50,609 nucleotides of DNA, from positions 1 through 50,609 of IMG/VR virus record IMGVR_UViG_3300026551_000001. One strand, written 5' to 3'. The translations under genes were made by a program, and so were the position numbers. Shown piece by piece: positions 1 to 50,609 of the stretch. The notes below the pieces were generated by a model, which was not told the origin of the DNA, did not search any database, and saw only the letters and a list, made by a program, of their open reading frames with translations. The stretch is from a virus (Duplodnaviria; Caudoviricetes). Positions within the stretch are counted from its first letter, which is position 1, and every line of letters starts with the position of its first letter.

Positions 1-127
1 CTACATTCTTAGAATATGCAACTCCGATTGGAACCGTAGCAGGTTTTGTCGTCGGTTGGCTCGGAGGTAAGTATACCTTCGTCGGTCTCAAGAACGGGAT
101 CGTTACAGAAGTTAATACCTTAAAATC
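1..127. repeat. Terminal direct repeat, identical to 50483-50609 (circular assembly overlap)
   Basis: ctacattctt...cttaaaatc is identical at both window ends. It falls in the middle of a gene, and 127 is a common assembler k-mer size. Confidence 0.95.
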
Positions 128-160
128 AGATGTAACGGCTATTAAAGCTAAGTTACCTTA

Positions 161-556
161 ATGTTAACCGCAATCCTAGGCTTATTGCCAGGTATCTTTA
201 CTACGGTTAATGGAATTACTACAGCTATCTCTAATGAGAGAATAGCCCATATAACTGCTGCTACCGATCAAGAGAAAGTAGAGATTGAAGAGCGTATTAA
301 GACTTTAGAATCTCAACGAGATGTTCTTATTGCAGATAGTACACACAGTAACTTAGATCTTACTATGCGTACTATTCTTGCAGCAGGTCCTGCTTTTATA
401 TTAGCTAAAGTATTTATATGGGATAAAGGATTTGCTTGGTATGAAGCTAATACAGTTATCAGTCCTGATCTTTGGAATGTAATTATGGTAACTATAGGTT
501 TCTATTTCTTACATAACACCATTGTAGGTACTGCTAAAGAGTTTATGAAACAATAA
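161..556 (+). CDS. Putative holin (multi-TM)
   Basis: Hydrophobic N-terminus plus two C-terminal hydrophobic segments (…FILAKVFIWDK…, …VIMVTIGFYFL), downstream of the endolysin. Confidence 0.6.
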   Translation: MLTAILGLLPGIFTTVNGITTAISNERIAHITAATDQEKVEIEERIKTLESQRDVLIADSTHSNLDLTMRTILAAGPAFILAKVFIWDKGFAWYEANTVISPDLWNVIMVTIGFYFLHNTIVGTAKEFMKQ

Positions 557-1698
557 TGCAAAAGATGACTTTACTGCAGTTAGTGCAGAATATATTAAGT
601 TCTATGTCTTCTGATGAAGTAAACTCTATAGGAGATACTACAGAGGCTATGCAAATAGCTACTATACTTCAGACGACTTACTTCAATGTAATTAATAGAG
701 CTGGGCTACCTGATCAATTTGAACTATTTCAACTTAATCCTTTTACTGATGCTACTCAGCCAGTAATGATGACTAGACCTGATAACATTGCTAAGATGGA
801 ATGGCTTAAGTATTTCAATACTAATCCCTTCCAAGGTACTCAGTTTACAACTCAGTTCGGAGCCTTTAGTCATGGTCTTAATACAGATCTTATTACTAGT
901 AATTGGACTACCTCATCTACTACAACTAATACCATAGGTACAGGATTACAGACATTTACAGTCGGTGCTAATCTACCTGCATTTGTAGGACAACAAGTAC
1001 AAGCTTCTAATGGTGGTGTTAACACTATGTTAGGGACTGTCTTTAGTTATGTAGGTACTACGTTGATTCTTAATGTAAGTGCTATAGGAGGTGCAGGTAC
1101 ATTTAGTGTCTGGACTTTACAGTCTACAGTAGGAATAGGAGCTATTCCAGGATATCAGTATGTAACTATAATTCCTGTTCAACAGTTTCTAGATATGACT
1201 AGTTCATTTAATCCTACGGATAATAATGTCAATTCATTTAACTTTAGAGTCAACGAAGAGAACTTTCTATTTTACTACAAAACAGACCATCAACCTCAAT
1301 ATTGTACTGTTCTGGAGAATTTCTACATAGTATTTGATTCATTTGATAAGTCTCAAGATAGTACTTTACAAGCGTCTAAGACTCAAGGTTATGGACAATT
1401 AGTTCCTACTTTCTTGATGCAAGATAACTTCATTCCAGTAATGGATGGTAAACAATTTCAATTACTATTGAATGAAGCTAAGTCTTTAGCTTTCTATGAA
1501 CTTAAACAGATGCCTCATCAGAAGGCTGAACAGGAATCTAAACGTCAATGGGTTAATGTAGAGAAGACTAAATCCTTAACAAATAAACCTACGTATTTTA
1601 ATCAATTGCCTAATTTCGGTAGACGTGCTGGAACAGGTGGATATTCAGGAATGAGGGATACAAATGATCGCTTCTTTGGCGGCTATCTCGCCGGATAG
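556..1698 (+). CDS. Tail tubular protein A / head-tail adaptor (T7 gp11-like) with a beta-rich insertion
   Basis: N-terminal TLLQLVQNILSSMSSDEVNSIGDT.EA.QIA adaptor-type start; position before the nozzle gene. Confidence 0.75.
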   Translation: MQKMTLLQLVQNILSSMSSDEVNSIGDTTEAMQIATILQTTYFNVINRAGLPDQFELFQLNPFTDATQPVMMTRPDNIAKMEWLKYFNTNPFQGTQFTTQFGAFSHGLNTDLITSNWTTSSTTTNTIGTGLQTFTVGANLPAFVGQQVQASNGGVNTMLGTVFSYVGTTLILNVSAIGGAGTFSVWTLQSTVGIGAIPGYQYVTIIPVQQFLDMTSSFNPTDNNVNSFNFRVNEENFLFYYKTDHQPQYCTVLENFYIVFDSFDKSQDSTLQASKTQGYGQLVPTFLMQDNFIPVMDGKQFQLLLNEAKSLAFYELKQMPHQKAEQESKRQWVNVEKTKSLTNKPTYFNQLPNFGRRAGTGGYSGMRDTNDRFFGGYLAG

Positions 1699-1705
1699 AA
1701 CTAAG

Positions 1706-1966
1706 ATGACATCAGATGATCGTATTCTGATGTTGGAAGTATTAGATGGAAAGAAAGCTAACGATAGTTTAGTAGATGTTAATAATAATCTACATGCTAT
1801 TTTACTTCCTAATAACTTATGGACTCTAAAATACGAACATGGTTTTCTTCCTGGTCCTCTTAAGAATATATCCTTCACTAATTTTAATCTTCTTCTAAAA
1901 CATGTTAAAGAATATATTGAACGTAGAGGAATGAAAGTTAAAGAAATAATTGATGTATGGCCCTAA
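1706..1966 (+). CDS. Hypothetical protein between the tail tubular genes
   Basis: ORF fills the gap; ATG at 1706 chosen to avoid a long overlap. Confidence 0.6.
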   Translation: MTSDDRILMLEVLDGKKANDSLVDVNNNLHAILLPNNLWTLKYEHGFLPGPLKNISFTNFNLLLKHVKEYIERRGMKVKEIIDVWP

Positions 1967-4395
1967 ATCCTAGCGTACAGAATAACTTTACTGGTGGTCT
2001 TAAGACTGAATTCACTGGTCTAAACTTTCCTGAAAACGCATGTACTCAGACTGAGAATTGCGTTTTCACTATTATTGGGGATGTCTTACGTAGAGAAGGA
2101 TTTGATTATGAAGCGAACGCTGTTCTCAATCTCAACATTGATAGAACTAATGTTGCTATTAACACTTATAAGTGGAATAATGTTGGTGGGGATGGTAATA
2201 CTCAGATAATAGTCCTACAGGTAGGAGTAACTTTATTCTTCTTTCAATCGACTAACGCAACTATACTTAATCCTTTATCCAGTACTAAATTAACTTCTTT
2301 TGTTAATTTATCTAGTTTTGTTTCTCCGGGAACTGTTTTCAACTCTACAATAGAATGTCAATTTACTGATGGTAATGGTTATTTATTTGTCTTCCATACA
2401 AACATAGATTCTATCTTCTGTATATTTAATGCCGGCGTTATAACAGCTAAAGCTATTACTATTCAGATAAGAGACTTTGCAGGTATACCTGAACCTGGAA
2501 TAGCGGATAACTTCAGACCTACTACACTAACTGCAGAACATAAATACAATTTAATTAATCAAGGCTGGACTCAAGGGTCTGCTTGGACAGGTACAGGTAA
2601 TGCTAATAACTTTGGCCTAACTTTACCTTGTATAGGTAATAGTTGGACCATGACGATATCATCACAAACTAATACTACTACCCTCACAAACGGAAGTGTT
2701 ATTAAAGTTAATATTCCTGGAGCTGCTATAGTAGGTGCTAATAATAATAATCAAAACTTATCCGCCACAGTCACTGGAGTTGTGAATAATTATGTAACTC
2801 CTTTTAACACTGTGACTATTATAGTTGGAACTATAAGTTACGATTGTAGTAGAACTGCATTCGGTTTCTGGTCAGGAGGTAATTTCTTTCAGACTAGTAA
2901 CGAAGCCATCTCAATGTCTTTAATTAATGTAGGTTTCATAAATTCTTGGTTTTCTGCTATAGGAAATTATCCATCTAATTCAGATGTTTGGTGGTTGTAT
3001 AAAGATAGTACTAATCTGTTCAATCCTACAACTACTATTGCTAATGTTCAACAGCCAATCGGTCCTGCTCCTAAAGGTTCTTTTATAATAAATGCTTTTA
3101 TACAAGATAGATCAGCTGTTTCTAGCATAAGTGGTTTAACTACCGTTACTACTCCTCTTAGACCTACAGTAGGTACTTGGTTTCAAGGTAGATTATTCTA
3201 TGCAGGTGTAAATGCTTCTCAGCAACCTACTGGAGATGAACCATATTATACATGGACAGAGAATATTTATTTCTCTCAAGTAGTTACAGATACATCTAAG
3301 TTTGGTAAAGCTTATCAAGTTAATGATCCTACAGCTCAGAATCTATTTGATATATTACCTACAGACGGAGGGGTTATAACAATTCAAGGAGCTGGGTCTA
3401 TATATGAACTATTCCCTATTCAGACGGGTATTATTGTTAGAGCTGCTAATGGCGTATATTATATATCCGGAGGAAGTGGAGTAGCCTTCTCTGCTAGTGA
3501 TTATTCAGTAAGTAAGATATCTAATATTCAAAGTATATCTCCTACCAGATCAGTTAATGTACAGGGTTGGCCTATGTTTTGGAATGAAGAAGGTATTTAT
3601 TATGTTACTGTTAGACAGAACTCCAGTTCTATTAGAAGTCCAGATATTAACTTAGATGTTCAGAATTTATGTCTAGGAACTATTCTATCCTTTTACGCAA
3701 GCATACCGCTGCAAAGCAAGAAGTTTGCAAGAGGAGATTATCATCCTTTAGACTACATAGTTCAATTCTGTTACAGAAGTACAAATGAATCTAATGTAAC
3801 TGATAGATATCAATTTGATAGTATTATAAACTTTAATATAGCTACTAAAGCTTTCTATCTATATCAGATATCTACAGCTACTAATTCTCCCTATATTCAT
3901 GGTATTAACTATGTAGCAGGTCCAGGTGGAAGTTCATCTCCTAATCCTGTATTTAAATATATAACTTCTCAACAGATACCTAATACATATAACTTTACTT
4001 TCTCAGAAGAAAGAGATCCTACGTTTATAGATTGGGTTACTTCTGGAGTATCTTTAGATTATGTTAGTAACTTTGTAACTGGATATAAACTATCTGGTAA
4101 AGCTGTAACTAAATTTCAACCTCAGTATGTTTATATATATTCTAACAACAGTGCCAATACTTCATATCAAATACAGGGTATATGGGATTACGCAATTAAC
4201 AGAAACTCCAATAAGTTTGGAGTTCCTCAAATAATAAATAATTTCTTAAATACAACTAACTTTAGTCGACTGTTTCGTAGACACAGAATACGAGGTAGAG
4301 GATTAGTTCTTCAGTTTCAAATATCATCTGTGACTAAGAAACCATTCGATATAATGGGATGGTCTATCTTAGAGAATGTACAGGAGCATATGTAA
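1957..4395 (+). CDS. Tail tubular protein B / nozzle (T7 gp12-like)
   Basis: 812 aa, beta-rich; N-terminal NNFTGGLKTE…NFPENA, WFQGRLFYAG, C-terminal RIRGRG…FDIMGW; synteny. Confidence 0.8.
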   Translation: MALNPSVQNNFTGGLKTEFTGLNFPENACTQTENCVFTIIGDVLRREGFDYEANAVLNLNIDRTNVAINTYKWNNVGGDGNTQIIVLQVGVTLFFFQSTNATILNPLSSTKLTSFVNLSSFVSPGTVFNSTIECQFTDGNGYLFVFHTNIDSIFCIFNAGVITAKAITIQIRDFAGIPEPGIADNFRPTTLTAEHKYNLINQGWTQGSAWTGTGNANNFGLTLPCIGNSWTMTISSQTNTTTLTNGSVIKVNIPGAAIVGANNNNQNLSATVTGVVNNYVTPFNTVTIIVGTISYDCSRTAFGFWSGGNFFQTSNEAISMSLINVGFINSWFSAIGNYPSNSDVWWLYKDSTNLFNPTTTIANVQQPIGPAPKGSFIINAFIQDRSAVSSISGLTTVTTPLRPTVGTWFQGRLFYAGVNASQQPTGDEPYYTWTENIYFSQVVTDTSKFGKAYQVNDPTAQNLFDILPTDGGVITIQGAGSIYELFPIQTGIIVRAANGVYYISGGSGVAFSASDYSVSKISNIQSISPTRSVNVQGWPMFWNEEGIYYVTVRQNSSSIRSPDINLDVQNLCLGTILSFYASIPLQSKKFARGDYHPLDYIVQFCYRSTNESNVTDRYQFDSIINFNIATKAFYLYQISTATNSPYIHGINYVAGPGGSSSPNPVFKYITSQQIPNTYNFTFSEERDPTFIDWVTSGVSLDYVSNFVTGYKLSGKAVTKFQPQYVYIYSNNSANTSYQIQGIWDYAINRNSNKFGVPQIINNFLNTTNFSRLFRRHRIRGRGLVLQFQISSVTKKPFDIMGWSILENVQEHM

Positions 4396-4883
4396 TGTTA
4401 TCAACTGTCTTCGGAGTAGCCGGCATAGGTTTAGGTATAGCCGGAGGTCTAGAGTCTATGGGAGCAGAAAAGAATGTAGCTAAGACTGAAGCTGAGATTG
4501 TTGGATACGAGAAACAAGCAGAATCTCAACGTAGACAAGCCATGGAATTAAGTGCTCAAAGATCTTCTTTGGAAGTAACACGTAATGCTCAGAGAGCTAG
4601 ATCTATGGCTCTAGAGAATGCGACTACTCAAGGTGCTCAGTTTGGTTCAGGTCTACAAGGTGGATATGGTTCTATCTCTGGTCAATCTGGAACCAATTTG
4701 TTAGGTATAAGTCAGAATCTTCAGATTGGTAGAAACATATTCGATATTAATGCTGAGATATCTGATGCTAGAATAACTGAAGCTAAGTACAAAGGTCAAG
4801 AAGCCGAAGGTGCAGGTTTAATGAGTTTAGGAAAGAGTGTCTTAGGTTTAGGAAGTCTTCCATTATTTGGAGGTGGTAAGTAA
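4395..4883 (+). CDS. Internal virion (ejection) protein, gp14-like
   Basis: Gly/Ala-rich hydrophobic ends around a helical middle; TAATG coupling to the nozzle gene. Confidence 0.65.
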   Translation: MLSTVFGVAGIGLGIAGGLESMGAEKNVAKTEAEIVGYEKQAESQRRQAMELSAQRSSLEVTRNAQRARSMALENATTQGAQFGSGLQGGYGSISGQSGTNLLGISQNLQIGRNIFDINAEISDARITEAKYKGQEAEGAGLMSLGKSVLGLGSLPLFGGGK

Positions 4884-7800
4884 TGGCTGAAGCTCAGCCT
4901 ATCTCTTTAGACCAACCTGAAGAAGAGCAACAGACTCCTTTAATTAATTTAACTCCTCAAGATAGTATTCCTGTCTCTGAAGACATAGCCACTAAAAGAG
5001 CTTCTAAAGCTACGTTTGGTCTAACTCAGAAAATACCAGAGAAAACCTATCCAGATTACTACCGTTCAATATCCAATGGACAAGAGTTACAGACTCGTAG
5101 AGAGATCTCTACTACCTTAGACTATCAGAATACCTTGAATCGTTATAAACGTATCCAGGACTTCGCTACGTCTAAGGGAGATGCTTTAACACCAGAAGAT
5201 CTAGATAACTTACAGAATTTTATAAATGTTCCTTCTGCTGATCCTAGATCAGTCTTTGAAGACAATTACTCCAGGCGCTATATGGATACTCTTCGCAGTG
5301 CTCCTGGGTTTCCTGGTTCTTGGTATGATGACGTAGCTACTCAATATCCTCAATTAGTTCAAGCTACCGAGAACGTAGGTTCAAGGCGTATGCAACAAGC
5401 AGAATATGCTAGAACTAATAGAGAGAATGCAGAGGCTAAATCTAGAGCTCAATCTTATTTTGGAGATGTAATAGATAGAGCTAAAGAAATGATTCCTGGT
5501 TATGTAGAGTATAATCAGAGAATGGCTACTCCTAGTGGAGAATCTATGTTCCAAGGATTACTTGGAACTCAGTTAAATAATCTTGCTGTAGCTGGTTTAG
5601 ATCTTCCTGATCCTCAATTCAAAGATTGGTTTGATAGTAATTTCAATCGTCTTTTAAATAAAGATCCTCAACAAGCTGTGATGTTTGCTCATGCTGTTGA
5701 AGGTCAATCTATGTCTGAAACTACATTTAATAATGCTTTTACTTTATTAGATGCATCAGGTATCTATGGTACAGCTAAAGGAACTATTAAAGTTATTCGT
5801 GGTCTAGCTACTAAAGAATTAGGTCGTAGAGAGATACAAGATATTACTAAACAGATGGCTCAGTCTTCTATAGGAGCTCAGAAAGCTCCTGTCCAAGTAG
5901 TAGCTCATGCTGCTGCAGGAGATCTAGGAGAAGCTGCTGTACAACAATCTACCGCTAATGCTATGGGTGTGGCAGCAGGTACTGCTAATCTAGAAGAGAT
6001 GGCTCTTAATAAGCAGATGTCTTTCCTTAAAGCTCAGCAAGATAATATGAGAGCTACTTTTGGTAACTATGGACAGGAAGTAGTTAATCGTATTCAAGAG
6101 AAATCTGGTATCTTCTATGATAATCTTAGGACAGCTATATTGAATCGTATGCGTGTAGAACGTATACCAGAAGTAATAGCTACTCAGGATGGTATTAGAG
6201 CTATCAAAGAAGAGTTTTTAAATGATTATCCAGGTCTTCGCAATTCAATTATAGATATGAACTCCTTCTTACATTTAGAAGGATTAACCGATGTCGGTGG
6301 AGTAAAGTTCATAACTGCTAGCATAGGAAGAGAAGTTCCTAACGTTCATGATATTGTAATTAACTTAGGTAGACATACAGCAGAGTACTTTTCTTCTGAA
6401 GAAGAAGCTAAAGGAGTAGCTAATCTATATGGTCTGGTCGATCCTGTAATTAAAAATAGAGGAACAGGTTATACTATTGAACTGACTAAACCTTTAAATG
6501 AGACGTCCAAAGTATCTAGAGATTTCTTATTAAAAACTACCACATCTAAATCTCCAGATAGTTATGTTAATGCTTTCTTAGGATTCTTAAGAACTCCAGA
6601 TGAAACTCTATCTTTAGAACATAGACTTAACCGTAAGGTAGCTGCCTACGGTGGGTCTAATTTACTTAAAGTAGCTAAAGAAGAAATGAAATCTATTAGG
6701 GCTCTTACTAGATGGGCTTTACCTGGTACTCCTAAACGTGAGAGATATGATCAATGGGCTAAAGCTATAAATGAGTCTAGATATACATATGATCCTATGA
6801 CTCAACAGAGAGGATACTCTTTCTTATCTCCTGCTGAATTAGGAAATTACTATCAAACTAACTTTGGTAGACCTCCTTCCATAGGAGAAACACAAGCTTA
6901 CTTTACATTCTTTCGTATGACTGAGATGGATGCTATCTTACGTGATATGGGTTTATATAGGAATATGTCTAGGTTAGGTACAGAGCATTGGCAATTTTCT
7001 TCTTTAGGACACTATGGAGAAGAACTTAAGTCAGGGTTTGTCCCAGCTATTAAACAGAGTGTATTTCCTATTGGTCAGGATCCTATTCTAGTATTAGGAG
7101 ATTCTCAAGGTACTCATAAGATTGGTACTGTAGGGGGTAGAGGATTTGCTCCTAAGTTTGTAAATCAGATTAGAGATGATATTCAAGCAGGTACTAGACA
7201 AGTCTATAGAATATATGATCCTGAGACTAGACCTTTACAGAAGTTCTTAGATGATGATAATTCTCGTATTAGATATGTAGTTACTTCAAACACAAGAGGA
7301 GCTGAAAATAAACCTTTACCATTTAGCAATCTATCTAGACGTGGTGGCGGTCATTTTGATTATGATTATGATTTTTATATTAAACAAGGTAGAGTAGGTT
7401 GGGATAATGCTTATAAGAAGCATGTCTATGAAGGTGATAATACCATCATGGCTGCTCTTAGTCATGAACAAGGTAGACAAGTAGCTCAAGCTTTAGATGA
7501 AGTACGTATAGCTATTCTTAATAAAGATGAGGCTGCAGCTAAAGCTGTAGCTCAAACTAAAATACCAGCCATTCCTTTTAAAGAAATAAAGAGCTGGTTT
7601 AATGCTAAACGTAATTCTAATGGTGATTTAATTCCTCCTCGTCTTAATAGGCGTGAACCTATTATGGTAATTCCTAAGGGAAGTACTGTAATAGACCAAG
7701 ATCCAGGAATTCAGAGTAGAGCTTATTATGGTTCAACTCCTACGGGTAACCCTAGGTTTAAAGATGGAACTAGAGAAGGTTCTGATGCCAGACAGTATCA

Positions 7801-9868
7801 AGTTAAGTATACTCAAGAACGTGATGCTTATGACTTATATGCTGTCAGAGACACCGGAACTGTACGTAATCCTTTATGGCAATATGAACCAGCAGAGTTA
7901 GTCGATCCTATTACTACTCTTAATAGAGGTATTAAAGATATAGTTAGTTCTACATTTATGGATGATTATAAAATCTACGCTGTAGAACATTGGCTTAAAG
8001 AAGCTTCTGATCTTCTTAAGATGGATAAAGAAGATTCATGGAAGTCTTCTCCATTCTGGGCTTTCCATCACATGGAGTTCAAGAATGATGCTATGAAGAA
8101 TAATCCTCTTAAAGTAAGACAGTTGGAAGATGCTAGATTCAAGATTAAACAATTCTTAGGTACTCCATCTAACTTTCAGAATATGTTAGAACAGTTATCT
8201 CAGAACATAGCTGATAGTATGTACATTAAGTTCGGACCTGGAGGAAATCAATTAACTAAAGGTATAATATTAGCTCCTTCCTGGGCTGTAGCTAATCTGA
8301 CTAAACCGATAGATTTCTTAAACTATGCTACTTATCATGCAGTCATAGGTCTATTCTCTCCTGCTCAAATATTAGTTCAATCTATGAATTATGTGACTAT
8401 GGCTGGTATAGCTGGTTGGGATAGAGCAGGACAAGGAATGGTTGGTGCTTTACTACATCAATATGGAAGACTTAACTCTAATCCTGAGATTATTAGTGCT
8501 TTAGGAAGAATAGCCGAGAAGTTTGGATTTAGACCAGGTGAATGGGAAGAAGCTAGAGAGTTTGGTAATAATACTGGAATGTTTAATGTCGGTTCTTCTC
8601 ACATCTTATATGATAATCATTATGCTCCTAAATTAATATCCAACGGTGTTAATAACTTCTTAGATTTAGGTAGTATGTTCTTTAGAGGAGCTGAGCAACA
8701 CTCTAGGTTTGGAGCTTATTATATAGCTCATAAAGAATGGAGAGACTTGCATCCTACTGGACGTATTACTAATTCAGATAGAGCAGTTATTCTGGATAGA
8801 GCTGACTTACTATCAGGTAATATGTCCAGAGCTTCTAAATCTAGAATTCAATACGGCATAGGATCTTTCCCGACTCAGTTCTTAGGCTATCAATTAAGAT
8901 TAGCAGAACTCTTCGGAGGTAAACGTTTAGCTGGGACTACTTCAGAACGTGTTGTCAATAGAGCTAGATTGTTAGGAACATTCGCTGTTGCTTTCGGTTT
9001 ACCTACTGCTACAGGTATTGTAGGTCTTCCTATAGATCAATGGTTTAGAAAAGCAGGAATAGAGAACGGTTATGTAGTCGGAGATAAATGGTATCAGACT
9101 GCTATTATGGAAGGATTGCCTGCATTCTTTGGTCAGATGGCCACTGGTAATGTTTATGACGTAGGTCAGAGATATGGTACTCCTGGTCCAGATGTCATCA
9201 GAGACGTTCTAGTCGGAGATAAAGGTTGGTGGAATATTGTAGGAGGTGCATCTTTCTCTACGTTAGCTAGTGCATATCAACTAGGAGATGGTTTCAGAGC
9301 AGCCATGGTATCCTTCTTAAGACAAGATAATGAAGCATTTCCTTTAACAGCTAATAACTTTGTAGACCCTTTTAGAACTGTATCTTCTTTCAGTAATTCA
9401 TGGAAAGTAAGGTATGCTCTTAATACTGGTAGATGGATGTCTCGTAATGAAACTTACATGGATAATACATCTCCTGCCAATGCTATCTTTATGGGTATAA
9501 CTGGATTACAGCCACAGCAAGTAGCAGATATAAATAAAGTTACCTGGTCTCTAGCTGATCGTAAAGCTCAAGAAGAATACGGTAAGAAAGAGTTTGTTAA
9601 ATATTTCCATAGGTTTCTTATAGATCAAGAACATAATCCTGAGTTAGCTAGAGAAGAGTTTAAACAAGCGAATGCTTCCTTAATAGCTAATGGATATCCA
9701 GAAGATAAATATGCTGAGGCTCTGACAGAATCTATCCAAGGTAATGAAACATTAATACAAAGACTTAATTGGGATTTCTATATGAAGAATCTACCCAATG
9801 CTCAGAAAGAAGGCAAGATGGAAGCATATACAAGAGCAGTTCAATTCTATCAAGGTAGAGGACGTTAA
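4883..9868 (+). CDS. Large internal virion / DNA ejection protein (1661 aa)
   Basis: Size, helical composition and position after the tail tube genes, as in podoviruses. Confidence 0.65.
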   Translation: MAEAQPISLDQPEEEQQTPLINLTPQDSIPVSEDIATKRASKATFGLTQKIPEKTYPDYYRSISNGQELQTRREISTTLDYQNTLNRYKRIQDFATSKGDALTPEDLDNLQNFINVPSADPRSVFEDNYSRRYMDTLRSAPGFPGSWYDDVATQYPQLVQATENVGSRRMQQAEYARTNRENAEAKSRAQSYFGDVIDRAKEMIPGYVEYNQRMATPSGESMFQGLLGTQLNNLAVAGLDLPDPQFKDWFDSNFNRLLNKDPQQAVMFAHAVEGQSMSETTFNNAFTLLDASGIYGTAKGTIKVIRGLATKELGRREIQDITKQMAQSSIGAQKAPVQVVAHAAAGDLGEAAVQQSTANAMGVAAGTANLEEMALNKQMSFLKAQQDNMRATFGNYGQEVVNRIQEKSGIFYDNLRTAILNRMRVERIPEVIATQDGIRAIKEEFLNDYPGLRNSIIDMNSFLHLEGLTDVGGVKFITASIGREVPNVHDIVINLGRHTAEYFSSEEEAKGVANLYGLVDPVIKNRGTGYTIELTKPLNETSKVSRDFLLKTTTSKSPDSYVNAFLGFLRTPDETLSLEHRLNRKVAAYGGSNLLKVAKEEMKSIRALTRWALPGTPKRERYDQWAKAINESRYTYDPMTQQRGYSFLSPAELGNYYQTNFGRPPSIGETQAYFTFFRMTEMDAILRDMGLYRNMSRLGTEHWQFSSLGHYGEELKSGFVPAIKQSVFPIGQDPILVLGDSQGTHKIGTVGGRGFAPKFVNQIRDDIQAGTRQVYRIYDPETRPLQKFLDDDNSRIRYVVTSNTRGAENKPLPFSNLSRRGGGHFDYDYDFYIKQGRVGWDNAYKKHVYEGDNTIMAALSHEQGRQVAQALDEVRIAILNKDEAAAKAVAQTKIPAIPFKEIKSWFNAKRNSNGDLIPPRLNRREPIMVIPKGSTVIDQDPGIQSRAYYGSTPTGNPRFKDGTREGSDARQYQVKYTQERDAYDLYAVRDTGTVRNPLWQYEPAELVDPITTLNRGIKDIVSSTFMDDYKIYAVEHWLKEASDLLKMDKEDSWKSSPFWAFHHMEFKNDAMKNNPLKVRQLEDARFKIKQFLGTPSNFQNMLEQLSQNIADSMYIKFGPGGNQLTKGIILAPSWAVANLTKPIDFLNYATYHAVIGLFSPAQILVQSMNYVTMAGIAGWDRAGQGMVGALLHQYGRLNSNPEIISALGRIAEKFGFRPGEWEEAREFGNNTGMFNVGSSHILYDNHYAPKLISNGVNNFLDLGSMFFRGAEQHSRFGAYYIAHKEWRDLHPTGRITNSDRAVILDRADLLSGNMSRASKSRIQYGIGSFPTQFLGYQLRLAELFGGKRLAGTTSERVVNRARLLGTFAVAFGLPTATGIVGLPIDQWFRKAGIENGYVVGDKWYQTAIMEGLPAFFGQMATGNVYDVGQRYGTPGPDVIRDVLVGDKGWWNIVGGASFSTLASAYQLGDGFRAAMVSFLRQDNEAFPLTANNFVDPFRTVSSFSNSWKVRYALNTGRWMSRNETYMDNTSPANAIFMGITGLQPQQVADINKVTWSLADRKAQEEYGKKEFVKYFHRFLIDQEHNPELAREEFKQANASLIANGYPEDKYAEALTESIQGNETLIQRLNWDFYMKNLPNAQKEGKMEAYTRAVQFYQGRGR

Positions 9869-11994
9869 TGGCTACGTTTGCTCCTCAAGTACCCCAGACT
9901 CCAGATCCTTTCTATTTACATTTATCTAAGCCTGTTCCAGAACCTGCTGCAGATAAATCTAAAGGAGAAGCCTTTAAAGTATTAGGAGATACTTTAGGAG
10001 AGACAGGTAAAGTAACTGATACAGGAATTAAAGATATTGTTCTTAAACCTGAACTGGAGAAGATGCAGAATGTTGATGAAGAGAATATCTCTACTCTAGA
10101 ATCAGATAAGAATGCTGTTACAGATGCTAAATCTTACGGACAAGCTGATCAGGATACTGATGTCTTAACTAAACAAGGGACTGCTTCAGTTCCTACATCT
10201 ATTAGTCAAGGTATTAAATCAGTACAAACTCATCAAGAAGCTAGAGATAATGGTAAGATTACAGAGACTCAAACATTAGGTAAACAATACCAGATTCTTA
10301 AAGATCTTAGAGCTCAATGGCCTCAATATAGAAACTATATAGATCAAGAATCAGAGCGTATTACTGGTAAAAATATAGCTAACAGTTATAAGAATTCTCT
10401 TGTAGCTGATCTCAATGCTACTCAAGCAGCTAAACAGAAAGAATTAGAAGAGGTAGATGGACAGTTCAGAAGGTTAGAGGATGAAGGTATTGGAGGTTTA
10501 GCCTTAGCTTCATTCCATAATCAACTTAGAGCAGGTCAAAGATCTCTTCCAGAAGCTAGATTATTTATAGCTCAGAATACTGCTTTTATGGGTATTCATA
10601 AACAGAGACAGTTTTCTTCTGAAGAAGAAGGGTATGGTATCGAGAGTGAGAAAAGAAATGCTCCTAATATGATGGATGGTCTTATTAACCAAGCATCATA
10701 TACCCATGCTAATTCTTTGTTTACTCCTAAAGGTCAAGTAGAAGATATAGTAGGTCGTATTGGTAGAGGTGAAACTGTAAATCCTGATGCTGTTCTTAAA
10801 GCTAGTCAGGAGATAGCAGGTCAAGAACAAGCTTATAGAACTGATATTATGAGAGATCTTAATAATCCTAAGAATGGTATTAATGGTAAATCTTTAGCGA
10901 CTATCTTAGGTCCATCTGAGACTAATAATCGAATAGAAGCAGGAGCAGAGTATTTTAAAGGTAGACAGAGACTTCTTACCAATGGAGATTATAGTGCTAT
11001 TCATGGTGTAGATAATGCCGCTAAAGCTATAAATTCTCAAGCTAGATTAAGTCTTTTAAATGATAAAGACATAGGTCCGACCTTAAGATTATACGAAGCA
11101 TTCGGATCTTCAGCTCCTCAATTTGCTAAAGATTTCACAACTGCTTCTCTGACTGGTCCAGTATCTAAACTTCCAGGCGGTATGCCTGTCTTCTTACAGA
11201 AGAAAGCCATGGAGATGTTTACAGGAGCTTCTTCAAAATCTATAGCTGATACTATAGCTGATATTAGTAACGCTCCAGATATTTCTCCTAGTGTTAAAGC
11301 TAAGAGTTCTAATGAATTAATAAGCAATGTAGAAAAGTTAGCTGATCCTAAGACTCCAGATAACATTGCAGAGAATATTGCTAATAAGGTTTATAGTTCT
11401 CAGAACTTAGGTATAGTCAGTAAGTTTGAGAAGAACAACGGAGATAATCTTTCTATCTTTGGTAGGTTATCTGATCCTAGTATGCTTCAAAGAGTCTGGC
11501 AACTAAGTGGTCAGAATCCTGGTAATCCTCTATGGCGTAATGCTAAAGATTGGGCTGAACGTTCTTTCGGAGATCATATATTTGCAGACAACTTAAGACA
11601 ATTAGTAGCTGAACAGAACATACTTATGAAGCCTTCTCCTTTTTCAGGAGGAGATACAGCTAATCTAGCTCAGAGACGTAACTTCTCCATAGGTTGGGAT
11701 ACTGCTGCTCATGAACTTAAAGTAGATGCCCCTAATGATCCTATGTTTGATGGAGTCAGAAAGAATGTAAATAGAATTAACTATGGTCTTCACAATATTA
11801 AGTCTATAGCTGAGACTGAAGGTTCAGATGTCAATACTTACTTACTTAATCGTCTACAACAGTTTGGTGTGCATACTGACCCTCTTATTACAGGTATATA
11901 TAACTCTATAGCTAAACAGAAAGAGAATGAAGAGAACTTTAAGAGAATGGCTAAAGAGAAATATCAAAAGAGAGAGAAAGAAACAGGGCAGTAA
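9868..11994 (+). CDS. Internal virion protein (708 aa)
   Basis: Translationally coupled (TAATG) in the ejection-protein block; helical, Gln/Ala/Lys-rich. Confidence 0.6.
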   Translation: MATFAPQVPQTPDPFYLHLSKPVPEPAADKSKGEAFKVLGDTLGETGKVTDTGIKDIVLKPELEKMQNVDEENISTLESDKNAVTDAKSYGQADQDTDVLTKQGTASVPTSISQGIKSVQTHQEARDNGKITETQTLGKQYQILKDLRAQWPQYRNYIDQESERITGKNIANSYKNSLVADLNATQAAKQKELEEVDGQFRRLEDEGIGGLALASFHNQLRAGQRSLPEARLFIAQNTAFMGIHKQRQFSSEEEGYGIESEKRNAPNMMDGLINQASYTHANSLFTPKGQVEDIVGRIGRGETVNPDAVLKASQEIAGQEQAYRTDIMRDLNNPKNGINGKSLATILGPSETNNRIEAGAEYFKGRQRLLTNGDYSAIHGVDNAAKAINSQARLSLLNDKDIGPTLRLYEAFGSSAPQFAKDFTTASLTGPVSKLPGGMPVFLQKKAMEMFTGASSKSIADTIADISNAPDISPSVKAKSSNELISNVEKLADPKTPDNIAENIANKVYSSQNLGIVSKFEKNNGDNLSIFGRLSDPSMLQRVWQLSGQNPGNPLWRNAKDWAERSFGDHIFADNLRQLVAEQNILMKPSPFSGGDTANLAQRRNFSIGWDTAAHELKVDAPNDPMFDGVRKNVNRINYGLHNIKSIAETEGSDVNTYLLNRLQQFGVHTDPLITGIYNSIAKQKENEENFKRMAKEKYQKREKETGQ

Positions 11995-13976
11995 TGGGAA
12001 TCTCTTTTGGTGATGGTCGTTGGTTTGATAATGAGTATGAGCAAGTAGCTGATAGTCATCAACAGCAGCCATTACGTTTAACTATTACTCCTCATATGAA
12101 TGAAGGTGAATCTGAGACTGGATCTTCTCAAGGAGGTTTAGAAGAACCTAAAGATATTCATATCATCAGACATGGTACTACAGAAGAGAATGAAGAAGAT
12201 AAGATTCGTGGAACTCAGGATGATGTTAAGTTAAGTGATGAAGGTCGTAAACATGCCCTAGACGCCGCTGAGGAGCTCCGTAGTAAAGGTATTGAGTCAT
12301 TGGTGACCTCACCCCTAGCCAGAGCAAAAGAAACATCCCAGATCATTGGTAAAGAGTTGGGAATACCTATCACAGTCAGCGATAAGTTAAAGACTTGGAA
12401 TGTAGGTAACTTTGAAGGTAAACCTTGTGAAGGTAATAACGATACATTACAAGATTATGCAGAGAATAAACCAGATGAGAAAGTACCTGGTGGAGAGTCT
12501 TATAATGAATTTAAAGATAGAGCATTCGAAGGTATTAGAGAAGCTATCTTAGCTAATAAGGATAAGAAGTTAGGTATAGTAACTCACCATATGGTCGAGA
12601 GTTCCTTAGAAGGTTGGGAGAAGACTGGACAAGATAATCCTAGTCTAGATTTATCTAAGTTATTTGAAGATACAGACCAACCAGGTTCAGTACGTAAGAT
12701 GACTATGGAACCTGATTCTACTATTATGAAGGGAAAGGATAATCTTCCTTTTCAGAAAGAAGTACAGCCATATCTAAAGAAGTTTAGAGATGCTTTGACT
12801 GATTATGTAATGAATGCAAGTGGAAATCTTAAAGAGAATTTATTAGATATTCTTAAACATCCAGAGAATATGATTGGTCCTCAGGAAGGAATGTTTATTG
12901 CTCCTTCATTAGGTAAGCGATTATTTGCTCAAGGACTTATGAAACAAGGTTTATCTCCTGCAGAAGTTAAAGCTCTGACTGGAGTAGAACGTGGTGCAGA
13001 TAGTAAGCTACGTCAAGAGATTAGTGATTTACCTTCTCAAGTGGTTAATGAAAAGCTTTTAAAAGATCATGTACTTCCTTTGGAGTGGGTCTTTCATCAT
13101 CCTGATTTTTTTAATGTATATCCTGAAGCTAAAGATATAAAAGTCTTATATAATCCTAAATTACCTAATACTACTGATGCTAGATTTACAGGAGATATTG
13201 AACTTAATCCTGCTTTAAAAGATCCTATGGATATTCATGATGCTATACTTCACGAATTACAACACTGGGTTCAGTATAAAGAAGGCTTTGCATTTAATGT
13301 TCCTTCTGATGCTCCTGAAGCATTTGTAAAAGAATTCGGAGCTAGAATGCGTAAAGAAGGAGTTAAGGGAGAAACTCCTAAACAAAGAATATATAGACAG
13401 TTAACATCAGAGGTCGAAGCTAGAAATACTCAAGCTAGAGCAGGCATGACTGAAGAAATGAGACGTGAGTCTCTAGCTACAAGTACAGAAGATATTCAGA
13501 GATCTCACCAACTTATCTTCGATGAGAAAGGTAATAGAATTGATGCTTCTCCTTCTATGTCTAAAGAACCTCCTAAAAGATTTGGATTACCTGTAGAAGT
13601 ATTTGAACAGAGACTAAGAGATGTTATAGAAAAGAATCCTGACTTAAGACAAGTACCTTGGGGATGGACCCTAGAAGAAGTTAAATCTATACCTTTAGAT
13701 GATTACTTTAAAGGACTTAAGGAAGGATTTGGAGATACTTATGCAGATTATCTAAAGAATAAGAAAACTAGAAATCCTTCTATGTCTAGATTTGGCAGTC
13801 AAGAAGATACTCCAGATTGGTTCAAAGAAGAAATGAGACAGACTTTGGAGAAAGAGTTAGGAGGATCTAAGAATACTCCTATTAAAACTAGATCTAATAC
13901 ATCGGGTATGAGTGAAAGACAGAAAGAACTGAAAAAGATTAATCAGAAATCTAGAAGTCGTTTACAATCAAAATAA
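11994..13976 (+). CDS. Polyvalent protein: histidine-phosphatase domain + LPD23-like domain + HExxH zincin metallopeptidase
   Basis: IIRHGTT…SPLARAKET…PGGES…IVTHH (His phosphatase superfamily); TGVERGADSKLRQEISD…HPDFFNVYP (LPD23-like); ILHELQHWVQYKEGF…EVEARNTQAR (zincin). Confidence 0.8.
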   Translation: MGISFGDGRWFDNEYEQVADSHQQQPLRLTITPHMNEGESETGSSQGGLEEPKDIHIIRHGTTEENEEDKIRGTQDDVKLSDEGRKHALDAAEELRSKGIESLVTSPLARAKETSQIIGKELGIPITVSDKLKTWNVGNFEGKPCEGNNDTLQDYAENKPDEKVPGGESYNEFKDRAFEGIREAILANKDKKLGIVTHHMVESSLEGWEKTGQDNPSLDLSKLFEDTDQPGSVRKMTMEPDSTIMKGKDNLPFQKEVQPYLKKFRDALTDYVMNASGNLKENLLDILKHPENMIGPQEGMFIAPSLGKRLFAQGLMKQGLSPAEVKALTGVERGADSKLRQEISDLPSQVVNEKLLKDHVLPLEWVFHHPDFFNVYPEAKDIKVLYNPKLPNTTDARFTGDIELNPALKDPMDIHDAILHELQHWVQYKEGFAFNVPSDAPEAFVKEFGARMRKEGVKGETPKQRIYRQLTSEVEARNTQARAGMTEEMRRESLATSTEDIQRSHQLIFDEKGNRIDASPSMSKEPPKRFGLPVEVFEQRLRDVIEKNPDLRQVPWGWTLEEVKSIPLDDYFKGLKEGFGDTYADYLKNKKTRNPSMSRFGSQEDTPDWFKEEMRQTLEKELGGSKNTPIKTRSNTSGMSERQKELKKINQKSRSRLQSK

Positions 13977-13996
13977 TAGTTAAAATTTCATGCAGA

Positions 13997-14036
13997 CATA
14001 AAAATAGCCTCGGTAAGCGTAAGCCTACCGAGGCTA
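13997..14036 (-). terminator. Rho-independent terminator at the convergence of the two arms
   Basis: Stem TAGCCTCGGTA/TACCGAGGCTA followed by TTTTTATG on the - strand. Confidence 0.85.
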
Positions 14037-14150
14037 AGTCATGTGGAGTTTGCGGGAACCCCTTTTAGTTTCTTACATCAGAGCTCGCTTGTAGTTTGGT
14101 ATACTGACCCGACCTCTGATGATCTACTCTCGACGTAGATTAGTTTTAAT

Positions 14151-14666
14151 TTACGCTGCGAGTGCCACTTCAGTTTCAGAGTCAGTAGTTGAAAGAGGAA
14201 TCACCTTAACAGGAGGTGTCCAGTTCCAAGTCTCCAACTGCTCGATGGCATCAATGACGACGTTATAGTCAGAATCGCCATCTCTATCGTAAGAAAAATC
14301 CTCATGGTCTAGACGACAGGCTACGAGGATACGCTCGATTCGCTTAGTCTCTGCACTAAGCTTAGTCACGTACTGACTGTAGCCAACTTCATCTTTGACT
14401 ATAGTCGGATCGACCCAGTGTAACCACTCAGCCAAGTGATAAGGATTACTGTATTCAATTTCCTTCATATCGAAATCTAAATCACCGAGACGGAACTTAC
14501 CAGCCTTCAGCCATTCATCAGCTTCCGCCATAGTCTTAGGTCTCGGGCTCTCAATACCGAAACGTACGGCAGCTTCATTCTGTTTCTTTGTGACGATATT
14601 GTTCAGCTCTCGGAGGAAGTAGTTCTTGCTCTGAGCGTTAACATCTTCATTAATGTTGTACCACAT
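14151..14666 (-). CDS. Hypothetical protein ending in ...EVALAA
   Basis: AGGAG RBS before ATG at 14666; an alternative in-frame ATG lies at 14762. Confidence 0.7.
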   Translation of the reverse strand: MWYNINEDVNAQSKNYFLRELNNIVTKKQNEAAVRFGIESPRPKTMAEADEWLKAGKFRLGDLDFDMKEIEYSNPYHLAEWLHWVDPTIVKDEVGYSQYVTKLSAETKRIERILVACRLDHEDFSYDRDGDSDYNVVIDAIEQLETWNWTPPVKVIPLSTTDSETEVALAA

Positions 14667-14763
14667 GGTAGTCTCCTGTTTATTGAACTCTTTAACCTTT
14701 TTATTCCACTCAATGTCTGATTGAGTTAAAGGTCCAAACCAAACTCCATCTCTACAATACATA

Positions 14764-14997
14764 TCAGTGTCTCGGCGGTTGTCTGATTCTGTTGGCGTGC
14801 TCTGATACGACGTGGGTTGGTACCTTGTCCAACGAGCCAGTTCGGTGATAACCAATATGATCCAACTCTCTATGGTCTCCTTTTGTAACTTTTCCCAATC
14901 TCTCAGCATGTGCCCTAGCAGCATTGCGTGCCTCTCTACGGCGTACCTGTGCTGGAGTGTCTTCCCATCTTGTTTCTTTTTCATAGTTTCTATTCAT
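14764..14997 (-). CDS. Small HNH-like protein
   Basis: RNAAR…G.V.KGD.RELDH…VVS…NR pattern typical of short phage HNH-like proteins. Confidence 0.6.
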   Translation of the reverse strand: MNRNYEKETRWEDTPAQVRRREARNAARAHAERLGKVTKGDHRELDHIGYHRTGSLDKVPTHVVSEHANRIRQPPRH

Positions 14998-15313
14998 GTA
15001 TTCTAAACTTAACCTCTGATTTCTTCTGTTGCCGAGCCTCTTGCGAGGCATGTTCTTGTTTCATTAATGTATAGTGAAGAGGCATGGTTAAGTTTAAATA
15101 AGCATTAACCATTGTCTTTTGAGCCCATGGTTTAGGTATGGGGCCGAAAGATAAATCGACTAAATCTTCATCATTCTTAATCCAATTATTTCTTCTTAAT
15201 TCATCTTCTATTAAATCTTTAATATGTCCTATGCTTATAGTAGTTTCTATAATCTTAGGATATTCTTTTGTGTGGTCCGGATATTTAATAGCCTCAGGTT
15301 TCAGAGGTTTCAT
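14990..15313 (-). CDS. Hypothetical protein
   Basis: AGGAG RBS 6 nt before ATG at 15313; contiguous with its neighbours. Confidence 0.6.
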   Translation of the reverse strand: MKPLKPEAIKYPDHTKEYPKIIETTISIGHIKDLIEDELRRNNWIKNDEDLVDLSFGPIPKPWAQKTMVNAYLNLTMPLHYTLMKQEHASQEARQQKKSEVKFRIHE

Positions 15314-15597
15314 CTTCATCTCCTGTCGAGGGTCGCTGAGGGAAGCGCCTCTCTCGTCGGACTTTCTTCTTTTGTTCAATTCGTAATCTTTCTGCTTTAT
15401 TGGTTGGATGTTTATTCTTACTCATTGGTTGAATAACTTATGAATATCAAATGGAGTCGAGTACATTAAGATACAGGCTTTACCTAAACATGTGGACATA
15501 CTGTTAACATATATTAATGCTGAGATAACACCTAAACTAAACCATATAATTCTATGAAGTAGTTTATCTACAAGATCAACGATAACCATAACGTACC

Positions 15598-15945
15598 TCA
15601 TAAACCTAATAACCAATCTTCTGGAACATTACCGATGGCATATCTGAATCCATTCTTTATAGCCCATTTAATCTGTTTCTCTTTATATTCATAAAAGACT
15701 ATTCTCAGATCTATATTAGGATGCTGTCTCTTAACTGCTAACAGTTTGCATTTATCCTCTGGTCTTAGATAGCCTTTATATTCAATGTATATCTTTCCTA
15801 AAGGGGTATATAACTTAAAGTCTATAAGGTAGTGTCGAGCTAAGACATAAGGAATCTTTTCAGTTTCGTATTCAAATATAATCTTAGCTCGACGTAACTG
15901 ATTGGCTATAGATTCTTCTGATTTATTTCTAGTTCTTTTAGATAT
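15598..15945 (-). CDS. Endonuclease I / Holliday junction resolvase (T7 gp3-like), non-canonical ATA start, absent from the ORF track
   Basis: Manual translation ISKRTRNKSEESIANQL…FEYETEKIPY…HYLIDF…IYIEYKGYLRPEDKCKLLAVKRQHPNIDLRIVF…WAIKNGF…PEDWL*. An in-frame TGA lies 4 codons upstream and there is no ATG/GTG/TTG. Confidence 0.85.
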   Translation of the reverse strand: MSKRTRNKSEESIANQLRRAKIIFEYETEKIPYVLARHYLIDFKLYTPLGKIYIEYKGYLRPEDKCKLLAVKRQHPNIDLRIVFYEYKEKQIKWAIKNGFRYAIGNVPEDWLLGL

Positions 15946-16117
15946 TGTTAATTCTCATTTCTTCTAGTTGTTGTACTTTACGGGCTAATTCTAATATTAA
16001 ATCCATATCCATATTTGGATATAACAATCTACTATCTTGACCGTCATATTCTCCAGCAGCATTGATGTTGCTAAGATATTCTATGATTAATTGAGTTAAT
16101 AATAGTACATCAGACAT
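15938..16117 (-). CDS. Hypothetical protein
   Basis: Short ORF coupled to the endonuclease gene; start position uncertain. Confidence 0.5.
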   Translation of the reverse strand: MSDVLLLTQLIIEYLSNINAAGEYDGQDSRLLYPNMDMDLILELARKVQQLEEMRINNI

Positions 16118-16239
16118 CTTGTTTCTCATCTTCATCATTTAAATATTTACAATCTCTAATAGGTTTCTCACATTCGCACCAACCGTTTAATAGTTTACAG
16201 TCAGTCGGACTGTTATTATTATGTGGTTGAAACAAGTAA

Positions 16240-17097
16240 TCAGTGTATGACTTGTCCAGCTCTATTGATCTCGATGACATCAGGTTTCCTTTCTACGTGG
16301 GTAAGGTACTTAGGTCCATCGGAGTATAGAAAAGTTCTGAGACCAGGGAAACAAGTGTTCTTGTAGGCACTGTAGCTTGCTTTGGTATCAAGACCGATAT
16401 TCCCAGATCTACCTTCTGGTACTGTTTTACAGGTACATCTCGGAGCTTGAATAGAGTTTGCATATGATTTATATAATCTAATTCTCTCTTTGATGAACTC
16501 TTTTCGTAATGTATGTTCATATAATAACATATGTCCTAGTTGTTTGTCAATGATTAATAAGCATGCTTTATCTTTTACCAGTACCAAATCGTCGTTAATA
16601 CTAGCGCCCATATAAGCGTCAAGTTGAGATAGATAGCCCCAATCGTCAAGCGTTGTTTGATCTTTCCTTTTGAATTTATCCATCCCACGGCTAGAGGAAG
16701 ATTTAACATCAACAATGTAGCCGTCGATAATGCAGTCTCTATGACCGCGGATACCATCGAGAACAAGTTCATCCTGCTCTCCCGTAACTGTATGTCCTGA
16801 AGCCTTGGCAAGAGCTATAGCTTGAGCCTCTATTATATGACCAAAGGAATATTTGAACTCTGCCCATGGTGGTAGAGGCTCTGCTAACTCTGGTGTATGT
16901 ATCGAATGCCATAAAGCTTTAGGACAGACAGGCCCTAGTTTAGACATTCTTAAAGAAGGTTTATATGTATAGTTATATTGAGATTGTAATCTTTTGGTTA
17001 TGTTATTAGACAAATCCAGGGCTAGCTCATCAGTGAACCAGCCTCTGGTTGTCAATAGATATTGTATATCGGTAACCAGAGTATCGATTGTTTTTAT
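16240..17097 (-). CDS. PD-(D/E)XK exonuclease (Cas4/RecB-like); probable ATA start
   Basis: LRMSKLG..CPKALW, FGHIIE, GIRGHRDCIIDG.IVDVKS, GY..QL..Y motifs. AAAGGA RBS 8 nt before ATA at 17097, which overlaps the upstream TAA (ATAA). Confidence 0.8.
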   Translation of the reverse strand: MKTIDTLVTDIQYLLTTRGWFTDELALDLSNNITKRLQSQYNYTYKPSLRMSKLGPVCPKALWHSIHTPELAEPLPPWAEFKYSFGHIIEAQAIALAKASGHTVTGEQDELVLDGIRGHRDCIIDGYIVDVKSSSSRGMDKFKRKDQTTLDDWGYLSQLDAYMGASINDDLVLVKDKACLLIIDKQLGHMLLYEHTLRKEFIKERIRLYKSYANSIQAPRCTCKTVPEGRSGNIGLDTKASYSAYKNTCFPGLRTFLYSDGPKYLTHVERKPDVIEINRAGQVIH

Positions 17098-17351
17098 GGT
17101 ATCATTCCTTTTACTTGATGTGCAAGTTGTAAGTATAAGATTAGTTGTCCAAAACCTACGATTGGAGCGAATGCAGCCATTGTTACAAATGTCTGTGCTA
17201 TCTCCAACCATTTATCCTTCTTCTTAGGTGGTTCTGGTTTCTTGGCAGAGTCTTTGATTTCCTTTTCAACAGTCTTCCAAAAGTCTATTGTTTCTTTCAT
17301 CTGTTGAAGAGGGCTTTGTTGTGGACCGAAAGGACTTCCGTATCCATACAT
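17094..17351 (-). CDS. Small membrane protein
   Basis: GGAGG RBS before ATG at 17351; C-terminal hydrophobic segment. Confidence 0.7.
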   Translation of the reverse strand: MYGYGSPFGPQQSPLQQMKETIDFWKTVEKEIKDSAKKPEPPKKKDKWLEIAQTFVTMAAFAPIVGFGQLILYLQLAHQVKGMIP

Positions 17352-17389
17352 TGTAACCTCCATTCTAAATGGATTAAATATATTTTCTA

Positions 17390-18440
17390 ACGGGGGGATT
17401 TGTCCCCCCAAACTTAAGGTGGTTGTTTCATTTGTCCAGAGTGCACTAACATAAACATGTTACTACACCTCCATTAGTTAAAGTCTCGGACATGAGACTT
17501 GGGAGTCTCTCGATGGTTGACTGCCATTGAGACTCTGACTCTTAAGATCTCTACATCGAGAGGTCTGACGTGTCTGTTCCAGGTTTACTCCCACTGAGTA
17601 GTGTTTTAATGGGCGTTCCGGCTAGACATTGGCTAGTTCCCGGTTATACCAGTGTACTGGACACTGCGTCTCTTTAGATCTTTCGTCTGTTCAGCACAGA
17701 CCGGCGATCCTGTAGAGTATTCGATACTGAGACATCAACCTGAGGAACTTTTGAACCAATGGCTAATGGGACCACGGTGTCCAACAGTCTAAGATTTCAA
17801 CTCTTCAGAAGAGTGTCTACTTAGTTAATGATGCTACTGCTCAGCCTTTTCAGATCATATCCTTGTTGAGTCTACCACAGGTTGTTCGGTCTTACAACAT
17901 ATATAGGTTGCACCCTATATGCATCCGATCACATGGCACTCGCTCTATACCAATTCCGAGTTCGACTCTTATTTAGAGTCCTCATGAGCGTACCGTTGCT
18001 TTTCTGCCACTGTACCAGATCAAGGCTTAGATCCTACTTGTCCCTATGACTAGATCGTACTTGGAGTGACCTACTACACAATAGATCAGGATACTAATCA
18101 TAGGTCCTGCTTATGCTTCTCTAGCTGTTAGCTAGTTGACCACAGGTACACCACCATCCTTTGCCGTCCCTATGCCTTAAGGGTTGGACTCTATCAGGCT
18201 TTATTCCAACAGGACTAAGCTGACTGATCTCGTCTGTCACCGGAGGATAGATCTAAGTACCGGTTAAGTCCTACTCTCCGATATTTATAGCCTCCATGTC
18301 GGAGATAGCACGGGCCTATGCAGCGCTCTCATTCACTATGCTGTCCAAGTGACTAGTACGTTACTCATCCCAAACGAAGATGCCTTCCGTACATCTTACA
18401 CATAGGAGCGCTTACGAGAGGTAGGTCATCACTCCTACGT
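17390..18440 (-). ncRNA. Putative large structured non-coding RNA (~1.05 kb)
   Basis: No ORF of 60 aa or more in the track between 17412 and 18444; many local hairpins and nested long-range helices (see findings). Strand inferred from flanking genes and A-rich junctions. Confidence 0.75.
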
Positions 18441-18444
18441 TAGT

Positions 18445-18795
18445 TTAACCGTGTTCGAAGTCACGGTTAATAGTGGATGATTCTCCACTACTCTCGGTTC
18501 TGAATTCTTTCCCAATTAAATCATCTTTGGGACCTTCTGCTGGCCATTCTCTGCCAGTATTGTTCTGAGCTCGTTCGACTGCGGGTCGAATAGTAATTGG
18601 AGGAGAAGCTCGTTCTACTACTTCAATTACCTGACAGACGAATACTCTTGTAATGGTATTATCACTATTTAACTGTTTAGCAGCGTATCCATGAGCATCT
18701 ACTAATGTTGTCTTACAATTAGTAGGAATATTTTTAGGAAAGTCTTTATCCTGTATTGCTTTGAAAGCAACCGTTGCATAAAATTTCTCGTTCAT
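18445..18795 (-). CDS. Hypothetical protein
   Basis: GGGAG RBS and ATG; ends immediately before the putative ncRNA. Confidence 0.75.
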   Translation of the reverse strand: MNEKFYATVAFKAIQDKDFPKNIPTNCKTTLVDAHGYAAKQLNSDNTITRVFVCQVIEVVERASPPITIRPAVERAQNNTGREWPAEGPKDDLIGKEFRTESSGESSTINRDFEHG

Positions 18796-18922
18796 CTTAG
18801 AACTCCCTACTTCGTTTCGTTCAGGAACTTCTCTTAGTTCAGTTCACATCACCGCGTAGATGGGTCTATTATAATAGACTAATCTATACTTAATAATATA
18901 CTTAATTCTTTTACCTTTATTC

Positions 18923-19099
18923 TTACCTTTGGATCTGTGCACCCTTGTTGAACGCATCTCTAAAATCCAACATCCTTTGGTATTGTATCTTCTTTTGGAC
19001 ATTGTTTTTCACCTGACGTTCAATCAGTCTCTGATGAGCAGTCATTGGTAAAGAGCCATCAGATTTCTTTACTTTGTTCTTAATAGGAGGTCTTTTCAT
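18923..19099 (-). CDS. Small basic hypothetical protein
   Basis: GGAGG RBS before ATG at 19099 (MKRPPIKNK…); Lys/Arg-rich. Confidence 0.7.
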   Translation of the reverse strand: MKRPPIKNKVKKSDGSLPMTAHQRLIERQVKNNVQKKIQYQRMLDFRDAFNKGAQIQR

Positions 19100-19163
19100 A
19101 TTATCCTCCGTCAAAGGAATAGGGAACTCCCACGGAGATAAGAGTTCCCTTTCCTCAGTAAGA

Positions 19164-19442
19164 TCAGGCAGCTAACTCAATCGTAAGACTCTCGGTTGTA
19201 GTAACCGGTTCGTTATCATTCGCAACAACCAAGTCGGTAACCAACATATCCGTCGGAAACGGAAAGGAGACCATCTTGATCGCTTCTAGAATGAAGACAT
19301 CGTTACGATGCTTAGCAGAATGCTTCTTAGCACTATCAATAACTGCATCTAACGAAGTCCAGCCATTTAAACCATCGTAGACCATACCTCCACCACGGAC
19401 ATAACCGTAGCTAGGATCATAAGCTAACCAGAACTTATTCAT
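19164..19442 (-). CDS. Hypothetical protein with an ssrA-like tail (ANDN…ELAA)
   Basis: AGGAG RBS before ATG at 19442. Confidence 0.75.
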   Translation of the reverse strand: MNKFWLAYDPSYGYVRGGGMVYDGLNGWTSLDAVIDSAKKHSAKHRNDVFILEAIKMVSFPFPTDMLVTDLVVANDNEPVTTTESLTIELAA

Positions 19443-19452
19443 GTTTTTACTC

Positions 19453-19959
19453 CTAGAATTCAGGATTATCAGCAGGCACTTTATTAAAGCCTCTGATTTC
19501 CTTTGGTTCCCTATTACTATTTGCTTCATAAGGGACTAATTTATCTACTCTGATAGAAACCAATCTAGCTGCTGTTCCTCCCATCTTAGCTCCAGGAGGA
19601 CTATAACTATAAGTCTCTAATTTAATAGTCACTTCAGAACCGTTACCAACATTAACGTTATAAGGTAGATTGTCTTTATCGATTATCATAGGCGCAGCAT
19701 ATAATCTACGCACACCTTTAATGATCTTCTCTGCTTGACAACCGAAGGCCATGTTATCTCCGTCCTCATCCCTCCTTAACCTATTCTTTAATCCTTCATA
19801 TTGTCTTCCATTTATAGTTTGTATTTCCTTTAATTTCTTAATCTTATCTAGAGATTCTTCATTAGGATATAACACCATGGCGTACTTACCGTACATATCT
19901 GGTGTAGCGACCCTAACCCATTTAGCTTTACCTTGTAAGTAGACGCTATTAGTAGCCAT
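19453..19959 (-). CDS. Single-stranded DNA-binding protein (T7 gp2.5-like)
   Basis: LQGKAKW…PD.YGKY, VGNGSEV…RL.SIRV..LV.Y motifs; C-terminal Phe; next to the DNA polymerase. Confidence 0.8.
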   Translation of the reverse strand: MATNSVYLQGKAKWVRVATPDMYGKYAMVLYPNEESLDKIKKLKEIQTINGRQYEGLKNRLRRDEDGDNMAFGCQAEKIIKGVRRLYAAPMIIDKDNLPYNVNVGNGSEVTIKLETYSYSPPGAKMGGTAARLVSIRVDKLVPYEANSNREPKEIRGFNKVPADNPEF

Positions 19960-20123
19960 TATATCAGTTCAACTCTGACTACCGTAGCTTCAAGAGCCTC
20001 TGGATTATTCTCTTCGAATTGTTCTAAGGCTAATACCTCAGCGTCATTCGGTCCTTTAACATCATCTACATCTACTTCAGCAAACATAGGTACTTCATAT
20101 TCAATATGTACTCTGTATTTCAT
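19959..20123 (-). CDS. Small acidic hypothetical protein (54 aa)
   Basis: MKYRVHIEYEV…VRVELI*, TAATG-coupled at both ends. Confidence 0.7.
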   Translation of the reverse strand: MKYRVHIEYEVPMFAEVDVDDVKGPNDAEVLALEQFEENNPEALEATVVRVELI

Positions 20124-22126
20124 TAATGGGTTACCTTCCAGTTTGTTCCTATTGTTTCTTTTCCATCATTCATGTAACTCCCTGCTAAAGGACACTTAAG
20201 TCCAAACATTTCACCTACCTCTCTCAATGCATCGCATTGTATTTGAGCCATCCAACGAGCTTCTTCTAGATCATTGGATGGCATTTCTGTCTGCCATTCA
20301 TCATGAACTAAGTTGACTAAGATCGGTTTCTTCGTACCAAACGTCCTATCCCCCAGATTATTCCAATGATTATCATTATATGTAGGAATGGTAGAATCTG
20401 ATACCAAGTTTGCATATCTCTTCTCCTCCGTCTCGCGTAAACGCTTCGACACTTTCTCTAACCACAGGATCGTGGCATGCTTCATTACAACTACTTCACC
20501 GTTCTGAAGATAACCACTCATAGCTAAGTGTCGTCTTTCACTTTCAGTTTCTCCCAGGATGTTAACCTTCCTACCATCCAGCCCAAAGAAATAGCCTCTC
20601 TTCGCATCTTTAGGAATAATAGTCTTTTTGAGCCTAGCGAATCCTTCGTATCGTCCCAGTAAATTAGCAAGAGCTTCTTTCGTTTTGTCTTCATTCGAGT
20701 CGAGAACTTCAGCCAGTTTCTTAATCCCTGCTCCAAGAAGAAGAGCGTAGATAAATCTTTTGGCAGCAGCTCTAGATTTACAGATACTTCCAAGAATTCT
20801 TTGGTTAAGCGAGTGCGGATCGCTTCCGTCATGTTTAGAACCCTTAACGATGGCATCTGTGAACTCCTGGTCGTCTATGTAGTGAGCAAATATTCTAAGC
20901 TGAATTCCTTCTGCGTCAACTCCAACGAGCAGTTTATTCTTATGTGCAGAGAAGCAGGAGCGCATTTCCCCGCCAAGTAACTTGACTTTCCCTTGAGTGT
21001 CCAACTCGTTCGGAATATTGGCCATATTAGGTTTTTGGTGTGCCATACGATGCGTCCATGCACCGATAGCAATAAACCTTCCATGTATTCTTCCGGTAGA
21101 TGGATTGTATAGGTTAGACCATTCGGTGAGAGTTCTCCTTCTCGCCTCGAATAGAATTCTTCTGGCCAGAGTTCTAGCTGACCTTGGAGCAGCACTGGGT
21201 AGTGAACTGATATTAGTTTCATTGATCTTCCACCCATATTTCTTAAGATCTTCTCTAATTATACCTTGTCTATCAGACTCTACGTGCGTCTTAGTCTTGT
21301 CCGTTGGTTTCCAACCTGCTCCTGTAAGAACGTCCACAATCTGTCTGTGGCTTGATGGATTAAAGGATTTGAATTCACATCTACAGAAAGGGTATCCATT
21401 GAATTCTGTAAGATCTCCATCTTGAACCCACCTGAAATCTTTGCGATGTAAAGTACCATGTTTAGTTCTTTCTGGATGTATTTCTCTTATTAAAGAAAGA
21501 TGAGGAGGAAAGGATTTAAGTATCTCTTCATCTAAATTCTTTAATTCTAAAGTTACTTTCTCCAGTAACTTATTACACTTTGTAATATCAAAATAAAACC
21601 CATTATTGTGCAAAGAATTAACAATGATTTGGAACTTGTGTTCACAAGTAATAGCATTCCTGTACTTAGGATTATTGATGCTATCAAGATAGCTAAGATA
21701 AATACGCTGACAGATATCGACGTCCCTAATACAATACGTAACCATCTCTTCAGATAACTTAGACCAGTCATTGAATTCTCCTTTAGGTAAGTTAAATTCA
21801 ATTCCGTAATCTTCTATTGAATGTCCTTGGCGCGAATAGTTAAATAACTTAGAAATAATAAGGGTATCAATAATATTGGTAAGACTAATGCAATCATAAA
21901 ACTTAATAAGATTACACAGGACAGGGTAATCATAACCAAGAATGTTGTGCCCCACCAATCTAGTACATCTTTTAACCAAGGTTTTAAACTTCTCCACCTC
22001 TGTTTGATCTTCGTGGAGATTTCTAAATACATAATATTCTCCTGTATCTGTGTCTTTACAGACGACACACCATATCTTAGTAGGACTTTCTAATTTATCG
22101 CATTCAATATCAATTATTAATTGCAT
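20123..22126 (-). CDS. Family A DNA polymerase (T7 gp5-like) with 3'-5' exonuclease
   Basis: IIDIE, GHNILGYD and YCIRDV exonuclease motifs; motif A VGVDAEGIQLR, motif B RAAAKRFIYALLLGAG, motif C LVHDEWQ. Confidence 0.95.
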   Translation of the reverse strand: MQLIIDIECDKLESPTKIWCVVCKDTDTGEYYVFRNLHEDQTEVEKFKTLVKRCTRLVGHNILGYDYPVLCNLIKFYDCISLTNIIDTLIISKLFNYSRQGHSIEDYGIEFNLPKGEFNDWSKLSEEMVTYCIRDVDICQRIYLSYLDSINNPKYRNAITCEHKFQIIVNSLHNNGFYFDITKCNKLLEKVTLELKNLDEEILKSFPPHLSLIREIHPERTKHGTLHRKDFRWVQDGDLTEFNGYPFCRCEFKSFNPSSHRQIVDVLTGAGWKPTDKTKTHVESDRQGIIREDLKKYGWKINETNISSLPSAAPRSARTLARRILFEARRRTLTEWSNLYNPSTGRIHGRFIAIGAWTHRMAHQKPNMANIPNELDTQGKVKLLGGEMRSCFSAHKNKLLVGVDAEGIQLRIFAHYIDDQEFTDAIVKGSKHDGSDPHSLNQRILGSICKSRAAAKRFIYALLLGAGIKKLAEVLDSNEDKTKEALANLLGRYEGFARLKKTIIPKDAKRGYFFGLDGRKVNILGETESERRHLAMSGYLQNGEVVVMKHATILWLEKVSKRLRETEEKRYANLVSDSTIPTYNDNHWNNLGDRTFGTKKPILVNLVHDEWQTEMPSNDLEEARWMAQIQCDALREVGEMFGLKCPLAGSYMNDGKETIGTNWKVTH

Positions 22127-22466
22127 TAAGTATCTTAATGTATTTCATCAGTCATCTTCCATCTTTAAATACTTTTACAGGAAAGTGATGTTTATTTGAC
22201 TCAAGTCTTTGTTGCCGTCTTAAATACCTATACCAATCATCAATCTTAAATAATTCTTCTGTAAATTCTTTTTGAAGGTCTTCTTTAAGTTTCTTAGGGT
22301 TTTGTATTTTAGACATACTGCACCTTTAGTTTGTTATAGTAAGCTTCTTCTTTATCTATAGCAGACTTAAATTTATAAGAATCTCTGTTCTTCATCCACT
22401 TAACATCACTAAGTAATTGTCTCATAGTATACCAATCATTTAAATTAATAGGTCCGATAATGTTAC

Positions 22467-22679
22467 TCATTTATTTTTTCTAATATATTTTTTTGCTTCA
22501 TCTAAAGATGTAAACCAAGATAAAAGATCATTATGTTTCTTGTATAGTAGTTTATCACTTTCTAATTTTTTATCTAATTTATAGACATTATATCCTTCGG
22601 CGAAAGGACGTCTTGAGAACACTATTAAATAATCTTCTTCTTTGTATACCTGTTCGTCTATAATATCTTCGTTACTCAT
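22467..22679 (-). CDS. Hypothetical protein (one of several short coupled ORFs in 22150-22810)
   Basis: GGAG RBS; contiguous packing. Confidence 0.55.
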   Translation of the reverse strand: MSNEDIIDEQVYKEEDYLIVFSRRPFAEGYNVYKLDKKLESDKLLYKKHNDLLSWFTSLDEAKKYIRKNK

Positions 22680-22800
22680 TTTTCAACATCTCCAAATCTT
22701 CTTATCCCATATATTAGGTAAAGACATATGTTCTTTATTAGAACATAACCAACTCCAACACCAGAACTTTAAAGATGAATTACTAAACAATCTTTCTAAG

Positions 22801-23145
22801 CTATTCATCTTTATCCTCCACAGGTATCTGTATAATCTCATGTAAGATAAACTTCTTACAGAAATCTTTAGGATCTACCCATCTAATGACTTGTCCTTCA
22901 TTAACAGCTAATTTAATTGATTTCTTAGTCTTAACTATAACATGATACTCTAATAAGTCAAGACCTAACTTAGGAGAATAAGCTAAGAATATAGTAAATC
23001 TCTTCATAGGAGATAACCAATCTATTACTTCTTCTGGAGTATCAGGTGGTCCTTTACCTCCGGTAATTACTCTTAAAGATTTACGCTTCTTTCGTACCTC
23101 TTCTTCTTTATCCATTCTTTCATCTTCAGTATCAGTTATTGACAA
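22801..23145 (-). CDS. Hypothetical protein
   Basis: AAGGAG RBS before a TTG start. Confidence 0.7.
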   Translation of the reverse strand: MSITDTEDERMDKEEEVRKKRKSLRVITGGKGPPDTPEEVIDWLSPMKRFTIFLAYSPKLGLDLLEYHVIVKTKKSIKLAVNEGQVIRWVDPKDFCKKFILHEIIQIPVEDKDE

Positions 23146-23169
23146 TGCTTGTCTCCTTCTAGAATGCCT

Positions 23170-23263
23170 CTAGGAGCTCGTAGGAAGCTCACTGGTGAGT
23201 TATTTTATGTACCCAGGTAGGGTAGTACCTCTATAAAAATAATGCACTACGGACCTTCTTATG
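23170..23263 (+). repeat. Dispersed three-box DNA element, copy A
   Basis: CGTAGGAAG … CAGGTAGGGTAG … GACCTTCTTATG; related copies at 30399, 34777 and 50333. Confidence 0.7.
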
Positions 23264-23977
23264 TTACAGTTTCCAATCTATAGGCTCTAACTTATCTTTA
23301 GATAAAAATGAATTAACTCTGCTGAACATCCTGCTACCAGAGAATGGATGTTCTCCTGCACAGAAACCTCTAGGACTCGGATGACTCACTTCGATTAAGT
23401 CTGAGTACTTCTCGTCCACATATTCTTTCAATTCTCGCGCAATACTTCCGCATAGAACGAAGCAGATGCCTTTTTTGTTTAGTCGTGAAACGATCTCGAC
23501 TGTAAGTGACCGCCATTGAGTCCAATGTAGATGTGAGAGTGACAAGAATTGTAGACAAGTCGGTATCGTGTTCCACAGTAAGACTCCTTGTTCAGCCCAT
23601 GGTTCTAAGTTACCAGACTTAGGAAAGATAGATCTCTTACCTTCTTTATCAAACCATTCGTAATGTAAGTCATTATGTAACTCTCTGAAAATATTAACTA
23701 AGGTAGGAGGGAATGGATATTCCTTACTATTGATACAATCTTTAGGAGTACTAAAGGCTAATCCTGTAGCATATTGAGGATTAGGATAAGGATCTTGTCC
23801 TATTATGGCAACTCTAACTTTATCAAATGGTGTAATGTCAAGGCTAGAAAACAGATCGCTCCTGTTTGGATTAAAGTAATAACGCTGAGACTCAAGATTA
23901 TCCAGTCTGATTTGGACATCTTCCCACTCCTTTGATCTCCAAAAGTCTAGATCTTCCCACGATGTAAAGTCACTCAT
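23264..23977 (-). CDS. ung: Uracil-DNA glycosylase, family 1
   Basis: KVRVAIIGQDPY, GLAFS, PPTLVNIFREL, WAEQGVLLWN, SHPSP, PIDW motifs. Confidence 0.93.
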   Translation of the reverse strand: MSDFTSWEDLDFWRSKEWEDVQIRLDNLESQRYYFNPNRSDLFSSLDITPFDKVRVAIIGQDPYPNPQYATGLAFSTPKDCINSKEYPFPPTLVNIFRELHNDLHYEWFDKEGKRSIFPKSGNLEPWAEQGVLLWNTIPTCLQFLSLSHLHWTQWRSLTVEIVSRLNKKGICFVLCGSIARELKEYVDEKYSDLIEVSHPSPRGFCAGEHPFSGSRMFSRVNSFLSKDKLEPIDWKL

Positions 23978-25503
23978 GCTGCTATTCCCTCAGTTGCAGC
24001 AAAGTTATCGTTATCCGATTTTATTTCTGAGAGAGTGTACGTAATAGGGTCAAAAGTAAGCACACCTCCCATTCCAGTGCGCCCGCAATATCTGTTCTTT
24101 GAAACGATGATAGTCGTTTCTTTAGAAGCTCGTTCGATATCTCGGGTAAGATCGATTCTGATGTCTGCGACTTTTCCAATTGCTCTACTACTCCTTGTTT
24201 GTCCGAAATCATTGACGTGACTCACTACTATTAATCCAAAATCTAATTCCTTGACCATCATCTCTAATCTGGTGGAGATTTGGTCAAGAGCTTGGCGTTC
24301 ATTCTCTCCCGCCAAGAGAGGAATGGCCATGCAAATGTTACCGAAAAGAATAAAACGACAGCCACAGGCAGAAACGAGAAACCTAATAGTGTCGCAGAGT
24401 GTCTCTGCAGAGTCGCCCCCAAAGCTAGAATGAAGGTACAGCCGCTCATCCATGCGAATAACCTTGGAGACAGCAGAAAAGATTTCATCTTCCTTGAGAC
24501 CGCTGTCGGGAAGGTGCGCGGGTCTTTTGAGCTCAAGTCCAGCAATAGCTTGGAGGTGCCTTCTAGGGCTTTCTTCATGGAGAATACATCCTATTTTATC
24601 ATCTGTTACCTTTAACAAATGATGTTCGAGGTTGTACATTAATTCAGTCTTACCTACTCCTTCTGGAGCAGTAATTAGAACGATTTCCCCTGTCCTTAGC
24701 CCATACGTCTTTTCGGTTAAGGTAGGGAATGGATAGGGGATACCGTATTGTACTTTACCTTTCAGAATAGTTTTGAAGTCGTCGAAGGAAGAGACGATGG
24801 TCTCGGGCAAGTATTTGCGGGAATTAAACCATGTGTTCCTGAGTACTTCACCTTCACCATTCTGAAGGTATTCATTGGCATCTTTCCTTGATGTTAGTTT
24901 TACATCAAAGACTTTGCCATAGTCGAAAAGCTTAGAAACTGCTGCTGTAGCTTCTCTGCCCACACTGTCGCTGTCGAAACAGAGGTAGACTCGATCGAAG
25001 CTACTAAGCCAGGATCTACATGCTGTGCAGTCACGTACGCTGCTAGAAGCAGACTGGACAGAAACCACAGGTTGATGTAGTACTTGGTAAAGGGAACACG
25101 CATCTTGTTCTCCTTCGGTGATGGTCACATATTTATGTTGACCAGCGTTGAACTTATCTGATCCGAATAGACCTGCTTTGCTAATCTCTCCTACGCTGGA
25201 GAAATCTTTGCTGCCAAGCTGTCTAACCTTGTAGCTACCGTTCGGATAACGATAGCCAATCGAGACCGGCTTACCGTCGGAATCGATTTTAGTTTTGACG
25301 TCATAGAAGCGGAAAGTTTCCGCATTGACGCCACGCCATGGACAATACTCATAGGTAAACTCCTTGGTTGAAGGAGAGGTTAATGGCGGAAAATAATGAC
25401 TACATGAAAAACAAAACCCATGTCCATCATCGTAGGTAGCTTTAGCATCTGAGCTACCACAGACTTCACATGGAATATGTAAATTAACTACTTGGGAAGT
25501 AAT
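23974..25503 (-). CDS. Primase-helicase (T7 gp4-like), probable ATT start
   Basis: The frame stays open upstream of the ORF-track start and contains the Zn-binding domain HIPCEVCGSSDA…GHGFCFSC; TOPRIM ITEGE.DA and CFDSD..G; Walker A APEGVGKT; IVVSHV; KNRY.G.TG. AAGGAG lies 7 nt before ATT at 25503, with an in-frame TGA just upstream. Confidence 0.9.
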   Translation of the reverse strand: MTSQVVNLHIPCEVCGSSDAKATYDDGHGFCFSCSHYFPPLTSPSTKEFTYEYCPWRGVNAETFRFYDVKTKIDSDGKPVSIGYRYPNGSYKVRQLGSKDFSSVGEISKAGLFGSDKFNAGQHKYVTITEGEQDACSLYQVLHQPVVSVQSASSSVRDCTACRSWLSSFDRVYLCFDSDSVGREATAAVSKLFDYGKVFDVKLTSRKDANEYLQNGEGEVLRNTWFNSRKYLPETIVSSFDDFKTILKGKVQYGIPYPFPTLTEKTYGLRTGEIVLITAPEGVGKTELMYNLEHHLLKVTDDKIGCILHEESPRRHLQAIAGLELKRPAHLPDSGLKEDEIFSAVSKVIRMDERLYLHSSFGGDSAETLCDTIRFLVSACGCRFILFGNICMAIPLLAGENERQALDQISTRLEMMVKELDFGLIVVSHVNDFGQTRSSRAIGKVADIRIDLTRDIERASKETTIIVSKNRYCGRTGMGGVLTFDPITYTLSEIKSDNDNFAATEGIAA

Positions 25504-26239
25504 AATAAGGCTCCTTCATCATTGCTTTTGCTCTGTAAATCGTGACAGGTTTACACCTAAATCCCATATCAATTAACTCAGACCAGTATGTCTGGATACC
25601 AACATACATCCATACCCACATACCTATGTCAGCCATCTTAATATCTGTCTTACCCTTCTCCTCATATTGTATACGTCTATTAGGTATATGTATATGTACT
25701 TTCTTACGTTCATACTGTACAGTATTGGCATACTCTTTGTCAAGAGAAATTATAGTATTTCCTCTGACTGCTAATAACTGTCCTTTGATCTTAGCAGGTT
25801 GAGCTAATCTACTTGTATTAAGATCAGCCCAGTCTTCGAACATAGGTCTCTTATCTGTTTCTAAAGGAATAGGAAATGTCTCAGTTCCTAAATCCTTAGA
25901 CCAAAACTCAAAGTTATCTACAGTATAACAATTAGCTACTAAGATACAATTGTTCTCTATTTGTTTGAATTTCTTTCTACCTTGTAGAAGATCATCACAT
26001 ACGAATAGAAGATTATATATATTATCTTCTATTGTACTGATGTCAGGAGTACAATGCATTCCTTCTACATTCCACTCAGACTCAACATTCTTCCACCATG
26101 CTGCCGATGGTTTAGCTCCTAACTTATGCCAACGTTCTTCAATCTGTTCAGCTAGAATTTGAGCAGGAGTACGTAAGTCAAGTTCTTCAACAACCTCTGG
26201 TTTTTCAACAACTGCTGATTTTCTGCTAAACAAAGTCAT
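25484..26239 (-). CDS. Divergent gamma-glutamylcyclotransferase (GGCT/AIG2-like) fold protein
   Basis: LLFVCDDL..G…IKGQLLAV….I.SLD…VQYERKKV.I…VWMYVG follows the GGCT pattern. AGGAG RBS before ATG at 26239. Confidence 0.6.
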   Translation of the reverse strand: MTLFSRKSAVVEKPEVVEELDLRTPAQILAEQIEERWHKLGAKPSAAWWKNVESEWNVEGMHCTPDISTIEDNIYNLLFVCDDLLQGRKKFKQIENNCILVANCYTVDNFEFWSKDLGTETFPIPLETDKRPMFEDWADLNTSRLAQPAKIKGQLLAVRGNTIISLDKEYANTVQYERKKVHIHIPNRRIQYEEKGKTDIKMADIGMWVWMYVGIQTYWSELIDMGFRCKPVTIYRAKAMMKEPYYYFPSS

Positions 26240-26251
26240 CTTACGCTCCTG

Positions 26252-26520
26252 CTTATAGGTGGACTCTGATAATATGCCTAGGACATACGAATACCAGATT
26301 GCTCGGGCTATCAGAGTCCGCTTATAAGTAGTAGTCGGAGAGTGCATTTCACCTTATGCACTCTCCTAGGTAGGTAGTTGCCTTCGGTGCCGGATACCTA
26401 CCTAATGTAATAGTCGGAGAGTGTAGGTAACCCAAAGGCCACTTACGTGGTGAGGCAAAGGCCTACACTCTCCTATAGGTAGCGCTCTTCAGATCAAGAC
26501 TGGACTTCAGCGTTCTACCT
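26252..26520 (-). ncRNA. Intergenic five-hairpin array with a duplicated unit
   Basis: TAGTCGGAGAGTG at 26332 and 26411; CACTCTCCTA at 26359 and 26466; further stems such as GGACTCTGATA/TATCAGAGTCC. Confidence 0.55.
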
Positions 26521-27915
26521 AATACCGAACTTCTTAGTTCCTCCTGCAGCAGGAACAGAAGTAGTAGCTTTATCAGCAGGTTTATTGAGTAGTTCTTCAG
26601 CAGCTTTAAGATCATTAACAGCCTTAGCATGAGCTGCCAATAATCTGATGTGATGGTTGACTAAGTTTTGCCAACCGACAGCAGCAATCTTGGGGTATGT
26701 GTCAGCAAGATCACACTTCTTTTCGAATGACATCTTGAGGCCATTGGCTAATTCTTCAGGAATACCCATTTGTTGAGATAGCGTAGGCCAGTTCTTCTCG
26801 AAGTCAGCTATTTGCTGAACATCCATGATCTCTAGATTGTTGACATCGATGGTTTTCATGAAGCTATCCAAGAAGTCTTGACGTTGTTCTGCATCTATGG
26901 TCGGAATGATTGTCGGAGGATCTTTTCCTTCCGTGACTGGATCAGGTTTTGCAGAGATAGGAGATGAAGGTCCGACAGGCTTCTTGTCCTGAAGTATCCT
27001 CGCAGCTTCATCAAAGGACTTAGCTGTAATCTTCTCTACAATCTTCTTAGCTCTGATCTTAGGTCTATCTTTGAAGTTAGCAGGTACAGCGGCTATTCTA
27101 CCTTCCCTCATTAGCTTCTCATACCAGTTTCTTAAACTGTTCTTACCTTGGATGTTGACCGGAGGTTCGACTAATTCGAACTCTTCATTCTCCAACTTCT
27201 CTTCTGCTTTAGATGGAATAATTGATGTATTGGTACTCAACATAGCTGCTAATTTGTTCTTAGCATTAGTTGTAGTCAGATGACTTCTGTCATCCGAACC
27301 TTCTTTGTATCCGAAGGTATTAGAACAATAACCCCATTGGAAATCATCACCTAAATTATTGTCTTTAGAAAACGTACAAGAGTTGCCTGTAGAAAGAAAT
27401 AAACTAATGGCCCCACGATGTCCAATAAGACCCGAAACAATCTCATCATGTGTGGAAGGATCTTTAACATTCTCCCACATCTTAGTCATGTTTCCTTCGA
27501 AGAGTTTATAGTCTTTCTTGAATCTTATCTTAAGTTTCTGTGCTGCTAGATATTCAGGAGTATGTGAATTATTGGTGTCGACATAAGGGAAGTCTCCCTC
27601 CAATACTCCGACAATAAGAGGATCTCCTGCATCACTAGATAGAAGAACAATAGGTTGTTTATCTTCCTCTGGAATGACATTGGTAATGTTAGATAGATAG
27701 AAGATAGCCTTCTGATCTTTCAAGGACTCTTGAAGAGTCATCCATTTATCGACGGTAAGATGATCAGCACTGACTAATTGGAGTTCAGTACCGTTGTGGA
27801 TGATTGCTCCTGAACCTCCTTTGTTCTTCTCTACTTGTATCTTCATTACAGCTTCTGGTATGATCCAGGTAGCTTCTTTGACTAGGAGTGAACCTCTGTT
27901 TAGATCGGTAGCCAT
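26515..27915 (-). CDS. Hypothetical protein; N-terminal half resembles a degenerate class II (Ntn) glutamine amidotransferase
   Basis: LLVK…IP……N..G.G…IFYL…QP…L.G layout parallels phage GATases but there is no N-terminal Cys. Adjacent to the GGCT-like gene. GGAG RBS before ATG at 27915. Confidence 0.5.
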   Translation of the reverse strand: MATDLNRGSLLVKEATWIIPEAVMKIQVEKNKGGSGAIIHNGTELQLVSADHLTVDKWMTLQESLKDQKAIFYLSNITNVIPEEDKQPIVLLSSDAGDPLIVGVLEGDFPYVDTNNSHTPEYLAAQKLKIRFKKDYKLFEGNMTKMWENVKDPSTHDEIVSGLIGHRGAISLFLSTGNSCTFSKDNNLGDDFQWGYCSNTFGYKEGSDDRSHLTTTNAKNKLAAMLSTNTSIIPSKAEEKLENEEFELVEPPVNIQGKNSLRNWYEKLMREGRIAAVPANFKDRPKIRAKKIVEKITAKSFDEAARILQDKKPVGPSSPISAKPDPVTEGKDPPTIIPTIDAEQRQDFLDSFMKTIDVNNLEIMDVQQIADFEKNWPTLSQQMGIPEELANGLKMSFEKKCDLADTYPKIAAVGWQNLVNHHIRLLAAHAKAVNDLKAAEELLNKPADKATTSVPAAGGTKKFGIR

Positions 27916-27946
27916 GGTATTCTCCGTGTTGAATGATAACCTATCA

Positions 27947-28336
27947 CTATTGGTTGAATAGTTCCTGTAGAGATTTCTTTGGTAGTCCAGAGATTTTCTC
28001 AACAGGAGGTGTTTCATCCCAGGGTGGCGTACTAGCGAGACCAGGCTTAAGGTCATCGATAGCCCACACCTTAGCATACTTTTCATATAGATAGTATCGT
28101 TCGTCGTTGGTTATCTTCCCTTCTAGGTAGGTTTTGTCTACCTGTTCAAGAAACATATCGGCGACCATAGTCTCTAATTCTTTATCCCTTTCTTGTGTCA
28201 TATGGTATTTCCTTTTAAGTCTTTTCCTGTAGAAGTAAGGAATGAATTGATAATAAGAAACAATATTTCTAACCATATAATACAATAGTATAGTTAACAT
28301 GCCAAAAGCTACTATTAGTCCGTATTCTTCTGACAT
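27947..28336 (-). CDS. Hypothetical protein with an N-terminal TM segment
   Basis: AGGAG RBS; hydrophobic N-terminus. Confidence 0.7.
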   Translation of the reverse strand: MSEEYGLIVAFGMLTILLYYMVRNIVSYYQFIPYFYRKRLKRKYHMTQERDKELETMVADMFLEQVDKTYLEGKITNDERYYLYEKYAKVWAIDDLKPGLASTPPWDETPPVEKISGLPKKSLQELFNQ

Positions 28337-28376
28337 GTTAGTTCTCCTATTGGTGCTCCGTAGTGAAACGTAGGAG

Positions 28377-28462
28377 TGGTGCTCACAGCCAGACTCGAAC
28401 TGGCACGGATATTCTCCATCAGATTTTAAGTCTGATGCGTCTACCTATTTCGCCATGTGAGC
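28377..28462 (-). tRNA. tRNA-Leu, anticodon TAA, CCA encoded
   Basis: GCTCACA acceptor stem / TGTGAGC-ACCA; ATCAGA-CTTAAAA-TCTGAT anticodon arm; long variable arm; GCCAG-TTCGAGT-CTGGC T arm. Confidence 0.95.
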
Positions 28463-28576
28463 TAGATGAGAACTCCGGTGAGAGCTCAGTAACGAATACC
28501 TACTCCTCATCACCGGAGTCTGCTCCATAGTGTGGGGACTACGGAGACTAACGTAGTGGCATGGTATCTGAGGGTA

Positions 28577-28753
28577 TCATGCACTACGTTTCAGAACTGA
28601 ATTAAATAATTCTTTTAACGTTGGATGTAGATCACTTAAATTTACTTCTTCTCTTATTCTTTGACGACATTCTTCACATAACCATTTGAAGGTATATGCG
28701 CAGTTGTCGTGTTTGACGGTTCTCCGTCCACATCTACAAATGCCAATAGCCAT
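28577..28753 (-). CDS. Small Cys-rich (Zn-finger-like) protein
   Basis: MAIGICRCG…LCEEC…; GGAG RBS; below the ORF-track cut-off. Confidence 0.6.
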   Translation of the reverse strand: MAIGICRCGRRTVKHDNCAYTFKWLCEECRQRIREEVNLSDLHPTLKELFNSVLKRSA

Positions 28754-28758
28754 TAGGT

Positions 28759-29147
28759 TTACTCCGTTTTATCCCCTTCCAGCCAGTGTATGGTGTTAGT
28801 ATTGTATCTCAACATAGCCATATCTCTAGAAGGATAGACTATGGATATTTCTTTAGTAACTCCTAGACTAGATTGATAGTACTTCTCAAAGAAGAATCTA
28901 TTACCTGAAAACTTCATAACTAATTGATTATATCTTCCACCTACTAAATTGACTATATACCATTCATCAATACCTTGAGCAAAGTCAGACTTCCATGTCG
29001 TCTCATTCTCCCTAATGTTGAGAGATGTCGGATCGAATGGAACATCGTTAGCTAATTTCCTCCATATAGGATTAAACCTAGTAGAATGCTTCTTAAGATA
29101 AGCTCTTCTACTTGCCTGTTTCTTCGGTCTTCTTCGCTTGCTCATAC
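28759..29147 (-). CDS. Hypothetical early protein
   Basis: ORF with a basic N-terminus; start position uncertain. Confidence 0.55.
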
Positions 29148-29284
29148 AGTTCAAACCTTTCTGGATGAACGTATCTTACCTCCTTACCGTTAGGATCTAT
29201 ACAGAGTTGTCTTTGAGTCTGTCCACAATTAGGACAACTGACTGCCAACATATCCTCCCACTTCAACTTGCTAGCCTGTCCCAT
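29108..29284 (-). CDS. Small Zn-finger protein
   Basis: AVSCPNC…LC…VHPER pattern; GGAG RBS; first gene after the 29317-29344 promoter. Confidence 0.6.
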   Translation of the reverse strand: MGQASKLKWEDMLAVSCPNCGQTQRQLCIDPNGKEVRYVHPERFELYEQAKKTEETGK

Positions 29285-29316
29285 TGTTTCTCTCCGTCTG
29301 AATTCCCAGTGTCATA

Positions 29317-29344
29317 ATTATAACACAGTAGATAGTTAAGTCAA
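29317..29344 (-). promoter_or_regulatory. Sigma70-type promoter
   Basis: TTGACT-taactatctactgtgt-TATAAT (16 nt spacer, TGn extended -10). Confidence 0.75.
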
Positions 29345-29523
29345 GAGTCAGAGGCTCTTATACCACGATTCCTTGCAATATCTGCAGGATTGCCTCCTTC
29401 TTCGTTTATTATCTCCATGATTTCTATTACTTGATCTGCAGTGATTTCATTACCTTTAAACATAATTAACAGTTCATAGATTTGTTCTCTAGTTAGAGAG
29501 GTGCATATATATTTACTTTTCAT
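29341..29523 (-). CDS. Hypothetical early protein
   Basis: GGAG RBS; ATGA-type coupling with the upstream ORF. Confidence 0.6.
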   Translation of the reverse strand: MKSKYICTSLTREQIYELLIMFKGNEITADQVIEIMEIINEEGGNPADIARNRGIRASDS

Positions 29524-29750
29524 ACATAGTCTCCATCGACTAACCATCCACCTTCAGGCCAGAACTTCCTAGTTCTTTCCATTATATCCGCAGATATCCG
29601 ACGATATCTCTCTGGTTCTATCTCATCCGGAGGAAACATATTCTCTATGACACACATCTGTTCTCCTTCATCCCAGAAGACTCTGGTAATGGTATAGTTA
29701 CCTTTACCAGATATGTTTACGTAATGTCCTTTCTGTGGTCTAGTCCTCAT
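29520..29750 (-). CDS. Hypothetical early protein
   Basis: Coupled ORF in the early operon. Confidence 0.65.
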   Translation of the reverse strand: MRTRPQKGHYVNISGKGNYTITRVFWDEGEQMCVIENMFPPDEIEPERYRRISADIMERTRKFWPEGGWLVDGDYV

Positions 29751-30217
29751 TCTCGTAATCTTTCCACCATGGTCGATTGTTCTTTCTTTTCGGACTTAAT
29801 AAGATCATCAATCCTAGACACAACATTGGTAATAGCGTCGCCGCTGCTATTAACGTTACTATCCATCCCATAGTTCTTACTCCATTTGTGTATTAATTTA
29901 ACTAAAGATTCCTCATCAATTGGTTTACTTGTTACTTCGGTAGTAGACCAACTATAGATTTGCCTACCTAATTCAATCATCTCACCATAGGTGAGTGATT
30001 GACATATATAGGCAATGGATGCTAAAGAATCATCCTTTGGATCTATACCTAAAGTATCTCTAGACTGTTTAGCATATAGTTTAGCCTTCTCAGCAGCCTC
30101 CTCACGCTCGTATTCGTGACAGGTATCGCATTGTATTCTATTAGCTACGAATTCACTGAGAGAACAATGAATACCTTTGTGGGCTTGCATACAGTAGTAT
30201 AGCTTAGTGCTGCTCAT
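29747..30217 (-). CDS. Hypothetical early protein with an N-terminal Cys/His cluster
   Basis: YC…H…C…CDTC; GAGGAG RBS. Confidence 0.7.
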   Translation of the reverse strand: MSSTKLYYCMQAHKGIHCSLSEFVANRIQCDTCHEYEREEAAEKAKLYAKQSRDTLGIDPKDDSLASIAYICQSLTYGEMIELGRQIYSWSTTEVTSKPIDEESLVKLIHKWSKNYGMDSNVNSSGDAITNVVSRIDDLIKSEKKEQSTMVERLRE

Positions 30218-30636
30218 GGTTCTATACTCCTCTGTTGTATTTCAAGCATCTTACGAATCAAGTAAGACTTCAACATAGGATCGTATTGTAGTTTATGCAT
30301 TAACAAGAAATCATTAATGGACCTCATGACATCAGGTCTTAATTGAGGTCCTTTAAGTAATTGATATGCAGCATCGGAGGACTGCTTATAGGATGGCTCT
30401 AGGACTGCGTAGGAAGGCCGTGGGTGCGTTATTTTCTTAGTCAGGTAGGTAGGGTGCCAACAGAGTTTACTCTCACCAGCGACCTTCTTATGCTGGTATT
30501 TATCTGTTACATGTCGAGGTTCAGACCAACAAATGGACGCATGTGCACATGAATATGCTACTGTCAAGATCATAGCAGTAGCTAACGTTAAGACTATCCA
30601 GTAAGATACCTCAGATAGATTATCTTTCCAAGACAT
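30214..30636 (-). CDS. Hypothetical membrane-anchored protein
   Basis: GGAG RBS; N-terminal hydrophobic segment; contains repeat copy B. Confidence 0.65.
   Translation of the reverse strand: MSWKDNLSEVSYWIVLTLATAMILTVAYSCAHASICWSEPRHVTDKYQHKKVAGESKLCWHPTYLTKKITHPRPSYAVLEPSYKQSSDAAYQLLKGPQLRPDVMRSINDFLLMHKLQYDPMLKSYLIRKMLEIQQRSIEP
30399..30492 (+). repeat. Dispersed three-box DNA element, copy B
   Basis: CGTAGGAAG (30408) … TCAGGTAGGTAGGGT (30441) … GACCTTCTTATG (30481). Confidence 0.7.
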
Positions 30637-30780
30637 GATCATCTCCGTATGTAAACACGTGGAGAGTACGCACAAGCTGATGCACTGACCAGAGCAAAGC
30701 TTGATCTCTCCTTTTGGCGGCGTGTACAGCCAATAACCTACTAACTGGTGAGGGGTCTAATTCACTAGCCATAGGTTATT

Positions 30781-31164
30781 CTAGTTGTATAGTTCTACTT
30801 CGAACCATTCAGGTTTAATCCATTCTACTGGAGGACCTTTGATACCGTGATATTGTTTATATAGTTCTTCTCTACTACTGAATGCTGACCTGCCTCCTGG
30901 AAATTTACTACCTTGAGGTACAATCACACATTCGTAAATACATTCAGGATATGGATCCGTTAAATCAATATTAACCACAGTATGGTAACCTTTAATCAAA
31001 CAGCCTAAAGGAAATAGACGTTTACATTGTTGCTTAGCAGAACGTATAGTCTTAGCATTAAGAGTCTTACCTCCGTGACTTATGAAATTCTCCCTTGCTT
31101 TGATAAGATGATACTCTTGCATATCCTTAGCTCTTGCACGTCTCTCTTTAAGTCTTTCGTTCAC
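30781..31164 (-). CDS. Hypothetical early protein
   Basis: GGAGGAGG RBS; GTG start. Confidence 0.75.
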   Translation of the reverse strand: MNERLKERRARAKDMQEYHLIKARENFISHGGKTLNAKTIRSAKQQCKRLFPLGCLIKGYHTVVNIDLTDPYPECIYECVIVPQGSKFPGGRSAFSSREELYKQYHGIKGPPVEWIKPEWFEVELYN

Positions 31165-31338
31165 GCTTACCTCCTCCCAATAGACCTACCTTTTGATACC
31201 AAGAACGATCAGCCCCGTTCTTGAGTTCCTTCTTTACTTCAGTCAATGTTTTTCCTATTGACCTACGTACGTCACCAGGATTACCAGGTTTATAGACCTT
31301 AGGTTTCTTCATTTAACATTCTCCGTGAGTTAAAAGAA

Positions 31339-31383
31339 TAGCCAGTATTGCTAACGTATTCACATACGTTCATACACTGGCTA
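31339..31383 (-). terminator. Terminator-like hairpin
   Basis: TAGCCAGT…ACTGGCTA with an inner AACGTAT/ATACGTT stem, followed by TTCTTTT on the - strand. Confidence 0.5.
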
Positions 31384-31439
31384 AGTTGCATCCTTACTCA
31401 ATCAAGAGGCAGTTAACGTAAGGATGTTCGTGAAACTAT

Positions 31440-31778
31440 TTAGGAGATTGGTCTTATTAGACCTATACTATCTCTTCGATATTTATACTCACCATAGCCC
31501 ATAGGCATAGGTTTTTGAGTTATATAACGTTGGGTTACTTCGATATATTGATCAACGTAATAGTCTGTATCGTAATCTCCATTCAAGAACTTAGGCCATG
31601 GCTTGATGTTGTTAGCCTCTAAGAACGTACTCTGATACTCTGGTTTAATACAACCAGGTATTACCCCACGTCCACGTGTAACGACACGTGATGTAGGATG
31701 TAAGATAACAAAGTTAAGTCTTCTAGGTCTACGCCCTACCTCAGATATGTATGCTAACATTGGTCCAGTCTCCCACAT
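31440..31778 (-). CDS. Hypothetical early protein
   Basis: ORF in the first early operon; start position uncertain. Confidence 0.55.
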   Translation of the reverse strand: MWETGPMLAYISEVGRRPRRLNFVILHPTSRVVTRGRGVIPGCIKPEYQSTFLEANNIKPWPKFLNGDYDTDYYVDQYIEVTQRYITQKPMPMGYGEYKYRRDSIGLIRPIS

Positions 31779-32162
31779 TTAAATCGGATTAACAGAATAC
31801 TATGCCATTATCTCCGGCATAGTTATATTCGTTGTATGACCAGTATATGTCTATCTCTGGACAAGCTGTTGCACACCACGCAGAACAATAGATTAGGTAG
31901 TTTAGTTCAGACATAACCTCTGGATTAGGAGCCATCTCATCCATCTTCCTCTCCATGTTCTGGTCAACAATCACAGGAACATTTCTTTCCCTGTGCACGA
32001 TTACGGAAGCATATCCAAGCATGCCATTCATTATCTGGCATGGCTTGGATGTCTTTCCGTGCCTCTGCTTTGGTCTGCTCATTAATGCAGTCACCATACA
32101 AAGCTTCGTACAAATCATTGAAGCTGAGCATCTTTATCTCCAATTGCTTTCCCAGTATGATT

Positions 32163-32190
32163 ATTATAACATAACTAATAGTTGAGTCAA
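32163..32190 (-). promoter_or_regulatory. Sigma70-type promoter heading the early/replication arm
   Basis: TTGACT-caactattagttatgt-TATAAT. Confidence 0.8.
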
Positions 32191-32241
32191 GGTCTTGACT
32201 GGGCTATCTTAACTTTTATTGCATTATATGTAAAATAAAGC

Positions 32242-32269
32242 TTGACAAGCTCTATTTTATGTGTATAAT
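32242..32269 (+). promoter_or_regulatory. Consensus sigma70-type promoter, divergent from the one above
   Basis: TTGACA-16 nt-TATAAT. Confidence 0.75.
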
Positions 32270-32603
32270 AAGGAGACCTCCGCCAGAGATATCCTACATA
32301 TAGTATTACGTCTTATAGTTAACCGAAGGTTAGTTCTTACGTAATACATATAGTATAGTCTGACCATAGCGTACGAACTGATGCGACCTATCACGTTAGT
32401 GATTGCGCGTAGCGTCCTATTATAGGACTAGCGTAGTCCTATTTAATAGGATTCAACCGTAGATTGAATAAACAATAATATACAATTGTTCACGGTTTGT
32501 TTATAACCGCGTTATGAACGTATAGAGAACATGGAATGTATCGCTTATGTGTGACAATTCAGCACACTATGCTAAATCCTTGATAGATAAGGACTATTCA
32601 GAC

Positions 32604-32631
32604 TTGACACAGTAATTGGTTGGTCTATGAT
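32604..32631 (+). promoter_or_regulatory. Sigma70-type promoter for the 32845 ORF
   Basis: TTGACA-16 nt-TATGAT. Confidence 0.65.
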
Positions 32632-32844
32632 GGAGACAATAAGAAGAAACAAGTACATTGGAATGTGGACCGGGCTTTGCCCTCTCCAGTTGTTTCTCAT
32701 CGTTAATCGGATCGAAGGCATTGCCGCCATCTTGCCCGTAATAGGCAAAGAGGAAAGCAATGAAAGAATACAATGAGGCTATAAACAACATACCGACGGG
32801 CAAGATGAAGGCAATGTCGACGATCCAAATATGGAGTAGATACT

Positions 32845-34227
32845 ATGTCAGATCAAGACACATTCTATGCCGAGTTAGCGCAACAGTATCGAGATAAGTT
32901 TCAGTTACGTTATGGCCGTCCAGTTAATCTGACCGATACGGAAATAACGGATATCATCGACAACGATGATACTGAAAATGAAGATACTGATACTGTTGAT
33001 CGGTCTATCTTGGTACAGATGAAAGACGCTGAAGCACCGGAGGAAACTACGGGTATTAACAGCGTCCATGTTATCGAAAGCTTGGCTATTAATATGGCAC
33101 GTAAAGCTGCAAACAACGCAGTATTTATGCAACATGTTAAGGAAGCTTTAGAAGCGCCAGAAGTGATGAAGCGCGCATCTACAGTTATGTTGTGGGATAT
33201 GCGCAACATATTCTGTACTAAGCGTGAAGATGGTCAGTGGGATTGGAGTGAAATAGATAAATTGCCAATCCCTGGCAGTATGCGCAAACGTGATAGGTTA
33301 ATGTTAGATGACATGGACCTTGGACCATTAGGTAACCGATTACATGATAAGTATTTGGTTCCTACTACTGAGGTAGGTAAAGATGGCAAACCTAAGAATG
33401 AAACACGTTCATTCTATAAGACGTTTGCTAAACATTTACCGCATGGTGAGGAAATCCAAGACAAGCTAGATAGTTTGGTCTTGGCTAACAAACCTGAAAC
33501 CAGACAACAAGCAATGGTTGAACACCGCACTATGTCATCGACTAAACGAGATGCGGAAGGTTATCGGTTAAGAGAACGTAAAAGCCGATTACCTAAGCTT
33601 GCAGGACAAGCTATTGCGTGTCGTTTCCAATGGCGTGATATCGAGGAAGAGTTACCCAAGGTAGCAGTCGGGTTTAACTTCCTTGAATTCGATGATGTTG
33701 GTCAAGGTATTGAAGATTTTACAGAGGTAGCTAAACCTTATTGGATTAGTGCTAAAGCTAATACCAATAAGAATGATATTTTAAGCGCAACTGAGTTTCT
33801 ACGTTTGAATATCCAAGTCGCCAAAGATAATGGCGGCACATATGATGCACTCTCTGCAACACTAGCAAGAGCACCTAAGAAGCCATCGACTGGCATCAAA
33901 GAGATCGATAGTCCAGAAATGTTGACGACATATTGGGCTGTCGAGGCTGCTTTCATGGATCAAAGACACAGCGACTGGCGTAAAAGAGAGACGGCCATCA
34001 TCGCTGCATTGAGAGCAGACCCTCATGCAATACGATCCTTCGGCAATGTTCAGATGGCTACCGATGGAGTCTGGAAGGTTATTCAGCCTCTATATGATGC
34101 CCTCATCCAAGAGGATATCAGAGCAGAGGCGAATGAGAGAAAAGAAAAGGCTAAGAAACTAGCAGAGAGACACAATGAACAGGTTAAGCCTGTCCAAGAT
34201 AACAAACTAGCCGATCTAATGAAGTAG
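32845..34227 (+). CDS. Hypothetical 460 aa protein in a stand-alone transcription unit
   Basis: GGAG RBS, own promoter and terminator; no motif recognised. Confidence 0.85.
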   Translation: MSDQDTFYAELAQQYRDKFQLRYGRPVNLTDTEITDIIDNDDTENEDTDTVDRSILVQMKDAEAPEETTGINSVHVIESLAINMARKAANNAVFMQHVKEALEAPEVMKRASTVMLWDMRNIFCTKREDGQWDWSEIDKLPIPGSMRKRDRLMLDDMDLGPLGNRLHDKYLVPTTEVGKDGKPKNETRSFYKTFAKHLPHGEEIQDKLDSLVLANKPETRQQAMVEHRTMSSTKRDAEGYRLRERKSRLPKLAGQAIACRFQWRDIEEELPKVAVGFNFLEFDDVGQGIEDFTEVAKPYWISAKANTNKNDILSATEFLRLNIQVAKDNGGTYDALSATLARAPKKPSTGIKEIDSPEMLTTYWAVEAAFMDQRHSDWRKRETAIIAALRADPHAIRSFGNVQMATDGVWKVIQPLYDALIQEDIRAEANERKEKAKKLAERHNEQVKPVQDNKLADLMK

Positions 34228-34402
34228 GTGACACATGAGAGTGAATATCAATGGCTCTCATGTAGTGGTTTGTATGTCCGTCTATGATTTGCATATCATC
34301 TGTGATGCTTTGCAAAAGGGATGCGCATACAAATCGGACAAGGAACCACGTATTGAGTTGAGAGATAAAATACTCAGTGCGATACAAGATACCAAATAAA
34401 CT

Positions 34403-34440
34403 AATAGCCCTAGGCTTAACAGCTTAGGGCTATTTTTATG
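34403..34440 (+). terminator. Rho-independent terminator
   Basis: AATAGCCCTAGGC-ttaaca-GCTTAGGGCTATT followed by TTTATG. Confidence 0.85.
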
Positions 34441-34653
34441 TTTATCGTAGTATACATTAGGATATTACGCGTATTACTTTAGTTACAATACTCTTAATCT
34501 ATGACATTAAGATACTAATGTATTCATTGTACTAAAAGTATTTCTATAATACTCAACTAATAGTTATAGATACTAGTATAGTATTATATAGATACTTACG
34601 TTATATTACTTAGAGTATTACGCTAGAAAAGAGCCTTAAGAGGTATCCTACCA

Positions 34654-34727
34654 TAATCCTATTATAATCCTCTCGTAATCCTATAAATAATCCTATTAGA
34701 ACCCTCCATAGGGGGTCGTAGGGGGTC
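34654..34727 (+). repeat. Phased short direct repeats (4x TAATCCT, 2x TAGGGGGTC)
   Basis: TAATCCT at 34654, 34665, 34676, 34688; TAGGGGGTC at 34709 and 34719. Confidence 0.75.
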
Positions 34728-34776
34728 AAGGCAGCAACGAATTACACCTAAAATATATCTGACAATATTTTTTACA

Positions 34777-34866
34777 TATAGGAAGCCCGTACAGAAGACT
34801 TTTTATAGGGTGGTACTAAGGTAGCGGGCATGTCATTTAAATGCATCAGTGAGCCTCCTAGGTACC
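34777..34866 (-). repeat. Dispersed three-box DNA element, copy D (more divergent)
   Basis: - strand reads CTAGGAGGCTCACTGATG … CTACCTTAGTACC … CTATAAAAA … GGGCTTCCTA. Confidence 0.55.
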
Positions 34867-35042
34867 CTCTCGCCTCTGATATCTTGCATTGCTACATTTC
34901 TCTCATAGAACTTGTATCTTCTAAGAATATCGTTAGCTCTAGTCAGATTATACATGTATTGAGATAAAACTTTATCTTTCCATTGTAATCTAAACATATT
35001 ATTATATCTAGAATCTTTAACTACTTTAATAGGTTTAGGCAT
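34833..35042 (-). CDS. Small basic hypothetical protein
   Basis: 69 aa ORF divergent from the late promoter. Confidence 0.55.
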   Translation of the reverse strand: MPKPIKVVKDSRYNNMFRLQWKDKVLSQYMYNLTRANDILRRYKFYERNVAMQDIRGERVPRRLTDAFK

Positions 35043-35070
35043 ATTTATATATCTTTCTATAAAATAATAC

Positions 35071-35099
35071 TTGACAAAGGATTCAAAGTATGATATAAG
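35071..35099 (+). promoter_or_regulatory. Sigma70-type promoter heading the structural arm
   Basis: TTGACA-17 nt-TATAAG with TGn extended -10. Confidence 0.75.
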
Positions 35100-35154
35100 A
35101 CAATTATCTTAAATAGACGTATTTAAGTTATAACATATATAAAGATTTAAATCA

Positions 35155-35328
35155 ATGAATATTGGAGATAGAGTTATAAAAGTTACAGGAGATTATGCAT
35201 TTAATGGTATTATTGTCTCTAAGTTTAATAAACTTAATGGTGCTGAAAGATATGTAGCAGAAAACAAAGAAGGTATCTTATTTATATTCTCCAGTAAACA
35301 ATTAAAAGGATTCAATAATGAATTATGA
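35155..35328 (+). CDS. 57 aa SH3-fold protein resembling R67/DfrB-like proteins
   Basis: MNIGDRVIKVTGDYAFNGIIVSKF…RYVAENKEGILFIFSSKQL; below the ORF-track cut-off. Confidence 0.55.
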   Translation: MNIGDRVIKVTGDYAFNGIIVSKFNKLNGAERYVAENKEGILFIFSSKQLKGFNNEL

Positions 35329-35539
35329 TAATAACAAACAAGATAGTTATAATGGAATAATGGGTTCTCCTATGGATGCTAAGAAACATCCTGCCCATAA
35401 GATCTCCCATCCTCATGGCAACCATGGAGTCTTACCTGACATCAAAGGACATGATAATACCCATGGTAGGTCTTCTATAGGATCTCCTCTTCTTCAAGGA
35501 CAAGCTGATAGCGGAGCTCCATCAGGGATGTCTATGTAA
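35318..35539 (+). CDS. His/Gly/Ser-rich low-complexity protein
   Basis: AAAGGA RBS; TAATG coupling to the next gene. Confidence 0.7.
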   Translation: MNYDNNKQDSYNGIMGSPMDAKKHPAHKISHPHGNHGVLPDIKGHDNTHGRSSIGSPLLQGQADSGAPSGMSM

Positions 35540-35898
35540 TGGCTGAACACGGTCTCCCTTCAGTTCCTCCGACTATGCCTCTGTATAGATCCGGAGTTGA
35601 CTCAGAACATAAATTTACAATCCAAGATAATGGAATAGACGATATGAAGAAATCAGCCAGGGAAAGACAACTCAAGAACAGAGCTCTAATCCATAATGCC
35701 TTCCCTGCTCAAGGATCAGAAACAGCTCCTCCTCAATCTATGAGTAATGCTCCAGGTAAAGAACCAGGAGGAATCAATAGAGGAATGCAATCTCAAGAAG
35801 CTATAGATCAACAAGGCAGTAATCCTACAGTAACTAATCCAGGATCTTATTCAGGATACTCTGGAGGTAACTACTCCTCAGCTCAGGAACCCTACTAA
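35539..35898 (+). CDS. Low-complexity Ser/Gly/Pro/Gln-rich protein
   Basis: TAATG coupling at both ends. Confidence 0.7.
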   Translation: MAEHGLPSVPPTMPLYRSGVDSEHKFTIQDNGIDDMKKSARERQLKNRALIHNAFPAQGSETAPPQSMSNAPGKEPGGINRGMQSQEAIDQQGSNPTVTNPGSYSGYSGGNYSSAQEPY

Positions 35899-36257
35899 TG
35901 AATTACTCAACAGGACAAGAATATGGAGATAGTCCTCCTTCTGTAGGTCTATCTAAAGTCTCTACCTTAAGTACTAAAGATTATATGCTTCCAGTTATTG
36001 ACGTAGACAAACAACGAAGGAATTTCCCCTGCTATGAAGTCAACCAATACTTCACGTTACAAGACATTATCACCGGAGATACTGAAGGAACTACTGACAC
36101 AGATGCAGAGACCCACGGACCTCAATACGACAAACCCTCCGGAGAGTTCCAATCTACATCAGGAGGCTACACTAAAACCTATAAAGCCTATAAGAATGCC
36201 ACAAGAAAGCGTGGAGGAACGATTGGGTCTATCAAAGCCCTCGGCACAGGTCGATAA
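35898..36257 (+). CDS. Hypothetical protein with a basic C-terminus
   Basis: TAATG coupling; AGGA RBS. Confidence 0.7.
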   Translation: MNYSTGQEYGDSPPSVGLSKVSTLSTKDYMLPVIDVDKQRRNFPCYEVNQYFTLQDIITGDTEGTTDTDAETHGPQYDKPSGEFQSTSGGYTKTYKAYKNATRKRGGTIGSIKALGTGR

Positions 36258-36277
36258 CTATACAAGGCTTCTTAAAG

Positions 36278-36472
36278 GTGAGCTCTAAACAAATATCTAA
36301 AGATTATCCTTTTGGTTATAAATTCAGACCAGGAGAGAATTATACATTTGTTTCTTCTGAAGCTTATGGACAGTTTCGTAAAACAGGAGAATATTCATAT
36401 CCAGTAGGGTATGGTCCATTCAAACAAAAAACAGTAACTGTTAAATTAGATAATAGTTGGATTAATGCGTAA
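36278..36472 (+). CDS. Hypothetical protein
   Basis: GTG start; fills the gap between neighbours. Confidence 0.55.
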   Translation: MSSKQISKDYPFGYKFRPGENYTFVSSEAYGQFRKTGEYSYPVGYGPFKQKTVTVKLDNSWINA

Positions 36473-36800
36473 GCAGATTCACGAAGGTTACGTAATGATA
36501 GACCATAGAGCTTCTCCTGGTCTATCTGAAAAGGAAGCCTTATCCTTAGGTTATAATCCTTCTCATGTCTCCGAAGGACAATTATTCGAAGCTAAAACCA
36601 ATCATTGCAATCACTGTGGAACGGTAGTAATAATCAATCCTCTTCGTACGAGAGAGAGATCATATTGTTCTTATTGTGATAAATATATCTGTGATAACTG
36701 TGGGGTATCAGTCAAACTACCCGATTATGTACATAAAACCTATCAACAACAACTAGAAGAAAGTCATACTTTCTATTCAAATCAAGGAAATATTATTTAA
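36465..36800 (+). CDS. Zinc-finger protein
   Basis: CNHC, CSYC and CDNC motifs. Confidence 0.75.
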   Translation: MRKQIHEGYVMIDHRASPGLSEKEALSLGYNPSHVSEGQLFEAKTNHCNHCGTVVIINPLRTRERSYCSYCDKYICDNCGVSVKLPDYVHKTYQQQLEESHTFYSNQGNII

Positions 36801-37336
36801 TGGCTAAACGATCGTTTAACACTTTTGGACAGACTTGGACTCAGACTGCCTTAGCTACCAACTTAGCTAACGGTACCTATATGGCTATGGTCGGATCTTC
36901 GACTACTCAGATCACAGATATCTTAGAAGTTCTCATTTCAGGTACTTCTGCTGCATCTGCCGTCGGTGCATTCGCTTATATCCCCATTTCTACTGCTCAG
37001 GCAGGTGGTGCTACAGCTTTAGCAGCTCCTAACTCAGATGGTCCTATCCAATCCAACGCAACTCCAGTTATCAATACTACATATGTAGCTGCTACTACTA
37101 ATGGACCTCAAGCATCTAATGGTATCACAGCACCTAAGATTAACTTAGGTCTTAACTGTTTCGGTGGTATCATACGATGGAACGCAGCTCCTACACAGCA
37201 GTTTACTATGATTGGTAATGCTGTTTTTGCTGCAGGTACTCCAGTCACCTTTGGACAGTCAGTTCTTATGAATATGACTGCCGGTACAGGTGCTTCCGTC
37301 ACTGCTAACGCACACGTCATCTATGAGCCGTACTAA
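36800..37336 (+). CDS. Putative virion decoration protein
   Basis: Ala/Thr/Gly-rich beta-type composition; AAGGA RBS. Confidence 0.6.
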   Translation: MAKRSFNTFGQTWTQTALATNLANGTYMAMVGSSTTQITDILEVLISGTSAASAVGAFAYIPISTAQAGGATALAAPNSDGPIQSNATPVINTTYVAATTNGPQASNGITAPKINLGLNCFGGIIRWNAAPTQQFTMIGNAVFAAGTPVTFGQSVLMNMTAGTGASVTANAHVIYEPY

Positions 37337-37710
37337 TGGCCGCTTCTCGTAACGATTCTTATCAATTATCTCAAGATACAGTCTTTCAGAATCGTGTACA
37401 ACAGTCCTTAATTGCAGCTTGTATAGCTATTACAAATGAAGGTTGGTCTGTTGCTTTCCATAGAGAAAGAGATAGATTTGCTGTTAGTATCTTAGCAGCA
37501 GGTTCGACGACTAATCAAAATTCCTTTGTAGTGTTATTTACCAATGCTGTGTCTACTGATACGAACGTATTAGCAGATGCTACCGTCGGTGGTACAGTCG
37601 CAATTACTGCTGCTTCTAGAGCTGCTCAGTCACTTCTAGTAACAGATGCTCACATTGATTCTGCTGTCTCCTCTATGTTCAATTCTTTCATAACAGAACC
37701 TAACGGGTAG
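37336..37710 (+). CDS. Putative virion-associated protein
   Basis: Coupled ORF in a fibre/decoration block. Confidence 0.55.
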   Translation: MAASRNDSYQLSQDTVFQNRVQQSLIAACIAITNEGWSVAFHRERDRFAVSILAAGSTTNQNSFVVLFTNAVSTDTNVLADATVGGTVAITAASRAAQSLLVTDAHIDSAVSSMFNSFITEPNG

Positions 37711-37711
37711 A

Positions 37712-38524
37712 ATGTCGACATCTACGGGTATTAGTTTAACTCCTGCTCCTTATTGGCCCAACGTATACACTACAGGAGTTCCTATCGGAACTACTCTAAC
37801 TGTTGCTGGGTCTAATACAATTAATGCCCCTGGAACTTATGACTCTTTAGACTTTACTGGATTTGTTACTATTGCTGCTAGTAACGTAACTTTAACAAAT
37901 TCCCGTATAAGAGCCATTGCATCTGATCCTTGGTCTCTTGAAGTCAACGGTACTCAAACTAATGTCTTAGTTAAGAATGTAACTATAATCGGAGCTAGCA
38001 ATGCTACTACGACTGGTGGAGCTACGTATGGTTTCTATGTCTCAGGTAATTCAGGTGCTACGTTTGATGCATGTAATATTTCACATGTAGGACAGAATGC
38101 TATTAATAATGGTAATGTCTTAGTTAAGAATTGTTACATTCATGAATTAATATCAGATCCTACTAGCCACTATGAATGTATATATTATGGAGGTGCAGGC
38201 GGAGCTAATCCTAGTTTCTCTTTAGATCTAGAACATAATACATTCATGAATGCTAATAATCAGACAGCTTCTGTCTATATAGAGAACTTCTTCGGTGTCG
38301 TTAATAACGTTACAGTTAATAATAACTTAATAATTGGAGGAGATTTCTCAATATATGTAGAAGGGAATCAGAATCCTAATAATATTACAAATGTTACAGT
38401 AACTAACAATGCTATGGGAGCAGGCATATTTGGTTATACTCATTATGATCAAGCAATAGCTCCTGTTTATCAAGTTATACACACTAACAATTACGATTGG
38501 ATTACAGGGGTAGCTATTCCCTAA
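37712..38524 (+). CDS. Right-handed beta-helix (pectin-lyase-like) protein, candidate depolymerase or receptor binder
   Basis: Asn-ladder repeats NVTLTNSRI, NVLVKNVTI, NVLVKNCYIH, NVTVNNNLI, NVTVTNN. Confidence 0.75.
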   Translation: MSTSTGISLTPAPYWPNVYTTGVPIGTTLTVAGSNTINAPGTYDSLDFTGFVTIAASNVTLTNSRIRAIASDPWSLEVNGTQTNVLVKNVTIIGASNATTTGGATYGFYVSGNSGATFDACNISHVGQNAINNGNVLVKNCYIHELISDPTSHYECIYYGGAGGANPSFSLDLEHNTFMNANNQTASVYIENFFGVVNNVTVNNNLIIGGDFSIYVEGNQNPNNITNVTVTNNAMGAGIFGYTHYDQAIAPVYQVIHTNNYDWITGVAIP

Positions 38525-40758
38525 TGGCTTCTCCGTCTCTTAATCCGGCTGCTGGCGTATCAGCAATCAATGCTACGACTACAATCACTAGTCCAACTCT
38601 TACTACAACAGTAACCAATACAGTTATCATTGCAGTAGTCTATAGTGAAAGAACAGCAGCTAGTGTTAGTTCTGTTGCTTCTGTTACAGGTGGTTTGTCT
38701 TTTACCAGATTTGGTGGTTTCTCAACAGGATCGGGAACAACTCTTATGTTCACCGATGTCTGGTTCTTAGGTTCCGCTACAACATTTAGCGATACAATCA
38801 AAGCAACACTGAATGTTACTCCTGGTAATGCTGTTATGCATTGTTTCGGAGTTCAAGGTTGCGCAGGGATAACTTTACTATCTGCCTTTGATCCTAATGT
38901 AGGTCTACCTTTTACAGTTACAGGAACTACTAGTCCATCGACGATTACGTACTCAACCAGTAATCCAGATGATTTGATATTAACCTGTTGGTTAAATGGT
39001 AATAGTTCAGCAGGAACAGCTGTCGCTCCAGCAATTCCTACCGGCTTTACAAATATACTTACTACGACTAATGCAGCTGGTAGTGGTTCAGTAGGTACAC
39101 GTACATCTTTACTTTCTGTATCTGCAACACAGTCTAGCGCTACCGCTACTTGTACAGTTGGTACTCCGTCTACTGTAAATGGTCTTCTATTTGCTTTAAC
39201 AGCAGATTTAAGTTCTAGTCCAGTCAATAATAAAGATTTCCATAATCCTAATACATTTCCTAGACCTGATGTTTATTATCAATGGTATTCAGAACAATTA
39301 GTTAATCTTCCTAATCCTAAACCTTCTTTACAGAATGATTGGCCTTTACCTAATAGAGGATATGTTTACTCCGATTGGTACAAGTGGATAGAAACGGGAA
39401 ACACCCTTCTTCCTTTTAATCCAATTCCTCATAATCAATTTGATTGGCCGAATCCAAGAGCATACCCTCCAGGCGGATCTTATGTTTATTTCTCTGAACA
39501 GTTAGTTAACCAGCCTAATCCTAAGCCAAGTCTTCAAAGTGACTGGCCTAATCCTTTTAGAACTATATGGTATCAAGCTTGGTCAGAAGCAGGTAATGTT
39601 CAACTACCATTTCCGACTCCATTTGTACCATTAGATCAGACTAATATTAGAGCTAATTTTTGGTTTAGAGACTGGAATCAGAATTTATTACAGACTACTC
39701 TTTCTGTAGCACCTGTACCGTTTATACAGAATAACTGGCCTAATCCTAGTCCCATTTCCTGGTTTAGGGATTGGAATGAAAATTTACTTACTAGTACATT
39801 ATTCCAATCGTTAGCTGTTACTATGCCCTTTAATAATACATGGGATATACCAGTAACATTCAAAGTTAATATACAAACCTGGATTCAAAACTTACTAGAA
39901 AATACCTTAAGTCCTTCTGGTGCATTACCATTCAATCAGTTTGATTGGCCTAATCCTCAAAGAATTATATGGTTTAAAGATTGGAATGAAGATTTATTAA
40001 CTTCAACATTATTCCAGTCATTGGCAATACAAATGCCATTTGCAGGAATATGGGATTTACCTCAGGCTTCTCAAAGATTAGGCTTAACGTGGAATCAAAA
40101 TCTACTTGAAACTACTTTATCTGTTAGTACTCAATTACCCTTCACACAAACGTTTCAATCCTTTTTTTTTCCTACCCCATTTAGTTATAATCAATATTCC
40201 GCGGGCTTAACAAATCTACCTCAGCCTACTCCATTTTTTCAGAATGTAGATTTTCCACTTCCAGTAATTAATAAGCCAATAGATCCTACTTGGCTACAGA
40301 ATCTTTCTGAATTCTTACAATCCGAAACATTCCCATTTGTACAAACAGATTGGAAAAATCCTTATCCAATATATTGGTACAGAGATTATAATCAAAATCT
40401 AGTAATTTATATACCTACAGGTGCTCTACCATTCAGTCAATTTGATTGGCCTTTGACTAGATCACCTAAACCAATAGATCAGTTCTTCTATCAAGCTTTA
40501 GTTCTTAATCTTCCCGAACCTCCTACACCTCCTGCTATTATATCTTCAGGTAGACAGATAACAGAAGCTGAAGTAGCAGCAGAAGTAGCTCAGTGGTGGA
40601 AGAGACAAGAAGCAGCTAGTCTAATACATCCGACTGAATTTGCTCAACTAGGAGCCTCTAAAGGTGGCATAGCAAGAGCTAAATCATTAACCTCAACACA
40701 GAGATCAACCATTGCTACAATAGGAGCTAATACTAGATGGCAGTCCCCGCGAAAGTAA
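38524..40758 (+). CDS. Modular fibre-like protein: Thr/Ser-rich beta domain + Pro/Trp/Gln/Asn repeats + basic C-terminal motif
   Basis: Repeated FxQxDWPNP…W..DWNxNLLxxTL units; ends in LGASKGGIARAKSLT..QRS.IA..GA..RW. Confidence 0.7.
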   Translation: MASPSLNPAAGVSAINATTTITSPTLTTTVTNTVIIAVVYSERTAASVSSVASVTGGLSFTRFGGFSTGSGTTLMFTDVWFLGSATTFSDTIKATLNVTPGNAVMHCFGVQGCAGITLLSAFDPNVGLPFTVTGTTSPSTITYSTSNPDDLILTCWLNGNSSAGTAVAPAIPTGFTNILTTTNAAGSGSVGTRTSLLSVSATQSSATATCTVGTPSTVNGLLFALTADLSSSPVNNKDFHNPNTFPRPDVYYQWYSEQLVNLPNPKPSLQNDWPLPNRGYVYSDWYKWIETGNTLLPFNPIPHNQFDWPNPRAYPPGGSYVYFSEQLVNQPNPKPSLQSDWPNPFRTIWYQAWSEAGNVQLPFPTPFVPLDQTNIRANFWFRDWNQNLLQTTLSVAPVPFIQNNWPNPSPISWFRDWNENLLTSTLFQSLAVTMPFNNTWDIPVTFKVNIQTWIQNLLENTLSPSGALPFNQFDWPNPQRIIWFKDWNEDLLTSTLFQSLAIQMPFAGIWDLPQASQRLGLTWNQNLLETTLSVSTQLPFTQTFQSFFFPTPFSYNQYSAGLTNLPQPTPFFQNVDFPLPVINKPIDPTWLQNLSEFLQSETFPFVQTDWKNPYPIYWYRDYNQNLVIYIPTGALPFSQFDWPLTRSPKPIDQFFYQALVLNLPEPPTPPAIISSGRQITEAEVAAEVAQWWKRQEAASLIHPTEFAQLGASKGGIARAKSLTSTQRSTIATIGANTRWQSPRK

Positions 40759-41104
40759 GTAAATATGCACAAAAGATTGGTAGACTAGGAGGCAGACCTA
40801 AGAAGGAAAACCAGGCAAGCATGGCTACAGCTGGACTAAAAACCAGGCAAGCATCACGATAATGGCTAAAAGAGTTGAAGACTTCTTATTCGGTCTATTA
40901 TTTGGAATGGGCTTCGCCATTGCTAACAATGTATTAAACTTTATAGGACAATTCCTACATGGACACTAGATGCCAGTAGGTTACGAGAAAATAAGAGATG
41001 CTTTTAAACGTAAAGGTATGTCTCTAAAGGCTGCTAAAACTAAAGCAGCTAAAATATGGAATTCAAAACATAAAGGCTCTCAAGCCGTAGGAAGAGGAAA
41101 ATAA
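40737..41104 (+). CDS. Three tiny coupled ORFs (40737-40862 basic, 40862-40969 hydrophobic, 40970-41104 basic)
   Basis: MAVPAKVSKYAQKIGRLGGRPKK…; MAKRVEDFLFGLLFGMGFAIA…; MPVGYEKIRDAFKRKGMSLKAAKTKAAKIWNSKHK…. Stop/start coupled and fill the gap exactly. Confidence 0.65.
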
Positions 41105-41457
41105 TGGTTCAATATATGAGTGATGGAGGTATTGCAGGTTTCTACAATACAGTAGCAGCTGCGTCTGCAGGTGCAGTTAAACTATCAGCCACACAAGGTC
41201 AAACTACTGGAACTATTGGAGATTATCTGGAAAGTATAGTAATTTCAGCAGGAGCTACTCCTGGAATATTTTCTCTTTTGGACAGTAATACTACGACTAT
41301 TTTAACTTTTACCCCTGTAGCTAATACTGTTACTTATTTTCCTTTAAGGATATACGCTAAAGTCACAAATGCAACTGTAGCAAATCAAGGTTGGTTTGTT
41401 AATACAGGGGCTGCGGCTACTACTAATACAGTTATAGCAGTAGGTAAATTCTCTTAA
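41104..41457 (+). CDS. Putative virion structural protein
   Basis: Ala/Thr/Gly-rich small beta-type protein; GAGGA RBS. Confidence 0.6.
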   Translation: MVQYMSDGGIAGFYNTVAAASAGAVKLSATQGQTTGTIGDYLESIVISAGATPGIFSLLDSNTTTILTFTPVANTVTYFPLRIYAKVTNATVANQGWFVNTGAAATTNTVIAVGKFS

Positions 41458-41460
41458 TAC

Positions 41461-41739
41461 ATGATTGTCTGGGAAATAAGCCTAGGGACTATAGTAACCC
41501 TTATAACGTTATTATTTGTTGCATCAGGTTTTTATTGGAAGACAACATTTGACGCTAAGGAAATTAAAGGTGATATTAGAGACATTAAGGAAGATATTAA
41601 GATTTTAAATCAAGTGATTATAGGTTCCGCTATTTTAACTAAAGATGTAAGTTATTTAAGAGAAAGAGTAGAACTTTTTGAACGTAGATTTGATAAAGTA
41701 TTAGATTATCTTCGTAAAGGTGGACACGAGATTGGGTAG
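41461..41739 (+). CDS. Membrane-anchored coiled-coil protein
   Basis: N-terminal TM followed by a heptad pattern. Confidence 0.6.
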   Translation: MIVWEISLGTIVTLITLLFVASGFYWKTTFDAKEIKGDIRDIKEDIKILNQVIIGSAILTKDVSYLRERVELFERRFDKVLDYLRKGGHEIG

Positions 41740-43318
41740 ACCTAAGGGTAGTCTAAATAAATCTAAAGTTAAATTATCTGATATAAGAGCAGATCGTAAG
41801 TTTCTTGCTGAGTCTTCTTTAGTAGAGTTTATTAACTTAGTACATCCTAAGAGAGTTCTAGGTAATATACACAGAGAAGTAATTAGTTGGTGGTGTAAAC
41901 AAGATTCTAAGACTCATCAACTTCTACTCTTACCTAGAGATCATATGAAATCTACTCTTATAGCTTATAGGTTAGCTTGGGAGTTAACTAAAGATCCTAC
42001 TAAGAGAATTCTACTTATATCTAGTACTTCTAACTTAGCTATTAAACAACTTAAGTTTATTAAAGATATTCTGACTAACGATACATATAGAATCTATTGG
42101 CCAGATATGGTCGAGAGAGAGGAAGCTAGACGTGAAAAATGGACAGAAAGAGAAATCTCAGTCGATCATCCCTTGCGAAAGGCAGAGTCTATCAGAGATC
42201 CATCCATATTTACTGCTGGTCTTACTAGCAATATTGTCGGTCTCCATTGTGACATTGCCGCTCTGGATGATGTGGTTGTTGAGTCCAATGCCTACTTAGC
42301 AGATGGTCGAGAGAAAGTACAGAGTCAATATTCTTTGTTATCATCTATTGAATCGGTGAATGCAAAAGAATGGGTGGTCGGGACTAGATACCATCCTAAA
42401 GATTTATATTCTAGTCTACAAGAAATGGAGATTGAAGATTACGATGAATTGGGAAATGTATCCAATGCAACACCTCTATTTGAGGTATTTGAACGACAGG
42501 TTGAATCCGTTGGCGATGGGACAGGGGAATTTCTCTGGCCTAGACAACAAAGAACAGATGGACGATGGTTCGGTTTCGACAGTAAAATCCTGGCCACAAA
42601 AAGAGCACAGTACATTAACAAAGTACACTTTAGGGCCCAGTACTATAACGATCCGCACGACATCGATTCGTCCGCAATTAAACGAGATCTGTTCCAGTAC
42701 TACAACCCAGCCTTTCTCGGACAAAAAGATGGAAGATGGTTCTTTAAGAATGAACGACTCAACGTCGTCGCAGCCGTCGATTTCGCGTATTCGTCAGGGA
42801 AAAGGGCGGATCACTCAGCGATAGTAGTCGTAGGAGTCGACGGTAAAGGTAATTACTATATTTTAGATATAGATAGATTTAAGACAGATAAGATATCTGA
42901 CTACTTTAACAGAATATTAAAATTACATGAAAAATGGGCTTTCCATAAGTTAAGAGCAGAAGTCTCTGTAGCTCAGCAAGTCATAGTCAGAGATCTTAAA
43001 GACAATTATATTAGACCTTTTGGCTTGTCTCTCTCTGTAGAGGAATACCGTCCTAGCCGATGGCAAGGATCTAAAGAAGAGCGTATTCAAGCTACTTTAG
43101 AGCCTAAATATTCTAATCTACAGATGTGGCACTATGCAGGTGGTAATTGTCAAACATTAGAAGAAGAACTTATCTTTACTAATCCTGCTCACGATGACAT
43201 AAAAGATGCTTTAGCTTCAGCAGTAGATTTTGCTGTAGTTCCCTTAGATATATTTAGAATGAAGAAAGATGCTCAAACAGTGTTTCAATTTCATAGTAAG
43301 TTCGGTGGTGTAACTTGA
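41720..43318 (+). CDS. terL: Terminase large subunit
   Basis: LLLPRDHMKST Walker A variant; GLHCDIAALDDVV Walker B; VVGTRYHPKDLY; nuclease AAVDFAYS…DHSAIVVVG…HDDIKDALA. Start may be GTG 41720 or TTG 41732. Confidence 0.93.
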   Translation: MDTRLGRPKGSLNKSKVKLSDIRADRKFLAESSLVEFINLVHPKRVLGNIHREVISWWCKQDSKTHQLLLLPRDHMKSTLIAYRLAWELTKDPTKRILLISSTSNLAIKQLKFIKDILTNDTYRIYWPDMVEREEARREKWTEREISVDHPLRKAESIRDPSIFTAGLTSNIVGLHCDIAALDDVVVESNAYLADGREKVQSQYSLLSSIESVNAKEWVVGTRYHPKDLYSSLQEMEIEDYDELGNVSNATPLFEVFERQVESVGDGTGEFLWPRQQRTDGRWFGFDSKILATKRAQYINKVHFRAQYYNDPHDIDSSAIKRDLFQYYNPAFLGQKDGRWFFKNERLNVVAAVDFAYSSGKRADHSAIVVVGVDGKGNYYILDIDRFKTDKISDYFNRILKLHEKWAFHKLRAEVSVAQQVIVRDLKDNYIRPFGLSLSVEEYRPSRWQGSKEERIQATLEPKYSNLQMWHYAGGNCQTLEEELIFTNPAHDDIKDALASAVDFAVVPLDIFRMKKDAQTVFQFHSKFGGVT

Positions 43319-45126
43319 CTGGTAAAGTACTAGAACTTCATAATGTAATACAACCAGATATGTTAGCTACCCGTATTACTGAGAAATGGGTAGAATGGGA
43401 GACATTACGTCAGGTAAAGAAGAATGATTGGGAGGAAGTTAGACGGTATGTCTATGCTACAGATACTACTCAAACTACTAACAACCAACTTCCTTGGAAA
43501 AATAAGACTACTGTTCCCAAATTATGTCAAATAAGAGACAATCTATATTCAAACTATACAGCTACGCTCTTTCCACAACGTAAGTGGTTGACATGGGAAG
43601 CTAATGAAAGAGATTCTAGTTCTAGAGATAAACGAGATTCTATAACCAACTATATGGCATGGGTAGTCTCTCAACCATCTTTTAAACATGAGATGGATAA
43701 GATTATCATGGATTACATAGATTTTGGTAATTGTTTTGGTACTGTCGAGTGGATGGATCAAAGAGTACAATTACCAGATAAGACACAAGTAGGATATGTA
43801 GGTCCAGCAGTAAGAAGGATCTCTCCTCTTGATATTGTCTTTAATCCTACAGCAGAGAACTTCTATCAATCTCCTAAGATTGTTCGTAGTATTATATCTA
43901 TGGGTGAATTAAGAGATTATCTCCAGAGGATGTCTACTGATGAGAATAGAACTCGTTATACAGAGTTATTCGATTACTTAAAGAATATTAGATTCCATGC
44001 TAGAACGTTCCAAGGAGATTGGATCCAAAGAGATCATCTCTATGCTATGGATGGATTTACTTCATTCAGAGCTTATTTATTACAAGATTTCGTAGAGATA
44101 TTAACTTTCTACGGTGATTATTATGATTACATCAATGACATCTTCGAAAAGAACCGTGTAATTACCATAATAGATCGCCACAAGTTAATATCGAACGAAC
44201 CAGGTCCTTCATACTTTGGTTATGCTCCTATATTCCATGTTCCATGGCGTAAGAAGCAAGATAACTTATGGGGTATGGGACCATTAGATAATCTGGTCGG
44301 TATGCAATATCGTATGGATCATATTGAAAATATGGGAGCAGATGTATGGGATTTAGTAACATTCCCAGTACAGAAGGTTAAGGGCTTCGTCGAAGACTTT
44401 ACATGGCAACCAGGTGAGAAGATATTTGTATCAGACGAAGGAGATGTAGAACTACTAGTTCCTGAAGTGAACGTAATGCAATCTGACATGAAGATAGAAC
44501 GTTTAGAACAACTCATGGAACAAATGGCAGGTGCTCCTAGAGAAGCCATGGGATTTAGGTCTCCAGGTGAAAAGACTAAATATGAAGTCCAACGTCTAGA
44601 AAATGCTTCTTCTCGTATTTATAGTAATAAAATAAAACAGTTTGAAGAACAGGAAGAAGAACCTCTCTTAAATAGCCTCTTAGAACTCGCTAGACGTAAC
44701 ATGGTAGGTGCTACGACAATTAAGGTATTTGATGATGAGTTTAAATTAGCGACCTTCCAGACCCTTACAGTCGACGATATAACAGGTATAGGTCGTATTA
44801 AACCTGTAGCTGCTAGACACTTCGCAGAGCAAGCGGAACTTATCCAGAATCTTACTAATCTAACTCAATCTAATCTATGGCCTATAGTACAACCTCACTT
44901 CTCAGGGGTTAAACTTGCCAAGATATTAGAGAAGACCTTCAACTTAGAAGACTTTGAAGTGGTTACTCCCTACATAGCCTTAGCTGAACAAGCAGATGGT
45001 CAGAAGCAAGCTCAAGCTCTAGAAGAGCAGATGCATCAATCTACCATGACTGCAACAGGTTTAGGTAGTGACTTTGATATAGGACAGAATCCACCTCAAG
45101 TTCAACCAGGACAACAGAATCGATGA
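43315..45126 (+). CDS. Portal protein
   Basis: 603 aa directly after TerL; LPWKNKTTVPKLCQIRDNL, RISPLDIVFNP, WGMGPLDNLVGMQYR, GFRSPGEKT. Confidence 0.88.
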   Translation: MTGKVLELHNVIQPDMLATRITEKWVEWETLRQVKKNDWEEVRRYVYATDTTQTTNNQLPWKNKTTVPKLCQIRDNLYSNYTATLFPQRKWLTWEANERDSSSRDKRDSITNYMAWVVSQPSFKHEMDKIIMDYIDFGNCFGTVEWMDQRVQLPDKTQVGYVGPAVRRISPLDIVFNPTAENFYQSPKIVRSIISMGELRDYLQRMSTDENRTRYTELFDYLKNIRFHARTFQGDWIQRDHLYAMDGFTSFRAYLLQDFVEILTFYGDYYDYINDIFEKNRVITIIDRHKLISNEPGPSYFGYAPIFHVPWRKKQDNLWGMGPLDNLVGMQYRMDHIENMGADVWDLVTFPVQKVKGFVEDFTWQPGEKIFVSDEGDVELLVPEVNVMQSDMKIERLEQLMEQMAGAPREAMGFRSPGEKTKYEVQRLENASSRIYSNKIKQFEEQEEEPLLNSLLELARRNMVGATTIKVFDDEFKLATFQTLTVDDITGIGRIKPVAARHFAEQAELIQNLTNLTQSNLWPIVQPHFSGVKLAKILEKTFNLEDFEVVTPYIALAEQADGQKQAQALEEQMHQSTMTATGLGSDFDIGQNPPQVQPGQQNR

Positions 45127-45271
45127 AGACCGAAGCATTAAAGATTCAAGAGAAATTAATAAAAGATGAACCTTTAACTAGAATAGATAGAAACTTTCTT
45201 ATTGGTTTCATCTTCTTTGCATTAGAGTTTCAAGAATATATAAAAGGTACGACCCAACCTAGGAGAGAATA

Positions 45272-46039
45272 ATGACCGATATTCTAGACGAAACAAGTTT
45301 AACCCAAATTGATCCTGATAGAAAATATCTTCAAGATCTAGTTGGAGAAGATAAAAAGTTTAAATCTAACGAGGACCTTGCTAGAGGTAAACACATTTCA
45401 GATTCATATATAACTTTATTAGAGAAGCGTTTAGATGCTTCTAGACAAGAGTATATGGATCTAAACCAGCAGTATAATGCTAGGGCGAAGATAGAAGAGT
45501 TGCTAGACCAAATGGCAGTTCAGCGTTCAAGTAGCGAACAACCCACAGTGAAAGACGATAAAATACAACAGCCCCAATTTGATCCTAAACAATTAGATGT
45601 TCTTATTTCTAATAAAATCTTAGAGAATGAAACGACTAAACGTCAGCAAGACAACGCTAACTTTGTAAGGGATAAAATTATAAAAGAATATGGTTCTGAT
45701 TATCAGAACACAGTCAATAGACAAATCAATGAATTAGGACTAACTCGAGAGGAATTTAATAGTATGGCTCGTATACAACCTAAGGTTTTACTTAGATCTC
45801 TAGGTCTAGATGAACAGATTAAACAAGATCCTTTCCGTTCTCTTCCTCAATCTCAACAGAGAACAACTACGACTGGACCTACAGTAGAAAAACGTACTTG
45901 GTCTTATTATCAAGATATGAAGAAGAAAGATCCTGATCTTTGGCAGTCTAAGAAAATAGCCGTTCAGATGCATAATGATGCTATCGCCTTAGGCGAAGAC
46001 TTCAGAGATGGAGATTATTACGCATATGGACACACTTAA
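45272..46039 (+). CDS. Capsid scaffolding protein
   Basis: LVGEDKKFKS.EDLARG followed by a coiled coil; between portal and major capsid genes. Confidence 0.75.
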   Translation: MTDILDETSLTQIDPDRKYLQDLVGEDKKFKSNEDLARGKHISDSYITLLEKRLDASRQEYMDLNQQYNARAKIEELLDQMAVQRSSSEQPTVKDDKIQQPQFDPKQLDVLISNKILENETTKRQQDNANFVRDKIIKEYGSDYQNTVNRQINELGLTREEFNSMARIQPKVLLRSLGLDEQIKQDPFRSLPQSQQRTTTTGPTVEKRTWSYYQDMKKKDPDLWQSKKIAVQMHNDAIALGEDFRDGDYYAYGHT

Positions 46040-46064
46040 CTAAAACTAAAAGGAACAAACTCAT

Positions 46065-47024
46065 ATGGCAGGTTTTATGGATGCCAATACTCAGTTCCTA
46101 GTTAGAACTAATCTTTGGTCGCGTCAGATCAAAGAACTCTTACTAGATGAACTGAATGCTATGAAGTTTGTCCGTATTTTATCTGACTTCCCCGATGGTT
46201 ATACGTTAAATATTCCGTCGATTGGTGAAGCTACTGAACAAGACTTTACTGAAGGTCAAGCAATTAAATACTCTGCGATGGATACTGGTAATTTTACCTT
46301 CTCCTTCGATCAGTATAAATATTCTGCTAACGCCATCTCAGAGAAGTTCAAGAGAGATAGCTACTATGCTTCTGATGTTATCGCTGCCTTCGTGCCTCGA
46401 CAACATCGAGTCTTAATGGAAGGCGTGGAAACACGTATTCTTGCTCAAGCTAATAACGGACAGACTGCTTCTAACCCCAATATCATTAACTTGGCTGACC
46501 ATCGCTTCGTCGCCACAGGTATCAATACTGGTCTGGCTTTACCAGATTTCGCTCGTGCACAGTATGCTTTAACAAAGGCTAACGTGCCTCTGACTAATTT
46601 AGTCGGTATTATTGATCCTAGTGTCGCCTATACGATTCAGACTCAAGCTAACCTTGTTAACTTACTCTCTCCGATGCCTATGTGGGAAGGTGTAGTGAAA
46701 GAAGGTGCAGTTAGTGGATTTAAGTTTAGGTTTAATCTTTATGGATTTGATCTTTACGTATCCAACTATCTTCCCTCAATCACTACAGAAACGATTAGTG
46801 GTACTACTGTAACTACAGGTGTTGCTAATTACTTCTTCTCAGCGGCTCCAGGAGATACGTTACCATGGGTTGGTGGTTTCCGTCAGATGCCGACCGTCTA
46901 CTCGGAGTTCAATAAAGATCTCCAGCAAGAGGAATATCTGACTATCACCGAGTATGGTTTCAAGCTTTATCGGCCTGAAAACATGGTCACCATCTTAACC
47001 GCTACTGGCGTTGTGCCGAGCTAA
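46065..47024 (+). CDS. Major capsid protein
   Basis: 319 aa; LVR..LWS…L.D…DFPDG.TLNIPSIG, C-terminal YGFKLYRPEN; synteny. Confidence 0.88.
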   Translation: MAGFMDANTQFLVRTNLWSRQIKELLLDELNAMKFVRILSDFPDGYTLNIPSIGEATEQDFTEGQAIKYSAMDTGNFTFSFDQYKYSANAISEKFKRDSYYASDVIAAFVPRQHRVLMEGVETRILAQANNGQTASNPNIINLADHRFVATGINTGLALPDFARAQYALTKANVPLTNLVGIIDPSVAYTIQTQANLVNLLSPMPMWEGVVKEGAVSGFKFRFNLYGFDLYVSNYLPSITTETISGTTVTTGVANYFFSAAPGDTLPWVGGFRQMPTVYSEFNKDLQQEEYLTITEYGFKLYRPENMVTILTATGVVPS

Positions 47025-47039
47025 TAAGGAGGTAACATT

Positions 47040-47753
47040 ATGGTTTCTGGCTTTTGGTATAATCAGGATGGTCTCCCCATCCAATACGGCACTCAGAAGG
47101 CCGTATCCGACACTGCAGGCGATTACCTCGTCTATGGTGAAACTAGAGAGATTGAACAGTTAATTCCCTTAGTCCCTATGCAACAGGGCTCTGGTAATAC
47201 TCCTCTCATTGCAGCTCCACCTACCACGTTCTCTGGAACTGGTAACTTTGCTGCAGCGGGAATCACCTCTCCTAACGTTCTCTTTCCTTTACAAATCACT
47301 GCTCCAATCGTTACTACGACTGGTGGTAATTTAGTCTTCAATAATACTAATATCTTCATTGAAGAAGTTACTGCTGAGAATTTAATTACCGCTACTGGTG
47401 GTACGAGCATTGCAGTCGGATTAGTTGTAACTTCTCCAGGTTCTCCTAGTTCTACATTTGTACAGGCTACGCCTAATCCAGGTGCTCAATTAATCACTAC
47501 TTTAGCTATCGCTAATATGACTGCTGGTCAGAGGGTTACGTTTACCGTACCTTCTACTACTGGTTTGCGATGGGATACTGCAACTGCAGTTGGAACAAGT
47601 GGTGCATGGTTAGGTAATACTCCTTTAGTGACTAATGCTATTACTCCGCTGCCTAATACAGCGTGGATTAGCACTATCGCTACAGGTGCATTTACTAACG
47701 GGTTGATCAAACTTCGCGTTAGATACACAATCTATGGAAACATTAGTTTCTAA
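47040..47753 (+). CDS. Capsid decoration / minor structural protein
   Basis: Strong TAAGGAGGT RBS directly after the MCP; W.N.DGL…YG start and G.IKLRVRY end. Confidence 0.65.
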   Translation: MVSGFWYNQDGLPIQYGTQKAVSDTAGDYLVYGETREIEQLIPLVPMQQGSGNTPLIAAPPTTFSGTGNFAAAGITSPNVLFPLQITAPIVTTTGGNLVFNNTNIFIEEVTAENLITATGGTSIAVGLVVTSPGSPSSTFVQATPNPGAQLITTLAIANMTAGQRVTFTVPSTTGLRWDTATAVGTSGAWLGNTPLVTNAITPLPNTAWISTIATGAFTNGLIKLRVRYTIYGNISF

Positions 47754-47808
47754 TAATGATTTATGGTGTGGGGTCTTCGGACCCCCACTGTATAGAAAGG
47801 ATAAATAA

Positions 47809-48321
47809 ATGGCTGTTGTTGATCAAGCTCGACTTGTAGATATGGCAGGATTGGACGATAGTATCAACAATACTCGCGTTCGTGCCACAAAGACTCCTAT
47901 TACAGTAGGAGCAACTACTTTTCCATCTAATCCGTTTGGAACTAATTACATTGATGGTACCGGTACCCCAGTAAGTGTTACTTCCGGTACTAGTTTTACT
48001 TTCACAGCAGGTAATCTTTTAACAGGTATTATAGTTGCTAATCCTACTGCAGCTATTACTGGTACTTTTGATACTGCTGTAAATATTGTAGCAGGTGTTA
48101 ATGCAGTGACTGCTGGTGCTGTCGTTGGAGATTATATCTCTTGTTTAATTATAAATGGAAATAATGCTAATGCTCTTACGTTAGCTGCAGGTGCAGGGGG
48201 TAGTTATGATGCAAATCAATTAGCCGCTGCTCGTATTATCTCTGCTAATGCGTCTAAATATTGCTTATTTAGGTTAACTAATGTTACTTCTGGTTCTGAA
48301 GCTTATGTAGTCTATTCCTAA
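47809..48321 (+). CDS. Virion structural protein
   Basis: Ala/Thr/Gly-rich; AAAGGA RBS preceded by a cUUCGg hairpin (47768-47788). Confidence 0.6.
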   Translation: MAVVDQARLVDMAGLDDSINNTRVRATKTPITVGATTFPSNPFGTNYIDGTGTPVSVTSGTSFTFTAGNLLTGIIVANPTAAITGTFDTAVNIVAGVNAVTAGAVVGDYISCLIINGNNANALTLAAGAGGSYDANQLAAARIISANASKYCLFRLTNVTSGSEAYVVYS

Positions 48322-49799
48322 TGGCAGACAAAATCACTCTAGGTAGTGTAGGAAACATTGATAATAGTTTACTGACTACCATTAATAATAACAATGCTTT
48401 AATTACTACTGCTTTTGATAATACGCTATCTAGAGATGGTACTACTCCTAATCAGATGTTTGCTACTTTAGATATGAATAGTTTTCAGGTGTTGAATTTA
48501 CCTTCTCCTGCTACTGTTAATTCTCCAGCTAGATTAGTAGATGTCGTAACTAATCCTACTATTACTGTTCCTGCAGTAGGTACTTCAGGAGCTGTAGTAG
48601 GTCTTTTAAATACTAATAATACTGAGTCTGGTAATAATACTTATTCAGGTACTAATAGTTTTACTGGTCCTTCTAATACTTTTACTAATACAGTTACTAT
48701 GAATGGAACAGTTAATTTTGCTTCTTTACCTACATTTACAATGGCAGGTAGATCTGTCTTAGGAAATAATTCCAGTGTTTCAGGACCTTCTTCTGCTTTA
48801 ACTATTCCAGCTTTATTAGGCTTACAGTTAGTTCCTACGGCAGCTACTAATGCAATAGCTTTACAAACTACTTCTACTGGAGCAGGTACAGCTAATCAAG
48901 GTACTGGCTTACAACAGTATTACAATCTTTTAAATATAACGGGAGATAATGTAAACTGTGGTAATAACAATACTACAAGCTTTTCTTTAGGTCTTCTTAT
49001 TAACCAAGCCTTCGGTGGTACCAATTGTTTTGGAGGTCGAATTGGATTAAGTTCTGAACTTACCATGACTTCTCCTACTGCAGCTACCAATGGTGTTAGA
49101 TTCTATGCTGCTGTCTTAGGACAAGGGCAAGCTAATACATCTGATGGTGCTGCTGGTGGTAGAATGTATGGAGGTAATTTCTTAGGAGTTCTCACTAGTG
49201 GAGCTACTAGTAATTTCTCACAATGTTCTGCTTTATATGATCAAATCTTCATTCAATCAGGAGCTTCTGTAACTACTAAGACTATCCATACATTAGCATA
49301 TGGAGCTTCAGATGCAATTCAAGGCTTCACCACTGATGCCGCTATACTTATTTCAGCAGAAACAGGAGCTGCAGCCGGTGGTAAGAATGCTATATTAATT
49401 AGTAATGTCTTAGGTGCTCAACCTTTAGCTACTTCAGCTACTGTATTAAATATACAAGGTTCACCTACTATTACCAACGGTATAGATCTTAGTAATGCTA
49501 CTATCTCTGGTTCAGCATTTAAGAGTCCTGGTTTCTCAGTAGGTGGTGGTGGAAATGTTCTTTCTGCTAGTAATGCTCAGATTGCCAATGGAACAGCTAT
49601 TCCTGCAGGTGGTACAGCCGCCGTAGGTTATCTATTTTCAAGTACAACTAACTTTGGTATCTTCTTTGGTTCAGGTGCTCCTACATTAAGTGCTGCTCAA
49701 GGATCTATTTATCTTAGATCTGATGGTGCTATTAATGCTCGTATGTATATCAATACCAACGGAACTACTGGTTGGACTGCATTTAATACGATAACCTAA
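48321..49799 (+). CDS. Tail fibre / receptor-binding protein
   Basis: N-terminal anchor INNN…I..AFDNTLSRDGT.PNQM…LDMNS…LNLP; C-terminal GSGAP…AAQGSIYLRSDG…MYINT.G.TGW. Confidence 0.8.
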   Translation: MADKITLGSVGNIDNSLLTTINNNNALITTAFDNTLSRDGTTPNQMFATLDMNSFQVLNLPSPATVNSPARLVDVVTNPTITVPAVGTSGAVVGLLNTNNTESGNNTYSGTNSFTGPSNTFTNTVTMNGTVNFASLPTFTMAGRSVLGNNSSVSGPSSALTIPALLGLQLVPTAATNAIALQTTSTGAGTANQGTGLQQYYNLLNITGDNVNCGNNNTTSFSLGLLINQAFGGTNCFGGRIGLSSELTMTSPTAATNGVRFYAAVLGQGQANTSDGAAGGRMYGGNFLGVLTSGATSNFSQCSALYDQIFIQSGASVTTKTIHTLAYGASDAIQGFTTDAAILISAETGAAAGGKNAILISNVLGAQPLATSATVLNIQGSPTITNGIDLSNATISGSAFKSPGFSVGGGGNVLSASNAQIANGTAIPAGGTAAVGYLFSSTTNFGIFFGSGAPTLSAAQGSIYLRSDGAINARMYINTNGTTGWTAFNTIT

Positions 49800-49936
49800 T
49801 GGAACAGAAGATTAAATCTATATTAGGAGATCTTATGTTTAATATGATTTCTTTACAAGCTCAAGTAGAACAATTACAACAGGAAGTAAATAAACTTAAT
49901 GATGAAGACAAGTCTAAACGGAAGAAGTCTGATTGA
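49799..49936 (+). CDS. Small coiled-coil protein (possible fibre chaperone)
   Basis: MEQKIKSILGDLMFNMISLQAQVEQLQQEV…, TAATG-coupled to the fibre gene. Confidence 0.55.
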   Translation: MEQKIKSILGDLMFNMISLQAQVEQLQQEVNKLNDEDKSKRKKSD

Positions 49937-50474
49937 ATCTTTTGAAGGATTAATTCTTCAATCTTATGATGATTACAACGATCATGTAGTAAATCCAGGA
50001 GATACAGTTCATGGGACTCTTACTATTGGTTATGGGCATACCAGTGCTGCTGGCGATCCTAGCGTATTTCTTGGGCAAGTACTTACACAGTCTGACGCGG
50101 ATAGAATCCTCGGACAAGATCTCGGACGAGTCGAACAAGAAGTAAATACTCTTGTTAAAGTTCCTCTGAATCAAAATCAGTTTGATGCTCTTGTTTCATT
50201 CCAATTCAATACAGGAGCTTTAGGACACTCTTCTGCCTTACCTCTTTTAAACGAAGGTAAGTATACAGAAGCTGCAGATCATCTGTTATTATATGATAAA
50301 GCTGGGGGTAGAACACTAGCAGGTCTAATCCGTCGTAGGAAGGTCGAGGAGAAGCTTTTCCTATCTCAAGCCACTACCCTACCTGACACCTCTACAAAAC
50401 CTACCAGTGACGTTCCTACGAGCTTCTGGGGCTATCTGGTTAGCCTTCTAACAACCTTAATGAAAGGAAAATAA
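49899..50474 (+). CDS. Endolysin, GH24 lysozyme
   Basis: FEG….Y.D, TIGYGH, LNQNQFDALVSF.FN.G, GLIRRR..E..LF motifs. Confidence 0.92.
   Translation: MMKTSLNGRSLIESFEGLILQSYDDYNDHVVNPGDTVHGTLTIGYGHTSAAGDPSVFLGQVLTQSDADRILGQDLGRVEQEVNTLVKVPLNQNQFDALVSFQFNTGALGHSSALPLLNEGKYTEAADHLLLYDKAGGRTLAGLIRRRKVEEKLFLSQATTLPDTSTKPTSDVPTSFWGYLVSLLTTLMKGK
50333..50430 (-). repeat. Dispersed three-box DNA element, copy C
   Basis: - strand reads AGCTCGTAGGAACGTCACTGGT … TCAGGTAGGGTAGT … GACCTTCCTACG. Confidence 0.7.
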
Positions 50475-50475
50475 T

Positions 50476-50609
50476 ATGTGGACTACATTCTTAGAATATG
50501 CAACTCCGATTGGAACCGTAGCAGGTTTTGTCGTCGGTTGGCTCGGAGGTAAGTATACCTTCGTCGGTCTCAAGAACGGGATCGTTACAGAAGTTAATAC
50601 CTTAAAATC
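50476..50609 (+). CDS. Small membrane protein of the lysis cassette (55 aa). Spans the circular junction and ends at nt 160.
   Basis: AAGGA RBS and ATG at 50476. Reads MWTTFLEYATPIGTVAGFVVGWLGGKYTFVGLKNGIVTEVNTLKSDVTAIKAKLP* through the overlap, with one hydrophobic segment. Lies between the endolysin and the holin-like gene. Confidence 0.75.
   Translation, partial: MWTTFLEYATPIGTVAGFVVGWLGGKYTFVGLKNGIVTEVNTLK

Follow-up and report, generated by a model that had tools for sequence, protein, structure and literature searches.

The DNA analysed here, which we call the window throughout (50,609 nucleotides), is the complete genome (50.6 kb) of a podophage from soil that is a relative of the Zobellviridae, and its terminase, 62% identical to that of Celeribacter phage P12053L, marks it as a podovirus-type relative of the SIO1-like roseophages. 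A region of about 1.05 kb on the minus strand of the replication module, with the SSB and DNA polymerase genes on one side and an exonuclease gene on the other, is described below as a structured RNA (Table 1). Neither the 116-aa protein encoded upstream nor the 85-aa protein encoded downstream of it matched a PHROG or Pfam family. Homologous ORFs of 102–104 aa precede the RNA in four related loci (L002, L003, L004 and L011), nearly all related loci have a small ORF at the corresponding place in front of the exonuclease, and the 85-aa protein shares only a weak hydrophobic stretch with the 96-aa protein of a second group of relatives (cluster B, see below). The sole tRNA gene of the genome (ARAGORN, 28377–28462) lies 10 kb from the RNA. 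Of seven sequencing runs retrieved for the sequence, all of them DNA from soil metagenomes, six contain this stretch in whole or in part; there was no RNA run among them.

No ORF of 60 aa or more was found on either strand between 17412 and 18444 (the largest, of 55 aa, lies at 17882–18049 on the plus strand), and each of the six frames contains 17–29 stops. Reading through TGA, TAG or TAA alone opens none of the frames, which gives no support to coding in another genetic code. Variable columns show no codon periodicity (140/133/128 by position modulo 3), and 84 of the 100 gap runs in the cluster-A alignment (see below) are not multiples of three.

Table 1. Genes and structural parts at the locus, in window coordinates. 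Helix numbers refer to the comparative structure.
Feature	Coordinates	Strand	Basis or remark
Cas4-domain exonuclease gene	16240..17097	-	phrog_1990, E 1.6e-19
Downstream gene, 85 aa, with hydrophobic C-terminal stretch and GGAGGU ribosome-binding site (17355-17361)	17094..17361	-	ORF and sequence
Whole structured RNA, ~1,046 nt	17392..18437	-	Alignment A1, RNAalifold; ORF-free
3' tail: anti-Shine-Dalgarno-like motif (CCACCUUAAG, 17413-17422), then G6/C6 hairpin (17392-17409)	17392..17423	-	~30 nt before the next gene's ribosome-binding site
3' domain, helices 31-43, closed by invariant 8-bp helix 30 (UCCAUUAG/CUAAUGGA)	17470..17770	-	Invariant runs of 21, 17 and 14 nt
Middle domain, helices 18-26, with long invariant blocks 17921-17934 and 17874-17889	17852..18034	-	Comparative structure
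Variable arm, helices 15 and 16	18040..18107	-	Helix 16: 6 of 7 pairs with double changes
Core domain, multi-helix junction of helices 8, 9, 11 and 12	18134..18321	-	Only part recognisable in distant relatives
Near-invariant core hairpin and 5' flank (CCUCCGGUGACAGACGNGAUCAGUCAGC)	18219..18246	-	Stem UGAC/GUCA becomes UGGC/GCCA in L033 and L049
Hairpin UCUCCGA/UCGGAGA with conserved loop (CAUGGAGGCUA..AAA)	18275..18305	-	Folds in 6 of 7 cluster-A sequences
5' domain, helices 3-5, closed by invariant 7-bp helix AGCGCUC/GAGCGCU	18322..18412	-	Helix 2 paired in 94% of cells
Upstream gene, 116 aa	18445..18795	-	ORF list; stop codon directly adjoins the RNA

With the Cas4-domain exonuclease as syntenic anchor, 32 related viral loci were found, many of which have an ORF-poor gap at the same syntenic place, and within the clade the RNA always lies between the SSB side and the side of the small ORF and the exonuclease. 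In the cultured relatives Roseobacter phage CRP-13, Sinorhizobium phage phiM6 and phage T5S1-k141 the genes are tightly packed and there is no gap before the exonuclease. No cultured carrier of the RNA was found, and none of 50,697 phage records matched the region in a blastn search (setting 'distant').

The window and four relatives were aligned (alignment A1, five cluster-A sequences) and a common structure was predicted with RNAalifold. Among the 282 predicted pairs, 46 showed changes on both sides, compared with 21.7 ± 3.0 in shuffled alignments (0 of 500 as high) and 4–11 when partners were slid, and 94.3% of the cells were paired as against 89.5% after shuffling (0 of 500). Here, as in the alignments described below, each structure was predicted from the very alignment on which it was then tested, and this inflates the pair counts. 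Entire hairpins are exchanged for different hairpins in the relatives, and arms are gained or lost at helix tips; L076 lacks about 270 alignment columns, including the 5' strands of the middle domain. Possibly this domain is dispensable, or the L076 copy is broken.

As delimited here, the RNA extends from a 5' hairpin just past the stop codon of the upstream gene to the G6/C6 hairpin at its 3' end; transcript data on its true ends are lacking. In the 5' domain, helices 4 and 5 have two double-change pairs each. The variable arm is missing in L076, and its tip holds an inserted tRNA-like acceptor/T-arm minihelix in L011, L002, L004 and L075. Helices 20, 22, 23 and 25 of the middle domain, which contains invariant runs of 14 and 16 nt, show one to three double-change pairs each, and double changes in the 3' domain fall in helices 35 and 39 (four each), 41 (two), and 38 and 42 (one each). 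Helix 46, the 3' G6/C6 hairpin, has one G-C to C-G change.

A sequence-only reading of this stretch had proposed a large ornate non-coding RNA in 1 kb without an ORF of 60 aa or more, a claim that held in all six frames, and had listed eight local stems, all of which are present in the sequence. Six of them coincide with comparative helices, namely 17392–17409 (helix 46), 17481–17500 (43), 17503–17535 (41), 17685–17701 (35), 17901–17920 (25) and 17964–17980 (23), and five of these six have compensatory changes. The stem at 18275–18305 also held, in two clearly covarying versions (UCUCCGA/UCGGAGA in three sequences and UCCUUA/UAAGGA in three others); a third version, in L075 (CGUUA/UAACG), was not chosen in the minimum free energy (MFE) fold. 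RNAalifold chose other partners here, and since these overlap the partners of its helices 6 and 7, a pseudoknot or an alternative fold is possible. The eighth stem, 18183–18210, lies in a lineage-specific variable arm outside the reach of the comparison. Two of the four nested closing helices that had been proposed were supported, CGCTC/GAGCG within helix 22 and AGCGCTC/GAGCGCT as the invariant helix 2, and the other two (TGTACC/GGTACA at 18011/18145 and AGGACT/AGTCCT at 18211/18267) failed and are replaced by the covarying helices 8, 12 and 20. The proposed pseudoknot between 17627 and 17756 failed as well, its partner segment being altered or deleted in L011, L002 and L004.

The core was followed into more distant relatives with a covariance model (R1; 169 positions, 49 pairs), which gave 24 matches at E ≤ 10 in 49 sources, five of them its own training sequences. 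Matches on the syntenic strand include L033 (1e-7), L008 (3.5e-5) and L023 (1e-3), and R1 found the core in its syntenic position and orientation even in phages in which the exonuclease next to it has an identity of only 54–60%. In the resulting core alignment (A3), 40 of the 49 pairs change on both sides (shuffles 20.3 ± 2.7, slid controls 11–16) and 89.1% of the cells are paired, compared with 69.8% after shuffling (0 of 500); since this alignment was fitted to R1, its pair counts are inflated too. One pair of helix 7, for instance, is AU in 14 sequences and GC in four. Of 28 loci outside cluster A, 11 contain a 16-nt invariant block of the core (18231–18246) with two substitutions or fewer, and the other nine invariant blocks gave only 0 to 4 scattered, non-syntenic matches each outside cluster A, with no consistent recurrence. 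An nhmmer profile of cluster A likewise recognised nothing but the core when applied to distant loci. A core-pattern scan of viral contigs returned 27 stretches, roughly half of them probably chance matches, and these were not used. The same scan of the genomes of 185,579 species returned nine matches, all in G+C-rich coding context without an ORF-free gap or T-arms; we read them as chance, so that cellular genomes yielded no instance of the RNA.

Seven further sequences form a second syntenic cluster (cluster B), with RNAs of about 1.15–1.5 kb in which 114 of 307 pairs have double changes (shuffles 57.8 ± 4.8 with a maximum of 72 in 300; slid controls 23–33). R1 did not match cluster B, and a cluster-B nhmmer profile matched nothing outside it; homology between the two clusters, based on synteny and short motifs, is tentative. 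Most relatives carry one to six canonical tRNA T-arm hairpins, or tRNA-like elbow modules, in their peripheral arms. The T-arm motif had 66 matches on the gene strand and 2 on the opposite strand, and the RNA of the window itself has none, so that tRNA mimicry cannot be the core function. The insertion in L011 scored 15.5 bits (E 5.4) with the tRNA model, over the acceptor and T arms only (cut-off 29 bits), and positions 5167–5234 of L015 scored 29.4 bits (E 0.023) against the tRNA-like part of YrlA (cut-off 69 bits). True tRNAs were not found by ARAGORN in the region or in 29 related loci. Taken together, the family consists of a small core, conserved even where the remaining sequence can no longer be recognised, cluster-specific domains that are kept by compensatory changes, and exchangeable peripheral arms.

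Compensatory changes were well above controls in three independent alignments (cluster A, core and cluster B), which satisfies one of the general criteria for a structured functional non-coding RNA, compensatory base changes above controls in homologues. Folding energy adds little. Against 30 shuffles per strand, the whole RNA has a folding z-score of −3.63 when read from the minus strand and of −2.42 when read from the plus strand, and because four coding controls of equal length range from −1.4 to −4.6, the whole-RNA score is uninformative in this genome; local z-scores in 150-nt windows were unremarkable. The excess over chance comes from covariation, and by energy alone the region is not special. 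Overall sequence conservation does not help either. Pairwise identity of the cluster-A RNAs is 76–84% (91% for one pair), compared with 76–83% (93% for that pair) at four-fold degenerate sites of the exonuclease, and 56% of the RNA columns are invariant versus 69% of the four-fold sites, from which we conclude that much of the RNA drifts at about the neutral rate. With folding energy and overall identity both unable to set the region apart, covariation and the deeply conserved core carry the argument, and on these grounds we consider it very likely, in the absence of expression data, that the region is a real functional structured RNA.

The near-neutral divergence is what would be expected if the region were a tRNA island in decay, or an accumulation of selfish RNA or DNA modules, its hairpins and T-arms being relics without function for the organism. 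Indels are frequent (8–24% gapped columns per cluster-A pair), a module of about 50 nt (CCAGGAAGAC...CUACACCGG) has seemingly been inserted at two different sites in different relatives, L076 has its large deletion, and the T-arms resemble tRNA fragments although no tRNA is called. Against this stand the compensatory changes in all three alignments, the invariant runs of at least 12 nt (11 observed versus 0.4–3.7 expected; 0–1 of 2000 simulations), and the retention of the core in phages with such divergent exonucleases. Moreover, 48 of 63 T-arm matches retain the full 5-bp stem and the canonical loop, and the element is kept at one place in nearly every member, in a compact lytic-type genome of about 50 kb. 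We therefore regard decay as very unlikely.

The RNA is likely to be encoded on the minus strand, which is also the gene strand. MFE was lower on this strand in all five cluster-A sequences, 38–41% of the unpaired positions are A when read on it, and T-arms are oriented with it. Counts of G-U versus A-C pairs favour it in the T-stems (14:2) and in the cluster-B helices predicted on both strands (52:23), and are undecided in the cluster-A helices shared by both strand predictions (16 versus 22). These strand-specific signatures also bear on the possibility that the region acts as DNA, as a replication origin, a primer-RNA or R-loop site or a packaging signal. In favour of this are its place between the SSB/DNA polymerase and exonuclease genes and its G+C content of 0.45–0.47, unlike that of the flanks (0.34–0.40). 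However, the region has no iterons, notable direct-repeat families or tandem repeats and no A+T-rich unwinding stretch, the cumulative GC skew does not turn in the profiled 14–22 kb stretch, and covariation keeps pairing rather than sequence. A DNA-level element is thus very unlikely.

Comparison with known RNA families yielded no assignment. At gathering scores, Rfam 15 found only a tRNA-Leu (28380–28462) in the whole window and nothing in the RNA region, and no match in ten related loci. At E ≤ 10 with lax filters, three junk matches were returned for 17200–18600, none of them credible in the region, and at E ≤ 10 none for the L011 copy; the models of GOLLD (RF02032), ROOL (RF03087) and group-II-D1D4-1 (RF01998) had no match at E ≤ 10 in the phage genome. 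The GOLLD model also had none in 15 related loci. The ROOL model gave no match in 14 control genomes either, and this test is only as good as the model. In five T-arm-rich loci, the only match at E ≤ 1 was a sub-threshold piece of YrlA (RF02553), a family that we rejected, as its 29.4 bits were reached in one relative only and nothing was found in the window. No Ro/Rsr (TROVE) protein was identified among the 27 window proteins scanned against PHROGs and/or Pfam. A tRNA gene or tRNA array was rejected, since in the region ARAGORN called no cloverleaf and the Rfam tRNA model had no match that reached its 29-bit cut-off, and so was a group I or group II intron, for which there was no Rfam match at E ≤ 10 and no internal ORF. 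In the literature searched, no kilobase-scale phage RNA of this kind was found beyond the work on GOLLD, ROOL and OLE and a catalogue of short motifs.

The region might still be a very divergent GOLLD, ROOL, group I or II intron or RNase P-like RNA that the Rfam models miss. Its phage setting, large size and modular variable arms are as in GOLLD and ROOL, and the linker of GOLLD, which like ROOL is a phage RNA found near tRNA islands, sometimes holds tRNAs (PMC12286853), comparable to the tRNA-like minihelix in the variable arm here. Against this are the missing matches in the window and the ten related loci at gathering scores and, at E ≤ 10, in the region, the L011 copy and genome-wide for the three models named above, and the flanking ORFs, which are separate and complete, each with its own stop, ribosome-binding site and start codon, and without an intron-encoded protein. 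We consider this explanation very unlikely and a new, previously undescribed family of 1.0–1.5 kb the likely one. The sequence-only reading had left open whether the RNA was a divergent member of the GOLLD and ROOL classes or a new class: a large ornate phage RNA is supported by the comparative evidence, the new-class branch held, with no match in Rfam 15 or to GOLLD, ROOL or introns in the region, and the divergent branch is unsupported. Its preference for the minus strand and its assignment to a podovirus were supported, with G-U evidence favourable in T-stems and cluster B only. It had named as refuting outcomes a folding energy no better than that of shuffled sequences, a test whose result (z −3.63) is offset by the coding controls, and ribosome profiling that shows small ORFs or a lack of covariation among homologues; in the sequence no frame opens, and covariation exceeds both shuffled and slid controls.

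The likenesses to described systems are nevertheless informative. Like GOLLD, the window RNA is phage-encoded, longer than 800 nt and multi-domain, has conserved and variable parts and no known protein partner, and may have a link to tRNAs, which in GOLLD sometimes lie in the linker (PMC12286853) and of which the window's relatives have tRNA-like modules, though no true tRNAs, in their variable arms. It differs in that its conserved core lies in the 5' third and not in the 3' half, in that the new family holds T-arm or elbow mimics instead of complete tRNAs and is longer (1.05–1.5 kb), and in its location in a podophage replication module, 10 kb from the only tRNA gene. With ROOL it shares the character of a large ornate RNA of phages and prophages with many helices and unknown function, but it is about twice the size, and tRNA-like modules are unreported for ROOL (PMC12286853). 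The L015 module resembles YrlA in its permuted order of T-arm, hairpin and D-arm closed by a stem; the match, however, covers about 68 nt of an RNA of more than 1 kb, and the window RNA has no such module. As in phage tRNA clusters, the region is ORF-free and hairpin-rich with a G+C content above that of its flanks, and relatives have their canonical T-arm hairpins, whereas the greater part of the RNA is structure of other kinds than tRNA and has a conserved core of its own. Finally, a catalogue of intergenic motifs from IMG/VR, the same source collection, lists short candidate structured RNAs of 29–151 nt only (8,495 'DNAVirus' motifs; PMC10690425); it may include pieces of the window RNA, but no kilobase-scale RNA is described in the sections of that work that bear on it.

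The 3' tail raises the question of action in cis. In 16 of 31 loci, an anti-Shine-Dalgarno-like motif (CCUCCUUAA or CACCUUAAG) on the gene strand precedes the exonuclease start by 197–614 nt, and the hairpin that follows it is not a classical terminator, since no U-tract follows. The whole region could therefore be part of an mRNA, a giant intercistronic leader through which the small ORF and the exonuclease are controlled at the level of processing, stability or translation, for example as a folding-dependent clamp on the ribosome-binding site or as an RNase processing hub, without any function in trans. In line with this, neither a promoter nor an intrinsic terminator was identified for the region itself, which adjoins the upstream stop codon and ends about 30 nt before the next ribosome-binding site; the motif and the GC hairpin stand just before the next gene; the motif is predicted to pair around the hairpin with the next Shine-Dalgarno sequence in L016 (z −4.0) and L013; and in all cluster-A sequences the 5' hairpin sequesters a Shine-Dalgarno-like sequence together with an AUG. 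However, tens of nucleotides suffice for a clamp, not 1.0–1.5 kb, the most deeply conserved part (18219–18246) lies about 860 nt from the ribosome-binding site that would be regulated, it is hard to see what tRNA-like modules would contribute to such control, the window's own clamp is predicted to pair only weakly (z −0.85), and the cultured relatives express the same genes without such a leader. A purely cis-acting leader is thus unlikely.

The best explanation of the data as a whole, which we favour by a narrow margin (probability roughly 0.55), is a new giant ornate phage RNA that acts in trans as a scaffold or decoy and carries a cis-acting clamp at its 3' end; its function is inferred and there are no expression data. 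According to this model, the RNA would be made within the polycistronic transcript of the replication genes, an origin inferred from the missing promoter and terminator, and its terminal hairpins would insulate it. It would act mainly in trans as a folded particle, a putative scaffold or decoy for host factors that handle tRNAs or act in translation, presenting the invariant core hairpin and, in the relatives, tRNA mimics as well, while its 3' tail, as judged from fold predictions, may in addition act in cis by covering the next gene's ribosome-binding site. A comparable role of the scaffold or decoy type has been proposed for GOLLD and ROOL, and as we have only this analogy to go by, the scaffold or decoy mechanism taken by itself is more doubtful than not. 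A bolder reading is possible, though less likely than not, in which the RNA is the founding member of a class of kilobase-sized phage RNA machines or particles, its invariant core organising exchangeable arms with tRNA-elbow mimics, and in which it may self-assemble into a cage like those of GOLLD and ROOL, whose homo-oligomeric, RNA-only cages are a feature of these two RNAs (PMC12286853), or may act as a ribozyme or decoy on the tRNA and translation apparatus of the host during infection. If this were true, it would be the largest ornate phage RNA known, at 1.0–1.5 kb, and the first in the replication module of alphaproteobacterial-type podophages.

Few very large folded RNAs of bacteria and phages are known (GOLLD, ROOL, OLE, raiA and HEARO), and their functions are mostly open; recent cryo-EM work is reported to have shown GOLLD and ROOL as RNA-only cages. 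An unrelated family of 1.0–1.5 kb would enlarge this small set of giant RNAs and offer a new angle on their role, with a recognisable invariant core, natural domain-swap and deletion variants, and tRNA-like modules. As this case shows, a kilobase without ORFs in a metagenomic phage genome may conceal an RNA gene that pipelines for short motifs fragment. The repeated exact tRNA T-arms point to host tRNA-handling or translation factors as testable partners, and the fact that the RNA takes up 2–3% of a compact lytic-type genome argues that it matters to infection.

The RNA (17392-18437) lies within a block of minus-strand replication genes (see table) of a complete 50,609-bp viral record with direct terminal repeats, whose large proteins match a tail appendage, DNA polymerase I, a primase/helicase, a large terminase and a portal-type connector (PHROG phrog_332, 'head-tail adaptor'). 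The large terminase shares 62% identity with the Celeribacter phage P12053L protein and resembles those of other SIO1-like roseophages, and the Cas4-domain exonuclease is 30-41% identical to its Roseobacter, Sinorhizobium and Pelagibacter phage counterparts, which makes this a podovirus-type phage related to Zobellviridae. Judging from these relatives, the host is probably alphaproteobacterial; the runs containing the sequence were soil metagenome DNA only. A 323-aa exonuclease ORF (16240-17211) overlaps the 85-aa gene by 118 nt in the window, while in three related viral-contig loci (L002, L003 and L004) the matching 5' part is in a different frame and the ORF has 285 aa, so that the true start is probably near 17097. 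Two other stretches of the window hold only short ORFs. In 34400-35155 (~750 nt), between a 460-aa gene (32845-34227) and a plus-strand gene run from 35155, the ORFs on both strands are limited to 45-69 aa. The other, 15380-16240, directly downstream of the exonuclease, is low in G+C (0.30-0.33), its ORFs are all of 56-66 aa, and 320 nt of it (15617-15937) are free of ORFs; it could harbour small genes or regulatory DNA.

Genes around the ORF-free region in the window
Feature	Position	Strand	Remark
DNA polymerase	20123-22126	minus	replication block
gp2.5-like SSB	19453-19959	minus	replication block
Small ORFs	between SSB and 116-aa ORF	minus	replication block
116-aa ORF	18445-18795	minus	adjoins gap upstream
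85-aa ORF	17094-17351	minus	downstream of gap; GGAGGU ribosome-binding site
Cas4-like exonuclease	16240-17097	minus	after 85-aa ORF

No ORF of at least 60 aa was found on either strand of 17412-18444; each frame contains 17-29 stops, and reassigning any one stop codon opens none. The G+C content is 0.45-0.47, compared with 0.34-0.40 in the flanks. In A1, a five-sequence alignment (1,289 columns) of cluster A (the window and its close relatives), variable columns were even across codon positions (140/133/128), 84 of 100 gap runs were not multiples of three and no long open frame was shared. A coding reading was therefore rejected for want of an ORF, of codon periodicity and of a frame under stop reassignment. 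The eight local stems listed by the sequence-only reading were all found in place. That reading had also proposed that a folding energy no better than shuffled sequence would count against a structured RNA. For the whole RNA, z was -3.63 (minus strand) and -2.42 (plus strand), coding stretches of equal length, four in all, gave -1.4 to -4.6, and 150-nt windows were unremarkable; the region is thus not special by energy, and since coding controls reach the same values, the test is uninformative in this genome.

The evidence for structure comes from relatives. A protein search with the exonuclease yielded 32 viral-contig loci, among which L002, L003, L004 and L011 match the whole region at 75-78% nucleotide identity (exonucleases 83-86% identical), and a metagenome scan with one invariant block brought in L076 (86% to the window) as well as a partial locus, L075 (83-93%). 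In the remaining loci sequence likeness was limited to a short core; many nevertheless show an interval of at least ~1 kb that is poor in ORFs, in the corresponding position between the SSB side and the small ORF preceding the exonuclease. No match was found among GenBank phage records, three cultured relatives are tightly packed with genes and lack a gap at the corresponding place, and the RNA was not found in cellular genomes, where all nine core-pattern matches fell in G+C-rich coding sequence. RNAalifold on A1 predicted 282 pairs in 46 helices, with 94.3% of cells paired compared with 89.5% in shuffled alignments (0/500). Pairing-preserving changes on both sides were seen at 46 pairs, versus 21.7±3.0 after shuffling (0/500) and 4-11 when the 3' partners were slid by 1-3 columns, and the covariation score was 0.206 versus 0.114 (shuffled) and 0.04-0.06 (slid), with the caveat that the structure was derived from the alignment in which double changes were counted. 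Several hairpins were swapped entirely for different ones (in helix 16, six of seven pairs changed), and additional hairpins were inserted at helix tips.

Within cluster A, similarity of sequence cannot be taken as a sign of selection: identity is 76-84% for the RNA (closest pair 91%) and 76-83% for four-fold degenerate sites of the exonuclease (same pair 93%), so that the RNA on average drifts at about the neutral rate, and 56% of RNA positions versus 69% of four-fold sites are invariant in all five sequences. Conservation is very uneven: against an expectation of 0.4 to 3.7, there are 11 invariant runs of 12-21 nt (0-1 of 2000 simulations). Of 28 loci outside cluster A, 11 contain one of these blocks, 18231-18246, with no more than two substitutions; the other nine invariant blocks showed no consistent recurrence (0 to 4 scattered, non-syntenic matches each). 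R1, a covariance model of the core domain around it (18134-18321; 169 positions, 49 pairs), gave 24 matches at E<=10 in 49 sources, five of them its own training sequences. The others included L033 (E 1e-7), L008 (3.5e-5) and L023 (1e-3, full length), with weaker ones in L005, L030, L020, L021, L010 and L007. In every exonuclease-anchored locus the match was syntenic and on the gene strand, and the exonucleases of these phages are only 54-60% identical. In the R1-derived alignment, which is fitted to that model, double changes occur at 40 of 49 pairs (slid controls, 11-16) and 89.1% of cells are paired versus 69.8% shuffled (0/500); the stem of the invariant hairpin covaries from UGAC/GUCA to UGGC/GCCA.

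A second syntenic group, cluster B (L013, L014, L016, L017, L019, L024, L025 and L026), carries an ORF-poor region of 1.15-1.5 kb at the same place. RNAalifold on seven of these eight loci predicted 307 pairs, 114 with double changes (57.8±4.8 shuffled, maximum 72 of 300; 23-33 slid), and paired cells amounted to 89.7% versus 80.5% shuffled. Neither cluster's profile reaches the other, and the link therefore rests on synteny, on a similar GGUGAC-loop-GUCAGC hairpin with a G(A)GCAAAGG motif after it, on the shared order of core hairpin and then T-arms, and on a common 3' end. That the clusters form one family is probable, not shown.

Several observations make the minus (gene) strand the likely one. 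Minimum free energy was lower on it in all five cluster-A sequences (alifold energy -464 vs -426) and in five of seven of cluster B (-423 vs -394), unpaired positions are 38-41% A versus 21-24% U, and T-arms read correctly solely on this strand. Among helices predicted on both strands, G-U exceeded A-C in cluster B (52 vs 23), and the cluster-A count (16 vs 22) left the strand undecided; the outer pairs of 54 distinct T-stems gave 14 vs 2.

The tRNA T-arm motif comprised the T-arm loop with its two closing pairs. Across 31 loci including the window it matched 66 times on the gene strand and twice on the opposite one (chance expectation <1 per strand, our estimate from motif information content), 65 of the 66 lying 233-3,066 nt before the exonuclease in 26 loci. 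In 28 non-redundant loci, 48 of 63 matches had all three further pairs of a canonical 5-bp T-stem. Single loci carry up to six; in L015:4343-5234 six T-arm hairpins occur within 900 nt. The window's own RNA has no T-arm. A tRNA array was rejected, as no tRNA was called in the region or by ARAGORN in any of 29 related loci; Rfam at gathering scores found nothing in ten. The nature of these modules is shown by two alignments below threshold: the L011 insertion matched the tRNA model over its acceptor and T arms only, without D and anticodon arms (15.5 bits), and L015:5167-5234 aligned to the tRNA-like part of YrlA, matching its permuted, stem-closed layout of T-arm, hairpin and D-arm (29.4 bits, E 0.023; cut-off 69 bits). 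The window's close relatives L011, L002, L004 and L075 carry the tRNA-like minihelix at the tip of the arm corresponding to 18040-18107.

Two further observations concern the build of the RNA. Two different insertion sites were seen for a ~50-nt module (CCAGGAAGAC ... CUACACCGG around a small hairpin), one in the 3' domain of L003 and L002 (A1 columns ~1075-1130) and one within the tRNA-like insertion of L004 and L075 (columns ~430-480 of A4, a later alignment); it looks like an RNA building block that can move, or else a very small mobile element. L076:4944-5837 (minus), 86% identical to the window RNA (17389-18440), lacks ~270 columns (A4 ~367-635), so that the variable arm and the middle domain's 5' strands are missing and hairpin 23 is halved. 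This copy may be broken or misassembled, or else the middle domain may be dispensable; the variant warns that some parts of the RNA are not indispensable.

On the minus strand, the RNA has neither a sigma-70-like promoter before it nor a U-tract hairpin after it, from which we infer that it is probably part of the replication-gene transcript. Just upstream, within the last codons of the 116-aa gene, a 7-bp hairpin (18449-18474, AACCGUG ... CACGGUU, minus strand) may be where processing or pausing occurs. Every cluster-A sequence has, at its 5' edge, a small hairpin that holds an SD-like sequence and an AUG; the mini-ORF after it was rejected as a gene because its length and frame differ among them. 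At the 3' edge, 16 of 31 loci have an anti-SD-like motif and a G+C-rich hairpin before the next gene's ribosome-binding site. Pairing of the motif with that gene's SD around the hairpin is predicted for L016 (z -4.0) and L013; in the window this pairing is weak (z -0.85). This predicted clamp suggests an additional cis effect on the next gene. A rival explanation, that the whole is a cis-acting mRNA leader, is unlikely, although it keeps real weight.

The RNA has a conserved, modular and strand-specific structure with a deeply conserved core. We infer that it would act in trans as a folded RNA particle, because it is large, its core lies far from any regulated site, no partner gene travels with it, and its relatives use exact tRNA T-arms, which point to factors recognising the tRNA elbow or T-arm. 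The reading also draws on analogy: the phage RNAs GOLLD and ROOL lie close to tRNA islands and form RNA-only cages, with tRNAs sometimes in the GOLLD linker (PMC12286853). The earlier suggestion of a divergent GOLLD or ROOL was not supported by model search: neither these nor introns gave a covariance-model match, and an iteron origin was rejected as there are no iterons or tandem repeats. No Rfam 15 family matches the RNA, and no kilobase-scale phage RNA of such kind was found in the literature searched. The IMG/VR motif catalogue holds motifs of 29-151 nt only (PMC10690425); pieces of the RNA may be among them, its supplementary alignments having fallen outside our comparison. The RNA thus most likely represents a new family within a known kind, the giant ornate phage RNAs of unknown function.
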